Positions 1 through 64,000 of a stretch of 64,000 nucleotides of DNA are shown here, in pieces (within the stretch, counting starts at the first letter, position 1; every line of letters starts with the position of its first letter). The stretch is from Candidatus Thorarchaeota archaeon. Its GTDB lineage: Archaea > Asgardarchaeota > Thorarchaeia > Thorarchaeales > Thorarchaeaceae. Under the pieces are notes generated by a model, which saw nothing but the letters and a program-made list of their open reading frames with translations, was not told the DNA's origin and did no database searches. Both the position numbers and the translations under genes were made by a program. The stretch is from contig CP070761.1 in NCBI GenBank assembly GCA_020348985.1, positions 1,732,591-1,796,590 on the forward strand, written 5' to 3'.

Positions 1-41
1 GTCGACCACTCGCTACATTCCCCCATTGAACATCTCAAGCT

Positions 42-629
42 TCATTCTTGTCTGTGCATTCTTGACCACAGAAACAAGCTCAGCACAAAGAAACCGATTC
101 CGAACGCGAGTAGGACTCGGCCTGCGCCTACCGAGACATAGTACATCGAATCCGTGACGGTGACGAATCTGTCCACATGCATGTTCCACCAGTATTCGTA
201 TTCAAAGCTAACAGTCGTGTCCACTCCTTCCCAGTAGAAAGATACAATGTAGGGACGGCTGGATTCGCCGAAATTCGGTGCTTCTGTAGGCGAATCGTCA
301 ACTCCGCTGATGTTTACTCCTGAGACTTGTGTATGATTCAGGATTACGGTTGACACCTGTGTGACAATGATGGATATTGGATTGCCACTGGAGTTGAAGT
401 AGTGAATGTTCAAACGGTCAGCATCGATACTGACGTTCACTTCGGGATATGTCGAGTTGAGAGTCACACTATCCACACGAGTACCAAGATGATACCAGAT
501 GTCCTCTCCTCTCCAAGTCACGTGTACAAACAAGTTGCTTAACACCATGGCAGCCGTGGCCGATAATATGAGGACTACTCCTGCGAACGCCACTAGTTTA
601 GGCGAGCTCGGGAGTCTTGGCAGTCCCAT
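42..629 (-). CDS. Hypothetical membrane protein (N- and C-terminal TM helices)
   Basis: 195 aa ORF with GGAG SD before ATG and two hydrophobic segments. Confidence 0.7.
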   Translation of the reverse strand: MGLPRLPSSPKLVAFAGVVLILSATAAMVLSNLFVHVTWRGEDIWYHLGTRVDSVTLNSTYPEVNVSIDADRLNIHYFNSSGNPISIIVTQVSTVILNHTQVSGVNISGVDDSPTEAPNFGESSRPYIVSFYWEGVDTTVSFEYEYWWNMHVDRFVTVTDSMYYVSVGAGRVLLAFGIGFFVLSLFLWSRMHRQE

Positions 630-741
630 CCGCTCCTACATCCAATCGAATTTGCGTAAGACTTCTTTTGCTAAGAATATCAATCTACTTGTGTAAACCG
701 ATACAAAAGCGGCAGCTTCTTGCGAATGTCTTTTCGAAGAG

Positions 742-1044
742 TCACGACCCTCCAGACTGTCCTAAGAGAACGCCCCAAATGAAGGCACCAATGAAGGTGC
801 AGGCCGCGAGGGCTAATGCAGGTCCAACTATCATAAAGGATGGCAATGACGTGAATGCATAGATCCACCCGAAGACTGCACAAAACACACCAATGGCGAG
901 TATCACAACAGCCACTGCTGTCTGGAATCTTTCATCTGCTGATTTCCACTTGACAAGCCATCTCAGGAAGAGTGCAGTGACTAGGCTGGAGAAAACTGCT
1001 CCGAGTACAACCGCTACGAAGGGGAATGTAAGATCTACCTGCAT
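742..1044 (-). CDS. Small hypothetical membrane protein (~3 TM)
   Basis: 100 aa, strongly hydrophobic. Confidence 0.6.
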   Translation of the reverse strand: MQVDLTFPFVAVVLGAVFSSLVTALFLRWLVKWKSADERFQTAVAVVILAIGVFCAVFGWIYAFTSLPSFMIVGPALALAACTFIGAFIWGVLLGQSGGS

Positions 1045-1262
1045 CTGGAATCACAAGACTCTCATGAAACGTACTCCATGTGTAACTCGGTAGGACAAGA
1101 AGTATGTTGTGTTTGGTTCCACACCTGAAAAGCAAATCAACCACCCACTACTTGGATATCGCTTCTAACAATGCATGATCACAAGGTGGCTATCATTGAC
1201 AGGATTGTGAATCCGAAAACACAAGAACGTTTTTGGACAAAAGACATCATAGATAATCTCAG

Positions 1263-2945
1263 GTGAGACTGATGACAAAACGGGGGGATGAATTAGTTGC
1301 TCTGTTGGTACTCCTATTTGTGGTGGGAAGTCCAGTCATGAGTTGTATCTCGTTTACTTCTGAAACCCTTCAAGATCAACCAATTGTTATCACAAGTAAC
1401 GCCGGCTTTCTCCTTCAAGGCTATCCTGGGAACGGTTCGATTGACAACCCATATTTGATTGAAGGCCTAAGCATCACTGCAAATCAGGAGTGCATCTCGA
1501 TTTCAGACACAGATGCCCATTTCATTATTCGGAATTGCTTTCTCCAGTCAACCAGCGGTCCTGCTCTTTATGCTGTTAGCTTTGATGAGGTATTGAACGG
1601 TATCATCAACAACTGCACATTGATATCAATGACTTCTTGGATGCCGCCCGGAGGGGATGTGGTCTACTCAGGATACGGGGTCAGAGTTTCTGCTTCATCA
1701 AATTGCACTGTCATGGAGAGCAACGTCTACGGGAATGAAGTGGGTGTGAGTCTCATAGACTCAGTGTCCTGTATCGTGAAAGGGAACAGTATTCACGACA
1801 ACAGTGTGGGAATCTTCCTGGACCGCTCGACGGATTGTGTAATCACCAATAATACTCTCCAGAATAACCGAGAGCATTTGCTGGTTTCGCGATCCACCTC
1901 GTGTACGATAACCAATCAGACAATCTTCGGAGGAAACTATGGAATCGCATTGCAGACCTCAGAGAACTGTGCCTTGATTGGCAATCAGATGGAGGGAGCC
2001 GGTGTACTGATGATGTTCGCTGATGATGCCAAAGACTGGAATCATACATTTGATGAAAATAGAGTAAATGGCCTTCCTATCGGGTACCTTAGACGACAGC
2101 AGGACAAGTTGGTGAATGGAACTGCATACGGTCAACTGATTCTGGCCGAATGCACAAATATGACAGTCGTAGAATTCGACGTCTCAAACGCAACTGCCGG
2201 TATTCAAATAGGTTACTCAACCGATTGCCTAGTTGCTAATAGTTCACTTTGCAACAGCTCTTGGGCTGCTATCTTGATTTTTTCGTCTTCTGACATCTCA
2301 GTCAAGGAGTCACTTATGCAAGGAAACTTGCTATGCGTTGACATCGTTTCCTCAACACGAATCCACGTCAGCAGGAACATGTTGGCTTCTAATTTTCATG
2401 CAATCTATTCGGGCGAATCAGATCAGTCCACAATCATTGACAATACGATTAAGGACGGTATGGGCACAGGCATTCATCTGTTTGATTGCGACGAGATGAT
2501 CATTACGGGAAATGACATCAGCGCGAATTATCATGGTATATGGCTTTCCGGGTGTACCCGTAGTACTATCAGTGGCAATTCTGTCTTCAACTGTAGCTCA
2601 TATGGGATAACACTAGGCTACGACAGCTCAATGAACCAAGTGTATGAAAATCTCGTCGGGTGGAATGGGTTCAACGCTTTGGACGAAGGTTCAAGCAACC
2701 TATGGGACAATGGCATAAACCGGGGGAATAACTGGTCAGACTATTTGGGCTTTGGATGGTACTCAATCCCAGGTCAAGCGGGGAGTTCTGATAGATACCC
2801 TTCATCTCTGGCTGACTCTCCAAGTCTGTCTTGGGTACTACCGACAATTGCACTAGCTGTTTTCGGTATCACCATCGTAGTAGTTGTAGCAGTAAGACTA
2901 GTGAGGAGAGATAACATTTCAAAGAGTAATGGAGTGTCAATATGA
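1263..2945 (+). CDS. NosD/CASH right-handed parallel beta-helix surface protein
   Basis: Signal peptide, GYPGNGSIDNPYLIE motif, repeated GIxL..S..C.I..N units, GNxWSDY motif, C-terminal TM anchor. Confidence 0.85.
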   Translation: MRLMTKRGDELVALLVLLFVVGSPVMSCISFTSETLQDQPIVITSNAGFLLQGYPGNGSIDNPYLIEGLSITANQECISISDTDAHFIIRNCFLQSTSGPALYAVSFDEVLNGIINNCTLISMTSWMPPGGDVVYSGYGVRVSASSNCTVMESNVYGNEVGVSLIDSVSCIVKGNSIHDNSVGIFLDRSTDCVITNNTLQNNREHLLVSRSTSCTITNQTIFGGNYGIALQTSENCALIGNQMEGAGVLMMFADDAKDWNHTFDENRVNGLPIGYLRRQQDKLVNGTAYGQLILAECTNMTVVEFDVSNATAGIQIGYSTDCLVANSSLCNSSWAAILIFSSSDISVKESLMQGNLLCVDIVSSTRIHVSRNMLASNFHAIYSGESDQSTIIDNTIKDGMGTGIHLFDCDEMIITGNDISANYHGIWLSGCTRSTISGNSVFNCSSYGITLGYDSSMNQVYENLVGWNGFNALDEGSSNLWDNGINRGNNWSDYLGFGWYSIPGQAGSSDRYPSSLADSPSLSWVLPTIALAVFGITIVVVVAVRLVRRDNISKSNGVSI

Positions 2946-3024
2946 GGGCTCTTAGGTGTATCTTTGGTTTTCCCAGGATTGAATAGAACGCCGCCCACTT
3001 GCTGTGAGCGACGTTCTGAACTGT

Positions 3025-3762
3025 TCAATAGTAAGTGGGCTGTTGCCACCATCTAGCTGCAATTGAGTTGACACTCAAGTAGGCGTAGTACTTCGTACCT
3101 GAATCTCTGTACACCGCTCCTGCACCGGCGCTTATGTAACCCTTCAGGGACACAGCAAGTCTAACAGTCTTGTACCGAGGTATTTTGAAGATTACAGTTT
3201 TCTCGCCTATTGTGAAGATCTCATCGACCTCGTACCGGTCTCCATGCCACGCCTCACGGTAGAAGACGGTTTTCACACTGTACACGGTATCATCATAGAA
3301 GTCAACAAGTGCGAATCTGACCTCTATCGATGCTTTCTGAAACCAGCCCCCTGATTTTATGTAGGCGTCCAGTATGCCATTGAAAGTCATCTCCACGTAT
3401 GTGGGTTCAGCAAGCCAGAAGTAGTAGGCATGTCCAAGAAGTCCCCAGGCATAGCCTGCACAAGAGTCTACCTTGACATAGATGTAGCCTGTATCCTTGT
3501 TAACAGAAGCTAAGGCCGTTGATGGCAATACATAGGTCTTTCTAGAAGAGGCCGCAGATTCCTCGTGAGGGGGCCATGTGTACAGACGCGCTGAGTTTGC
3601 TCTAAAGCCCACGGGATATGGTGAGTAATTATACCACCATTTCTGTCCTCCTCCACCACCACCTGGCGGTTCGGCTGCTTGTACCATGATGGCCATCTGG
3701 AAGAGGACGATTACAGACACTATCATGACTATTGCTCTAAAACGAGACTTCAATCCTATCAT
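3025..3762 (-). CDS. Secreted hypothetical protein
   Basis: Signal peptide, PPGGGGGG linker, aromatic beta-rich body. Confidence 0.7.
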   Translation of the reverse strand: MIGLKSRFRAIVMIVSVIVLFQMAIMVQAAEPPGGGGGGQKWWYNYSPYPVGFRANSARLYTWPPHEESAASSRKTYVLPSTALASVNKDTGYIYVKVDSCAGYAWGLLGHAYYFWLAEPTYVEMTFNGILDAYIKSGGWFQKASIEVRFALVDFYDDTVYSVKTVFYREAWHGDRYEVDEIFTIGEKTVIFKIPRYKTVRLAVSLKGYISAGAGAVYRDSGTKYYAYLSVNSIAARWWQQPTYY

Positions 3763-3881
3763 CCCCCTGATTGGTCAGTTCTCAATAGAGAACCGTATCC
3801 ATTACCTATCGCTGGGAGATAATCCTTGTGGAGGAGAATCTACAATCGACCGCCCGCCACCACATTTCTTCTGTTCAGTGA

Positions 3882-4202
3882 TCAATCATCCAATCTTTCC
3901 ACTCGAAATATGACTGGTCTTACACCGTCACCACACGCTACGTAAGTCATGTCGCGTTCAGGCCAGTCCATATCATCAATCAAATCGAACTTCGTTAACC
4001 GAACCGTAATATCTCTCCAAGCCCAACCACAGAAACCGTCAGGCATTTTGAAACTATTCTCAGCTATGAACTCCTGTCCTTCCTCAAGGAATCGACAGGT
4101 GGGTATTGAATCGCCTGATGATGCCTGCTTCATCTCATGTCCAAAGACTTCACTCGGGCTGAACTTTCTTTCTACAGTTATTCTGATTCTTGGTAGATTC
4201 AC
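3882..4202 (-). CDS. TIGR04076-family protein
   Basis: C..F.EGQEF, P.GFC.WAW, C.DG.RPVIF motifs; GTG start after GAGG. Confidence 0.8.
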   Translation of the reverse strand: MNLPRIRITVERKFSPSEVFGHEMKQASSGDSIPTCRFLEEGQEFIAENSFKMPDGFCGWAWRDITVRLTKFDLIDDMDWPERDMTYVACGDGVRPVIFRVERLDD

Positions 4203-4333
4203 AGTCTTAACCTCACAGCTGCAGCATGACTGGAGACCTCTAATCTGGATTATCATCAGAGCAGTCCAGAGGGAAATACGCGAAACAGTCAAAGACATCC
4301 TTTCCATTTGACATTCTGTTGGGAGAATAATCG

Positions 4334-5035
4334 ATGCCCAAGTGCGCAGAATGCCAAACTATCGGACAGTCAAAGCCTGACATGGAACTTTACTCCTGTG
4401 TCCTATGCAAGCAGCCAAGGTGCGAAACCCATGCAGTGTGGGCCTTGGCATATCAATTGGACGAAATCGCCGAAAGAGACGAATCTCAGTCTCCTTCACT
4501 CTCAGCCAGCCACGTGAGTGGGTGGTATCCTTTCTGTGGCCGACCTTCACACGTACCATATGGCGTCTCTATACGCCATGGAAAGGAGAAGATGTGGGGG
4601 AGGCTAGTTGAAGATGTGTCCAATGACGAGAAGGATGAAGATCTCGAGTTCGTCGTCATGTGGCAGACTGGAGTCATCGAGGAGGGATTTGAGCACCGTT
4701 GGGAGCCAAAGCACTTTCAGCCTTCTTGTGACCTGTCAGATGCTGTACAAGTCATCAATGTCCTGTTTGACCAAGATATTGATGATGATGTCTTCCTGCG
4801 AAAAACACAAAGCTCAGTGCTAGACCCACTGGCTGTCAGAAAGATCACGTTCTTTGGATCTTCTTTCGACGAATTCAGAGAGAGTGTAGGAGAAAGCCCT
4901 GACCTTGAAAAGATTGTCAAGTTCATTTGCTCAAGATGTGGAGTTGTGATTTGCTTGAATCGTCAGTCACCATTCTTCGATGATAAGCTCTTCAGAAAAC
5001 TGGTCGAGAAACCGGAGTCGGTTATCTCACTCTGA
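4334..5035 (+). CDS. Hypothetical protein with Cys/His zinc-binding motifs
   Basis: CxxC, CxxC-x3-CxxH at the N-terminus and CxxC-x4-C near the C-terminus. Confidence 0.65.
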   Translation: MPKCAECQTIGQSKPDMELYSCVLCKQPRCETHAVWALAYQLDEIAERDESQSPSLSASHVSGWYPFCGRPSHVPYGVSIRHGKEKMWGRLVEDVSNDEKDEDLEFVVMWQTGVIEEGFEHRWEPKHFQPSCDLSDAVQVINVLFDQDIDDDVFLRKTQSSVLDPLAVRKITFFGSSFDEFRESVGESPDLEKIVKFICSRCGVVICLNRQSPFFDDKLFRKLVEKPESVISL

Positions 5036-5132
5036 AGATTGAAACAGATACAAGCGGTCAGAATTGAACAAGATTTGTGCCGCAAGACCCATAACGTTTC
5101 GTTCTGAATCAGTGCAACGAGGAGGATTTCAC

Positions 5133-5948
5133 ATGAATCCCTACGTCAAACTACTTAGGATAAGGGGATGGTACGCCTTCCTTTGTACAGCTATCCTTGG
5201 TTTCGTCATCTCTGGAGGAGTGACAGGTCCGCTGGTAGACATCCTCATCTTCTTCCTGATGGTTTCGGTCTTCTTGGGATTCAGCTTCTCCATTAATGAC
5301 AGCTTTGACGTAGCTGAGGATCTGCAGAAGAAGTCAAGATCCAATCCTGTAGCTACCGGTGAGGTAAGTCAAGACCAGGCTGTAACATTCTCGTACTCCC
5401 TCGCCCTGGCCGGGACAATTCTCTCTGCCTGGTTCGGTCCAGTCATTTTCTTCTACTACGTGGGTCTTACTCTCCTGTCATTCTTCTACTCTGCTCCTCC
5501 CCTACGATTCAAGTCAAGGTTTCCATTCGATCTCTTGTCCCACGGGCTGTTCTTTGGATCCCTGATATTGCTACTCCCTGCACTAATCTTTGGCTCACTG
5601 AATACTGGGGTTCTACTAATAGCCATCTCCATATTCTTCCTGTCAGTGACAATCGAGTTGTGGAATCATATAGAAGATTACGAAAGCGACGTGATGGCCC
5701 GGCTGAAGACAACAGTATGTGTATTGGGTCTTGAGAAATCAGAGAGAATTGCAAAAGCACTTGCCGTCTTCTTCCCGCTTACACTCGTACCACTCTACCA
5801 TAGTGGCGTCTACTTTCTACCCTTCGTTATTTCCACATCAGTCTACGTCATGATCTTCATTCGAAAGGCACGACCCGCAGTGCTTTACTCATATGCCAAC
5901 TTGCTATACGGTGTTCTCTTGGTGTTGGCATTACTATCTTCATGCTGA
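5133..5948 (+). CDS. UbiA-family prenyltransferase
   Basis: NDxxDxxxD motif, YSxPPxRxK, NHxxDxxxD, multiple TM; GGAGG SD. Confidence 0.9.
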   Translation: MNPYVKLLRIRGWYAFLCTAILGFVISGGVTGPLVDILIFFLMVSVFLGFSFSINDSFDVAEDLQKKSRSNPVATGEVSQDQAVTFSYSLALAGTILSAWFGPVIFFYYVGLTLLSFFYSAPPLRFKSRFPFDLLSHGLFFGSLILLLPALIFGSLNTGVLLIAISIFFLSVTIELWNHIEDYESDVMARLKTTVCVLGLEKSERIAKALAVFFPLTLVPLYHSGVYFLPFVISTSVYVMIFIRKARPAVLYSYANLLYGVLLVLALLSSC

Positions 5949-5978
5949 TGATTTCTACAACCTCACATTTTGTAAGGC

Positions 5979-6275
5979 GTGCTGTTCAAAAGGTCCTTCT
6001 TCAATGACTTTGTGGAAATGATACTCGAGCTCTCTCTTTTGACAGCAATCTATGCGATCTGGATTCTCACTCTAGTGAACGCAATGGTTTCTAGCGAAGA
6101 AGTATCTCTGACAATAGCAACTCTTCCATTCATTGTGACATTTCCCTTTTCCCTGCTTCTTTCAGTCTCAGCTGAAGTATGGATTCCAGGCATGCTCATC
6201 TTTGATATCGGACTGACCATGGTTATCGGAATACTGCTATTCGTGAGGTGGGTTATGGCCATAGTCGGAGAATGA
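5979..6275 (+). CDS. Small membrane protein (true start may be ATG 6018)
   Basis: Three hydrophobic helices. Confidence 0.6.
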   Translation: MLFKRSFFNDFVEMILELSLLTAIYAIWILTLVNAMVSSEEVSLTIATLPFIVTFPFSLLLSVSAEVWIPGMLIFDIGLTMVIGILLFVRWVMAIVGE

Positions 6276-6328
6276 GCTGAAAGTCAAATGGAATTGCTGT
6301 TTGGGAATCCGAATCGGTTTGGAAGAAC

Positions 6329-6487
6329 CTACTTTTCCTTTCTCTTGAATTCGGTATATCCGCATCTGCCGCATGCAAATCTATCAAAATGCTCCGCCAT
6401 GAAAGTTCCTTTCTCACAACGTGGGCAAGTTCTCTTAGCAATGGTTACTTTGCCGCTCTTGTCAACTTTGTATGCCTTGTGTGCCAT
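6329..6487 (-). CDS. rps27ae: 30S ribosomal protein S27ae (eS31)
   Basis: CPRC...FMAEH.DR..CGRC; follows rps24e. Confidence 0.95.
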
Positions 6488-6488
6488 T

Positions 6489-6785
6489 CTAGGACTCTTC
6501 CTTCTTAGTTGATGCATGCCGCTTGAGAACATATCCAAGTTCTACTCTCTTCATTTGCTCAGCATCGGAGTAGATGCGGGCAGTTCCTTCAGTGATGCCT
6601 ATTCCGAACTTGGTGTTCAGCGACCGAATGACAACGGCTGAAGAATCAGCATCGAACTGTGCCACAATCTTAGCCAATACGTCGGCTCTACTGGGCGTAG
6701 TGCTTCCAATATGCTCTACTCTGAATTCGATCTCTCTGCGCGAGAGAGGTTTGTTCTCTTTCTCCTGAAGAATCTCAATCTTCAT
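6489..6785 (-). CDS. rps24e: 30S ribosomal protein S24e
   Basis: EN.PLSRREI, TPSR, TKFG motifs. Confidence 0.95.
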
Positions 6786-6891
6786 TGGCATCACTCTTGA
6801 TGGTCAGACTACCCTCAAGTGGGACGGTCAGGGCATCCACCTGGGGTTGTCTAATAAAGCTTTCACCTTGGACGTAGCGTCTATAGCTGGT

Positions 6892-7104
6892 CTAACGCAC
6901 CTTCAACGCATACTTCCCTGGTTTGTCGATGTTCAACCTTTCTGCAATGTAGGAGGACTTCCGCGGGTCTTCATGAGCGTCTCGACCAGGAAGTATGACA
7001 ACTACTCCCGTGTAGGATGTTGATAGATTCGTACTCTTGCAATTGGGACACTGATTCTCCGCGGTCAGATAGTGACACACTCTGCATGCTTTTGGTCGAG
7101 CCAC
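6892..7104 (-). CDS. spt4: Transcription elongation factor Spt4 (RpoE'')
   Basis: KACRxC..CPxC, PGKYALKVR; GTG start after GGTGA SD. Confidence 0.92.
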   Translation of the reverse strand: MARPKACRVCHYLTAENQCPNCKSTNLSTSYTGVVVILPGRDAHEDPRKSSYIAERLNIDKPGKYALKVR

Positions 7105-7119
7105 ACTAATCACCGTTCA

Positions 7120-7716
7120 CTACTTCTTTTTCTTCTTGCCTTCACCACGGGCGGATCTGACATCGTCCTCGACCCATGAGATATCCGGGCCCACTTTACC
7201 AAGGAACGGCTGTCTCATTGTCAGTCCCAGTTTCCCTGATCTGTTGCCCGATTCGAAACTGATTGATGTTATTCGGGCTCGAACATGGTCACCCTCAGAG
7301 AGTGTTCTACCTGTCTCCTTGCCCATTAGTGCGCTACCCTTGGAATCCTGAGTTATGAAGTCATCACAAATCTGACTCACGTGGCAAAGACCATCAAGCG
7401 GTCCCATTCTAATGAACGCACCGAAGTCCATCAGCTCAACAACGTTCCCCTCAATAAGCTCTCCTCGCACTGGCTTGAAGACTAGGACCCGGTACGTGAC
7501 TTGATGATATGTGGCACCATCTCCAGGCATAAGCCGACCTTTCTTGATTTCATCAATCCCAATGACTGCAATCATGAGACCTACGTCTCTATCAAGGACA
7601 TTCTCACTTCCCTTTCGCAGATGTGTTACAGCAGCCTCTTCCATGGGCTTGTCAAACTCGTTTGGGGGGATACGAACTATATCACTAACAGTCACAATGG
7701 AGTATATTGTATTCAC
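7120..7716 (-). CDS. rpo7: RNA polymerase subunit Rpo7 (E'); start may be ATA at 7707
   Basis: DIVRIPP, GDGATYH, S1 domain DGLCHVSQI, LTMRQPFLG. Confidence 0.95.
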   Translation of the reverse strand: MNTIYSIVTVSDIVRIPPNEFDKPMEEAAVTHLRKGSENVLDRDVGLMIAVIGIDEIKKGRLMPGDGATYHQVTYRVLVFKPVRGELIEGNVVELMDFGAFIRMGPLDGLCHVSQICDDFITQDSKGSALMGKETGRTLSEGDHVRARITSISFESGNRSGKLGLTMRQPFLGKVGPDISWVEDDVRSARGEGKKKKK

Positions 7717-7848
7717 CAGCCTTCAGTACCACTTGCCTGCTATGACAAGGCTTCATAGAAGAACAGGCCAACAGACAGCCTCGACGGCCTGAACCCGACG
7801 GTCAGCGCTGCCACGCTTTGGCAACCATAAAAAGATTGCTACATGGGT

Positions 7849-8253
7849 TCAAATGACTGCTCCTTCCAGAGACAATTTCTTCTTCGCACGAAGGATAAGT
7901 ACAGGCAAACCAAGTGAACGAGCTTTCTGTTTCAGATCTCTGTCATTTGTTGCGAGAACTCCTCCAACCGATTCAGTATACTCCAGCAGCCTCTCGTCAA
8001 CGGATTTCTTCTCTTCAAAATGAGTCGTATCAATCAGCTTGCATCTCTTTGCCAAATCCTTGGCAACTCTGAATTTCCTTCCTTCAATGGCTCCCTTGGC
8101 CTTACTGGCCTTGACATCAAGCTCTGCAAGGACGGAGTCCAATACGACAAACTCAATCCGACGCTCCAGCAGACGTTCTGATTCTTGGAAAATGTCAACA
8201 CCGAATTCAGAAGGAACAGTGAGGAAATTCGTATCAAGGACAACTTGAATCAA
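7849..8253 (-). CDS. PIN-domain nuclease (Fcf1/Utp24-like)
   Basis: VVLDTNFL, ATND motifs; conserved position after aIF2-gamma. Confidence 0.88.
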   Translation of the reverse strand: MIQVVLDTNFLTVPSEFGVDIFQESERLLERRIEFVVLDSVLAELDVKASKAKGAIEGRKFRVAKDLAKRCKLIDTTHFEEKKSVDERLLEYTESVGGVLATNDRDLKQKARSLGLPVLILRAKKKLSLEGAVI

Positions 8254-8278
8254 ACTACTCACAGAGCCAACTAATCTC

Positions 8279-9520
8279 TCAGACTTCTGCATAGCCTATG
8301 AGTCGCCACTTGTTCTCGACCCTTCGACCAATAGCAATACGTTGTCCTTTCTCGGCACAGACAGGCCTCTTCAGAGTCATCTCTATCTCCTCTCCATGGA
8401 GCTTGGTGATTACCCCAACTGTCGGTGCTGTTCCTACGACCAACATCAGAGGCTCGTTGAGTCGGAGGTTGTCAACCTCTTTCTTGGACTCCATGCCTAC
8501 GACCCTCTGCATCAGTTCTGGCTTAATCATCATCTTGTCAATAACATTAGGCATCTTTCCGAGTTTGCCAACAACATTTCCCACAAGTCGATCCGCGCGC
8601 GTATAGGAAGGATCCAGGGCTGTACCGACTCCAATCAGTCCCCCTGGGTATGCCTCCTTCAGACTATTCCCACTACCGGAAAGAAGGCTCACAATCCTAG
8701 CACGGATGGGTTTGAAACCCTTGTCGGCTCTATGACCGGGAGCTACTTCGATTTCGTCTCCCAAGCTGAGTCGACCCTGTATTATAGAGCCTCCAACCAC
8801 GCCACCCTGCATGTCCGGTGGAAGTGTGCCGGGACGGTTAATATCAAAGGATCTAGCCACATACATCTTTGGCGGAGCTTCGTCATCTCTATCCGGAGTT
8901 GGGATTATCCCTTCGATTGCTTGGATCAGCAGATCCACGTTTGCACCGAAGATAGCAGATAGAGGAATGATTGGAGCATCCTCTGCAACGGTTCCCTTCA
9001 CGAACTCCTTGATTTGGCTGTAGTGTTTTTTTGCTTGCTCCGGTGTTACAAGCTCTATCTTATTCTGAACAATGACTATGTTACTGACCCCAATGATCTG
9101 CAAAGCGTGAAGGTGCTCAGAAGTTTGCGGCATTGGACACGGCTCGTCCGCTGCAATGACAAGGATTGCCCCATCCATCAGACTTGCACCGCTCAAGCAA
9201 GTGGCCATCAGAGATTCGTGACCTGGACTATCAACAAATGAGATTTCGCGCAAGACCTCAAGCTCACCATCGCATTTAGGGCATTTACCCTCTGCACATA
9301 GATGGGAGGTTGTATAGCACTGAGGTTCAGGGCATTTCTTGCACTTGAGCAAAGTTGTCGCCGCATAACCAAGCCTAATCGAAATACCACGTCTAACTTC
9401 ATCGGAGTGTCGGTCCGTCCAATCTCCTGTTAGATACTCAACCAAAGTTGTCTTGCCGTGGTCAACATGTCCCAAGGTCCCTATGCTGACTTCTGACTGA
9501 CCTTCGTACTTTCTGGTCAC
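8279..9520 (-). CDS. eif2g: Translation initiation factor 2 gamma subunit
   Basis: [17 protein letters not shown], Zn knuckle, DSPGH, NKIE, WRLIG. Confidence 0.97.
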
Positions 9521-9597
9521 CTAGTCCTCACTTCCAGAGCGATAGAAATCTGGAACTCCATAAGAAGTCTATGGTCTATTCGCCAAAGAGATGCATT

Positions 9598-9981
9598 CTA
9601 GGCCGATTGCATAACGAGTTCTTCCAAGGGTGTGCTTCCTTTCTCTTCCACCCTCATGTTCACCTGAGAGATATCTGGTCCAAGTTCCCTGCCGCGAACA
9701 GTCTTGCGTTTGGCGATTCCCTTTCTCTTTGGTCTAAATCCTGGTGCCCCACGAATCAGCACCCTCTTCTTTCCACTTCCGTGCACATCAGGTCGGATTG
9801 GGAATCCTGATGAATCGCTTCCACCAGTGATCTTCAGCTTGTATCCTGGAAGACCAATTACATCCCCTTCTACAATCTCTCCGACGGTCTTTCCGACCAG
9901 AGCGTTCGTCTTGGCATCATCCAGCTCGTACTGGATAGCCTTCCCAGTCTCGGGATCCGAAATTACTAGCTTAAACGGCAA
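9598..9981 (-). CDS. rps6e: 30S ribosomal protein S6e
   Basis: FKLVISDP, ITGGSD.SGFP, RKTVRG. Confidence 0.97.
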   Translation of the reverse strand: MPFKLVISDPETGKAIQYELDDAKTNALVGKTVGEIVEGDVIGLPGYKLKITGGSDSSGFPIRPDVHGSGKKRVLIRGAPGFRPKRKGIAKRKTVRGRELGPDISQVNMRVEEKGSTPLEELVMQSA

Positions 9982-10174
9982 CTATCCTATCGCCTGCCTG
10001 AAGATATACTGCGTCCTAGTGGACAGCAGCGCTAGCGAACAGAGGTCACTTTATGAGGATTGCGGTTTAGCAGACGAGAATATCAAGGCTGGACAGCTAC
10101 TGAAACAGGCCTAGTACAAAACCATTATATCTCGTTCACAGTCCGAAACCGGGATGACTATCTGAGGGATATGA

Positions 10175-11350
10175 GTGCAGACGGATCCTCTAACGCCTTG
10201 GCTTGTTCTTTTCGGGATTTACTTCCTAGTCTATATAATCGCCAAATGGATTGGTTTCGACAAACTCAGGGAAAGAGGACTAGAGGCAGGCACTCCCCTC
10301 TTTGTGATGATGAGGACTGAGCGACTTAACAACTTCTTGACCAAGTGGGGCAAGAAAGTTCCGCGTGCTTTCTTCAATCTCGGCATAGTTGTTGGTTTCG
10401 CAGGCATGGCAGCAGCATTCTGGCTATTCGGCACCAATCTTCTAAATTTCTTCTTTCGGCCTTCAGCAGCAGGTGGGGTAGTTCCCATAATCCCGGGAAT
10501 AACAATCACAGGACTGCCTCTGGTCTACATGTTGATTGGCTTGGCTATCACAATCATACTGCACGAATTTGCCCACGGATTGGCATCTTCAAAGGACGAC
10601 ATTACCATCAAGAGTTCCGGCCTACTCTTCTTCACGGTCTTGTTCGGAGCATTTGTCGAACCTGATGAGGAGGAATTCGAGAATAAGACTAGTCCAAGAT
10701 CACGTATGAGGATGCTCGCAGCCGGTTCCTACATGAACCTGATTGGAGCTTTTGTGACGTTTCTGATTATTGCCAACTTCAACCCAATAATGTCAATTGC
10801 CTTTAATCCGCCCAGTGGGGCATTCATCTATGAAATCGTTCCTGGCACTCCAGCTGCAGATTCCTTACAGGTAGGCGATGTTATTATTGGCCTTAATGAC
10901 ACTACAATTGAAACATGGCTCGACGTAAATTATTTCATGGATACTACAGAATCCAATTCCACGCTCATCATCCACACACTGGATGGAAGCCATACAGTAA
11001 CTCTGGGACAAAGTGAACTCAATGCTTCAAAGGGCCGCATTGGGATTTATGGGTCGGACTATTGGGAGCCCAAACCCGGTTGGGAATGGATTCCAGGTGG
11101 ACCTATGTACGCATTTCATATCCAGCTGACATTAGCTTGGACTTTCGTGATTCTGTTCTCGGTTGCTCTGTTCAATTTGATGCCTATACCCGCACTCGAT
11201 GGCGACAAACTACTGTCAAATGGACTTGGTCTCATCATTAAGAATGAGAAGACAATAAAGCGAATAATGTGGCCGGCCAGAATCATCTCTCTGCTGATCA
11301 TTCTGCTAAGTATAGGATTCAGCTTGCTCCTTGGAAGAGTACTGTTCTAG
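10175..11350 (+). CDS. Site-2 protease (M50) with PDZ domain
   Basis: HEFAH, GAFVEP, NLMPIPALDG motifs; PDZ-like insert. Confidence 0.92.
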   Translation: MQTDPLTPWLVLFGIYFLVYIIAKWIGFDKLRERGLEAGTPLFVMMRTERLNNFLTKWGKKVPRAFFNLGIVVGFAGMAAAFWLFGTNLLNFFFRPSAAGGVVPIIPGITITGLPLVYMLIGLAITIILHEFAHGLASSKDDITIKSSGLLFFTVLFGAFVEPDEEEFENKTSPRSRMRMLAAGSYMNLIGAFVTFLIIANFNPIMSIAFNPPSGAFIYEIVPGTPAADSLQVGDVIIGLNDTTIETWLDVNYFMDTTESNSTLIIHTLDGSHTVTLGQSELNASKGRIGIYGSDYWEPKPGWEWIPGGPMYAFHIQLTLAWTFVILFSVALFNLMPIPALDGDKLLSNGLGLIIKNEKTIKRIMWPARIISLLIILLSIGFSLLLGRVLF

Positions 11351-11423
11351 GGTGCGCCCATAGACCCAGAATCGCATCAATCATGATTCTCGGACAATAA
11401 AAGGGGCTGTATGAACGGATTGA

Positions 11424-11840
11424 GTGATGACTATGATGACTCATCAGATTAGTACGTTACAGGATGTTCGTGAGAAGGCAAGAAAGGCACTTACGGATTA
11501 TCTAACAATGTTTATTCCCGAGTCATGGAAGGAGCCCCTTGAAAAGATACGACTTCTTCTTCAAGCCCATGGTGAAGCTGATTGGGAGGCCTTGAAAGGA
11601 CATTCGTTATTATATTTCGACGAAATGCGCCTGTCGGAGGATCGGGTCGAGTCTCTTGCTCGAGTTGAGCGCTTAGGAGATGCTTTCAAGGAACTATATT
11701 CGGTTGTGTCTCCAGCTGAATGGCATAGAACCGTTGACGACACTATTCATGCAGCCAATTTCCGTGCTTCCAAGGCCGCAATCCAAATACGACATATCTC
11801 ACCACTTGATAGACCTAATGACGACTCGGATGAAGATTGA
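11424..11840 (+). CDS. Hypothetical helical protein
   Basis: 138 aa ORF filling the gap between genes. Confidence 0.6.
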   Translation: MMTMMTHQISTLQDVREKARKALTDYLTMFIPESWKEPLEKIRLLLQAHGEADWEALKGHSLLYFDEMRLSEDRVESLARVERLGDAFKELYSVVSPAEWHRTVDDTIHAANFRASKAAIQIRHISPLDRPNDDSDED

Positions 11841-11927
11841 ATCCACAACTCTATGACAATAGGTCTCTGGATCTGAAAGAAGTACTAACCGACACATCCA
11901 AAGCCACGCAGTTTCTCGGTCATCAGT

Positions 11928-12947
11928 ATGGACGAGGCCAAGCTGACCTCTTACCTGAGTCAGAATCTCTCAGAGAGAAACAACCTCCGCCTAATCAGTA
12001 TATCACGCATTACCGAAGGTTGGGAAACTGAAATCTATTCAATTGACGTCGAGCATCAGACAGACAATGGACGAGTCCAAGAAGGATTGATTCTCAGGAT
12101 GTATCCTGGTGCCCAAGCTGCTTACAGGGCCAAGAAGGAATTCCTACTACTGAAAGGTCTTCGCAGAGTTGAATATCCAGTTCCGAAGGTATTTCTCGTT
12201 GAGCAAGACACGGGTCAACTTGGAGCTCCTTTCATAGTAATGGAAAGAATTGATGGGCAGACGATGGGTGTTGAATTTGGAGCGGCTGACCAGCAGAACG
12301 GTCTTCAGGCGCTCTTTGCCGAGCTTTTCGTGGATTTGCACAATCTGGAATGGCAAGAGGTCATCCGCGATTTTGACCCCAAACCCAAGTTCGAAGCGAA
12401 GGATGCAATAGATCAGCAGTTGGCCAGCTATGAGCATGACCTGACCCAATACAAGAAGGAAGAACTCATGCCCATTCTTGAGTGGCTCAGAGCAAGAATA
12501 TCAACTGTTTCTTGTAAGAGGCTTTCCCTCGCTCACCGGGACTTCCATCCATTCAACATTATTATTGATGAGACCGGGGCTCCCTTCGTAATTGACTGGA
12601 CCGCAGCCAGCATCACAGACTACCGAGTTGACCTAGGTTGGACTCTGTTACTGATAGGCGCATTCTCTGGGAGGGAGCTTCGTGACTCCGTTTTGGGGGC
12701 CTATGAAAGAGTCATAGGCGCTCAGGTTGACAACATAGAGTACTTCGAGGTTATCGCCGCTTTCCGCAGACTGCTTGATGTTTCCGTTTCGCTAAGCATA
12801 GATGCAGGAGAGAGAGGTATGAAGACTGGGGCCGTTGAAATGATAATGGAATCTTTCGACCATATGGCAAATGTCGAGAAGCTTGTAGAGGAGTACACCG
12901 GAATTGAGATTTCAGTAGTGAACGAGTTAGAGCGAAGCTTCACCTAA
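11928..12947 (+). CDS. Aminoglycoside phosphotransferase/choline kinase-like protein
   Basis: HRDFHPFN, IDW, PVPKV motifs. Confidence 0.88.
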   Translation: MDEAKLTSYLSQNLSERNNLRLISISRITEGWETEIYSIDVEHQTDNGRVQEGLILRMYPGAQAAYRAKKEFLLLKGLRRVEYPVPKVFLVEQDTGQLGAPFIVMERIDGQTMGVEFGAADQQNGLQALFAELFVDLHNLEWQEVIRDFDPKPKFEAKDAIDQQLASYEHDLTQYKKEELMPILEWLRARISTVSCKRLSLAHRDFHPFNIIIDETGAPFVIDWTAASITDYRVDLGWTLLLIGAFSGRELRDSVLGAYERVIGAQVDNIEYFEVIAAFRRLLDVSVSLSIDAGERGMKTGAVEMIMESFDHMANVEKLVEEYTGIEISVVNELERSFT

Positions 12948-13038
12948 TACATTGACAGTGAACTAGAAAGGGTCCAGAAGAGTACCTTTAACACACAAGA
13001 CCGAAGTGTTTGATGGAGAAAAGCGTGGAGTGTTTCTT

Positions 13039-13971
13039 ATGGCCACACAGTGCTCGAAATGTGATTCGAAAGCAGTCTACCTGCGTCGTTACACATCAGA
13101 AGCGCTCTGTGATTCCTGTTTGGCTGAGACCACTTTACAGCGCGTCAGACGCACAATAAACAAGCACAAGATGTTTCGAGAGAACGACCGAATTGCTGTG
13201 GCCATATCCGGGGGAAAAGACAGCTCAGTTCTACTCCACATCCTTCATCGCATTGAAAAGAAGTACCCAGACTCTGAGATAATCCCAATCACAATTGATG
13301 AAGGCATCATGGGATATCGGGATCGGGCACTTGAAGCAGCAAAGAAGCTTACGAGGAGTCTGGATCTAACGTTGGAGGTCAGGAGCTTTCGCGAGCTGTT
13401 TGGTCATAGCTTAGACGATATCGTAAAGATGCGAAAGAGTGACAAGCCCATCGGCGCATGCTCATTCTGCGGAGTTCTTAGGCGAAGAGCGATCAATTCA
13501 ACAGCTTCTGAGTTGGAAGCAGATGTTGTCGCGACCGGCCACAATATGGATGATGAGGCTCAGACTCTTCTCATTAACATGTTGCGGGGTGACAGCCGAA
13601 GGATTGTGAGAACTAGTCGACCAAGGGAGAAAGCACTTAGAGGATTCGTCCCTCGCGTCAAGCCAATCATGGAGATAACAGAAAGGGATGTCGTGGCTTA
13701 CTCTCACAGTCAGGCTCTAGAGTATCATGATGTGCCTTGTCCCTACTCTGTGGAGGCATATAGGAACGATGTCAAGGACTTCTTGAATGACATGGAGCAC
13801 AGACGACCTGGAACACTCCTTGCAATCCTAAGGTCGGGTGAGGAAATAGGCAAGGCCTTTGAACAAACTCCGGTTGCAACAGAGCTCCGCGAATGTGAAC
13901 AATGCGGATCGGTGACACCTGATAGAATCTGCAAAGTCTGTTCAATGCTTTCAGACATATCCGGCAACTGA
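13039..13971 (+). CDS. ncsA: tRNA 2-thiolation protein (TtuA/Ncs6, TIGR00269 family)
   Basis: SGGKDS PP-loop, CxxC, GHNMDD, CPY, N- and C-terminal Zn fingers. Confidence 0.9.
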   Translation: MATQCSKCDSKAVYLRRYTSEALCDSCLAETTLQRVRRTINKHKMFRENDRIAVAISGGKDSSVLLHILHRIEKKYPDSEIIPITIDEGIMGYRDRALEAAKKLTRSLDLTLEVRSFRELFGHSLDDIVKMRKSDKPIGACSFCGVLRRRAINSTASELEADVVATGHNMDDEAQTLLINMLRGDSRRIVRTSRPREKALRGFVPRVKPIMEITERDVVAYSHSQALEYHDVPCPYSVEAYRNDVKDFLNDMEHRRPGTLLAILRSGEEIGKAFEQTPVATELRECEQCGSVTPDRICKVCSMLSDISGN

Positions 13972-14009
13972 AATCAAACACTTGACCAAGATGGAGGGTA
14001 ACGAGAGAA

Positions 14010-14717
14010 ATGGCGAAGAAACCCGAAACTCTCCATGAAAGTCGTACCATAGTGTATGGTGACAAACATTGGTCCCATTTGGCATCACTAAGAGAGAGAG
14101 CTATGGACATAATGCAGACACTGGAGTCCTCTGGCATCCATTCCTTTGTCTATGGTTCCATTGCCAGAGGTGATGTTGGGAAGTCTTCCGACGTGGATAT
14201 CATCGTTCCGTATCCTGTATCAAGCTACAAACTCGAAATCTCTGCGGGACGGGGTGTCCGCCGTGAGTTAGTCCAAGCCACACCATCCATGGTACTGAAG
14301 GGACATATTGTCTTAGATGACAGGACAACCGTTACCTTTCCCCTGTTCAAGTTAAGGCCAAGAGAAGAGGAGTTCTACAGTTGGGGGGGACGTGCCGATA
14401 TCAGCCAGCTTGAGGCCGAAATCAGAGTTTCTGGAGTTGACAAGAGACTGGTCTTGATTAGACCCACACCTGAGGGACATACAGAGCATGGAGTCATTGG
14501 ATATGAGCCAGATGTGGCAAAGGCTGTTGGCGTGAGCATCGAGACCGCAAAAGAACGAGTGCGTGTTCTAACACGAAGAGATAGACTTGGTAGAACAGGT
14601 GTTTACCTTACGAGAGTCCTAGAAGAAGATGATAGCTTCGAGGCAGTAGCAAAGAGTCTAAGAGACAGCGACCCGGCTCTCCGGCGTACAGTCGAGAAGA
14701 GGGAACGCAGTAGGTGA
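14010..14717 (+). CDS. Predicted nucleotidyltransferase (COG2413-like)
   Basis: GSIARGDV..SDVD, GVDKRL, GRTGV. Confidence 0.85.
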   Translation: MAKKPETLHESRTIVYGDKHWSHLASLRERAMDIMQTLESSGIHSFVYGSIARGDVGKSSDVDIIVPYPVSSYKLEISAGRGVRRELVQATPSMVLKGHIVLDDRTTVTFPLFKLRPREEEFYSWGGRADISQLEAEIRVSGVDKRLVLIRPTPEGHTEHGVIGYEPDVAKAVGVSIETAKERVRVLTRRDRLGRTGVYLTRVLEEDDSFEAVAKSLRDSDPALRRTVEKRERSR

Positions 14718-14722
14718 TCATT

Positions 14723-15838
14723 TTGACACGTCTAGTTGAACGACTTAAGGGCGACTCTCTTCTCGTTGGAGAACTTCCACGAGGATGCCAGCTTTGTGCA
14801 AAAGGGACCAAAATGGTCCTATTCGTCACTGGTCTTTGCGACAGTGCATGTTTCTATTGTCCTTTATCGGAGGAGAAGTCAGGAAAGGACATTGTATTTG
14901 CAGACGAGATGAAGGTTGAGACTGATCAAGACATCCTTTTTGAAACCGAAGCCATAGGCGGAGAAGGCGCCGGAATAAGTGGGGGTGATCCGCTCTGCAA
15001 TCTTGATAGGACTGTCAGATACATAACTTTGCTGAAATCTAGCCAAGGGAACGAGTTTCATACCCATCTTTATACAAGCCAATCTGAAGTTGAAGAAGAC
15101 ATTCTTCTTGAGCTAAGAAACGCAGGTCTTGATGAGATCCGGTTTCATCCGCAGTCAAGAGACTGGTCCGGCATAGAGACCGCAGTGAGTCTGGGCATGG
15201 TAGTTGGTTTGGAGCTACCAGCAATTCCTGGCCAAGAGAAGGACCTTGAAAGCGCCGCTGAGAAGGCAGAGGCTTTCGGGGTTGATTTCCTCAACATCAA
15301 TGAACTTGAAGCTAGTGAAACAAATTTCGCAAAACTTGCGGCTCTGGGCTTGCGGCTTACAAGCTTGGACGCGGCAAGTATCGAAGGAAGTCGAGAGACA
15401 GCTGAGAACATTCTTCACTGGGCAGCAAGCAACCTCGTAAATCTGTCAGTTCACTTCTGCACTGCTGTGTTCAAAGATCGTGTACAGCTTCGCAATAGGC
15501 TTGAGAGACGTCTTGTGAGAACGATCAGAGCATTTGAGGAGAAAGACGAAGACGACCCTCTCTTGATTCTTGGATTGATTCGTCCTCAACACGGTCAGAC
15601 TATGGCCCCGGAACATCTTGGTCAGATATACAACATTCTGAGGGTTGAGTTCAACGTTCCACATGATATGATGAACTTAGACTTCGACAGATCTCGAATA
15701 GAAATTGCTCCTTGGATTCTTGAAGAGATAGCCGAAGATCTAAGAATCGAACTTGAGGAACTCAGCACGGTGGAAATGGGCATTGCATATGAATACCCTT
15801 CATGGGATCGACTGCAGACGCTTTTTGATCCGCTTTGA
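14723..15838 (+). CDS. Radical SAM protein (COG2108-like)
   Basis: CxxxCFYC, extra GCxxC, GLDEIRFH; TTG start after GGTGA. Confidence 0.88.
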   Translation: MTRLVERLKGDSLLVGELPRGCQLCAKGTKMVLFVTGLCDSACFYCPLSEEKSGKDIVFADEMKVETDQDILFETEAIGGEGAGISGGDPLCNLDRTVRYITLLKSSQGNEFHTHLYTSQSEVEEDILLELRNAGLDEIRFHPQSRDWSGIETAVSLGMVVGLELPAIPGQEKDLESAAEKAEAFGVDFLNINELEASETNFAKLAALGLRLTSLDAASIEGSRETAENILHWAASNLVNLSVHFCTAVFKDRVQLRNRLERRLVRTIRAFEEKDEDDPLLILGLIRPQHGQTMAPEHLGQIYNILRVEFNVPHDMMNLDFDRSRIEIAPWILEEIAEDLRIELEELSTVEMGIAYEYPSWDRLQTLFDPL

Positions 15839-16927
15839 TTAGTACTCGACACGGAATCTTAGTATGGCCGCTATGCCACCAAGATTCTGCAGTTGGTCAC
15901 CTGCAGGATGTTCTGTGGATACGACATGAAACTCAGCTCTGGCCTTTTCGGCGTCTCGGATTAACGAGTCTATGGCACGTCTGGTTTCATCTGAACCTTC
16001 TCTTAGCTTGATGTCAGTAATCAAAAGATGTTCCACAGCACCTATCTGAACGGCCTTTGTGACTTCCTTATCACCATAAGTGCCGAGTCCGTTGTCCTTT
16101 GCTATATGGGTGATTAGTTCCTCAATCAGCTTCGTTTCGGTTTCCAATCTAATGCCTTCTATGGCAGACCCGATTACCTCTCTGGCAAGGATTTCCTTTG
16201 CGCCTGGAAAACCTATCGAATTTGTGCTCTCTACAATCACAGGTGGAAGGTCTTTGAGTTTCGCAGATTTTAGGAATTCATAGAAGTGATCCTTGGTGAA
16301 CCCGGGTCCAGTTATCACAATGAGTCCAATCTCACTCTGTTCAAGCTGAGAGCGGACTGCTAGGACCACAGAGGAATAGAACTCCCTCATAGTAGCATCA
16401 TACGACTTCTGGTCCCCTCTCTTCCGAGATATGCTAGTCTTCACTCTTACTGCTTCTTTCAGTCCAAAGTCAGCGGCAAGGAGAAGGTCCGCTACGCCGT
16501 CTTCAATCGTGACAATCAGACTAATAGGGTGCCCCGTCGATTTCTCTGCTTCCTTTAGCCTTTTCAGAAGGAAGTTCGGCCAGTGCTCCTTTATCACAGT
16601 AAGTATGCTTCCAGTTTCGACATTTATGGTATGATGAGATCCCAAGTTTATGAGATCGCTTGGGCCCTCAAGGATAGTGCCCAGCAACCTTACTCTGTTA
16701 CTGAAAGAATGAAATGAAACATCCTCCACTCTGATTGTAAGAGTCATGGGTTTTCTAACGCTATCTTGCTTCCTTGAATCTTCGTCACCTACACGGACTC
16801 TTCGAGTAGTCCTAGATACGACTATGTCTCCAGGCATAACCACATTGTAGAGATGCCACAAGTCATCTAGGGCCTCTATCTTGAGGGTTATCTTGCCCTC
16901 TTTCAGAATCCGTTTCAGTATTTTCAA
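15839..16927 (-). CDS. pelA: Pelota/Dom34 ribosome rescue factor
   Basis: LDDLWHLY, HHT, GPGFTK, LGGIAAILRF. Confidence 0.95.
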   Translation of the reverse strand: MKILKRILKEGKITLKIEALDDLWHLYNVVMPGDIVVSRTTRRVRVGDEDSRKQDSVRKPMTLTIRVEDVSFHSFSNRVRLLGTILEGPSDLINLGSHHTINVETGSILTVIKEHWPNFLLKRLKEAEKSTGHPISLIVTIEDGVADLLLAADFGLKEAVRVKTSISRKRGDQKSYDATMREFYSSVVLAVRSQLEQSEIGLIVITGPGFTKDHFYEFLKSAKLKDLPPVIVESTNSIGFPGAKEILAREVIGSAIEGIRLETETKLIEELITHIAKDNGLGTYGDKEVTKAVQIGAVEHLLITDIKLREGSDETRRAIDSLIRDAEKARAEFHVVSTEHPAGDQLQNLGGIAAILRFRVEY

Positions 16928-16953
16928 AGCGACTCTCCTGTCCTAGAATGCTC

Positions 16954-18405
16954 TTAGAAGAAATAGTCTCCGAAAGTCTCGGTATACTTCGGATCACTCC
17001 TGGCCAGAGCTTGGTTCTCCTCAATTCTGCGACATAGCAATTCGGCTTGTTTAACGTGATTCTCTTCCACAATATCTGCCTCTTCTTGGACTGCAGCATC
17101 GCCTGCTATTCTAACAAGCCCTCCTATTTCTCGCAAACGAAGAGTAAAGGCATTTCTTTGTCCATCAAGCCTATAGGCAAGACTCTCTGCTACATTCATT
17201 ACTTCTTCTAGAGCATCAACCCCAAAGTGAGGAATCCGTCCATCCTCATGTACGGTTTGGGCAACAAAACGAATCAAGTCCATCTCACTATGATGATTTC
17301 TTGACATCCATGATGTGAGCACAATTTCATACCCATAACCCCTAATCCTTGATCTCAGCGCCGGATGAAGTAGAGAAAGATCTTCTGGATTACATGATGC
17401 AAAGAGTAGGAAGTCGCAAGGAACATTGTCTACTCGCACAGCCGCCCCGGAACTTTGAGGATTATGTCCGAGAATAGGATACTTTCGGTCTTGCATTGCT
17501 GTTAGAAGATGCTTCTGATAGGATCCGAGAGCGCCGATTTCATCTATGTAGAGTACACCTTCGTGGGCCTCGTGAATAGCACCTGGAATGACTCTCATGT
17601 GGGCTGGCACTCCAAGCCCTTCTGCACTCCCATATGGATCATGCTTGACATCACCCAGCAATTCAACTGGACTAGCCCCGCTAACCTGAACAAACCGTGA
17701 CGAATTCCAGGAAACTAGAATCAGTTCCGAATCCGGACATGTCTGTTTCGTGGAAACGTTCTCTTCAGGTTGAAGAATGCGCAAAACACGAATCATGTCC
17801 TGCTCAGATCTTTGATACACTATACGATATTGATGTCCGCCTAGAACATCTTCAGATGTCACTTCTGCTAATGCAGGCTCTCTGGCAACGTTAAGTGCAC
17901 GGAAGAGGCCTTGATATGATAAGTCGGCATTGTTATTGCATCTCTTTGGAGAGCCGCAGTCCATACACACGTTCTGACTCGGCAGAGAAAAGGCACCACA
18001 CCTTGAGCACCTATACCCCATCTTCACTGCGATCTCAAAAGGAAGGTCGTCAGGATACATGAAGCTCGAATCACAAACGGTCTCTTCTTCGGCAACTGTT
18101 CCACCTTCATCTTGTTTGGCTCGAATTGCGACTGCAGTGGGTCTATCTCCCTGTTCCGGATTCTGTCGGATACGTATCTCATCTATTGGGGGTGGAAGCA
18201 AAGAATATGCGGCACTGGCGATCATTGATTTGCCTATTCCTGGAACTCCGCAGAGCAACACGTGCCGTCTCTGGGATACTGCTGACTTGACTAGTTTCAC
18301 AGCATGGGTCTGACCAATGACTTTCGAGAAAGGATCCGTGGGAATATCTATGTCAGCCGTAGACTTCAATCCCTCGAAAGCGTTAGTCATCCTGCCTGAC
18401 CTCAT
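16954..18405 (-). CDS. LonB-type AAA+ ATPase lacking the protease domain, with Zn-ribbon insert
   Basis: VIGQ, Walker A GVPGIGKS, LLGDVKHDP, GAIHEAH.GVLYIDEI, LRSRIRGYG, TLRLRE; ends shortly after the AAA lid. Confidence 0.88.
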   Translation of the reverse strand: MRSGRMTNAFEGLKSTADIDIPTDPFSKVIGQTHAVKLVKSAVSQRRHVLLCGVPGIGKSMIASAAYSLLPPPIDEIRIRQNPEQGDRPTAVAIRAKQDEGGTVAEEETVCDSSFMYPDDLPFEIAVKMGYRCSRCGAFSLPSQNVCMDCGSPKRCNNNADLSYQGLFRALNVAREPALAEVTSEDVLGGHQYRIVYQRSEQDMIRVLRILQPEENVSTKQTCPDSELILVSWNSSRFVQVSGASPVELLGDVKHDPYGSAEGLGVPAHMRVIPGAIHEAHEGVLYIDEIGALGSYQKHLLTAMQDRKYPILGHNPQSSGAAVRVDNVPCDFLLFASCNPEDLSLLHPALRSRIRGYGYEIVLTSWMSRNHHSEMDLIRFVAQTVHEDGRIPHFGVDALEEVMNVAESLAYRLDGQRNAFTLRLREIGGLVRIAGDAAVQEEADIVEENHVKQAELLCRRIEENQALARSDPKYTETFGDYFF

Positions 18406-18528
18406 CTACTCATTGTTTCGAAGCTACGTGGAGTCTGAGATAATTGTGAGTATTATCACAGGAAGCTTGCCTTGTCTTCGTGACGGACCGAAACTGGGAT
18501 GTCGACATTCTGCGAAACTCGGTATCCT

Positions 18529-19812
18529 CTACTGTTCAAGATCGTCAAACGTATAGATCCTCATCGTTATGGGCTTCTTTTCTATGTCAGCCACTGCCGC
18601 ACCTATGAGGGCCTTAGTCTTCTTCTTGGCCGCAATGTCTACAAGACGCTGAGTTACGACACCGTCAAAAACTACGGCATAGACAGTTTCTTGCTCTTCG
18701 AGGGTTTTGGCCAGTTCGGCCACTCCACATTCAACAAGAACCTCTTTCTTTTCGTCAAACAGTGCAGCTTTGAAGGATTCCTTGACTTCTACAACTTTGG
18801 ACAAGAGAGACGTGCCAATGCTGTCTAGGTCAACCCTCGGCCTTCTGGCTCTTCTGGGCGGTCTGCGCCTGTCATCATCGCGATCATCCAGTGCTCGCCT
18901 CTCTCTCCTTCTAGGAGGTTCTTCTCTCTTGGTCTTTCTAGGTTGCCTTCTCCTCTTGGCTGAAGGAGCAGCTACTCCCATTACCAATGCAAGTGCTTGG
19001 TCGGCGGGCACCTTGGCCTGAAGAGCCTTTATCACTTCCCTGCGAGTGAGTTCTTCAACTTCCTTTCCCTCAGGTGCTCTTGCTATATAGTTGATTCGTG
19101 CCACTTGCATCAATTCTCTAAGAATCAGATCGCCACCTCTATCACCATCTAGAAATGCAATGACAGTCTTCTTCTTCTTTGCAAGTTCTGTAATCGTCTT
19201 CGGGACTCGAGTCCCTTCGACAGCTATTGTGTTGCTGATTCCGCACTTCAGCAAATTCAGAATATCAGCCCGTCCCTCAACTATGATTATTTCATCGCTG
19301 GATGCAAGCTCTGGTCCAGCTGGCAGCTTATCTGCCCCGAATTTTGTAATAGCTTTCTTGCTAAACTTTGTTACAGCACCCGTAATCTCCTCGGTTCCAG
19401 GGGCGATGTCTTCTTCCCATCCTTTCAGTATGCTAATTGCCCTACTAACAACCTTCCGTCTCTTGGCTCCTCGAATATCTTCTAGTTTGAGAAGCGTAAC
19501 TTTCGCGAGACACGGTCCTACCCTGTCTACAGTTTCAAGAGCGGCAGCAAGAATTGCAGTTGCAGTCTTGTTAAGCGAAACAGGAATGACAATCTCCCCT
19601 TTGCTAATCCCCGCTTGAGATTTTATTGCAATCTGAATTCTACCTACTCTTCCGGTTCGTTGTAGTTCCCTCAAGTCTAGGTCTTCACCTAGTAGTCCTT
19701 CAGTTTGACCAAAGACGGCGCCTATTACATCTGGCTTGTCGACTATACCTTCAATCTCTATTTTCGCACGTATGACGTACTTGGCGGTAGACTCGTTAAA
19801 GTCGCCTTTCAT
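18529..19812 (-). CDS. dnaG: Archaeal DnaG (TOPRIM; exosome-associated)
   Basis: DVIGAVFGQTEGLLG, VEGRAD, DGDRGG, DGVVTQRL. Confidence 0.96.
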   Translation of the reverse strand: MKGDFNESTAKYVIRAKIEIEGIVDKPDVIGAVFGQTEGLLGEDLDLRELQRTGRVGRIQIAIKSQAGISKGEIVIPVSLNKTATAILAAALETVDRVGPCLAKVTLLKLEDIRGAKRRKVVSRAISILKGWEEDIAPGTEEITGAVTKFSKKAITKFGADKLPAGPELASSDEIIIVEGRADILNLLKCGISNTIAVEGTRVPKTITELAKKKKTVIAFLDGDRGGDLILRELMQVARINYIARAPEGKEVEELTRREVIKALQAKVPADQALALVMGVAAPSAKRRRQPRKTKREEPPRRRERRALDDRDDDRRRPPRRARRPRVDLDSIGTSLLSKVVEVKESFKAALFDEKKEVLVECGVAELAKTLEEQETVYAVVFDGVVTQRLVDIAAKKKTKALIGAAVADIEKKPITMRIYTFDDLEQ

Positions 19813-20231
19813 TCATTTGGTATCTCCTATGAAAACCATGCCACGAGTCTTCCATTCTGTGACTACGGTGACTTCCACCTTTCCCATGCATAAGACTTGG
19901 GTCTCCTTCTTGCCCCCTTGGATTGATCTCTTTCAGAGCTTCCCAAGCCAATTCATTCTCGAATTATGGTGAGCGTGATAGTGATGATCCAATGACTAGT
20001 GGTCTTCTAGTGACCATTGTGAAAGCCTGTCAGCACCCTGCCACTAGTACACAGCTGGGTCCCGCGGCCATGATTATGATGATATGATGATTGTAAATCG
20101 CAGCTGACCTCTGTCAGCCGTCATTCACATTTACGACTTCAAGTCTAGTGTATTTGAAGATGTCGTTAACGCTGTACCATCCGACAAAAATGACGCGACC
20201 AGTGTCATTCGAGTGTCATTACGCGCCAATT

Positions 20232-20246
20232 GAAAATCCTAATAAC
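20232..20246 (+). promoter_or_regulatory. Putative BRE/TATA promoter for the candidate ncRNA
   Basis: GAAAA followed by CTAATAAC, about 22 nt upstream of the first helix. Confidence 0.45.
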
Positions 20247-20266
20247 TTGAGGTGTTGTGTATCTAC

Positions 20267-20580
20267 TGTCTAGGAGATAGCACTCCCACTTACGAGGGCG
20301 CACTGAGGCTATGCTTGTGAAGTGTTGCGCAAGGGGTGGGTAACAGCCTAGACATTGCCAGTCAAGTACCAAACGGACGAGTCACAACGGACTCGCACAA
20401 TGGGGACTTCAGTCCTTCAGATGAGTCGCGGGTCACCCTGACTTCGTACATTGACTGGCCGGTCGATGTCGGCAATTCCCGCCGCGAGACAACTTGGTGG
20501 AGTCGGATGCAATTTCCGCTGCCGTGATGCCAAGAGTTAGTGTGCTGGGGAACAGGCATCGGCCACCGTATTCTGAATGC
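20267..20580 (+). ncRNA. Unassigned large structured RNA (candidate)
   Basis: About 10 nested or adjacent helices found by eye; non-Watson-Crick pairs read as G-U on the + strand; no credible ORF. Confidence 0.65.
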
Positions 20581-20610
20581 ACATTGCTTCTTCATCCGGT
20601 TACGTCAGTA

Positions 20611-21285
20611 TCAGAACTTGTACTCTCGAGATTCTCCCGGGCTGATGACCTCGACTTTGGTATTCGGTGATTTGTCATTGACGAGTTCAGCAAACTTGCC
20701 AGTATCTGCAGAAATGACAGGAAACGTATCATAGTGCATTGGTACCACAACCTTGGGATTGACAAGCTTCGTGGCAGTTGCCGCTTCCGTCTCTCCCATC
20801 ACGAAGTACGAACCAATTGGGCTGAAGAAGAGATCAATGTTGTAGAGTTCTCCGAAAAGCTGCATATCTGAGAACACCCCAGTATCCCCAGGATGGTAGA
20901 CTGTTCCGCACGGAAACTTCACAATGAACCCCGTAGGAGCGCCAGTGGAGGAGGAGTGAAAAGCATGAACCAAAGTGACTGTGATGTCCTCTACCGTCAC
21001 ACTTCCGCCGATGTTTAGTGTGTGAACATTCTCAACCCCCTCTGACTGGGCTTTTATTCCAAGTTCATTGATCGCGATGAAGGTGGCTCTGGTTTTCTTA
21101 CAGATTTGGATGGCTTCTGCATATCCATGATCTCCATGATCATGTGTAACAAGAACGATATCCGCTGCATCAACTTCTTCAGGTTTCAAAGGAGATGTAG
21201 GTCCTGTCAACCAAGGATCAATGAAGACCGCCTTCTTGCCACATTCAATCTTGAATGATGCATGACCAAGGTACGTAACACGCAT
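20611..21285 (-). CDS. Metallo-beta-lactamase fold hydrolase (UPF0173)
   Basis: LGHASF, THDHGDH, GDT, PMHY. Confidence 0.92.
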   Translation of the reverse strand: MRVTYLGHASFKIECGKKAVFIDPWLTGPTSPLKPEEVDAADIVLVTHDHGDHGYAEAIQICKKTRATFIAINELGIKAQSEGVENVHTLNIGGSVTVEDITVTLVHAFHSSSTGAPTGFIVKFPCGTVYHPGDTGVFSDMQLFGELYNIDLFFSPIGSYFVMGETEAATATKLVNPKVVVPMHYDTFPVISADTGKFAELVNDKSPNTKVEVISPGESREYKF

Positions 21286-21418
21286 TATGGATCAACTCAC
21301 TGGCCAAACCAGGCAATCTCAATAATACATCTTTTCATGGAATTAACGCCGCCCATGTTATTCCATACAGAACACCTTAAAGATTGAATCAGAGCGTACT
21401 GACATAGGAGACTCCAAA

Positions 21419-22321
21419 ATGGGTTTGAAGCCGCATCCTGATTTCTTGCGCACAGGAGAAATCGCCGCCAGAGTTTTGGAAGAAGTATCACCATTGGTCA
21501 AGCCCGGAGTCAAGATAGTCAAGATTTGTGATCTAGCGGAGAAGAAAATCATTGAATTTGGTGGGAGGCCTGCCTTTCCATGCAACGTCTCAATCAATGA
21601 AGAAGCAGCACATTATTCCAGCCCTCATGCCGACAAGAAGACGTTCCCAAGCGCGGGCCTGGTAAAGGTAGACATTGGTTCGCATGTAAATGGACATCTT
21701 TGTGACACAGCACTAACAATCGATCTCGACGGCACCTACGAGAAGTTCGTAGCAGCTTCTGATGAAGCCTTAGAAGCTGCTATCGAAATCATCAGACCTG
21801 GAGTTAAGCTAGGTGAGGTGGGGGCAGTCATTGAAAAAACCATCAAGAAGTATGGTCTTCGGCCTGTGCATCAGTTGTCTGGCCATCAGGTGAAGCCATG
21901 GATTTTGCATGCTGGCAAAAATGTCCCAAACGTACGGATGCACAGAACAGAACCCATGAAGGCCGGTGAAACCTATGCAGTTGAACCATTTGCGACTGAT
22001 GGAAATGGAACAATAAAACACAAGGAAGAATCCTATATATTTGCCAACAACATGTCAAGCAAGAAGAAGCTGGACAAGCTATCGCTTCAGATTCGCAATG
22101 CTGCGAGGCGACGTTTCGGCACGCTTCCTTGGGCATCTAGGTGGCTACACGACGGTAAAATCGATGTAGATGCAGCCATCCATACTCTTACGAGGGCTAG
22201 TGTCATTTCTGGGTACCCCGTTCTGGTCGAGGGCAAGAATGGAATGGTGTCTCAATCAGAACACACCCTTTTCGTATCAGAGGAAGGAGCTATTGTGACG
22301 ACAAGACGCAATGCAAGCTAG
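21419..22321 (+). CDS. map: Type II methionine aminopeptidase, copy 1
   Basis: AAHY, KVD.G.H..G...DTA, GH, EPF, EHT. Confidence 0.93.
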   Translation: MGLKPHPDFLRTGEIAARVLEEVSPLVKPGVKIVKICDLAEKKIIEFGGRPAFPCNVSINEEAAHYSSPHADKKTFPSAGLVKVDIGSHVNGHLCDTALTIDLDGTYEKFVAASDEALEAAIEIIRPGVKLGEVGAVIEKTIKKYGLRPVHQLSGHQVKPWILHAGKNVPNVRMHRTEPMKAGETYAVEPFATDGNGTIKHKEESYIFANNMSSKKKLDKLSLQIRNAARRRFGTLPWASRWLHDGKIDVDAAIHTLTRASVISGYPVLVEGKNGMVSQSEHTLFVSEEGAIVTTRRNAS

Positions 22322-22379
22322 ACCAGCGTATAAGGAATGTCTTAAGAACCGACACCATAGACCGATTCTTGGTGAGTAT

Positions 22380-23273
22380 TTGTCTTCGCTTCCCAATCCC
22401 GCCCACGTGAAAGCTGGCAAGATCGCAGCCAAAGTCTTGGGAGAAATGAAAACAGAAATCAAGCCCGAAGTGAAGATCTACCGACTCTGTGTTCTCGCGG
22501 AGAAGAAGATTCTCAAGTACGGAGGACAGCCAGCATTCCCCACTGGAGTCTCTATCAACCATGTAACCGCACATTACACATCACCCGCGGGAGACCGTTC
22601 CACTGTTCCTGATTGGGGGCTGGTGAAACTTGATGTTGGTGTTCATATCGATGGATACATTGCTGACACAGCGCTCACTGTTGACATTGATGGCTCCCTT
22701 GAGGGTCTTGTGGCAGCCACTAACGACGCTCTTCAAGAAGCAATCATTATGATGAACCCCGGAACGTCCCTCAGTGATGTTGGAAAGAAGATAGAAGATG
22801 TAATCGGTGCATATGGAGTTCGGTCAATAAAGGACATTTGCGGACACGACCTTAAGCGATTCAAATTACATGGAGAAAAGAAGGTTCCTAACGGGAAGAT
22901 GCGCAATGCCGGACTTGTTGAAGTTGGAGAGACATATGCAATAGAGCCGTATGCATCCAGCGGAAGAAGTGTGGTTGATAGCAAGAATGTCTACGTGTTC
23001 TCCAATACAGGAAAAGATGTTGAATTTGAAGGGGTAGAGGAGAAACTGAGAATCTACCTTCGAGAGAAGTATGGACCTTTTCCCTTCGCCTTACGGTGGA
23101 TACGTGCCAAGGAAGACTTGGACATCGTACAGCCCTTCAGAGAACTTCTCAAGCACAAAGCCGTTCGGGGCCACCCTGTCATTGTCGAAAAGAGCGGACG
23201 ACCAGTTGCTCATTCTGAACATACTGTCTTCATTTCTGAGGAAGGTCCGATTGTTCTCACGCAACTTGATTAG
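22380..23273 (+). CDS. map: Type II methionine aminopeptidase, copy 2
   Basis: Same ligand set; TTG start after GGTGA SD. Confidence 0.9.
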   Translation: MSSLPNPAHVKAGKIAAKVLGEMKTEIKPEVKIYRLCVLAEKKILKYGGQPAFPTGVSINHVTAHYTSPAGDRSTVPDWGLVKLDVGVHIDGYIADTALTVDIDGSLEGLVAATNDALQEAIIMMNPGTSLSDVGKKIEDVIGAYGVRSIKDICGHDLKRFKLHGEKKVPNGKMRNAGLVEVGETYAIEPYASSGRSVVDSKNVYVFSNTGKDVEFEGVEEKLRIYLREKYGPFPFALRWIRAKEDLDIVQPFRELLKHKAVRGHPVIVEKSGRPVAHSEHTVFISEEGPIVLTQLD

Positions 23274-23644
23274 ATGGTTATGGTTTGTTCTGGTTCCTCT
23301 CTGACTATGTAGATACCCTCAACTGTCATTCTGCCACCACACTTCGGACAAGGCACATCTACTGGCTTTAGTATGTAATCTCCCTTCTCGAAATCTCGAA
23401 TCTCCTTGAAGGTACACTCTCTGTTGTCGCATCTAATCTCTGTAACAGTCGGAGGTGGAGGTTTCTGTTCTCTCTGTTGTTGTCTGCCACCAGTTATGAG
23501 TGCGAAACCCATTGACATCATCAAGAGACCAAGGAAGAAGTATACGTATGAGAAAATTCCTGTGGTCGGGTCCATTCCGAATATGAGCAATACACCACCG
23601 CTGCCAGCCATTATAACCCCAAGTATTCTCGACATCCATCCCAT
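23270..23644 (-). CDS. Membrane-anchored Zn-ribbon protein
   Basis: Two TM helices, then C-x4-C, R.F..GDYI, CPKC. Confidence 0.8.
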   Translation of the reverse strand: MGWMSRILGVIMAGSGGVLLIFGMDPTTGIFSYVYFFLGLLMMSMGFALITGGRQQQREQKPPPPTVTEIRCDNRECTFKEIRDFEKGDYILKPVDVPCPKCGGRMTVEGIYIVREEPEQTITI

Positions 23645-23654
23645 ACTTTTTCAC

Positions 23655-24785
23655 CTACAGACCAATTCCTATGGTATTGCCTATTCCAGCTAGGATGATC
23701 TTGTCACCTGGCTTTGTTCGTTTCAAGATCGCAGTCTTGATTCTCTCAATGACTTCTGGTAAAGAGTCGATTACCTGTTTTGGTATAACACCAATCGCGG
23801 CAGCTTCATCCTCCTTAATGACAATGGCCTCTATTCCAATGCCATTCTCAGTTGCGGCCTGTTCGATTGCATGTTTCTCAGGTCCAGGGTCTCCGATTGC
23901 AGCACCAGTACCTTCCGAGACTCTACCAAGTTCTTCTCCTTCAAGCTTCAGCGCCGCATCGACAGTGATTATCCTAGCAATCTTCCCCTTGTTCTCCTCA
24001 ACAAGCTTCTTCACCGCGAATCCTGGCTTTCCTACGGTACCTCCGGGTCCAGTAGCCCGAAGAGCGAGAACAGTTCTTTCTTCGAATTCGACCGGATAAT
24101 AGCCTACTTCCCTGCTGATTTCATGTACATACGTATCAGGGGTTGCTCCCTGTTCTCTAGCGAACTTCGTAATAACAAGTGGACCAATACCATCTCCAAT
24201 TGGCTTTCCATCAGAGAAAGCGGCGATTGCATCAAAGTATGCTTTTGCGATACGCAATAGGTCAGGCATCTGCATCTGTATCTGCATGATCATTATTTGG
24301 CTTCCAGTCTTCTTTCCAAGGATGTAGAAGTGCCGTACAATTCTGAAGATTAGGTCCAGAACTTGGGAGACTTCGAGTGTATTCTCCAAAGACTGAACTT
24401 GAATTTCCGTTGCATCTGGTGCAAGTTCAGATACAAACTCTTGGAAGCGGTCTCTCCGATTGTCCAAAAGATGATCCAAACGTTTCAGAATGCCTGCTGG
24501 ATCCAAGTCAACGGGCATAATCGTGAAGTAATCAAGCCATCTGTCGATCTCAGAAGCCACATCTTTCTCAGTCCTTCCATAAATCTTGAAAGTGTCAATA
24601 GCAGTCTGTCTTGATTCCAGCATCATTCGCTTGAGTTCTATCAGTCCAGCCTCGATTTGTTTCAGCCATTGCCACATCTGTATCTTCGCACCATATAGGC
24701 TGAAGATCAGAATGAAGGCGAAGAACGCCAGATTGATAATCCAACTAAAGTCGTTTGTTGGAAGCCCTATTTGCATTGATATCAC
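23655..24785 (-). CDS. DUF1512 family protein
   Basis: PVDLDP.GI, PIGDGIGP, VDAALKLEGE, GIGNTIG. Confidence 0.88.
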   Translation of the reverse strand: MISMQIGLPTNDFSWIINLAFFAFILIFSLYGAKIQMWQWLKQIEAGLIELKRMMLESRQTAIDTFKIYGRTEKDVASEIDRWLDYFTIMPVDLDPAGILKRLDHLLDNRRDRFQEFVSELAPDATEIQVQSLENTLEVSQVLDLIFRIVRHFYILGKKTGSQIMIMQIQMQMPDLLRIAKAYFDAIAAFSDGKPIGDGIGPLVITKFAREQGATPDTYVHEISREVGYYPVEFEERTVLALRATGPGGTVGKPGFAVKKLVEENKGKIARIITVDAALKLEGEELGRVSEGTGAAIGDPGPEKHAIEQAATENGIGIEAIVIKEDEAAAIGVIPKQVIDSLPEVIERIKTAILKRTKPGDKIILAGIGNTIGIGL

Positions 24786-24855
24786 GGCCCTGAACTATGG
24801 TTTTCCTTTAAGGCTAACTATCTCGTCATTTTATTGCCTCAGAAGAAGGAAGAAT

Positions 24856-24973
24856 GTGCCAGCTCAAGGGCTTCTCACGGGCTCGCGCACCGCAGACTTC
24901 CCTTGACGGACATCGGGCTTAACTTCCGAGATCGGAACGAGTTCGGGTGAACCCCGACGCCTATGGCCGGCAT
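24856..24973 (-). rRNA. rrf: 5S rRNA (stand-alone)
   Basis: GGCCAUAG, CCCGAACUCGUUCCGAUCUCGGAAGUUAAGC; terminal helix UGCCGGC/GCUGGCA; TTTAAA promoter upstream. Confidence 0.93.
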
Positions 24974-25064
24974 CGTTTCCGACTTGACTCTGTCGTGTTT
25001 TAAAGCTTGCTCTCTAGCAGATTGGAATTGAATAGCAGCGAGGGGTTTGAAGCACACAATGTTA

Positions 25065-25931
25065 TCAAGTCGATTGAGTTGGAGTAGAGGTTATTCGCCT
25101 CAGCCATCCAAAAGAGAGAGTGATTTTGCCCTTGATGTGCAGTGCTATCAATAGAGTCGTTAAACCTGTAAGCCCAATCAAGCTATAGGCGATTATCAAA
25201 TCAAGCAGAACCACCAAAGGTGCTAAGCCCTGCGTGGAAAGAACTGCCATGTCACTATCTGAAGAGTATGATGATCCGTCGATTCCATAAACCGTGGCGT
25301 TGTCGGGATGCAATCTGTTGTAGTTTTTCTCCAATACAACCTGAATAGGATTGTCGGACATTCTGATTTCGGTTCCATCATCAAAGGTGAAGATCATATC
25401 TATGAACACGAAGGTACCACCAAACTCTGGAAGATAACCGATTACTGCATCGGTTTCTAACAGAATTATCCCTCCAGTTCTTTGACCATCAAAAACAGAA
25501 TCATTCAGCGTAAAGACAGGGATGTCCATCACCAAGTCGTGCTCAATGCCGACACTATCTCTCCATTTAGGATAGAAAGAGAGCTCCTGAAACGAGACAT
25601 CCGAGATTACGGGCCTACCCAGCATTGTCTTTCCATAGTAGAAACCAACAGATGCCATCATATGGTGCTCCTTAGCAGGAGGAAATGCAGTGTGAAGGTA
25701 GTAGAGGGTTGTGAATCTACCTCTAATAATGAAAAGCTCTGTCCCATCTGTCAATCTGAACGAGAACCTGTAGGTAAACTCATCCCTTTGGTACAATTGG
25801 TATGGACGCGATAACACGGAACCAGCCCCTTGATTATCAGCCACAACTCCTTGCGGCATGGATCCAAGGACAATCACAAATGCCAAGATTGCCATCATGA
25901 TGTGTACTGTTCTTACCAAAAGTATCACCAA
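25065..25931 (-). CDS. Hypothetical protein with signal peptide and C-terminal TM
   Basis: 288 aa ORF with terminal hydrophobic segments. Confidence 0.7.
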   Translation of the reverse strand: MVILLVRTVHIMMAILAFVIVLGSMPQGVVADNQGAGSVLSRPYQLYQRDEFTYRFSFRLTDGTELFIIRGRFTTLYYLHTAFPPAKEHHMMASVGFYYGKTMLGRPVISDVSFQELSFYPKWRDSVGIEHDLVMDIPVFTLNDSVFDGQRTGGIILLETDAVIGYLPEFGGTFVFIDMIFTFDDGTEIRMSDNPIQVVLEKNYNRLHPDNATVYGIDGSSYSSDSDMAVLSTQGLAPLVVLLDLIIAYSLIGLTGLTTLLIALHIKGKITLSFGWLRRITSTPTQST

Positions 25932-26050
25932 AGCTTACATGGCAGACTGCCTCATTATCTAAAAAAGGAGTTATGATAGGAGCAATTTTCGCGCGATTAT
26001 GAATTGACTCTTCATTATGCATAACGCAGACCCATCTAGTCAGCTGTTAA

Positions 26051-26185
26051 TGGTGGGGACGGTGGGATTCGAACCCACGATCGACGAGTGTCTTCGACGA
26101 CGGTCTGCGTTTTGACCCCGCATTTCGGACTCGAATTGAGTCCAGATCTGGAGCCCGTCGCCATACCGGGCTAGGCCACGTCCCC
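26051..26185 (-). tRNA. tRNA-Trp(CCA) with 58-nt intron at 37/38 (26090-26147)
   Basis: Cloverleaf GGGGACG/CGTCCCC, T arm GTGGG-TTCGAAT-CCCAC, encoded CCA, relaxed BHB. Confidence 0.93.
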
Positions 26186-26329
26186 ATATCCGAATGAAAC
26201 CAAGAGTCTGTTTCAACGGCTGGCGTCAGCCCCGAGAGCCGATGCTGATAATAAGGTTTCGTCTGTAGTTGCATCTCATACCACTGTCTATATGTGAACA
26301 AGCGAAATGTGTCAATGGAAGTGTGCCTG

Positions 26330-27007
26330 ATGAGCAGCAAAGTCTTTGGGATTGCAGGAGTTGATGAAGCCGGACGAGGCCCAATGATAGGGCCGTTGGT
26401 AGTATGCGGAGTTCTCGTCAATCCTTCAGATTTGCGCAATCTTGAGGCTCTAGGCCTCAAGGACTCAAAAACCCTCAGTTCAAGCCGTCGCGAGCAACTT
26501 GAGCTTAGAATCAGGGACCTTGCTTCCAAGATTGTGTTGCAGACGATTGCTGCATCCGAGATAGATGCACGCCGGCGAAGAGGAACCACATTAAACGAGA
26601 TAGAAGTGGACGCTTTTGCCGCTGTGATACAATCTCTTCGTCCTCTCGAAGTATTTGTCGATGCTGCCGATGTAAATGCTGATAGGTTTGGTGCCGCAAT
26701 CGCAATACGCAGTGGTTTAGCAGCTGAAAAAACTCGATTCATATCAGAACACAAGGCTGATGCAAAATACCCGATCGTGTCCGCTGCTTCTATAGTCGCA
26801 AAGGTGGAGCGTGACAGGAGAATTAGAGAATTGCACGGAGAGTATGGAGACTTTGGCTCTGGTTATCCAAATGACCCAAAATCCATAGACTTCGTTCGAG
26901 GTCTTATGCTAGAAGGACAAGAGATGCCAGATATTGTACGCAGAAGCTGGGAATCTGTAAAAAGAATTCGAAGTGAATTAGGGCAGACCGATCTTAGCCG
27001 CTACTAA
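26330..27007 (+). CDS. rnhB: Ribonuclease HII
   Basis: GVDEAGRGP, DSK, SAASIVAK, GSGYP.D. Confidence 0.96.
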   Translation: MSSKVFGIAGVDEAGRGPMIGPLVVCGVLVNPSDLRNLEALGLKDSKTLSSSRREQLELRIRDLASKIVLQTIAASEIDARRRRGTTLNEIEVDAFAAVIQSLRPLEVFVDAADVNADRFGAAIAIRSGLAAEKTRFISEHKADAKYPIVSAASIVAKVERDRRIRELHGEYGDFGSGYPNDPKSIDFVRGLMLEGQEMPDIVRRSWESVKRIRSELGQTDLSRY

Positions 27008-27969
27008 CCACTTCTTGATCGTTCTTCCATGATTTTCTTCAGGTCTCGAGGTTCGTCGATTTCCTCGAGTTCTACTTGTCTTATCACAGGGATGTCCGAG
27101 AGTGATTCTTCAGCCTTCCCTTCTTCTACGATGATTACAGTATCAGATTCGGTCACGTCCGAGACACTCCGGAGTATCTCAACTCGTTTGTGAAGAACAC
27201 GGCTTCTAAGAGATCCAACTCCAGAAATAACGGCTGGCCCATCCTCTTTCGCTGCGACATGAAATGGAGCTCGATCAGTCCACAGAACTCTCATTCCAAG
27301 ACGCTCGAAGAATTCGTTTACTCTCCGCTCAAGATCAGGAATGGCACGAACACTATCGGGTCTTGTGATGGGCTCGCCCACGAAATCTCTATGCATAACA
27401 TCAATGGGTATGATTAAATCTGTCTCAAGGACTTCCTCTAGTTCATGGGCTATCTCCGTGCTAACGTCCATCTCATTTCGTTCATAAGCTAGAATGGCTC
27501 TTGCAGACACCTGTACACACTCTGCAAGCTCTTCCGTAGTCATGCTCTGCGATAAGCGAGTCTCTCTTAGTCCCTGCCCATCTATCGCAACAAAACGTCC
27601 TCCTCTCTGTATGAACTCTCGAGGCATTTCTTCTTCTGCAATCATTCTGAGGAAACTCTTAGGGGTGATGGATGAGATTCCATACCTTTTGTACAAGACA
27701 CCCTCTTCAAGGATTCCTCTTCGTGTCTTGCCTCCTACAATCAGCGGTGTTGCATTGAAGAAATGTGCAACAAGCTGCAGTGCGTGAGCGTCTTCCTTTG
27801 AAAGTGCATCAATGTTGACCAGGATTTTGATTAGAATGAGCTTGCTTCCCTTTCTTGCCACCAAGTCAAAGCAACTTGGCCTAACATCACATTGAGACGA
27901 CAATGCAAACCCAGCCTGCTCTAGATTATGAACAACATCGTCAATGAGCTGAGTTCGAGCCCTTGTCAT
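27004..27969 (-). CDS. Archaeal HTH transcriptional regulator (COG1395-like)
   Basis: SCFDLVAR, RGG.FV.IDG, central Cro-type HTH. Confidence 0.85.
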   Translation of the reverse strand: MTRARTQLIDDVVHNLEQAGFALSSQCDVRPSCFDLVARKGSKLILIKILVNIDALSKEDAHALQLVAHFFNATPLIVGGKTRRGILEEGVLYKRYGISSITPKSFLRMIAEEEMPREFIQRGGRFVAIDGQGLRETRLSQSMTTEELAECVQVSARAILAYERNEMDVSTEIAHELEEVLETDLIIPIDVMHRDFVGEPITRPDSVRAIPDLERRVNEFFERLGMRVLWTDRAPFHVAAKEDGPAVISGVGSLRSRVLHKRVEILRSVSDVTESDTVIIVEEGKAEESLSDIPVIRQVELEEIDEPRDLKKIMEERSRSG

Positions 27970-28046
27970 CTTCACCAATCATGAAAACAGCACATCTTTC
28001 GCTTTTGAGAGTTGCTGAACGAGCGCCATGGTGAATTCCTTTAACA

Positions 28047-28508
28047 TCATCCGTCTTCACGATCTATGTTTATCGCAAAGCCAAGACAGGTTGTGGAAGG
28101 CAGCTCTCTGCGTAGCACTTGGACCTCAGGTCGGACAAGCTGTTCGACCGGTTTCCATGAATGAAAAGCATCCCATTCTAGGTCAACCTGTCCTACGACC
28201 TCTTGAACGACCTTTCGGACCATAAAGAGGTCGGGCTTCTCGCCAGCAACCGTGTATATTCCCCTGCCAAGATCAATTCGTCTGAGTATTATGATTGGGA
28301 GTCTGATATCACCATGATACTGAGAAGGTATATCCTTCTCCAACCTGGCAAGTTCTTCTTGCCGAAACACGGAAACCTGTCCATCCCTTGTCACATAATG
28401 CGGATCACTTGACTTCAGTAGCTCATCAAGCGGTATTCTCTCTCTAGGCAGATGCTCGTTGGCGGTATCAATATCCCTTTCGATCATCCTCTCAATAAAC
28501 GAGCTCAT
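28047..28508 (-). CDS. DUF61/UPF0216 family protein
   Basis: NEHLP..R..L.ELL, LPIII, LRREL..TT. Confidence 0.8.
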   Translation of the reverse strand: MSSFIERMIERDIDTANEHLPRERIPLDELLKSSDPHYVTRDGQVSVFRQEELARLEKDIPSQYHGDIRLPIIILRRIDLGRGIYTVAGEKPDLFMVRKVVQEVVGQVDLEWDAFHSWKPVEQLVRPEVQVLRRELPSTTCLGFAINIDREDG

Positions 28509-29203
28509 TTGAGGGCCTCCGAAACTCTACAAACCGCCATTGCATGATCTTTCTCAAGGGGATCCAGTCTGACAGTTTCTTGCACTTCAATGCCATATTG
28601 ACTCAGAAGAGCAGATTCCTGTCTATAAACATCATCCACCTTTGATGTTGAGTCCACGCTTCTGGCTTTTATGGCAAGAACTCCCCAAGCTCCATACGTG
28701 CAGAAGGACTTCAGATTTTCATAGAGAATCCTTGCCTGATCTGGCTGTGCCACATCCTGATACACAACGTCAATTGTGCCTGCCACAAACGCAGCATAAC
28801 GGTCAGGGTGCCTTGCATCTTCAACTATCGGAACTATGTTTGAGCGTGTTTCTGAGAGCCTCAAGAGGCCTCTGGCAACACGAGGAGAGAATTCCACTGC
28901 GTATACTATCCCCGTTGGTCCGACTATGTCTGAAACATGGCTCACCGTTGTACCTGTAGAAGCGCCGAGATACAAGACTCTTGACCCCGGTTGTATCGGC
29001 ATTTCTTTCATGCCTTTTTGAATTGCAGCTGCCAGCTTCGAACGACGAGGAGTCCAAATCCTGTAATCTCCATCGTCAGACTTCACAATTCTCTCACCAT
29101 ACACACTCTGATTTGGTACCAAGGAGCGAGTTGACAACCAGTACCTATTGTCTTCAACTACATTGAATATACCACTGAATTTGTGAGGCTGTATAGATGT
29201 CAT
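28505..29203 (-). CDS. flpA: Fibrillarin rRNA 2'-O-methyltransferase
   Basis: VYGE, RSKLAA, LYLGASTGTTVSHVSD, DVAQPDQ. Confidence 0.97.
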   Translation of the reverse strand: MTSIQPHKFSGIFNVVEDNRYWLSTRSLVPNQSVYGERIVKSDDGDYRIWTPRRSKLAAAIQKGMKEMPIQPGSRVLYLGASTGTTVSHVSDIVGPTGIVYAVEFSPRVARGLLRLSETRSNIVPIVEDARHPDRYAAFVAGTIDVVYQDVAQPDQARILYENLKSFCTYGAWGVLAIKARSVDSTSKVDDVYRQESALLSQYGIEVQETVRLDPLEKDHAMAVCRVSEALK

Positions 29204-30450
29204 CACTTTCTGCCTCGGGTCTTCTTCCTTGTCCCTTTTCTCTGCTTTTGCTTCCTCTCCGGGTGGTGCTTGGGTTTCTTGGATGGCTTAGGTGGTGGTG
29301 CTTCGGGGTTCTGTCGTCTAATTTCTTCAACTCGTTTCTCAAAATCTCTCCTGAGACTCTCTCCTGCATCACGCTTTGAATACGCATCAATCCGTGATGC
29401 AATAGCTAGCTTGCCTGCAAGAGACCTAGCTATCTTCCCTCTTTGCCAATATGGAGCACTCCGGATGTCGGGTACTTGGTAGATAATCCCATGTTTCGGG
29501 GGGTCAGTGCCAGTCTTGATGCTACGGAATAGTGCCTTCTCAGCTCCAAAGACCTGTATCGTGCTAGATGGCTTCGCCGCAAGTTCTCCCAGTGAACCTG
29601 CCCTGCTAATGAGCCTCGCGCCAACAATCGGTCCTACTAGTGCTGTAACATTTGGTGCCACTTTTTCCATCAATGACGTGACATATTCCTCGAGGTCTTT
29701 TCTCAAGTTGTACTGTCGAACTACCTCCGCGGCAATAAGCTGTATCACTTCAAGGTCAGATTCGCTCAAGCTAGCACCGATGTCATCATCGAGCCCTTCT
29801 AGAATCGCTTTCGTAGTCGATTCCGGTACCCCGGCCTCAAGCAATCCGTCCTTGGTTAGTTCGGTCTTGTTAACATGGCTGCTCACAGTTCTGGCAAAGA
29901 TCTCGTGGTCAGCAATTAGCAGACTCAGAGTAGGATGATACAGAGTATACCACTCTCTTAGCCTCATCGAAACAAGATTGATTGCCTTGTCAATCTCGTC
30001 AATTGCATCAATTGCGTGTTTCACCAGCAGGTCCTTCTCCTCACTGGCCGTACTGATCTTCTGACCAGCCAATCGTAGAGCAACTGCGCGTCTGAAAGAC
30101 GAAATCTCCTCTCGAGTACCAATATCCCCTCGGCTAGCAAGTATCTCGTCCTGAGAGCTTCTAAACCACTTGATTGGTTGACAGTCACTCTCTATCCTTA
30201 TCGGATGGCCGATTAGTTCTGCAAGTGCTCGAGCCAAGGCTCTATCGTCAACTGCAACCTCATTCTCTGGAAAGATTGCCAAGGTTGATGCGATCTCTTT
30301 CAATTGATCGGTTGGAGTGCCATTGCTTATCGACATCATGTTTTCAGCGGCCAGTTCAACGTCAGGGAAAGTCAAGATCTCTCCTACCACGTTGCTCTCC
30401 GCATCTAAGACGAAAAGACCCATGATTGTATGGCAGAGATAGATTGGCAG
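29203..30450 (-). CDS. nop5: Nop5 (Nop56/58) box C/D RNP protein; probable CTG start
   Basis: RLREWY..H.P, APN, STIQVFGAEKALF, PPKHG, RGKIAR, basic tail. Confidence 0.95.
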   Translation of the reverse strand: MPIYLCHTIMGLFVLDAESNVVGEILTFPDVELAAENMMSISNGTPTDQLKEIASTLAIFPENEVAVDDRALARALAELIGHPIRIESDCQPIKWFRSSQDEILASRGDIGTREEISSFRRAVALRLAGQKISTASEEKDLLVKHAIDAIDEIDKAINLVSMRLREWYTLYHPTLSLLIADHEIFARTVSSHVNKTELTKDGLLEAGVPESTTKAILEGLDDDIGASLSESDLEVIQLIAAEVVRQYNLRKDLEEYVTSLMEKVAPNVTALVGPIVGARLISRAGSLGELAAKPSSTIQVFGAEKALFRSIKTGTDPPKHGIIYQVPDIRSAPYWQRGKIARSLAGKLAIASRIDAYSKRDAGESLRRDFEKRVEEIRRQNPEAPPPKPSKKPKHHPERKQKQRKGTRKKTRGRK

Positions 30451-30560
30451 GGTGCTTCACCACCGAAAGCCTCTCCGGATGACATTCGGATAAGTCTGTC
30501 CATCTCGCACGCCACTGAGCTTATTACGCCCAATATTGAAGATGGAGGCAAGGTGACGCT

Positions 30561-31430
30561 TTGGAAGTCCGCGGTTATTGGCTTGCATCCGGAATCTTGG
30601 GCGTCACTGGCGCAATAATGCGAAGAGTCAGTGAGGCCGGAGCCGACGTCATTGTAACAAAATCGATTGGGCTCGTTCCGAGAAAGGGAAATGAAGGGCC
30701 TATTCTAGCGGCTTCTCATGGGGGCCTGCTAAATGCAGTAGGACTTACTAATCCTGGTATTGATGGTTTTGCTGAAGAGCTAGCTGTACTGAAGTCAGCT
30801 GGCCTGCCGGTTGTACTCAGCATCTTTGGAAACACCCTGGAAGAGGTAAAAAAGGTCGCTAGCAAAGGATCTGAACTCAATCCTGACGGAATCGAATTGA
30901 ACCTTTCATGTCCTCACGTCGAGATAGGGCAGATAGCTCATGACCCCGAATTAACGTTCAAGTTTGTCAAGGAAGTAAAGGGAGTCGTTGATTGCCCAGT
31001 GTATGCGAAGCTAACACCTAACGCATCCGACTATGTTTCTGTAGGTCTGGCGGCTGAGAGGGCTGAGGCAGATGCTGTGGTCGCCATTAACACGTTGAGA
31101 GGAATGAAGATTGACATCGTTCAGAGGTGTCCGGTGCTCGGAAACAAGGTGGGAGGTTTATCGGGCCCACCTATCTTCCCAGTAGCTGTACGTTGCGTTT
31201 ATGATTTGTACAGAGCACTATCGATTCCTATAGTCGGCGTGGGTGGCGTGACATCATGGGAAGATGCAGTTGAGATGCATCTGGCAGGGGCAAGTGCCAT
31301 TCAGATAGGAACTGCAGTGCTGGATGGACTCGATATCTTCGGTAGGATCAAAGATGGTGTTCAGAAGTACCTTAGTGAACATGGATTCTCTTCAGCAGAT
31401 GAGATTGTAGGTCTGGCGGCGAGGAAATAG
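30561..31430 (+). CDS. pyrD: Dihydroorotate dehydrogenase 1B catalytic subunit
   Basis: LASG, NAVGL.NPG, ELNLSCP, KLTP, INT, GGLSG. Confidence 0.95.
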   Translation: MEVRGYWLASGILGVTGAIMRRVSEAGADVIVTKSIGLVPRKGNEGPILAASHGGLLNAVGLTNPGIDGFAEELAVLKSAGLPVVLSIFGNTLEEVKKVASKGSELNPDGIELNLSCPHVEIGQIAHDPELTFKFVKEVKGVVDCPVYAKLTPNASDYVSVGLAAERAEADAVVAINTLRGMKIDIVQRCPVLGNKVGGLSGPPIFPVAVRCVYDLYRALSIPIVGVGGVTSWEDAVEMHLAGASAIQIGTAVLDGLDIFGRIKDGVQKYLSEHGFSSADEIVGLAARK

Positions 31431-31432
31431 GC

Positions 31433-32251
31433 ATGGATGTTGAAACACTTCTGGGACGGCCAAAATCGGTGAAGATAGCCAGAGTCGTTACCGAGACCAA
31501 GAGGGCCAGAACAATCACGTTCAATCCACAAGTCAATCATCAGGAGATTAGATCTGGGCAGTTCCTAATGGTTTGGATTCCAGATGAAGATGAGATTCCA
31601 ATGAGTGTTTCATTGAGCAATTCATCCGAGATAGGAATCACCGTCTTGCCAGTTGGTACGGCGACAGAGGCCCTTGCGTCGATGAGCGTGGGTCAATATA
31701 TCGGGATAAGGGGGCCATTTGGGACACACTTCTCGACGGATGTAGAGAATGCATTGGTTGTGGGCGGTGGTATCGGCACAGCACCCCTCCGGTTGCTTGT
31801 CTATGATCTATTAGAATCTGGTTCTTCTGTCACCTTTCTGATTGCCGCGAGAACACGAGACGATCTCCTTTTCATCAAGGAGTTCAGCAAAGTTCCCAAA
31901 GTCAATCTACTGACTTCCACGGATGATGGGAGTCACGGTATGAAAGGATTGGCCACAGATTCAGTTTTGAAGATCCTTAAAGAAGCAACATTCGACAAAC
32001 TCTACACATGTGGACCCGAGCCGATGATGAAGGATTTACATACGATTTCTTCACAGCATGGCATTTTCATGGAAGCCTCTCTTGAACGATTCATGAAATG
32101 CGGCTGTGGAATCTGTGGAACATGTGCTCTCGATCCAACTGGAGACCTAGTGTGTGTGGAAGGCCCAGTTTTCACCAGCAAGATGCTAGATGCAATTGAG
32201 GAATTCGGGCATTACCACCGCGATTCCACTGGAGCCAGAACTGAGTTCTAG
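31433..32251 (+). CDS. pyrK: Dihydroorotate dehydrogenase electron transfer subunit
   Basis: RGPFG, GGGIG.AP, CGPEPM, CGCGICGTC. Confidence 0.93.
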   Translation: MDVETLLGRPKSVKIARVVTETKRARTITFNPQVNHQEIRSGQFLMVWIPDEDEIPMSVSLSNSSEIGITVLPVGTATEALASMSVGQYIGIRGPFGTHFSTDVENALVVGGGIGTAPLRLLVYDLLESGSSVTFLIAARTRDDLLFIKEFSKVPKVNLLTSTDDGSHGMKGLATDSVLKILKEATFDKLYTCGPEPMMKDLHTISSQHGIFMEASLERFMKCGCGICGTCALDPTGDLVCVEGPVFTSKMLDAIEEFGHYHRDSTGARTEF

Positions 32252-32290
32252 GATCAAAGAAAGAGACGAAAGCAAACCGGTTTTGGATAG

Positions 32291-32452
32291 CTACCTTCTA
32301 ACACCAACAACCTGGCCCTTAATGAACCTCTTAACGTAGTTTCTTTTGTTGCGTATGCGTGGAATTGGAGTGTGTCTCTCACGGCCCTGAACCTTTGGAG
32401 TCGACTCCCGAACCTTTCCAGCCTTTGTGAGCGAACCATGTGAACCAGGCAT
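32291..32452 (-). CDS. rps30e: 30S ribosomal protein S30e
   Basis: [14 protein letters not shown]. Confidence 0.95.
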
Positions 32453-32598
32453 GTTTCTTCCCCGTTCGTTTCTATGCATCAAACCGAGATGTTCTCATAA
32501 AAAGATATCCAATCGACACATGGTTAGATCCGGCCAGTTACATCGCCAGCATTCAGACCACATGGTTTTAACCAGATTGATGCTGCGTTGCAGCAAGA

Positions 32599-34194
32599 AT
32601 GTCCGAGTCCGACTATGAATTCTACAGAGCGATTATCGATGCATTGCTTAGTTCGGAGAAGGTACTCACAAGACAAACAATCAACCAGATCAAGAATAAG
32701 ATCTGCTCGAAATTCAAGAAACAGGAAGTTCCTACAAATGCCGATGTTCTCCTGGCTGCAGTCCCCGAGGAACTGGAAATCCTTCGGCCGCTGATGAGAA
32801 AGAGACCTGTCAGAACTGTCTCTGGGGTTTCTGTAGTCGCGGTTATGACCGAACCTCATAAGTGCCCTCATGGTAAGTGTGCATACTGCCCAGGAGGTCC
32901 TGATGCTGGAGTGCCACAGAGCTATACAGGTCATGAACCTGCTACGATGAGGGGTCTTCAACACGAATTCGACCCCTTTCGTCAAGTTCAGGGGAGACTT
33001 GACCAGCTCCAGACTATTGGACACAGTGTAGAGAAGACAGAACTAATTGTGATGGGCGGTGACTGGTGCTCCAAACCAGCTGAATACCGCGAATGGTTCG
33101 TGAAGTCGTGTTTCGATGCAATGAACGGCGTTCCTAGTCCTAATCTTGAAGCTACAAAGCAAGCTAACGAGACGGCGAGTGTCAGAAATATCGGCCTTAC
33201 TTTCGAGACACGTCCCGATTGGGTGAGCAAGGATACCGTCGACGAGATGCTTAGAATGGGAGCCACACGTGTAGAGCTTGGTGTCCAGTCTCTTTCCGAT
33301 AGAATACTTGCGAATGTCCAAAGAGGACATGGTGTTGAGGCAACAATCAAGGCCACAAAGACACTTCGTGACAGCGGTCTGAAGGTATGTTATCATATGA
33401 TGCCAGGTCTTCCAGGCAGCTCGGTTGAAAACGATCTCAGTGAATTCTCAAAGCTGTTTCAGGACCCTAGATTCAGACCGGATATGCTCAAGCTCTACCC
33501 AACAATCGTCGTGAAGAATACTGAACTCTACGACTGGTGGGTTTCCGGGAAGTACAAGCCGTATGAGACCGATGTAGTTGTGGACTTGGCGGCCAAAGCT
33601 ATCAGTAGGATGCCCGAATATGTGCGTATTCAGAGGATGCAGAGAGACATCCCCCTGCATCAGATTGAGGCAGGTCTGAACAAAGGTAATCTAAGAGAAC
33701 TCGTCCATCGAAGAATGCTTCAGATGGGTCTTAGAAACCCCACCATTAGATACCGAGAGGTGGGTCACTTCCAGATGAGATCCGAGGAAGAGATTGACCC
33801 TGACAAGATACAAGCTGTTCGACGCGAGTACGATGCGGGAGATGGGACAGAGGTATTCCTTTCTTTTGAAGAGCCCGACTTGGATGTCATTTTCGGATTT
33901 CTGCGATTGCGAATTCCTAGCGAAGGTGCTCATAGACCTGAAATCACTGACAGGCCATGCGCTCTTATCAGAGAGCTGAGGGTCTATGGACCGGTAGTGG
34001 AAATTGGCGATCGCGACCCTGAAGGATGGCAGCATCGTGGCATGGGTGAAGAGATGATTTCAATGGCCGAGGACACTGGGAGAGATGAATTTGGGGCCCA
34101 GATGCTGCTTGTGAACAGCGGTCTCGGAGTAAAGGGGTATTATCGATCACTTGGATTCCGTGATGCTGGTCCATACCTTGAGAAAGAGCTTTAG
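32599..34194 (+). CDS. elp3: Elp3 tRNA U34 acetyltransferase (radical SAM + KAT)
   Basis: RTVSGV, CPHGKC.YCPGG, ETRPD, RELRVYG, QHRG.G. Confidence 0.96.
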   Translation: MSESDYEFYRAIIDALLSSEKVLTRQTINQIKNKICSKFKKQEVPTNADVLLAAVPEELEILRPLMRKRPVRTVSGVSVVAVMTEPHKCPHGKCAYCPGGPDAGVPQSYTGHEPATMRGLQHEFDPFRQVQGRLDQLQTIGHSVEKTELIVMGGDWCSKPAEYREWFVKSCFDAMNGVPSPNLEATKQANETASVRNIGLTFETRPDWVSKDTVDEMLRMGATRVELGVQSLSDRILANVQRGHGVEATIKATKTLRDSGLKVCYHMMPGLPGSSVENDLSEFSKLFQDPRFRPDMLKLYPTIVVKNTELYDWWVSGKYKPYETDVVVDLAAKAISRMPEYVRIQRMQRDIPLHQIEAGLNKGNLRELVHRRMLQMGLRNPTIRYREVGHFQMRSEEEIDPDKIQAVRREYDAGDGTEVFLSFEEPDLDVIFGFLRLRIPSEGAHRPEITDRPCALIRELRVYGPVVEIGDRDPEGWQHRGMGEEMISMAEDTGRDEFGAQMLLVNSGLGVKGYYRSLGFRDAGPYLEKEL

Positions 34195-34979
34195 AACACG
34201 TGTTCCAAGAACTCATCCAACACTCGATTGAACTCTCCGGGGTTCTCCAAGTTTGACGCATGTCCTGCATCAGGGATTAGCACTTTCTTCGAGTCTTCAA
34301 TAAGTTCAAACATCTTCTCTGCGTGAGGAAAGGCTGCCTTTCGTTCATTTTCTCCCAAGACTACCAGTGTGGGCACTTTAATCGTGGCAAGGTCTAGAAG
34401 ATCAAAACCATAGATTGCATCAATCAACTTGAGAAACTCCCCTTGGTCCATACGAAGTTGTTCCTGAATCAGGTATTCTCGCACGTCTTCCTTCATGTCA
34501 AAGTACCCAAATGACCACTTCGCGTAGTCTTCGGGGCTTTTTCGGCGTACATACCACTTCACAAGATTCGATGGAAACATCCATTTCTGGAGCTTGTCTG
34601 ACCATGTCAGAGCCGACGCAACTGCCGTGTCAGCCAGTACAAGTCCAGCGAGATTCGATTGGTATTTCACGGCGTACTCTTGACATACCATTCCTCCGAG
34701 AGACAGGCCACCTATGACTGGATGTTCTACTTCAAGGGCAGTCAGCAGAGCATGTAGGTCATCTGCAAAAAGCGCGCAGCTGTACTTCCTATCAGACCCG
34801 GTCGATTTGCCATGTCCTCTAAGATCATACGTGATGACACTGTATCGATTTGAGAAGTGCTTGACCTGAGGATGCCAATTATCGTGAGATCCCGCAGCTC
34901 CGTGAACGAATACGAGTGTACTTCCTTCCCCGGCAATTTCATAATAGGTTTTTATGTCGCCTGTCGCGATTAGAGGCAT
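34191..34979 (-). CDS. Alpha/beta hydrolase
   Basis: HG, DLRGHG, GLSLGG nucleophile elbow, AGH. Confidence 0.92.
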   Translation of the reverse strand: MPLIATGDIKTYYEIAGEGSTLVFVHGAAGSHDNWHPQVKHFSNRYSVITYDLRGHGKSTGSDRKYSCALFADDLHALLTALEVEHPVIGGLSLGGMVCQEYAVKYQSNLAGLVLADTAVASALTWSDKLQKWMFPSNLVKWYVRRKSPEDYAKWSFGYFDMKEDVREYLIQEQLRMDQGEFLKLIDAIYGFDLLDLATIKVPTLVVLGENERKAAFPHAEKMFELIEDSKKVLIPDAGHASNLENPGEFNRVLDEFLEHVF

Positions 34980-35027
34980 AGCTCAACTTGATGACTTCGA
35001 GGACAAAAAACCTCTGATAGAAAGAGG

Positions 35028-35046
35028 ATGGCGCCGAGGATGAGAT
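35028..35046 (-). repeat. Degenerate copy of the tRNA-Ser 3' end (att-like scar)
   Basis: 18/19 identical to 35824-35842. Confidence 0.7.
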
Positions 35047-35176
35047 TGGGCTTACATTGAGGCTTCATCTCTCACAGGATGCTTTTGATTAAGTTCAACT
35101 AGCTCGAAATGCAACTGGTCAACCGTGTTTCTCAAGCACACTAGCGCTCCCAGAACCAGTGGACTGAGGATGTCAC

Positions 35177-35719
35177 TTATGATTTTGGATTCTCACTCTG
35201 CCTGGTCAAACTAGGGTCTTCCTGTTCACCTGGAACTGGGGAACGGTATCCAAGCTTCTTGAGAGTTTCATATAGGAATTTGCTGGAGTCAATTGATTCT
35301 GATGTTCTCCAGCGCCCTGCTATCTTTGTTTGAATAGGTTCGATTTTCTCCCACCATGCCATGGCAATTACTGCCATTGCTTCAGGAATTAGTTCCGCAT
35401 CAGTAATTTTGACTTCTAGTAGCTTTCCCATAGAGTCAAAAAAGGAGCTAACATGGACGAACTTTGCCCAATCTTTCCGACTGGCTGTTGGCCCATATTT
35501 TGCCATGAACTGTTCATAGTTGCCCCAGCTCCACTCACCAACAACTTCGAACAAGCTCTCAAGGAACTCCTGGTCGGCCTGTTTATGAAAATCCAGGAAT
35601 ATAGATGCTCGTCTTGACTTTGCTAGGTTTCTAATAGAAAGGACACTCATGATAACTCCTACCACGACGCTCATTGCTGCTACAATTACCGAAATAGTCT
35701 GTAAGTCTAACTCCTGCAT
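35177..35719 (-). CDS. Membrane-anchored hypothetical protein (DUF4760-like)
   Basis: N-terminal TM, F..KYG, FF..MG.L, WEK..P. Confidence 0.7.
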   Translation of the reverse strand: MQELDLQTISVIVAAMSVVVGVIMSVLSIRNLAKSRRASIFLDFHKQADQEFLESLFEVVGEWSWGNYEQFMAKYGPTASRKDWAKFVHVSSFFDSMGKLLEVKITDAELIPEAMAVIAMAWWEKIEPIQTKIAGRWRTSESIDSSKFLYETLKKLGYRSPVPGEQEDPSLTRQSENPKS

Positions 35720-35824
35720 GAATGCCACCCGACATCTCTTGTGTAACCTGATGGGAAGAATCTCTCATATAAAAGACCTATCCGCATTTTCTGTGGCTGG
35801 GCATATCCTGGGGTAATGAGAAAA

Positions 35825-35974
35825 TGGCGCCGAGGGTGAGATGTGTTCAATCTCGTCGAATTGACGAAATTCTTGAACTCACGCGTCCATAGGACACTGG
35901 TTTGCTTGGTCATCAGCTTCGGAAGAAACTGGTATTCAAGACCAGCGCCTTAATCCGGGCTTGGCTACCTCGGC
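35825..35974 (-). tRNA. tRNA-Ser(TGA) with two introns: 37/38 (35903-35934) and 58/59 (35843-35872)
   Basis: GCCGAGG/CCTCGGC acceptor stem, G73, long variable arm, BHB central helices CUUG/CAAG and GUUC/GAAC. Confidence 0.92.
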
Positions 35975-36072
35975 ATGATTCTCCCCACCTTTGGGGACAT
36001 TCAGCAGTGAATCTTTGGGAACTCCTTTTAAGCTTCGTGTAGCGAATAGCTGGGAGACGGAGAGCATCAAGC

Positions 36073-36504
36073 TTGGATCGAGGGTTCAGATTCCACGAAC
36101 ATACGGCGGATATCATTGTCGAATGTTGGGCACCTACACTATCAGTTGCATTCGAGGAGGCCGCCCTTGCGACTCTGGAGGTCATTCTTGATACCAAGAC
36201 CGTCGATCCACTTAATCCGGTCAGCATAGAAGTCAATGGTATTGACCGGAAGGAACTACTAGTCGAGTGGATAGGTAGGATAATTGCCCTAATTGACATC
36301 AATCAGCAATTTTTCTCGAAGTTTGAGATAGAGCGACTAGAGGAAGTTACAGGATCGTATGTCCTGAATGGCACAGCTTGGGGTGAATCGATAGATCTTG
36401 ATAAGCATGACACAAAAACAGAGGTCAAGGCTATGACCTATGCAGACCTACGAATAATTGATGAAGAAGGCAGGGTTACGGTCTGGTTCACTTTGGACCT
36501 CTAG
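36073..36504 (+). CDS. Archease
   Basis: EHTAD, EVKAMTY, final DL. Confidence 0.93.
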   Translation: MDRGFRFHEHTADIIVECWAPTLSVAFEEAALATLEVILDTKTVDPLNPVSIEVNGIDRKELLVEWIGRIIALIDINQQFFSKFEIERLEEVTGSYVLNGTAWGESIDLDKHDTKTEVKAMTYADLRIIDEEGRVTVWFTLDL

Positions 36505-36518
36505 GATGTGTTGACGGA

Positions 36519-37376
36519 GTGAGCTTGAATGTTGCAATCCCGGATACTTCTCTTTCAGAGAGTGGTGATCTTCGTCAGAAGACAATCAAGGCTGGGAGAA
36601 TTGGCAGAGCTCTCGCGGTCTTTCGTGTAGAACATGCAGTTGTATATGACTCCGGTCTCTTGGACGATTCCATGTCTCAGGATGCGAATCTGCTGGTCAA
36701 GCTTCTCCGATATTTGGATACACCACAGTATCTACGCCGTCGAGCATTCTCACGTTCATCATCGCTGAAGTACGCCGGGCTACTCCCTCCTCTGAGAACA
36801 CAAAGCCATCCCCTAGCAGCACGAATTTCTGATCTCGCTGAAGGCGACATTAGATGGGGCATTCAGCTTCGACCGGGGAAGGTAGATCTGGGCCTGGACA
36901 AGCCGTTGAACTATGAGGGAAGAGTCAGCGAGAGGAATCCAACCCTCTTTGAAGTGACAAGCCCGCCTCCTAATGTTAAGCTCAATCAGATAGATCGAAG
37001 TGATGTTCCCCGATACTTTGGCTTTGAGGTGACGCGAGAAAGCAACTTGGTGAAGTGGCTAAAGGATATGGCAGGCACTACTAGAGTAGGCCTGTCCAGA
37101 AACGCTACAGAGTATGAGAAGCTCGAGAACGATCTCAAAACTACGGTTGAAGGAACCCTATCAGTTCTGGCAGTCTTTGGAGGTCCCGACCACGGTGTTC
37201 AGGAAGTAATCAAGTCAATGGGCGCATCGCCCTCCGAGTGCATCGACTTTTGGCTGAACGCTATACCGGGTCAGGGAACAGAGACTGTAAGGCTCGACGA
37301 GGCACTTCTAGTGAGTCTGGGCCTTCTCAATCATTCGCTAGGACGTTTCGTGGCAAAACCAGGGTTCTATGAATAG
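36519..37376 (+). CDS. SPOUT RNA methyltransferase (COG2106/C9orf114-like)
   Basis: R..AVFRV, TPQYLR, GLLPPL, FGGP..G, N.IPGQGTETVR. Confidence 0.88.
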   Translation: MSLNVAIPDTSLSESGDLRQKTIKAGRIGRALAVFRVEHAVVYDSGLLDDSMSQDANLLVKLLRYLDTPQYLRRRAFSRSSSLKYAGLLPPLRTQSHPLAARISDLAEGDIRWGIQLRPGKVDLGLDKPLNYEGRVSERNPTLFEVTSPPPNVKLNQIDRSDVPRYFGFEVTRESNLVKWLKDMAGTTRVGLSRNATEYEKLENDLKTTVEGTLSVLAVFGGPDHGVQEVIKSMGASPSECIDFWLNAIPGQGTETVRLDEALLVSLGLLNHSLGRFVAKPGFYE

Positions 37377-37434
37377 TCTCAACGAAAGCAAGAAAAGCAC
37401 AGAGAGGTGCAGAATTCAGAAGAAGGATTCAGCT

Positions 37435-46890: not shown

Positions 46891-48363
46891 ATGGAGCAAG
46901 AGCAATCTCCGTCAGCTGAAACTGGCATTGTTTCAAGCACATACGCTCGAATCTTTGGGCTCGAGCAGCCGACTGAGAATGCAGTCCGTCTAGTGAAGAC
47001 CCTGTCAGTCTTGCTTCCCTCGTTTGCAGTATCATTTCAGATTTCTACGACGTTCTACATGCTCTTCATTGCGGAGACTCTCGGCGGTGGCGATTACGTA
47101 GTAGGCCTCACCATGGTTGGAATCCTTGTTGTGTTCCAAATGGCTGTCCAGACAGCACTTGACTATCCTACCGGAGCTTTGGGTGATTGGATTGGCCAAC
47201 GGTACGTGATTGCATCTGCTCTCTTCTGCTATGCAATAGCATTCTGGTTCACGTCCACGGTTACTCCTACGACTCCATTTCCAGTATTCTTGTTGATCTA
47301 TGGGTTGTTCGGTCTGGGTGCATCTCAAGAGAGTGGGGCGTTCAACGCATGGTTCGACAACAACTATCGCGTTGCGATGCCGCATGACGAGGACCGCAAG
47401 CAATACGGCGTCTTTTGGGGGCGAGTTGGAATGGTCTGGCAGGTGTCGGCTACTGTGGTACTAATCCCAGGGTCCTACCTTGCTCTTGTCTTCCAGAGGA
47501 CTTGGGTATTTCTTCTGCAGGCATTCCTTGCTGGTGGTCTCGCGATTGCAGTACTTGTTCTGGTGAGAGATCTTCCAGGTGCAAGACCGGAGCGCGGAGA
47601 GAGACCCTCACTTAGCGAGTACGGTTCTCTTCTCAAGGATGGGGTGAAGTTCCTTGGCTCGAGCCGCTTTGTGACTTTCATCATCTTCGGTGAGGTGATT
47701 TTGTGGAGCACGGGACCTGTATGGTGGAACATTTTGCTGTTCCCGTTGTATGCCTGGTACTTGATCTCAGACATCGCAATATCATCATTCAGAACAATGG
47801 TGTTTCTTCCTCAAGCGCTGGCCAATGAGAGAAGTGGAATCTGGTCTAGAAGATTCGAGCCCTCCGAATGGATTCCGCGATTTCGCTTTCTTCAGTTTGG
47901 AGGTTTCGTGTTCTACCTGCTTTTGGCCTCCATTACCTACATATTCCCACCAGCGGCAAGTACTGCTGCCACTATTCCGTTCATTGACTTCCCAGTGGAT
48001 TCTCTCATTCCGGTAGCGCTGATATTCGCAACATTCGTCGCAGTCGGTATATTTGGAGGTATGGCGCAGATTCTCACGCAACGAGTCATGATTGACGTCA
48101 TACCAAACAGAATCAGAAACAGCATGTACTCCCTTCAGCCTACTCTAGCAATGCTGGTAGCAATGCCGATTATGCTCTTCACAAGTTGGATTATTCCATT
48201 CACTGGCGGCTTTCCCCCAGCGATGGTTGTGCTGGCATTCATCACTCTGGGTGGTGCTCTCATGATTAGAAAGGCATTCACATATCCAATTGCCAAGGCG
48301 GAGGACATAGCACCTGCTACGCAAGAAGAGATACAAGAAGTAGAAGAGCTAGAAGTCACTTAG
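46891..48363 (+). CDS. MFS transporter
   Basis: DYPTGALGDWIGQR motif A, ~12 TM. Confidence 0.88.
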   Translation: MEQEQSPSAETGIVSSTYARIFGLEQPTENAVRLVKTLSVLLPSFAVSFQISTTFYMLFIAETLGGGDYVVGLTMVGILVVFQMAVQTALDYPTGALGDWIGQRYVIASALFCYAIAFWFTSTVTPTTPFPVFLLIYGLFGLGASQESGAFNAWFDNNYRVAMPHDEDRKQYGVFWGRVGMVWQVSATVVLIPGSYLALVFQRTWVFLLQAFLAGGLAIAVLVLVRDLPGARPERGERPSLSEYGSLLKDGVKFLGSSRFVTFIIFGEVILWSTGPVWWNILLFPLYAWYLISDIAISSFRTMVFLPQALANERSGIWSRRFEPSEWIPRFRFLQFGGFVFYLLLASITYIFPPAASTAATIPFIDFPVDSLIPVALIFATFVAVGIFGGMAQILTQRVMIDVIPNRIRNSMYSLQPTLAMLVAMPIMLFTSWIIPFTGGFPPAMVVLAFITLGGALMIRKAFTYPIAKAEDIAPATQEEIQEVEELEVT

Positions 48364-48413
48364 TCTTCTCAAGAAAGAGAGATGGGATAGAAGGCCAGAG
48401 GCCTCCACCCAGA

Positions 48414-49370
48414 TTATAGCCCAAAGGATTGCTTCAACACTTTGGGGTCCAATGCTCCAGCCTTGTAGGTCCTGCCCTTCACAATATCATTTATCGTGAC
48501 TTCAGCGGGACTGAACAGCAATGGATCCACCTTATAGAAGTCAAACTCCACAGACTTGAACAGGTCGTAGAATGGCTTCCCGTATTGCTCCGAAGCAGAT
48601 GATGGGACCTTCTTCACAAGTTCCTCAAGATCATCGTCATCATCTGGAGTGACGAAATAGAAAGTCCTACCTGCATACAGAATGCAATCATTCGTTATGC
48701 CCATGGCCCTGTTATCACTCTTGGCAACAGGTCCGATTGGCGCTACTCCATGTCCCGCTTTGATCTTGTCTGGATCGAATTTGATTTCATGCAGCTTATG
48801 GACGCCGACCTCAACGATACGCGCAGAAATCTGAACCGAGCCAGCAATACACGCAGTCGGAGCCAACACACAATAGAGTTCAGAGGCTGGGATGCCACAC
48901 TTCTCAGCAATGAAATCGGTGACATTCTCCGGAGGCGGATTTCTGGTCTCAAGTAGAATCACACCCACCTTGGCCTTGTCTTTGTAGTCTAGCTCTTCGT
49001 ACAGTTTCTTCTCAACAACTGCAAGAGCTCGGGCTGGGCCAGAACCCATTGCGAAGTACTTTTCGACGTTGATTACCCATCCAGCATACTGGGAGCCCAG
49101 CGTGGCAACTTTCGGATGGTCAGTACTGACTATGACTGCAGGAAACGACATATCGCCTACAAACATGTCACTTATCCTGACAGTTCCCAGTCCACCGAGG
49201 CATATCTCTCCCAGAAGCCTGCCTGCTTCAATGCCTCCGGCGACCTCGATTCCTGCATCAATCAGAGTCGCTCCATTGCCTTGCTCGGATACCGCGCAAT
49301 TCAGCTCCTCCTTCCTATCCATGATTTCCTTGACAATCTCCAGTCCTTTCTCGTTAACACTCAATGTCAT
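48414..49370 (-). CDS. mch: Methenyl-H4MPT cyclohydrolase
   Basis: SVN, CLGGLG, GSQYAGW, GSGPARA, VQISAR, DP.LFSPA. Confidence 0.95.
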   Translation of the reverse strand: MTLSVNEKGLEIVKEIMDRKEELNCAVSEQGNGATLIDAGIEVAGGIEAGRLLGEICLGGLGTVRISDMFVGDMSFPAVIVSTDHPKVATLGSQYAGWVINVEKYFAMGSGPARALAVVEKKLYEELDYKDKAKVGVILLETRNPPPENVTDFIAEKCGIPASELYCVLAPTACIAGSVQISARIVEVGVHKLHEIKFDPDKIKAGHGVAPIGPVAKSDNRAMGITNDCILYAGRTFYFVTPDDDDDLEELVKKVPSSASEQYGKPFYDLFKSVEFDFYKVDPLLFSPAEVTINDIVKGRTYKAGALDPKVLKQSFGL

Positions 49371-49383
49371 CCTTCAGTCTCCC

Positions 49384-50238
49384 TTAAAGCAGATGTTCAC
49401 TATTGACGGCTCGGACATAGATCTCTTCTTTCGGGTCTCCCTCCGCGAAGTCGCCCATGAACTTCGCCCACTTCTCCGAGATGTCTATGTCTTCAGTGAG
49501 AAAATCAGGTCTCCGGTTCTTCAAGTATCTCAGGTAGTAGTTGACAAACTCTCTTTCTGAGCTACCACTGAATTTGTACGTAGGTAACAGGGCATCGATC
49601 TTTCCAAGGCACAGGATCATTCCCTTGGTGGCTTCAACACCAACCCGTTCGTCAATGTTGCCGACCACAAGGATAGTACCCCCTTTCATACGAACACCAG
49701 CTAGCTCTCCGACATTGCCCTTAACAGCAATGAATCCTTTACGCATGTGTGCAGCCATCTCTCTTCCAGCATCACCTGCAACATACACACGACCGCCAGT
49801 CATACCATCTGGACTTCCACGATACCCGGCGCACAGATAATCACCTGCATCGCCCTCTATCTGGATATTACCACCCTGCATCTCTGCGGCCGCCCAAGCT
49901 CCCACAGATCCCTTCACATGGATACGACCAGCAATCATCTCTGCGCCAAGATACATTCCAGTGTTACCATCAACGGTGATTCTGCCGCCATTCATCCCTT
50001 TTCCAACCATCTTGACCTGTCGAAGGTCGCCGCTTACTGAAATCTCAGTTTCATCTGCAGTCGGGCCTGAATCGCCCTCGACACTGAAGAAGGAACCTAG
50101 CTCAACGGTTTGATTACCCTGCAGCACTGGCAGTTTCTTTATCTCAGCGACGCTTTTGCCTGCAAAATGAGATGGGGTTATGGAGTCTGCTTCAACCGGG
50201 ATGTCTGGTACTTGAGTCAGCTTCAGATAGACCGTCAT
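49384..50238 (-). CDS. fwdC: Formylmethanofuran dehydrogenase subunit C
   Basis: GXGXG beta-helix repeats, YRGS..GM.GG. Confidence 0.92.
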   Translation of the reverse strand: MTVYLKLTQVPDIPVEADSITPSHFAGKSVAEIKKLPVLQGNQTVELGSFFSVEGDSGPTADETEISVSGDLRQVKMVGKGMNGGRITVDGNTGMYLGAEMIAGRIHVKGSVGAWAAAEMQGGNIQIEGDAGDYLCAGYRGSPDGMTGGRVYVAGDAGREMAAHMRKGFIAVKGNVGELAGVRMKGGTILVVGNIDERVGVEATKGMILCLGKIDALLPTYKFSGSSEREFVNYYLRYLKNRRPDFLTEDIDISEKWAKFMGDFAEGDPKEEIYVRAVNSEHLL

Positions 50239-50389
50239 TGCTCAGACCATCCTGAGCTGGGTGGGCAGCTCACCCTCTGATAAATCCTGTGAAGAACTTC
50301 GAACGTTACTCTATCCTCTATCAGAAAATGGCAAGAAAGAAAAGGGCGCTCGCTGCCTACCGACCTCGCCAAACGTGGTGGTGTGCAGA

Positions 50390-51286
50390 ATGGAGATTAA
50401 TGGCGTACCTATCGAGGACACCTTTGCTGAAGCATTCTCAATGCATATGAACAGGACAATTATCACTGCCTATGATTTGGACTGGGCACGTACAACTGCT
50501 CTTGAGACGACTGGGTTCGGCACATCAGTCATAATGGCCCCGTCCGAGGCTGGCATTGAGTACATAATGAGTCCCGATCAGACTCCGGATGGACGTCCTG
50601 GAGTCAGAGTCATCTTCGCCACTGGAAAGAAGGACGCTTTGGAGACCCAACTTCTCGCTCGTCTTGGACAATGTGTTCTTACAAGTCCAACAGCCTCCGC
50701 GTTTGATGATACGCCCGACCCCAGCGGGAAGTTTGTCATCGGAAAGAAGATTTCCCTCTTCGGAGACGGTTATGAGATCAAGAAAGGACCTATAGACGGA
50801 AGAGTCCTCTGGCTGATTCCCAGGATGAGCGGAACATGTGTTCTTCAAAACGAATTTGGAAGGGTAAAAGGGGTTGCTGGCGGCAACATAATCTACTGCT
50901 GTGAGGACGTCGAAAGTGGAATGAACAGCGGGAAAGCCGCAGTCAGGGCAATCGAAGGGGTTGAAGGAGCGTACACACCGTTTCCTGGCGGACTTGTTGG
51001 CTCTGGTTCCAAACCCTCTTCAAAGTACAAGGTCCTGTTCGCATCAACAAACGAGAAGTTCTGTCCCACTCTACGAGCCATGGTTCCTGACACTGAGATT
51101 CCAAAGGGAAGTGAGTTCGTGCAGGAGATTGTAATCAACGGACTAACGGAAGAAGCTGTAGCTGAAGCTACTAAGGTCGCAATTGAGGAAGTCTGCAAGC
51201 ATCCAGGAATTACCAAGATGACAGCTGGGAACTATGGGGGAAAGCTAGGGAAGTACCAGATTAGACTCCATGACCTGTTCAAATAG
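50390..51286 (+). CDS. ftr: Formylmethanofuran:H4MPT formyltransferase
   Basis: IEDTFAEAF, TPDGRPG, R.GQCVLT.PT, AGNYGGKLG. Confidence 0.96.
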   Translation: MEINGVPIEDTFAEAFSMHMNRTIITAYDLDWARTTALETTGFGTSVIMAPSEAGIEYIMSPDQTPDGRPGVRVIFATGKKDALETQLLARLGQCVLTSPTASAFDDTPDPSGKFVIGKKISLFGDGYEIKKGPIDGRVLWLIPRMSGTCVLQNEFGRVKGVAGGNIIYCCEDVESGMNSGKAAVRAIEGVEGAYTPFPGGLVGSGSKPSSKYKVLFASTNEKFCPTLRAMVPDTEIPKGSEFVQEIVINGLTEEAVAEATKVAIEEVCKHPGITKMTAGNYGGKLGKYQIRLHDLFK

Positions 51287-51300
51287 ATAGACTCAGCACA

Positions 51301-51927
51301 CTAGCCCAGCTTCTTCAAGGTCCTATTCGCCTTCCTGGCAACTGATTTGATGTCACTATCAGCGTATGATTCGACAAAATCTCTTGCTTCTTCCACCAAT
51401 TCAGGATAATCTGCAAACGCCTCCATTGCTTCTACAATGAAGCCAACTCTGTTCCCGGGAAACCTGTTCGCGGAGGCAGTGAGCCTCTTAAATGCCGTTG
51501 GCGCAGTCTCCGGAAAGGCCTTTGAAATCTTGGTGAGTGCACGCACAGAATGCCCTTGAAGCACAATGCTCTTGTCGTCCAAGAAAAAAGAGATCTTGTC
51601 GACAAGTGATGGTATTGCCTTCTTCTTGTCAACCGGAGCAAGATTCCCAATGATACAGACGGCTTTCCATCGAAGCACTGGGGCCTTTGCATCAAGATTG
51701 GAAATGAACAATTCCAGATGTGGGTAGAGGATTTCAGGTGTGTCTTCTGATAGAAGAGATGCTAGCTCAGCGCAGCCACTTTGGACCTTTCGCTTTGATG
51801 AGTTGAGTCCCTCCACAATCGTTTCAAGGTATTCGGTTGGCTTCTTTGAAATGTAGAGATTATAGAGGTCCTTGGGCCTGGTCCCATCTTCCCACTTGCC
51901 ATCGAGTATCGATAGAATGTCCTTCAT
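51301..51927 (-). CDS. HEAT/ARM-repeat protein
   Basis: Repeated helical HEAT-like pattern. Confidence 0.7.
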   Translation of the reverse strand: MKDILSILDGKWEDGTRPKDLYNLYISKKPTEYLETIVEGLNSSKRKVQSGCAELASLLSEDTPEILYPHLELFISNLDAKAPVLRWKAVCIIGNLAPVDKKKAIPSLVDKISFFLDDKSIVLQGHSVRALTKISKAFPETAPTAFKRLTASANRFPGNRVGFIVEAMEAFADYPELVEEARDFVESYADSDIKSVARKANRTLKKLG

Positions 51928-52030
51928 GCTTTCATCCTACTGCTATCCGATAGACCTTGTTTCCTTCAGAAATCTTTATCACGATTTTGACCGCGGTCTG
52001 CTCTGCGGGTTTATGAGCTGTCCTACGGAA

Positions 52031-52139
52031 GCCCCAGTAGCTCAGACCGGTTAGATCGCCTCCTTGGTAAGGAGGAGGCCGCGGGACTCCACGGACTTCG
52101 GGCCGTGGAGCGCAAGTTCGAATCCCGCCTGGGGCTCCA
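52031..52139 (+). tRNA. tRNA-Thr(GGT) with 31-nt intron at 53/54 (52086-52116)
   Basis: GCCCCAG/CTGGGGC acceptor stem, CCTCC-TTGGTAA-GGAGG anticodon arm, intron hairpin CUCCACGG/CCGUGGAG, encoded CCA. Confidence 0.92.
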
Positions 52140-52161
52140 CTTCTTCTGCTAAGTGTAACGC

Positions 52162-52473
52162 CTAATCTGTCATCTTTTCTATCTTGAAGATGACCGGCCT
52201 TAGTCCGTCACCACAGGGAGAGTATGTAACTCCAGGTTCGGGCCATTCGCAGTCTCCGCCACAGTAATATATCATCAGAATAGTATACAAGTCCTGCCAC
52301 GCCTGTCCGCAGAAATCATCTGGTGGAGTCAGGTGGTTGTCTACGATAAACTCCTGCCCCTCCTCGAAACGGCAAGGCGGTATTCTTTCCCCCGTGTGCC
52401 GTTTGACTTCTTGACCGAGAATGTCCTCCGGGCTGAACTTCTTGACTACTGTCAGCTTCAGGTTTGTCTTCAT
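52162..52473 (-). CDS. TIGR04076-family protein (paralogue of 3882-4202)
   Basis: FEEGQEF, FCGQAW, CGDGLRPVIFKIE. Confidence 0.85.
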   Translation of the reverse strand: MKTNLKLTVVKKFSPEDILGQEVKRHTGERIPPCRFEEGQEFIVDNHLTPPDDFCGQAWQDLYTILMIYYCGGDCEWPEPGVTYSPCGDGLRPVIFKIEKMTD

Positions 52474-52567
52474 CAGAGTGCTACCTCACTGCAGGGGAGG
52501 ACATCATCCTTGGAGTATTAGGATTTGCCTTCCAACGCAACAATTGGTTCAGGCAAAGCCGCCTGTT

Positions 52568-52945
52568 TCAAACACTCTGATCACTAACTGAATCTTTGCG
52601 GTCTTGAATTAGAGTGCGAGTGTCAATGCTTACCTCTCTTCTGAGTCTCTCGTTTTCCCTTATCCCTTGAAATGCGCTTACGACCAAGTATATCCCCACT
52701 AGTGAAAGACCGATGATGCCGAATACTAAGGCCACAATGAAGGACATCACAGAAGCTGGGTCATAATAGTTCGAAGTTGCAATCAGTATAGTCAGAAGTG
52801 ACATAGGTATGGTCAGTATGCCGATACCTGTCCGCAATTCGGCGAAGTGCGTTCGTTTCTCTGCTTCTAATGTTCTGATTATGGCTAATGTTGTCCGGAT
52901 GTCTCCCTCTTCAACTTCGCTTTCCCTTTGCTCTGAGTCTTCCAC
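52568..52945 (-). CDS. DUF202-like membrane protein
   Basis: LA..RT..A..RT..A.LRTG followed by two TM. Confidence 0.75.
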   Translation of the reverse strand: MEDSEQRESEVEEGDIRTTLAIIRTLEAEKRTHFAELRTGIGILTIPMSLLTILIATSNYYDPASVMSFIVALVFGIIGLSLVGIYLVVSAFQGIRENERLRREVSIDTRTLIQDRKDSVSDQSV

Positions 52946-52950
52946 ATCAA

Positions 52951-53190
52951 TTACTCCTCTAACAGGTCATCATGCGCCAGGCGCTTCTGACGCCTTCTTC
53001 TCTGGGCAATGCGTCTTCTTGCCTCATCTGGGCCTACAAGTTCTGCGAGCCGCTCTAACAAACTCGGATCGTCCAGATTGTCAAGCCATTTCTCAATCAT
53101 CTTCTGATGAGCTGGAGAAAGATCCTTTGCAAGCTTCTTCTTTCGCTTCTTCTCATCCAACTCAAAATCATCAGGTCCTAGCAGACTCAA
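52951..53190 (-). CDS. Small charged hypothetical protein
   Basis: TTG start after GGAG; coupled to the downstream gene. Confidence 0.6.
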   Translation of the reverse strand: MSLLGPDDFELDEKKRKKKLAKDLSPAHQKMIEKWLDNLDDPSLLERLAELVGPDEARRRIAQRRRRQKRLAHDDLLEE

Positions 53191-53321
53191 GCTAACCACT
53201 CCTCTCACAATGAATATCTAGACAATCCGCTATATTACTTCGGAATTCACGGAACAAGGCAAGCTGTAAGGTCTACATCCGCTAGTCTTATATCGAAAAA
53301 CTAGGGGACTCGATGCAACAT

Positions 53322-53399
53322 GGGTCGGTGGTCTAGCTTGGCTATGATTCCTGGTTTGGGTCCAGGGGATCGTGAGTTCGAATCTCACCCGGCCCACCA
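53322..53399 (+). tRNA. tRNA-Pro(TGG), intronless
   Basis: Full cloverleaf with encoded CCA; TTATAT box upstream. Confidence 0.95.
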
Positions 53400-53461
53400 C
53401 TAGTTCTCACTTCGGCAATAGTCGTAATCCTTATCTCAAACAGAATTCGCCTTGTGGCGAC

Positions 53462-54181
53462 ATGTCTAACCCGTCATCAGTGCGAGAGAAGCTTGCACGG
53501 CGCATTGCTGGGGAGATTGCTCTCTCGGACCATCCTGGTCAAGCAATACGTAAATGGCGGGAGCGATTCAGACTCCCTCAGATTGAACTCGCAGATTACC
53601 TCGGGATTAGTCCAAGTGTGATAAGCGATTATGAGTCTGGACGACGGAAGTCCCCGGGAACATCTACGATCAAACGATTTGTAATGGCTTTGCTTGATTT
53701 GGACGAGCGCAGCGGAGGTCAGGTCATTGCAGCATTTGTACGCTTAATGGATGTCAGCCCAATAGACCTTAACATAGTTCTAGCTATTGATGACTTTGCG
53801 GCACCTTTGACAATCAATGACTTCTTCCGTAGGCTGAGGTGCACGACAAAGGCCGGGACAGAACTACTAGATAGAGAAATCTATGGATACTCGGTTGTTG
53901 ACTTGGAAAAATCCGTGAAGGAGCTAAGTAGCGAAGCATTCCTCAAGCTTTTCGGGGCTACCACAGAGCGGTGCCTAATCTTCACGAAGGTGAACACAGG
54001 CCGCGCACCAATGATTGCCATCAAGTCGCAGGAATTCAAACCATCGGCAATCATCCTGCATGGAATCAAGAAAGTTGACAAGTTGGCCTTGGAATTGGCC
54101 GACCAGATGAGAATACCTCTTGCAGTCACTGACATAAGATCAATCGAGGATTTAATCACAAGTCTGAGGAGTCTCGAATAG
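53462..54181 (+). CDS. HTH transcriptional regulator (COG1709-like)
   Basis: IAGEI.LS, SPSVISDYESGRRKSPG, TGR.PMIA. Confidence 0.88.
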   Translation: MSNPSSVREKLARRIAGEIALSDHPGQAIRKWRERFRLPQIELADYLGISPSVISDYESGRRKSPGTSTIKRFVMALLDLDERSGGQVIAAFVRLMDVSPIDLNIVLAIDDFAAPLTINDFFRRLRCTTKAGTELLDREIYGYSVVDLEKSVKELSSEAFLKLFGATTERCLIFTKVNTGRAPMIAIKSQEFKPSAIILHGIKKVDKLALELADQMRIPLAVTDIRSIEDLITSLRSLE

Positions 54182-54183
54182 GA

Positions 54184-55101
54184 TTAGCTGAAAATCAGGC
54201 TCAAGATTGCCATCCGGGTTACAACGCCATTGTACACCTGGTCGAAGTATCTGGCCTGAGGAGTGGCATCAACTTCTGCGTCGATCTCGTCAACGCGCGG
54301 AAGTGGATGCAGGATAATTGCATCGTTTCTCATCATTCCAACTTCGTGAAGAGTTATTCTGAACTCACCCTTGACTGCATCATACTCACGGATGTCGGGG
54401 AATCTTTCTTTCTGAATTCTAGTCATGTAGACTACATCAACGTCTCTTACTGCTTCTTCGATAGTATCTACTTCGACAACATCCAATCCTGACTTCTTCA
54501 TCTCATCAATTATAGCAGGTTTCATCCTTAATGCTTCGGGCGCTGCAAGTTTGATTTTCACATCATACTTGGAGAGTGCCATCCCAAGTGAATGTACAGT
54601 GCGCCCATACTTCAAGTCTCCACACAGAGAGATGGTCAGCCCATCTATTCTCCTCATCATCTTTCTAATTGAATACAGGTCAAGCAGAGCTTGAGTTGGA
54701 TGCTCTTCTGCGCCACTACCAGCGTTGATTACCGGAATCTTTGAGAACTCGGCAGCAACACGGGCAGAACCATCAAGAGGATGACGCATGACAATGACAT
54801 CTGCATAGCGCTCTACAGTTCGAATCGTGTCAGCCAGGGTCTCTCCTTTTCCTCCGGCGCTTGTCACACCGATGTCTGCAAAACCCAATACACTCCCCCC
54901 TAATCTGAGCATTGCACTCTCAAAGGATAGCCTCGTTCGGGTTGATGGCTCAAAGAAGAGTGTAGCCATGATCTTGCCGGAGAGTTCTTTACTCCTCTCA
55001 ACGGCAACAAGTTCCATTTTTGCAGATGTGTCAAGAATCACTTCGATGTCTTGACGACTCAAATCGTGAATGCTGATCAGATTTGGGAGTTCAAACATTT
55101 G
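54184..55101 (-). CDS. pyrB: Aspartate carbamoyltransferase catalytic subunit
   Basis: FFEPSTRTR, HPTQ, RIQKER, HPLP. Confidence 0.97.
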   Translation of the reverse strand, partial: QMFELPNLISIHDLSRQDIEVILDTSAKMELVAVERSKELSGKIMATLFFEPSTRTRLSFESAMLRLGGSVLGFADIGVTSAGGKGETLADTIRTVERYADVIVMRHPLDGSARVAAEFSKIPVINAGSGAEEHPTQALLDLYSIRKMMRRIDGLTISLCGDLKYGRTVHSLGMALSKYDVKIKLAAPEALRMKPAIIDEMKKSGLDVVEVDTIEEAVRDVDVVYMTRIQKERFPDIREYDAVKGEFRITLHEVGMMRNDAIILHPLPRVDEIDAEVDATPQARYFDQVYNGVVTRMAILSLIFS

Positions 55102-55179
55102 ATGCGACTCCTGCCTAACAAGACGCAGGGTGTCCACTTCTCTTTAGTCTTTCCCGAAATCAACGTAGACGCAAACCAA

Positions 55180-55662
55180 TTACAAGGAGTTGTTGGCGTT
55201 TCTCCCATACTTACGTGCTACTTCAACTGCCCTGAATACTATCCCAGCTAGTTCCAGAAGCTCCTCGGCAAGAGGGTCGTCATAATGCTCAGCGTAGATA
55301 ATCTCATCTATACCAGCGTTGATCATCATTTTTGCACAGATGCTACATGGCATGGTTGTCACATATGCTTTGGCGCCTTTCACTGAAACGCCATGAAATG
55401 CAGCCTGGATGATGGCATTCTGTTCTGCATGAAGCCCTCTACAAAGCTCATGCCGCTCTCCTGACTTAAGCCCCATCTCCTCTCGCATGCATCCTACTTC
55501 GTCACAATGAGGAAGTCCCTTTGGCGCTCCGTTGTATCCTGTGCTTAGAATCTGAGATTCTTTCACCAAGACTGCACCTACCTGATTCCTCAGGCAGGTT
55601 GAACGAGACGAAACCAAGTCTGCAATCTCGGCGAAATAGACATCCTTGCTCTTACGGACCAT
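55180..55662 (-). CDS. dCMP/cytidine deaminase family protein
   Basis: TGYNG, HAE, PCxxC. Confidence 0.92.
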
Positions 55663-55819
55663 TTCTTCATTGCCACTCCGTCAACAGAAGACCAGGGCCA
55701 TTGCCTCTCTTAAGAAGTTGGCTTTTTGACGAAGGGAAAACAGATGACAAAGGTAAAAAGAAGAGCGTCAACTCTTGCGCCGACAACTTGAGAACTAGAC
55801 ATGCTTGGAGTGACCTAAA

Positions 55820-56188
55820 CTGAGGAAACGTGACGGAATCATCGTCTGGCCTGCATATCTTGACTCAACTCTAACTCGTGCTGAGGGACGAAGGATTCCC
55901 TCCAATTTGGCCGCCCCCGAAGTTACAGTGGAGATACTAAGAGAGGCAGCAGAATCGATTTCCTTCGAATACGAATTGGAGCCGGACAAGCTCTATCCAC
56001 GGAGCAAACGAGACCGGGCAGGCAAAGGATACTTGCTCGTATCCAATCCTCAGGGACACAAGAAACAGAGACTCCTGCTTATGTTAGCCAAAGGGGTTCG
56101 ACGGGCAGTCGCCAAGCGTGAGTCTGCGAAGCAGGCAGCAGCCAAGAAGAAGGAAACCAAGAAGGGGAAGAAGGGAAAGAGGCGATAG
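55820..56188 (+). CDS. srp19: Signal recognition particle protein SRP19; CTG start
   Basis: IVWPAYLDS..TR.EGRRIP lies upstream of the listed TTG start; K.YPR motif. Confidence 0.92.
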   Translation: MRKRDGIIVWPAYLDSTLTRAEGRRIPSNLAAPEVTVEILREAAESISFEYELEPDKLYPRSKRDRAGKGYLLVSNPQGHKKQRLLLMLAKGVRRAVAKRESAKQAAAKKKETKKGKKGKRR

Positions 56189-56219
56189 TCCGCAGCCGCG
56201 GCTTTGGAGAGGAATCGCC

Positions 56220-56474
56220 ATGCGTCGACTCGGTAAGGTATTGCACATCTCAAAGCGCGGTGCTCTGATCCTTCGAACTGAGAAGACACCTCCAATGGGG
56301 AAGGAAGCCATCGTAGTGGACAAGAAGGTCCAAAAAATCGGATGGATACAAGACGTGTTTGGTCCAGTGAAGAATCCCTATGTCTCAGTCAAGCCATATG
56401 ACAAGATGGCCGCCGAGAAGTTGTTAGGTCAAATTCTCTATCTCTATCGGCGAAAAAGCACACCGAAGAGATAA
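56220..56474 (+). CDS. gar1: H/ACA RNP subunit Gar1/Naf1
   Basis: LG.VLH, IG.I.DVFGPV.NPY. Confidence 0.92.
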   Translation: MRRLGKVLHISKRGALILRTEKTPPMGKEAIVVDKKVQKIGWIQDVFGPVKNPYVSVKPYDKMAAEKLLGQILYLYRRKSTPKR

Positions 56475-56613
56475 TCTATTTGTCAAAAGAGCTATGCAAC
56501 AATGCACAGATGTGTACATTAAGCTTCAGAAATGAGAAGCACCTAGCAGCGAATTTATTTGGGTTGTTGCGAGATGTTTTCCGGTATCATGTGTCTAGTC
56601 CAGGGTCATCTCG

Positions 56614-56961
56614 ATGAACGAAATTGCGGATCAGATTATTCTCGCACTTCGAACGGTCGGAGTAGCTGGTCTTAGAATCGACGAACTGGCCACCAAACTA
56701 GAGATGAAATCCCAAAAGATAGCAACAACAATCACAAGATTGACCTCTGAGGGTTTGATAATGCAGAAACAAGAATCTGAAGGTGAAAGGTACGTCCTGA
56801 GTGGTAATCTTCCAGATGACCTAGACAATACTGGTGTTGGTGACTTGAACGGGTGTCCCTGTTTTCACTGCTTGAGAATTGGCAAATGCGGTGTGCGTCA
56901 ACCTGACTCCCCAGTCCGATGTAGGGAACTAGAAGAATGGATGTTAACTGACTCATCCTAG
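56614..56961 (+). CDS. TFE beta / RPC34-like factor (winged helix + Fe-S)
   Basis: wHTH, then PCxxC-x5-C-x10-C..L..W; gar1/trm1 neighbourhood. Confidence 0.82.
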   Translation: MNEIADQIILALRTVGVAGLRIDELATKLEMKSQKIATTITRLTSEGLIMQKQESEGERYVLSGNLPDDLDNTGVGDLNGCPCFHCLRIGKCGVRQPDSPVRCRELEEWMLTDSS

Positions 56962-56976
56962 GCATCGCGTCTATTT

Positions 56977-57573
56977 CTAGCGGATTGGCCCAGAGGCCAA
57001 GAGATAGATCTCAGCGCTAGTCCTACGTGAAGCTTCGGGCTTCACAAGCCTAACAGAGTGAAATTGTCTCTTCACATTCGACAGAAACTCTTGGAATCCC
57101 TTTCCCTGAAAGACTTTGGTGAATACCTTGCCACTTGGTGTAAGGAGCTTCTGTGCAAGTTGAATCGTTGCTTCTACCAACGCGAGCTGTCTGACTGTGT
57201 CCAGTTCCCAGTTGCCACTTACTTTTGGGGAACAATCAGAAATGACAAGGTCGACTGAACCCTCAGTCTTCTTCTCTATCTCCATGACTGTCTCTGGATT
57301 AGTTATGTCTCCCTGAATGAAGCTGACATTCTTCATCGGCTTGATGGGGCTCAAATCAACTGCAACTACTCTCAAACCTGCATCAAGTTCGAGAAGCACC
57401 TGAGTCCAACTACCGGGAGCGCAGCAAAGATCTAGGACCTTGTTCACTCCTTTCAAGAGATGGTGCTTCGTTGCCACCTGTCTGAGCTTGTACGCACTTC
57501 TTGCTCTGTAGCCGTGTTTCTTTGCAGCTTGATAGTAGTGCTCTTTCGTGCGCGGTTTCTTCGGTCTTGGCAA
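56977..57573 (-). CDS. rlmE: RlmE/FtsJ 23S rRNA 2'-O-methyltransferase
   Basis: YRARSAYKL, DL..APGSW, K-D-K-E tetrad, KP.ASR..S.E. Confidence 0.93.
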   Translation of the reverse strand: MPRPKKPRTKEHYYQAAKKHGYRARSAYKLRQVATKHHLLKGVNKVLDLCCAPGSWTQVLLELDAGLRVVAVDLSPIKPMKNVSFIQGDITNPETVMEIEKKTEGSVDLVISDCSPKVSGNWELDTVRQLALVEATIQLAQKLLTPSGKVFTKVFQGKGFQEFLSNVKRQFHSVRLVKPEASRRTSAEIYLLASGPIR

Positions 57574-57576
57574 GTT

Positions 57577-58785
57577 TCAGGCACGCTCCTGTGAATAATC
57601 CTTCAGTAGTTTGACTACTTCTGATTTCGGAGCATCAGTTCGAATCGCAGTGGATTTAAAGTGTGTTCGTGAAACACGGAATCCCAAATTGACCAGCATG
57701 AGTTTCAGTAGTTCTGTCTTGGGAGGAGGCACATTGTGCAAATCGCATAGAGCGTGGATGTCAGTATAGATGTAATCTGTCAGTGGCTCCTCTTCCACCA
57801 TCATGGCAAGAAGTCGTTCAACACTTGCATGAAACCAATCGAATTCCTTGATTGACTCTCCTGCGTGCTCAAGCATGGTTCTGTCATAAAGTGACCCAAT
57901 CCAGAGCGGACCCGCCGTCGTGATACTTCCCGAACAGCTCTCTGCTTGATGATTGAACCCCCCTGTGGAAGGGCCGTCTTGAAGACTGACTGTCTCAGTT
58001 GACATGCAGCTTGGACAGTAGTAAACGAATCCTATCTCCGATGCCTGCACGTTTGACTCTGTACGACTGGCCTTCACTCCTATCCAAGCCCGGATGAAGT
58101 GTTCAGAGCTAAGAACTGCCAATGGTCTAATTGATCTATCATTCAATCCGGCAACACGATATGCCAAACCTAGCAGAAGTCTTACCGCAATTTCGTGCGA
58201 GAAAGGACTTCGAAAAGAGTATCCGCCATATCGACGCATTGCCACATCGGGCCAGACTCCACATAGGGCAGGCATGTCCGTGGCAGTCAATGCCAGCAGT
58301 CCATTTCGGGGGTTTAACGACTGAATTGCAGCATTCAGAAAGGGCGCCGGCGACCCAAACGGGTCTACGTCGACGTAGTCAAACCTCTTTCCCCTTGACT
58401 CGGAGATGAGGAGCAGTTTCGCATCTCCTTTCTTTGCTTCACACCGATCCTGGAAACCTAACGTCTCAATGTTTTTCGCAGCCATCTCAACAGCAGTAGG
58501 GTTTGCATCAAACATCAAAGCTTGGAAATTTCCTGGAACTTCATTCAGATATCGTAGTGTTCGAACACCAGAACCTGCCAATGGCTCACAGAGAAGGTCT
58601 ATCTCATTGTCTCTAATGTATGTGTGAAGGAAGATTACGGAGAAATCACGATTAACTCTCATTCTTGGATTCATAAATACTGGAAGACTAGATGTTGGCT
58701 GTTGCTTATCCTCACTATAGTGGTCAACATCTGCACTTACGAAGGTAGTCTTGCCCTCCGTGTATTCTTTTGTGCGTATCATCAC
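57577..58785 (-). CDS. trm1: tRNA (guanine26-N2)-dimethyltransferase
   Basis: VF.NP.M..NRD, DVDPFGSP, TATD, GPLW.G, RTHF. Confidence 0.95.
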   Translation of the reverse strand: MMIRTKEYTEGKTTFVSADVDHYSEDKQQPTSSLPVFMNPRMRVNRDFSVIFLHTYIRDNEIDLLCEPLAGSGVRTLRYLNEVPGNFQALMFDANPTAVEMAAKNIETLGFQDRCEAKKGDAKLLLISESRGKRFDYVDVDPFGSPAPFLNAAIQSLNPRNGLLALTATDMPALCGVWPDVAMRRYGGYSFRSPFSHEIAVRLLLGLAYRVAGLNDRSIRPLAVLSSEHFIRAWIGVKASRTESNVQASEIGFVYYCPSCMSTETVSLQDGPSTGGFNHQAESCSGSITTAGPLWIGSLYDRTMLEHAGESIKEFDWFHASVERLLAMMVEEEPLTDYIYTDIHALCDLHNVPPPKTELLKLMLVNLGFRVSRTHFKSTAIRTDAPKSEVVKLLKDYSQERA

Positions 58786-58891
58786 CTAGCAATCAAAAGA
58801 ACCATGGCTTTGCTAATAAGAGTGCTTCAGTGTCCAACCCAGAACGTTTTAACAATGTCATGCTTGCGGTGTGAATAGGAGTTTTCTCAGC

Positions 58892-59380
58892 ATGACAACC
58901 AAAGTAAGAATCGAAACGAATCGTGGCACCATTGTGGCTGAACTCTGGCCTGACGACGCCATAAACACAGTGAAAAACTTCGTCACATTGACACAGAAAG
59001 GGTACTACGACGGTGTTACCTTCCACCGAGTAATCGACAATTTCGTCGTTCAAGGTGGAGACCCCACTGGTACCGGAAGTGGTGGCCCGGGATATGCCAT
59101 ACCATGTGAGACTCGTGGTCACAGGCAGAAGCATGATGATGGGATTCTCTCGATGGCTCACGCAGGAAGAGACACCGGTGGGAGTCAGTTCTTCATTTGT
59201 CTCAGTAGAGAATCCACAAAGCATCTCGATGGCAAGCACACAGTTTTCGGGAAGGTGACCGAAGGCCTGGATGTCGTTCATGAAATAAAACAAGGCGATC
59301 AGATGTTGAAGGCTGAGGTCTTAGAGATAGATTCTTCTGTCGAAGCTCATGAGCTGAAGACACTGAAGTCCTGGCGCTAA
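58892..59380 (+). CDS. Cyclophilin peptidyl-prolyl isomerase
   Basis: FHRVI..F..QGGD, LSMAHAG, GSQFFI, HLDGKHTVFG. Confidence 0.95.
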   Translation: MTTKVRIETNRGTIVAELWPDDAINTVKNFVTLTQKGYYDGVTFHRVIDNFVVQGGDPTGTGSGGPGYAIPCETRGHRQKHDDGILSMAHAGRDTGGSQFFICLSRESTKHLDGKHTVFGKVTEGLDVVHEIKQGDQMLKAEVLEIDSSVEAHELKTLKSWR

Positions 59381-59490
59381 GATTTCTTTCTTGATGTGTC
59401 CCGGTTTGGGTCACATCATCCTGCATCTTTTGCTATCCTACAGCAAAGCCTAAATATGTCGTACTTAACGATGTTAAATTGGAGTTGTTT

Positions 59491-61644
59491 ATGTCTTCAG
59501 TCGTTTTCCTATCAGTGGCTATCTTCTCAGGCCTTCTCTCGATTCTAGTCTCAGTTCTAACCTTTCGCAGGGTCATGAAGTACGATGAAGGCGATGACAA
59601 GATGAAGAGTGTGAGCGCTCTAATCGAAGACGGCGCATACTCATTCATCAGAATTCAATATAGAACGCTGCTGATCTTTATGGTCATTCTAGCCTTTCTG
59701 ATTGCGGTGTCCTTCGATTGGCTCGGAGTTCCGATAGCAATCTCGTATGTCCTTGGATCCCTCTCGAGCATGATTGCAGGATATGTCGGCATTATTGTCG
59801 CAACTAGGGCGAACAGAAGGACTGCATCGGCTGCCGCAGCAGGCGGTCTTAACCCTGCATTCAATGTAGCCTTTAGAGCTGGCTCAGTGATGGGTTTGAT
59901 GATTGCAGGACTTGCTCTCACAGGACTTGGTTCCCTCTATGTTGTTTGGGATTTTCTATTTCCGACCGGAAGTAGCATCGAGCTATGGGAGATTCTAACT
60001 GGGTTCTCTTTCGGGTCAAGTACAGTGTCCCTTTTTGCCAAGGCTGGAGGTGGCATTTACACGAAGACTGCTGATCTTGCCGCTGACATAGTTGGCAAAA
60101 TCGAGTATAATATCCCTGAAGATGATCCAAGAAATCCGGCGGCCATTGCTGACGCTGTCGGTGACAATGTCGGTGATGTTGCTGGCACTGGTGCAGACCT
60201 CTTTGATAGCAACATTGCAGCAATCCTAGCCGCAGCAATTCTTGGAGCCGCCATAGATGTTATGCTAGCAACCCCGCTGCCATTTGGTCTATTACCTCTC
60301 TTCATCGCAGCTTTGGGAACCCTTGCATCAGTCATAGGTGTGTTCTTTGTACGTGCTTCATGTGACGAGGATAGGGTCCCTTGCGAAGCAGACCCAGGTC
60401 CCGCGTTGAACAGAGGCACCTACCTGACAACAGTGCTTTTTGCCATAATCACACTAGTCGTCATCACTATTGTGGGAATAGACCTTGTTATTGCGATAGC
60501 AGCGATACTTGGCCTACTAACCGGTGTTATCATTGGTTTCACATCAGATGTTTTCACTAATGACAAGGGCTTGGGAGGATTCAGGCCAGTTCCCAACATG
60601 GTCGACTCAGCAGAGAAGAGCGCAGCCAATCTAATTCTATCAGGCTACTCGTACGGCCTTCTAAGTGCAGTTCCATCTGTTCTGATAATTGCCATTGCCT
60701 TGGTTGGTTCATTTACACTAGGATCATTGACAACCTCACCGGGGCTCGGCGGATGGCAAGGAGGATTATATCTCGTTGCAATTGCTGCAGTTGGTCTGCT
60801 TTCCACAAATGGTATGGTCATGAGTTCTGACACCTATGGCCCAATAGTTGACAATGCCAGAGGCGTAATCGAACAATCTGATGCAGCAAGGAATGCGATA
60901 ATCGTCGCCGACCGGCTGGATGCTAGCGGGAATACTGCGAAGGCGATTACAAAAGGATTCACTATTGGCGCCTCGGCAATATCAGTTCTCGCACTATTTG
61001 CTGCTTTCATTCAATCTGCCCGAGATTTTGTTGGAGCTGATATTGTCGTCAATTTCGCAGACCCATTCATTCTGTCTGGTGCCTTCATAGGAGCACTTGT
61101 TCCTACCGCCTTCTCTGCAATATTGATTCTTGGAGTAGGACGAAACTCAGAACGAATGATAGCCGAGATACGTCGACAATTTCACGAGGACCCTGGCATC
61201 CTCGAAGGAAACTCCAGTCCTGACTACGACCGATGCATTGGACTGGCCACATCAGGAGCTATCAGAGAGTTACTTCCTGGCACGGTCATTGCAGTCGTTG
61301 TCACTATATTGACAGGTGCTGTCTTGGGTTTGGAAGCACTTGCCGGTTACCTAGGAGGTGCTGTAATAGTTGGACTCATCATGGCACTCCTGATGGATAA
61401 TGCGGGTGGAGCTTGGGACAATGCAAAGAAGATTATCGAATCACCTGTATCACCCATCCCAAGTGACGACCCACGATACATAGAGTATCATAATAATGCA
61501 GTTCTAGGAGACATGGTTGGTGATCCATTCAAGGACACAGCGGGGCCCAGCATCAATACGCTTCTCAGTGTCATCTCACTTACGGCCATTCTGTTCCTAC
61601 CCCTGATTTGGGCAGCTCACGTCTGGTTGATTGGTCTATTATGA
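59491..61644 (+). CDS. hppA: Membrane-bound pyrophosphatase, probably K+-independent H+-PPase
   Basis: GGGIYTK.AD, PEDDPRNP, DNVGD, GDPFKDT; Lys in GNTAKA marks the K+-independent type. Confidence 0.93.
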   Translation: MSSVVFLSVAIFSGLLSILVSVLTFRRVMKYDEGDDKMKSVSALIEDGAYSFIRIQYRTLLIFMVILAFLIAVSFDWLGVPIAISYVLGSLSSMIAGYVGIIVATRANRRTASAAAAGGLNPAFNVAFRAGSVMGLMIAGLALTGLGSLYVVWDFLFPTGSSIELWEILTGFSFGSSTVSLFAKAGGGIYTKTADLAADIVGKIEYNIPEDDPRNPAAIADAVGDNVGDVAGTGADLFDSNIAAILAAAILGAAIDVMLATPLPFGLLPLFIAALGTLASVIGVFFVRASCDEDRVPCEADPGPALNRGTYLTTVLFAIITLVVITIVGIDLVIAIAAILGLLTGVIIGFTSDVFTNDKGLGGFRPVPNMVDSAEKSAANLILSGYSYGLLSAVPSVLIIAIALVGSFTLGSLTTSPGLGGWQGGLYLVAIAAVGLLSTNGMVMSSDTYGPIVDNARGVIEQSDAARNAIIVADRLDASGNTAKAITKGFTIGASAISVLALFAAFIQSARDFVGADIVVNFADPFILSGAFIGALVPTAFSAILILGVGRNSERMIAEIRRQFHEDPGILEGNSSPDYDRCIGLATSGAIRELLPGTVIAVVVTILTGAVLGLEALAGYLGGAVIVGLIMALLMDNAGGAWDNAKKIIESPVSPIPSDDPRYIEYHNNAVLGDMVGDPFKDTAGPSINTLLSVISLTAILFLPLIWAAHVWLIGLL

Positions 61645-61719
61645 TACTGGACATCTCTGTCCAATCAGACGATTTATGGGGGGCCAATTTACAGAGCCAA
61701 ACCAGAGGTGGGAATCCCT

Positions 61720-62610
61720 ATGCCCCTTAGGTTTGGTATAGAATATCCCAGATTCGAAGACACCTTGCCACGCATCTTCACTGACGGTGTTCTAGACATC
61801 AGTCGACTCGATGCCGTTGAGATAATGAGAGAGAAGGTTGGACTTGGATACGAAGTAATAGAAGTCACACTGGATTTCGCTAGCATCCTCCCAACTGTTC
61901 TGACGCCAGAGTCTGTCCAGAAGCTCGCAGATCTGAAGGACGAATTGAAACACTCGTATACAGTGCATCTTCCCCTCTGGTCGGTCGAACCCGCTACTTT
62001 CAACGAAGAAGTTCGAAAAGGCAGCGTTGACAGCACTGTGAATGCCATTGAGTTAGCCGAACCATTGGATCCAGAGACATACGTACTTCACGCAACCGGT
62101 TCCCTTGGCGCCGAATTCTCACGCCTGAATTTTTCACCGGATGCCGTTGACTTGATCTGCATGTACATGACGACATATGCTTCAACCAGTCTGGAGGAGA
62201 TAATAGCAAAGTCAGAGATTGACACGAAGAAACTGGCACTGGAGAATGTGGAGTTTCCATTCAGATTCACGAGGGAGCTAGCCGACGAATATGACACGGG
62301 CATTTGCTTTGATACAGGTCATCTAATGGCGAGGTACTCAGGTGACGAGTCCCTTTCGGAATTCTACAAAACACACAAGGATAGAATCATTGAGATACAT
62401 CTACAAGATGGCTTCTACGGAGTAAAGAATGATGCAATAGTAAAGGATGATCACATACCAATAGGACGGGGTCAAATGCCGGTCAGAGAGTTTATGATGG
62501 AACTTGTGAAAGACAGATTCAAGAAGCCGGTAGTATTCGAGCTCACTGCCACGGAAGCAGAAGAGTCCAAGCAACACCTCAGGGAAGTTGTTCCCGAGGT
62601 TTTCGCCTAA
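61720..62610 (+). CDS. AP-endonuclease-2/xylose isomerase TIM-barrel protein (CbiR-like)
   Basis: TVHLP, VLH, LEN, CFDTGH, IHL.D, DDH. Confidence 0.78.
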   Translation: MPLRFGIEYPRFEDTLPRIFTDGVLDISRLDAVEIMREKVGLGYEVIEVTLDFASILPTVLTPESVQKLADLKDELKHSYTVHLPLWSVEPATFNEEVRKGSVDSTVNAIELAEPLDPETYVLHATGSLGAEFSRLNFSPDAVDLICMYMTTYASTSLEEIIAKSEIDTKKLALENVEFPFRFTRELADEYDTGICFDTGHLMARYSGDESLSEFYKTHKDRIIEIHLQDGFYGVKNDAIVKDDHIPIGRGQMPVREFMMELVKDRFKKPVVFELTATEAEESKQHLREVVPEVFA

Positions 62611-62667
62611 GCCAAGATTTCTTGTCACAATCTTTTTATCCGGACCAAGCGTGCACCTTCCGTGCAT

Positions 62668-62771
62668 GGGCCTGTGGCATAGCCTGGAAAAACCACGTGA
62701 TGGTTTTGGGATCTTATTGCGCCGCTCTGATAAGGCGGATGTCGGGTGTTCAAATCACCCCAGGCCCACCA
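62668..62771 (+). tRNA. tRNA-Ile(GAT) with ~26-nt D-loop intron (62688-62713)
   Basis: GGGCCTG/CAGGCCC acceptor stem, CCGCT-CTGATAA-GGCGG anticodon arm, intron hairpin AAAACCA/TGGTTTT, encoded CCA. Confidence 0.9.
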
Positions 62772-63661
62772 TAATTCTTTCGAATCAACGTAGCCATGTT
62801 CCTAGGACTGTCTGATTCGGAAGCCCTCTTGCCGTAGTATGCGAAACACACTCATCTTCGCTTTCGTTCTCTGCCGTCTACTAAATTCATTCTAGTCTCC
62901 CGTTCCACTGAGGCTCAATGGCACCCCTCGTGGTCCGACATATGGCTGATCTTCTATGGTAGGCTTTGGAATTGTGATAGAGACAGAGCAAAACATGAAA
63001 ACTCACTTAAGCAGTCGAGAGGGATTTTGCCCTAGACTCGGTCTTGAGTGATGAGCTTTGGGTCTAGGCAGAGATGAAGCCACAAACGCGAATGTAGCAA
63101 AGAAGTATACACCTGCGATAGTTGGCCTTGTTATGTTTGCTGTTGCGCTTCTAGGTCCTGCGGGCATAGCAATAGCTGGCTCCAGAGAGATTCTCGTCGA
63201 CATCCTAGCCATGTCATGGCATTGGAACATCAGGGGCGGACTCATAATATATACACCATTCATGTGGTTTCAGACTCTTCCTATCAATGGCTTCAGATTC
63301 TGGCTTGCCTTCGAATTACTCAGGCACTACCAACGAAGGGTCACATTTCGGCGTGTGAAATGGGCGGCTGTTGCGAGTGAGGCGCCATATATTCTTATGA
63401 CCATCTTCTACATGATTATGTTCTTTCGATTATCACCCTCCTTTTACATTGCTATTGTTGGGCCATCTCTGGTGCTTCCATTCACTGGATGGGTCTTGAT
63501 GAAGGTAAAACCACCTCCTCGGGAACCAGAGATTTGGGATGGGCTTCCGGACACAGACTCTTGGTGGGACCAAACCAGAGACCCCCCTCTGAACGAGGCT
63601 CCTCAAGATATTTCCGCAGATAAGGCGGATGTCGGGTGTTCAAATCACCCCAGGCCCACCA
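62729..63661. mobile_element. tRNA-Ile-anchored islet bounded by 43-bp direct repeats, no integrase
   Basis: 62729-62771 is identical to 63619-63661. Confidence 0.75.
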
Positions 63662-63762
63662 CTCAGTTTCTGACTGGTTCTCCTTCTATCAATGCCACTA
63701 GAAACCCAGGAGCGATTCCCTCTTGGCCACTGAATCGAGCATTCCTCCGCCATCAACATTGA
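63058..63762 (+). CDS. Membrane protein (4-5 TM) reading through the att repeat
   Basis: Hydrophobic helices, then P/W-rich tail; last ~48 codons derive from the tRNA repeat and flank. Confidence 0.65.
   Translation: MGLGRDEATNANVAKKYTPAIVGLVMFAVALLGPAGIAIAGSREILVDILAMSWHWNIRGGLIIYTPFMWFQTLPINGFRFWLAFELLRHYQRRVTFRRVKWAAVASEAPYILMTIFYMIMFFRLSPSFYIAIVGPSLVLPFTGWVLMKVKPPPREPEIWDGLPDTDSWWDQTRDPPLNEAPQDISADKADVGCSNHPRPTTQFLTGSPSINATRNPGAIPSWPLNRAFLRHQH
63619..63661 (+). repeat. attR-like copy of the tRNA-Ile 3' half
   Basis: Exact 43-bp duplicate from the anticodon to CCA. Confidence 0.92.
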
Positions 63763-64000
63763 TCACTTCACCAACAATGTAGCTTGCAGCATCCGAGGCC
63801 AAGAACAGAATAGTCTCCGCGATATCCTCAGGTTCCCCGACTCGCTTCAGAGGCACTTCTACCTCAACATAGCGCGCAACTTTCTCAAGTGTCCATCCAG
63901 TGGCCTGTTCTGCCATTTCCTCAGGCTCCCATGTCCTAATCAGTCCCGGAGTGATACAGTTCACGTTGATACCGAAGGGAGCTAGGTCTCCTGCGAGACC
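63698..64000 (-). CDS. SDR oxidoreductase, C-terminal part (truncated by window edge)
   Basis: GINVNCITPG, P..R.G.PEDIA...FLAS....YI.G..I.VDGG. Confidence 0.9.
   Translation of the reverse strand, partial: GLAGDLAPFGINVNCITPGLIRTWEPEEMAEQATGWTLEKVARYVEVEVPLKRVGEPEDIAETILFLASDAASYIVGEVINVDGGGMLDSVAKRESLLGF

Follow-up and report, generated by a model that had tools for sequence, protein, structure and literature searches.

The closest described relatives of the locus studied here are the archaeal box H/ACA guide sRNAs known as Pf7, Pho40 and Pab40 in Pyrococcus and as Afu-4 in Archaeoglobus. In Pf7/Pab40/Afu-4, stem I is directed at position 2588 of the P. abyssi 23S rRNA, stem II at position 2678, which corresponds to pseudouridine 2621 of H. 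marismortui, and stem III at position 2016 in helix 69 (PMC2377435; PMC2584109). The hairpins of the Thermococcales RNAs have been described as adjacent (PMC2584109), and the Rfam family RF00064 (HgcG) is the same RNA as Pab40 (PMC4652768). Another point of comparison is sR-h45 of Haloferax volcanii, whose stem-loop SL1 makes pseudouridine 2605, the third U of the UUUA run between helices 90 and 93, and whose SL2 acts on helix 69, forming pseudouridines 1940 and 1942 while a UAUG stretch stays unpaired in the pocket (PMC7075261). Unlike the RNA described below, sR-h45 has no homologue of stem I, and a 56-nt linker separates its stem-loops.

By the published rules, the lower stem of an archaeal H/ACA motif has about 7 bp or more, the strands of its internal loop have 5–11 nt each and its upper stem has 5–6 bp (PMC2377435); a K-turn or K-loop places tandem sheared G·A pairs about 9–10 nt from the upper stem's base (PMC7075261). 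For the ACA box, we looked for an ACA (ANA) triplet 3' of the lower stem and about 15 ± 1 nt from the last guide–target pair. Eukaryotic H/ACA RNAs, for comparison, are built as hairpin-hinge-hairpin-tail, carry H and ACA boxes, and need no K-turn in their binding of Nhp2.

Here we analyze a locus in a stretch of 64,000 nt from a Candidatus Thorarchaeota archaeon (assembly GCA_020348985.1, contig CP070761.1, positions 1,732,591 to 1,796,590; hereafter the window, to which all plain coordinates refer). This locus very probably encodes a three-motif archaeal box H/ACA guide sRNA that is the Thorarchaeota orthologue of Pf7/Pho40/Pab40/Afu-4. Like those RNAs, it combines in a single transcript three H/ACA motifs, all of them equipped with a K-turn and an ACA box, and its last two motifs, domains 2 and 3, correspond to SL1 and SL2 of sR-h45.

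An RNA Gene with a Conserved Promoter

The RNA occupies positions 20267..20566 of the plus strand (about 300 nt, with putative ends), within an 800-nt gap between two minus-strand genes, one for a Toprim/DnaG-like protein (18529-19812) and one for a metallo-beta-lactamase-fold protein (20611-21285). Alignment of the loci found in genomes of the same family revealed a BRE/TATA-like promoter on the same strand, GCGCCAATTG-nn-AA-nn-CTAATAAC (20222..20246, with the TATA-like CTAATAAC at 20239-20246), which is near-invariant in most of the aligned loci and is flanked by sequence devoid of conservation. The element lies about 21 nt upstream of the first stem of the RNA, and transcription would be expected to start at about 20265-20270, judging from the usual archaeal TATA spacing. 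At the other end, conservation stops sharply past GGCAUCGGC-CAC, and a T-rich stretch follows. An initial annotation of this DNA had proposed a trans-acting noncoding RNA on the plus strand with its own promoter, rather than a leader; the orientation of both flanking genes and the conservation of the promoter bear this out.

That annotation had also called for folding energies to be compared with dinucleotide shuffles, for covariation among homologues and for metatranscriptomic reads. The plus strand of the RNA locus folds with a minimum free energy of -119.2 kcal/mol (z = -2.19 versus dinucleotide shuffles), whereas the minus strand does no better than its shuffles (z = -0.17). Contigs from four metatranscriptomic libraries, belonging to three studies, fall within 20292-20564. 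No RNA-library contig was found elsewhere in 19600-21100, and the uncovered flanks carry no evidential weight. We take these contigs as weak evidence of expression. The start shared by the contigs, at 20292/20293, most likely marks the onset of conservation and not an end of the RNA. The outcome for covariation, which was likewise positive, is given below.

Upstream of the promoter, most same-family loci contain a second conserved block (19962-20178, read on the plus strand), in which UGAUGA-like motifs recur, UACA follows a covarying hairpin, and GUAUUUGAAGAUGUCG is near-invariant. In Rfam this block gave only a weak C/D-snoRNA-like match at 20079-20125 (E = 2.6), and RNAalifold found no consensus structure for it. 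The block may represent another small RNA or else, on the other strand, a long leader or promoter of dnaG. A 5S rRNA gene is located in the window at 24854-24974, 4.3 kb from the H/ACA sRNA, and in three relatives (loci L064, L071 and L072, in genomes G014, G037 and G043, respectively) one contig carries both the SRP RNA gene and, 5–12 kb away, that of the H/ACA sRNA. Stable-RNA genes appear loosely clustered.

Three Box H/ACA-Like Motifs

Domain 1 (20267..20354) comprises motif I and its outer clamp. A covarying outer helix (20267-20274 / 20347-20354) encloses the lower stem H1 (20285-20291 / 20334-20340, with 5 of 7 pairs compensated), the invariant 5' guide ACGAGG (20292-20297), the upper stem H2 (20298-20303 / 20322-20328), a K-turn formed by UGA 20304-20306 with UGAA 20318-20321, the invariant 3' guide GCAAG (20329-20333) and an invariant ACA box (20343-20345). 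We delimited the pocket by homology to other Asgard lineages, whose hairpins are fuller. In some genera the 3' guide is reduced to 3 bp.

Domain 2 (20357..20459) repeats this plan, with a covarying outer helix (20357-20365 / 20451-20459), covarying stems H1 (20377-20383 / 20440-20447) and H2 (20390-20396 / 20428-20434), the 5' guide ACAACG(G) at 20384-20390 and the 3' guide ACCCU at 20435-20439. Its upper part consists of a G·A motif (20397-20401 / 20419-20427) and an apical hairpin (20402-20418), and its ACA box (20448-20450) is placed immediately 3' of H1. In domain 3 (20462..20563), 7 of the 9 pairs of the outer helix (20462-20470 / 20555-20563) are compensated, as are 4 of the 6 pairs of H2 (20493-20498 / 20529-20534). 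The other elements of this motif are H1 (20478-20485 / 20540-20549), the 5' guide GAGACAA (20486-20492), a K-turn made by GGA 20499-20501 with CGUGAU 20523-20528, an apical hairpin (20502-20522), the 3' guide AGUUA(GU) (20535-20541) and the ACA box (20552-20554).

The dimensions of the three motifs resemble each other: lower stems of 6–8 pairs, upper stems of 6–7 bp and pocket strands of 5–7 nt. Listed as lower stem, pocket and upper stem, they measure 7 bp, 6x5 nt and 6 bp in domain 1, 7 bp, 6-7x5 nt and 6–7 bp in domain 2, and 6 bp (with an internal bulge in the window's copy), 7x5-7 nt and 6 bp in domain 3. K-turns are recognizable as sequence motifs, the G·A positions 8–10 being conserved in domains 1 and 3; for domain 2, the family consensus at 9–10 is AUGAU / AGAUGA, the 5' side of the window's own copy reading ACAAU (its 5' G·A reads AA). 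The ACA triplet is invariant in all three domains. Two nucleotides separate it from the lower stem in domains 1 and 3, and, counted from the last guide–target pair, it lies at 14 nt in domain 1, at 13 nt in domain 2 (or 15 nt, with the third U as reference) and at 16 nt in domain 3. By the rules of PMC2377435 and PMC7075261, each domain thus reads as an archaeal box H/ACA motif. Domain 3 of the Bathyarchaeia is a textbook example, with an H1 of 7 bp (CCCACGU/ACGUGGG), a pocket of 8x8 nt, an H2 of 6 bp and the ACA right after the stem.

Around half of the helices drawn in the initial annotation survive in this architecture. Covariation supports UGUCUAGG/CCUAGACA, CCCAC/GUGGG and the GGGGAC/GUCCUU hairpin in full, and most of GCGCA/UGCGC. 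In the long helix postulated for domain 2, CCAGUCAA does pair with 20451-20459, but the extension of that helix through GACAUUG and 20464-20470 is not supported; in domain 3, the CGGA/UCCG hairpin covaries, but CGGCA/UGCCG and CCGCC/GGUGG find no support. The four-way junction imagined within domain 2 is replaced by one long irregular hairpin, in which CGAGUC pairs with GACUUCG and GACUCGC with GCGGGUC. Similarly, the separate fourth domain (GAUGCC/GGCAUC) disappears, as GGCAUCGGC (20555-20563) pairs with GUCGAUGUC (20462-20470) to give the outer helix of domain 3.

The same annotation had pointed to a weak C box and a weak D box near the 3' end. The former (GUGAUGC) is internal and turns out to be the bulged strand of the domain 3 K-turn, while the latter (CUGA 20573) falls outside the conserved RNA and is not conserved itself. 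A box C/D sRNA was considered and rejected, as that class has terminal C (RUGAUGA) and D (CUGA) boxes brought together by a terminal stem. The K-turns of the RNA do resemble the C'/D' motifs of archaeal box C/D sRNAs (CUGA...UGAUG in domain 1, GGA...GUGAU in domain 3), but the RNA has neither terminal C/D boxes nor a 12-nt guide upstream of a D box.

Outer Clamp Helices

Every motif is enclosed by an additional outer helix that covaries strongly both within the Thorarchaeota family and across phyla; in the cross-phylum comparison, all 8 pairs of the domain 2 clamp and all 9 of the domain 3 clamp have undergone double changes. Since these helices enclose the motifs, the ACA boxes come to lie in internal loops, not in a tail or a linker, and a 5' loop of 7–13 nt is left inside the outer helix.

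In the accounts of the known family that we consulted, we came across no mention of outer clamps. The clamped layout might represent an undescribed architectural variant of H/ACA sRNAs, extending from the Thorarchaeota and other Asgard lineages to the Bathyarchaeia, a suggestion that we make tentatively and consider rather doubtful. If it were correct, the clamps could pre-organize three Cbf5 modules on one scaffold or shield the ends of the RNA.

Distribution and Covariation

Searches with blastn detected the RNA as a single copy in 30 of 36 genomes of the same family (Thorarchaeota) and in none outside it. A covariance model built from domains 2 and 3 reached further: it gave one full-length match in each of 26 same-family genomes (26/26) and also matched 27 other genomes, distributed over 14 further families of the phylum. 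A pattern scan with the core of domain 3, run on one genome per prokaryotic species, returned matches in Thorarchaeota, under other Asgard labels (Promethearchaeota, Heimdallarchaeota and Helarchaeota), in many Bathyarchaeia and in one Woesearchaeota. For the Bathyarchaeia, the presence of full-length domains 2 and 3 was confirmed by the covariance model.

When applied to an alignment of 22 sequences, RNAalifold predicted 71 pairs, 36 of which show compensatory changes. In the cross-phylum alignment, the observed covariation was reached by none of 500 shuffles, and controls in which the pairing partner was slid along the alignment dropped to about one-sixth of the observed score. The stems covary, and invariance is at least 90% in the pocket strands and in the three ACA triplets. 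Such a combination of invariant loops flanked by covarying stems is the pattern of a guide RNA.

RNAalifold also placed three pairs inside the domain 3 pocket. None of these ever covaries, and 32 of the 37 cross-phylum sequences leave one of them unpaired. We accordingly rejected the self-pairing GAC/GUU, one pair of which is unpaired outside the Thorarchaeota family, and we retained the CAC/GUG pairing as part of the lower stem.

Domain 1 is dispensable: in at least four genomes a short hairpin takes its place, which parallels the absence of stem I in haloarchaea (PMC2584109). Of domain 1, the Bathyarchaeia appear to retain no more than a remnant, located at the RNA's 5' edge. At this same edge, a C-box-like sequence, GCGAUGAUAG, is conserved upstream of domain 1 in an Odin-like locus (L079) and, likewise, upstream of domain 2 in three loci from Bathyarchaeia (L138, L155 and L193). 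This arrangement recalls Pab21, which occurs both with and without a C/D motif (PMC2377435).

Predicted Targets in 23S rRNA

The metagenome-assembled genome (MAG) to which the window belongs contains no assembled 16S, 23S or SRP RNA, so that all targets had to be read from the rRNA of relatives. The record of this genome consists of 132 contigs joined by 100-N spacers, and absences from it are not to be read as losses. We scanned the rRNA sets of four relatives, allowing Watson–Crick pairs only. Each pocket had one best site per relative, apart from domain 2 in one genome (G015), where a second site scored equally, and bipartite complementarity was found in these rRNAs for all three pockets.

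The match of domain 1 has the canonical 5+5 Watson–Crick geometry: its guides GCAAG and CGAGG pair with CUUGC and CCUCG around an unpaired UU in the large-subunit (LSU) rRNA of all four relatives, a score equalled by only 4 of 500 shuffled guides. The predicted target is U2496 (E. coli numbering) at the base of helix 89, equivalent to P. abyssi 2588.

For domain 2, the guide ACCC pairs with GGGU and the guide CAACGG with CCGUUG in the target GGGU-UUAGA-CCGUUG, again in the LSU rRNA of 4/4 relatives. The site flanks the UUUAGA run between helices 90 and 93, and the predicted target is U2585/2586, corresponding to P. abyssi 2678, H. marismortui 2621 and H. volcanii 2605. The pairing amounts to 4+6 pairs, with a 3' arm of just 4 bp and five target bases unpaired, and it was equalled by 146 of 500 shuffled guides; on its own, the complementarity of domain 2 is not significant. 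The 3' guide of sR-h45 contributes two A's, which pair with the first two U's of the run, whereas in the Thorarchaeota there is one A and two U's are unpaired; other Asgard lineages retain AACCC. The loss in the Thorarchaeota of the second A, which in sR-h45 pairs with the middle U, leaves more than one U as a candidate for modification.

The two arms of the domain 3 pocket, searched separately, led to the two strands of 23S helix 69, which in the Thorarchaeota has the sequence GGGACUAACUAUGAGUCUCUU. Here ACUAAC is paired by the 3' guide GUUAGU and GUCUC by the 5' guide GAGAC, leaving the loop UAUG(A) unpaired. The target ACUAAC(U)-(U)AUGA-GUCUC thus offers 11–12 Watson–Crick pairs (6–7 plus 5) in 4/4 relatives, a score matched by 25 of 500 shuffled guides. 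Predicted targets in the helix 69 loop are U1915 and/or U1917, the counterparts of P. abyssi 2016 and H. volcanii 1940/1942. The resemblance of domain 2 and domain 3 to SL1 and SL2 of sR-h45 extends to the targets, their order and the unpaired UAUG. Domain 3 also resembles yeast snR191 and human U19, in which one H/ACA pocket serves two conserved pseudouridines of helix 69 (PMC2584109).

The exact uridine modified by each motif is a prediction. A scan with more flexible geometry that admitted G·U pairs performed at chance level, its scores being equalled by 106 of 300 shuffles for domain 3 and by 145 of 300 for domain 2, and we do not draw on it as support.

Guide and target covary at two of the three sites. 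In helix 69, the Thorarchaeota have G1920 (E. coli numbering) and the domain 3 guide GAGAC, whereas C1920 occurs together with the guide GAGAG in the other Asgard lineages and in the single genome of Bathyarchaeia that was examined. At the domain 2 site, CGUUG with the guide CAACG in the Thorarchaeota is replaced elsewhere by CGUCG with the guide CGACG or GACG. If the reading is right, the flip in the helix 69 stem from G-C to C-G, with its matching guide, would constitute a clean natural case of co-evolution between rRNA and guide.

In two of the relatives (G011 and G015), the target uridines of domains 1 and 2 are exactly 90 nt apart, the same distance as between P. abyssi 2588 and 2678. In two other Thorarchaeota, the spacing is 519 nt (L107, LSU of G005) and 121 nt (L109, LSU of G004), and in the LSU of G005 the sequence immediately 5' of GGGUUUAG is unrelated to the usual GUGAGCU. 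These longer spacings are probably due to rRNA introns or insertions beside the target in the peptidyl-transferase centre.

Discussion

Domains 1 to 3 match the target equivalents of Pf7/Pab40 in the same 5'-to-3' order. Although the statistics of single pockets can be weak, this ordered agreement with the stem targets of Pf7/Pab40/Afu-4 makes the assignment strong, and so do the covariation between guides and targets, the 90-nt spacing and the protein genes of the host. The genome encodes the core proteins Cbf5 (430 bits), Nop10 and Gar1, and two further proteins match the L7Ae Pfam family (PF01248), a match at the level of the family and not a specific assignment as L7Ae. A Gar1-domain ORF is present in the window itself (56226-56444, plus strand; G000:C1:1788816-1789034).

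Two known stable RNAs were considered as identities and discarded, in agreement with the initial annotation. RNase P RNA is encoded at a separate locus of the same genome (G000:C1:992421-992761). The MAG has no Archaea_SRP match, yet its relatives carry SRP RNA as well as the H/ACA sRNA, at distinct loci. The RNase P RNA gene is preceded on its own strand, at a distance of 76 nt, by the Cbf5 gene (G000:C1:991389-992345), an adjacency that may reflect a conserved linkage of two L7Ae-associated RNP components.

In the mechanism that we propose, the H/ACA sRNA would be transcribed from its own promoter, and each hairpin would be bound by L7Ae at the K-turn and by Cbf5–Nop10–Gar1 at the lower stem and ACA box. 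The strands of the internal loop would pair with 23S rRNA on both sides of the target uridine, which Cbf5 would convert to pseudouridine. One could imagine, instead, that an H/ACA-type RNP pairs with the same 23S regions mainly as a folding or processing chaperone and not as a modification guide. Eukaryotic snR30/U17 acts as such a chaperone for 18S rRNA. A role of this kind would suit the 4–5 target bases left unpaired by domains 2 and 3, as opposed to the canonical two, the outer helices that join the three motifs in one compact scaffold, and the clustering of the targets at the peptidyl-transferase centre and helix 69. We nevertheless regard it as improbable, given that the geometry of domain 1 is fully canonical, with an unpaired UN, that the ACA spacing fits the n+15 rule within about 2 nt, and that the stem-loops of sR-h45, which have the same atypical UAUG pocket, make pseudouridines both in vivo and in vitro (PMC7075261).

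The initial annotation had favored an undescribed trans-acting Asgard RNA, for which the absence of an Rfam hit would count as support. As a rival reading, this would be an RNA confined to Asgard archaea whose function has no tie to known families. Our Rfam search did come out empty: across all families, nothing in the region reached the gathering threshold or E <= 10, and the RF00064 covariance model had no match at E <= 10 in the whole genome. Among the papers that we searched, none treats H/ACA sRNAs together with Asgard archaea. Yet RF00064 is a narrow Thermococcales model, and it is this narrowness that the miss reflects; the failure to match weakens a claim of membership at the sequence level and leaves the functional assignment intact. 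Moreover, all the defining features of an H/ACA sRNA are present, the three targets agree in order with those of Pf7/Afu-4/Pab40 and sR-h45, and the occurrence of domains 2 and 3 in the Bathyarchaeia shows that the RNA is not Asgard-specific, so that an undescribed kind of RNA strikes us as very improbable. A small protein-coding gene or a cis-regulatory leader is harder still to credit. The window does contain ORFs over the RNA (20336-20527 on the plus strand and 20362-20595 on the minus strand, 63 and 77 codons, respectively), but nearly all homologues have stop codons in the window's frame and differ in length by amounts that are not multiples of three, the substitutions in the stems are compensatory, and both flanking genes run on the opposite strand.

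The reading as an orthologue of Pf7/Pho40/Pab40/Afu-4 reveals neither a new class of RNA nor a eukaryote-like innovation. It assigns a function to an 800-nt intergenic region that had seemed empty, and it indicates that Asgard archaea and Bathyarchaeia possess, overlooked by Rfam-based annotation, the most conserved H/ACA guide of archaea, the one directed at the peptidyl-transferase centre and helix 69. A broader Rfam family could be seeded with our alignments and covariance model, and the co-variation of guides with their targets, together with the outer clamps, adds modest new points for the field of H/ACA RNPs.
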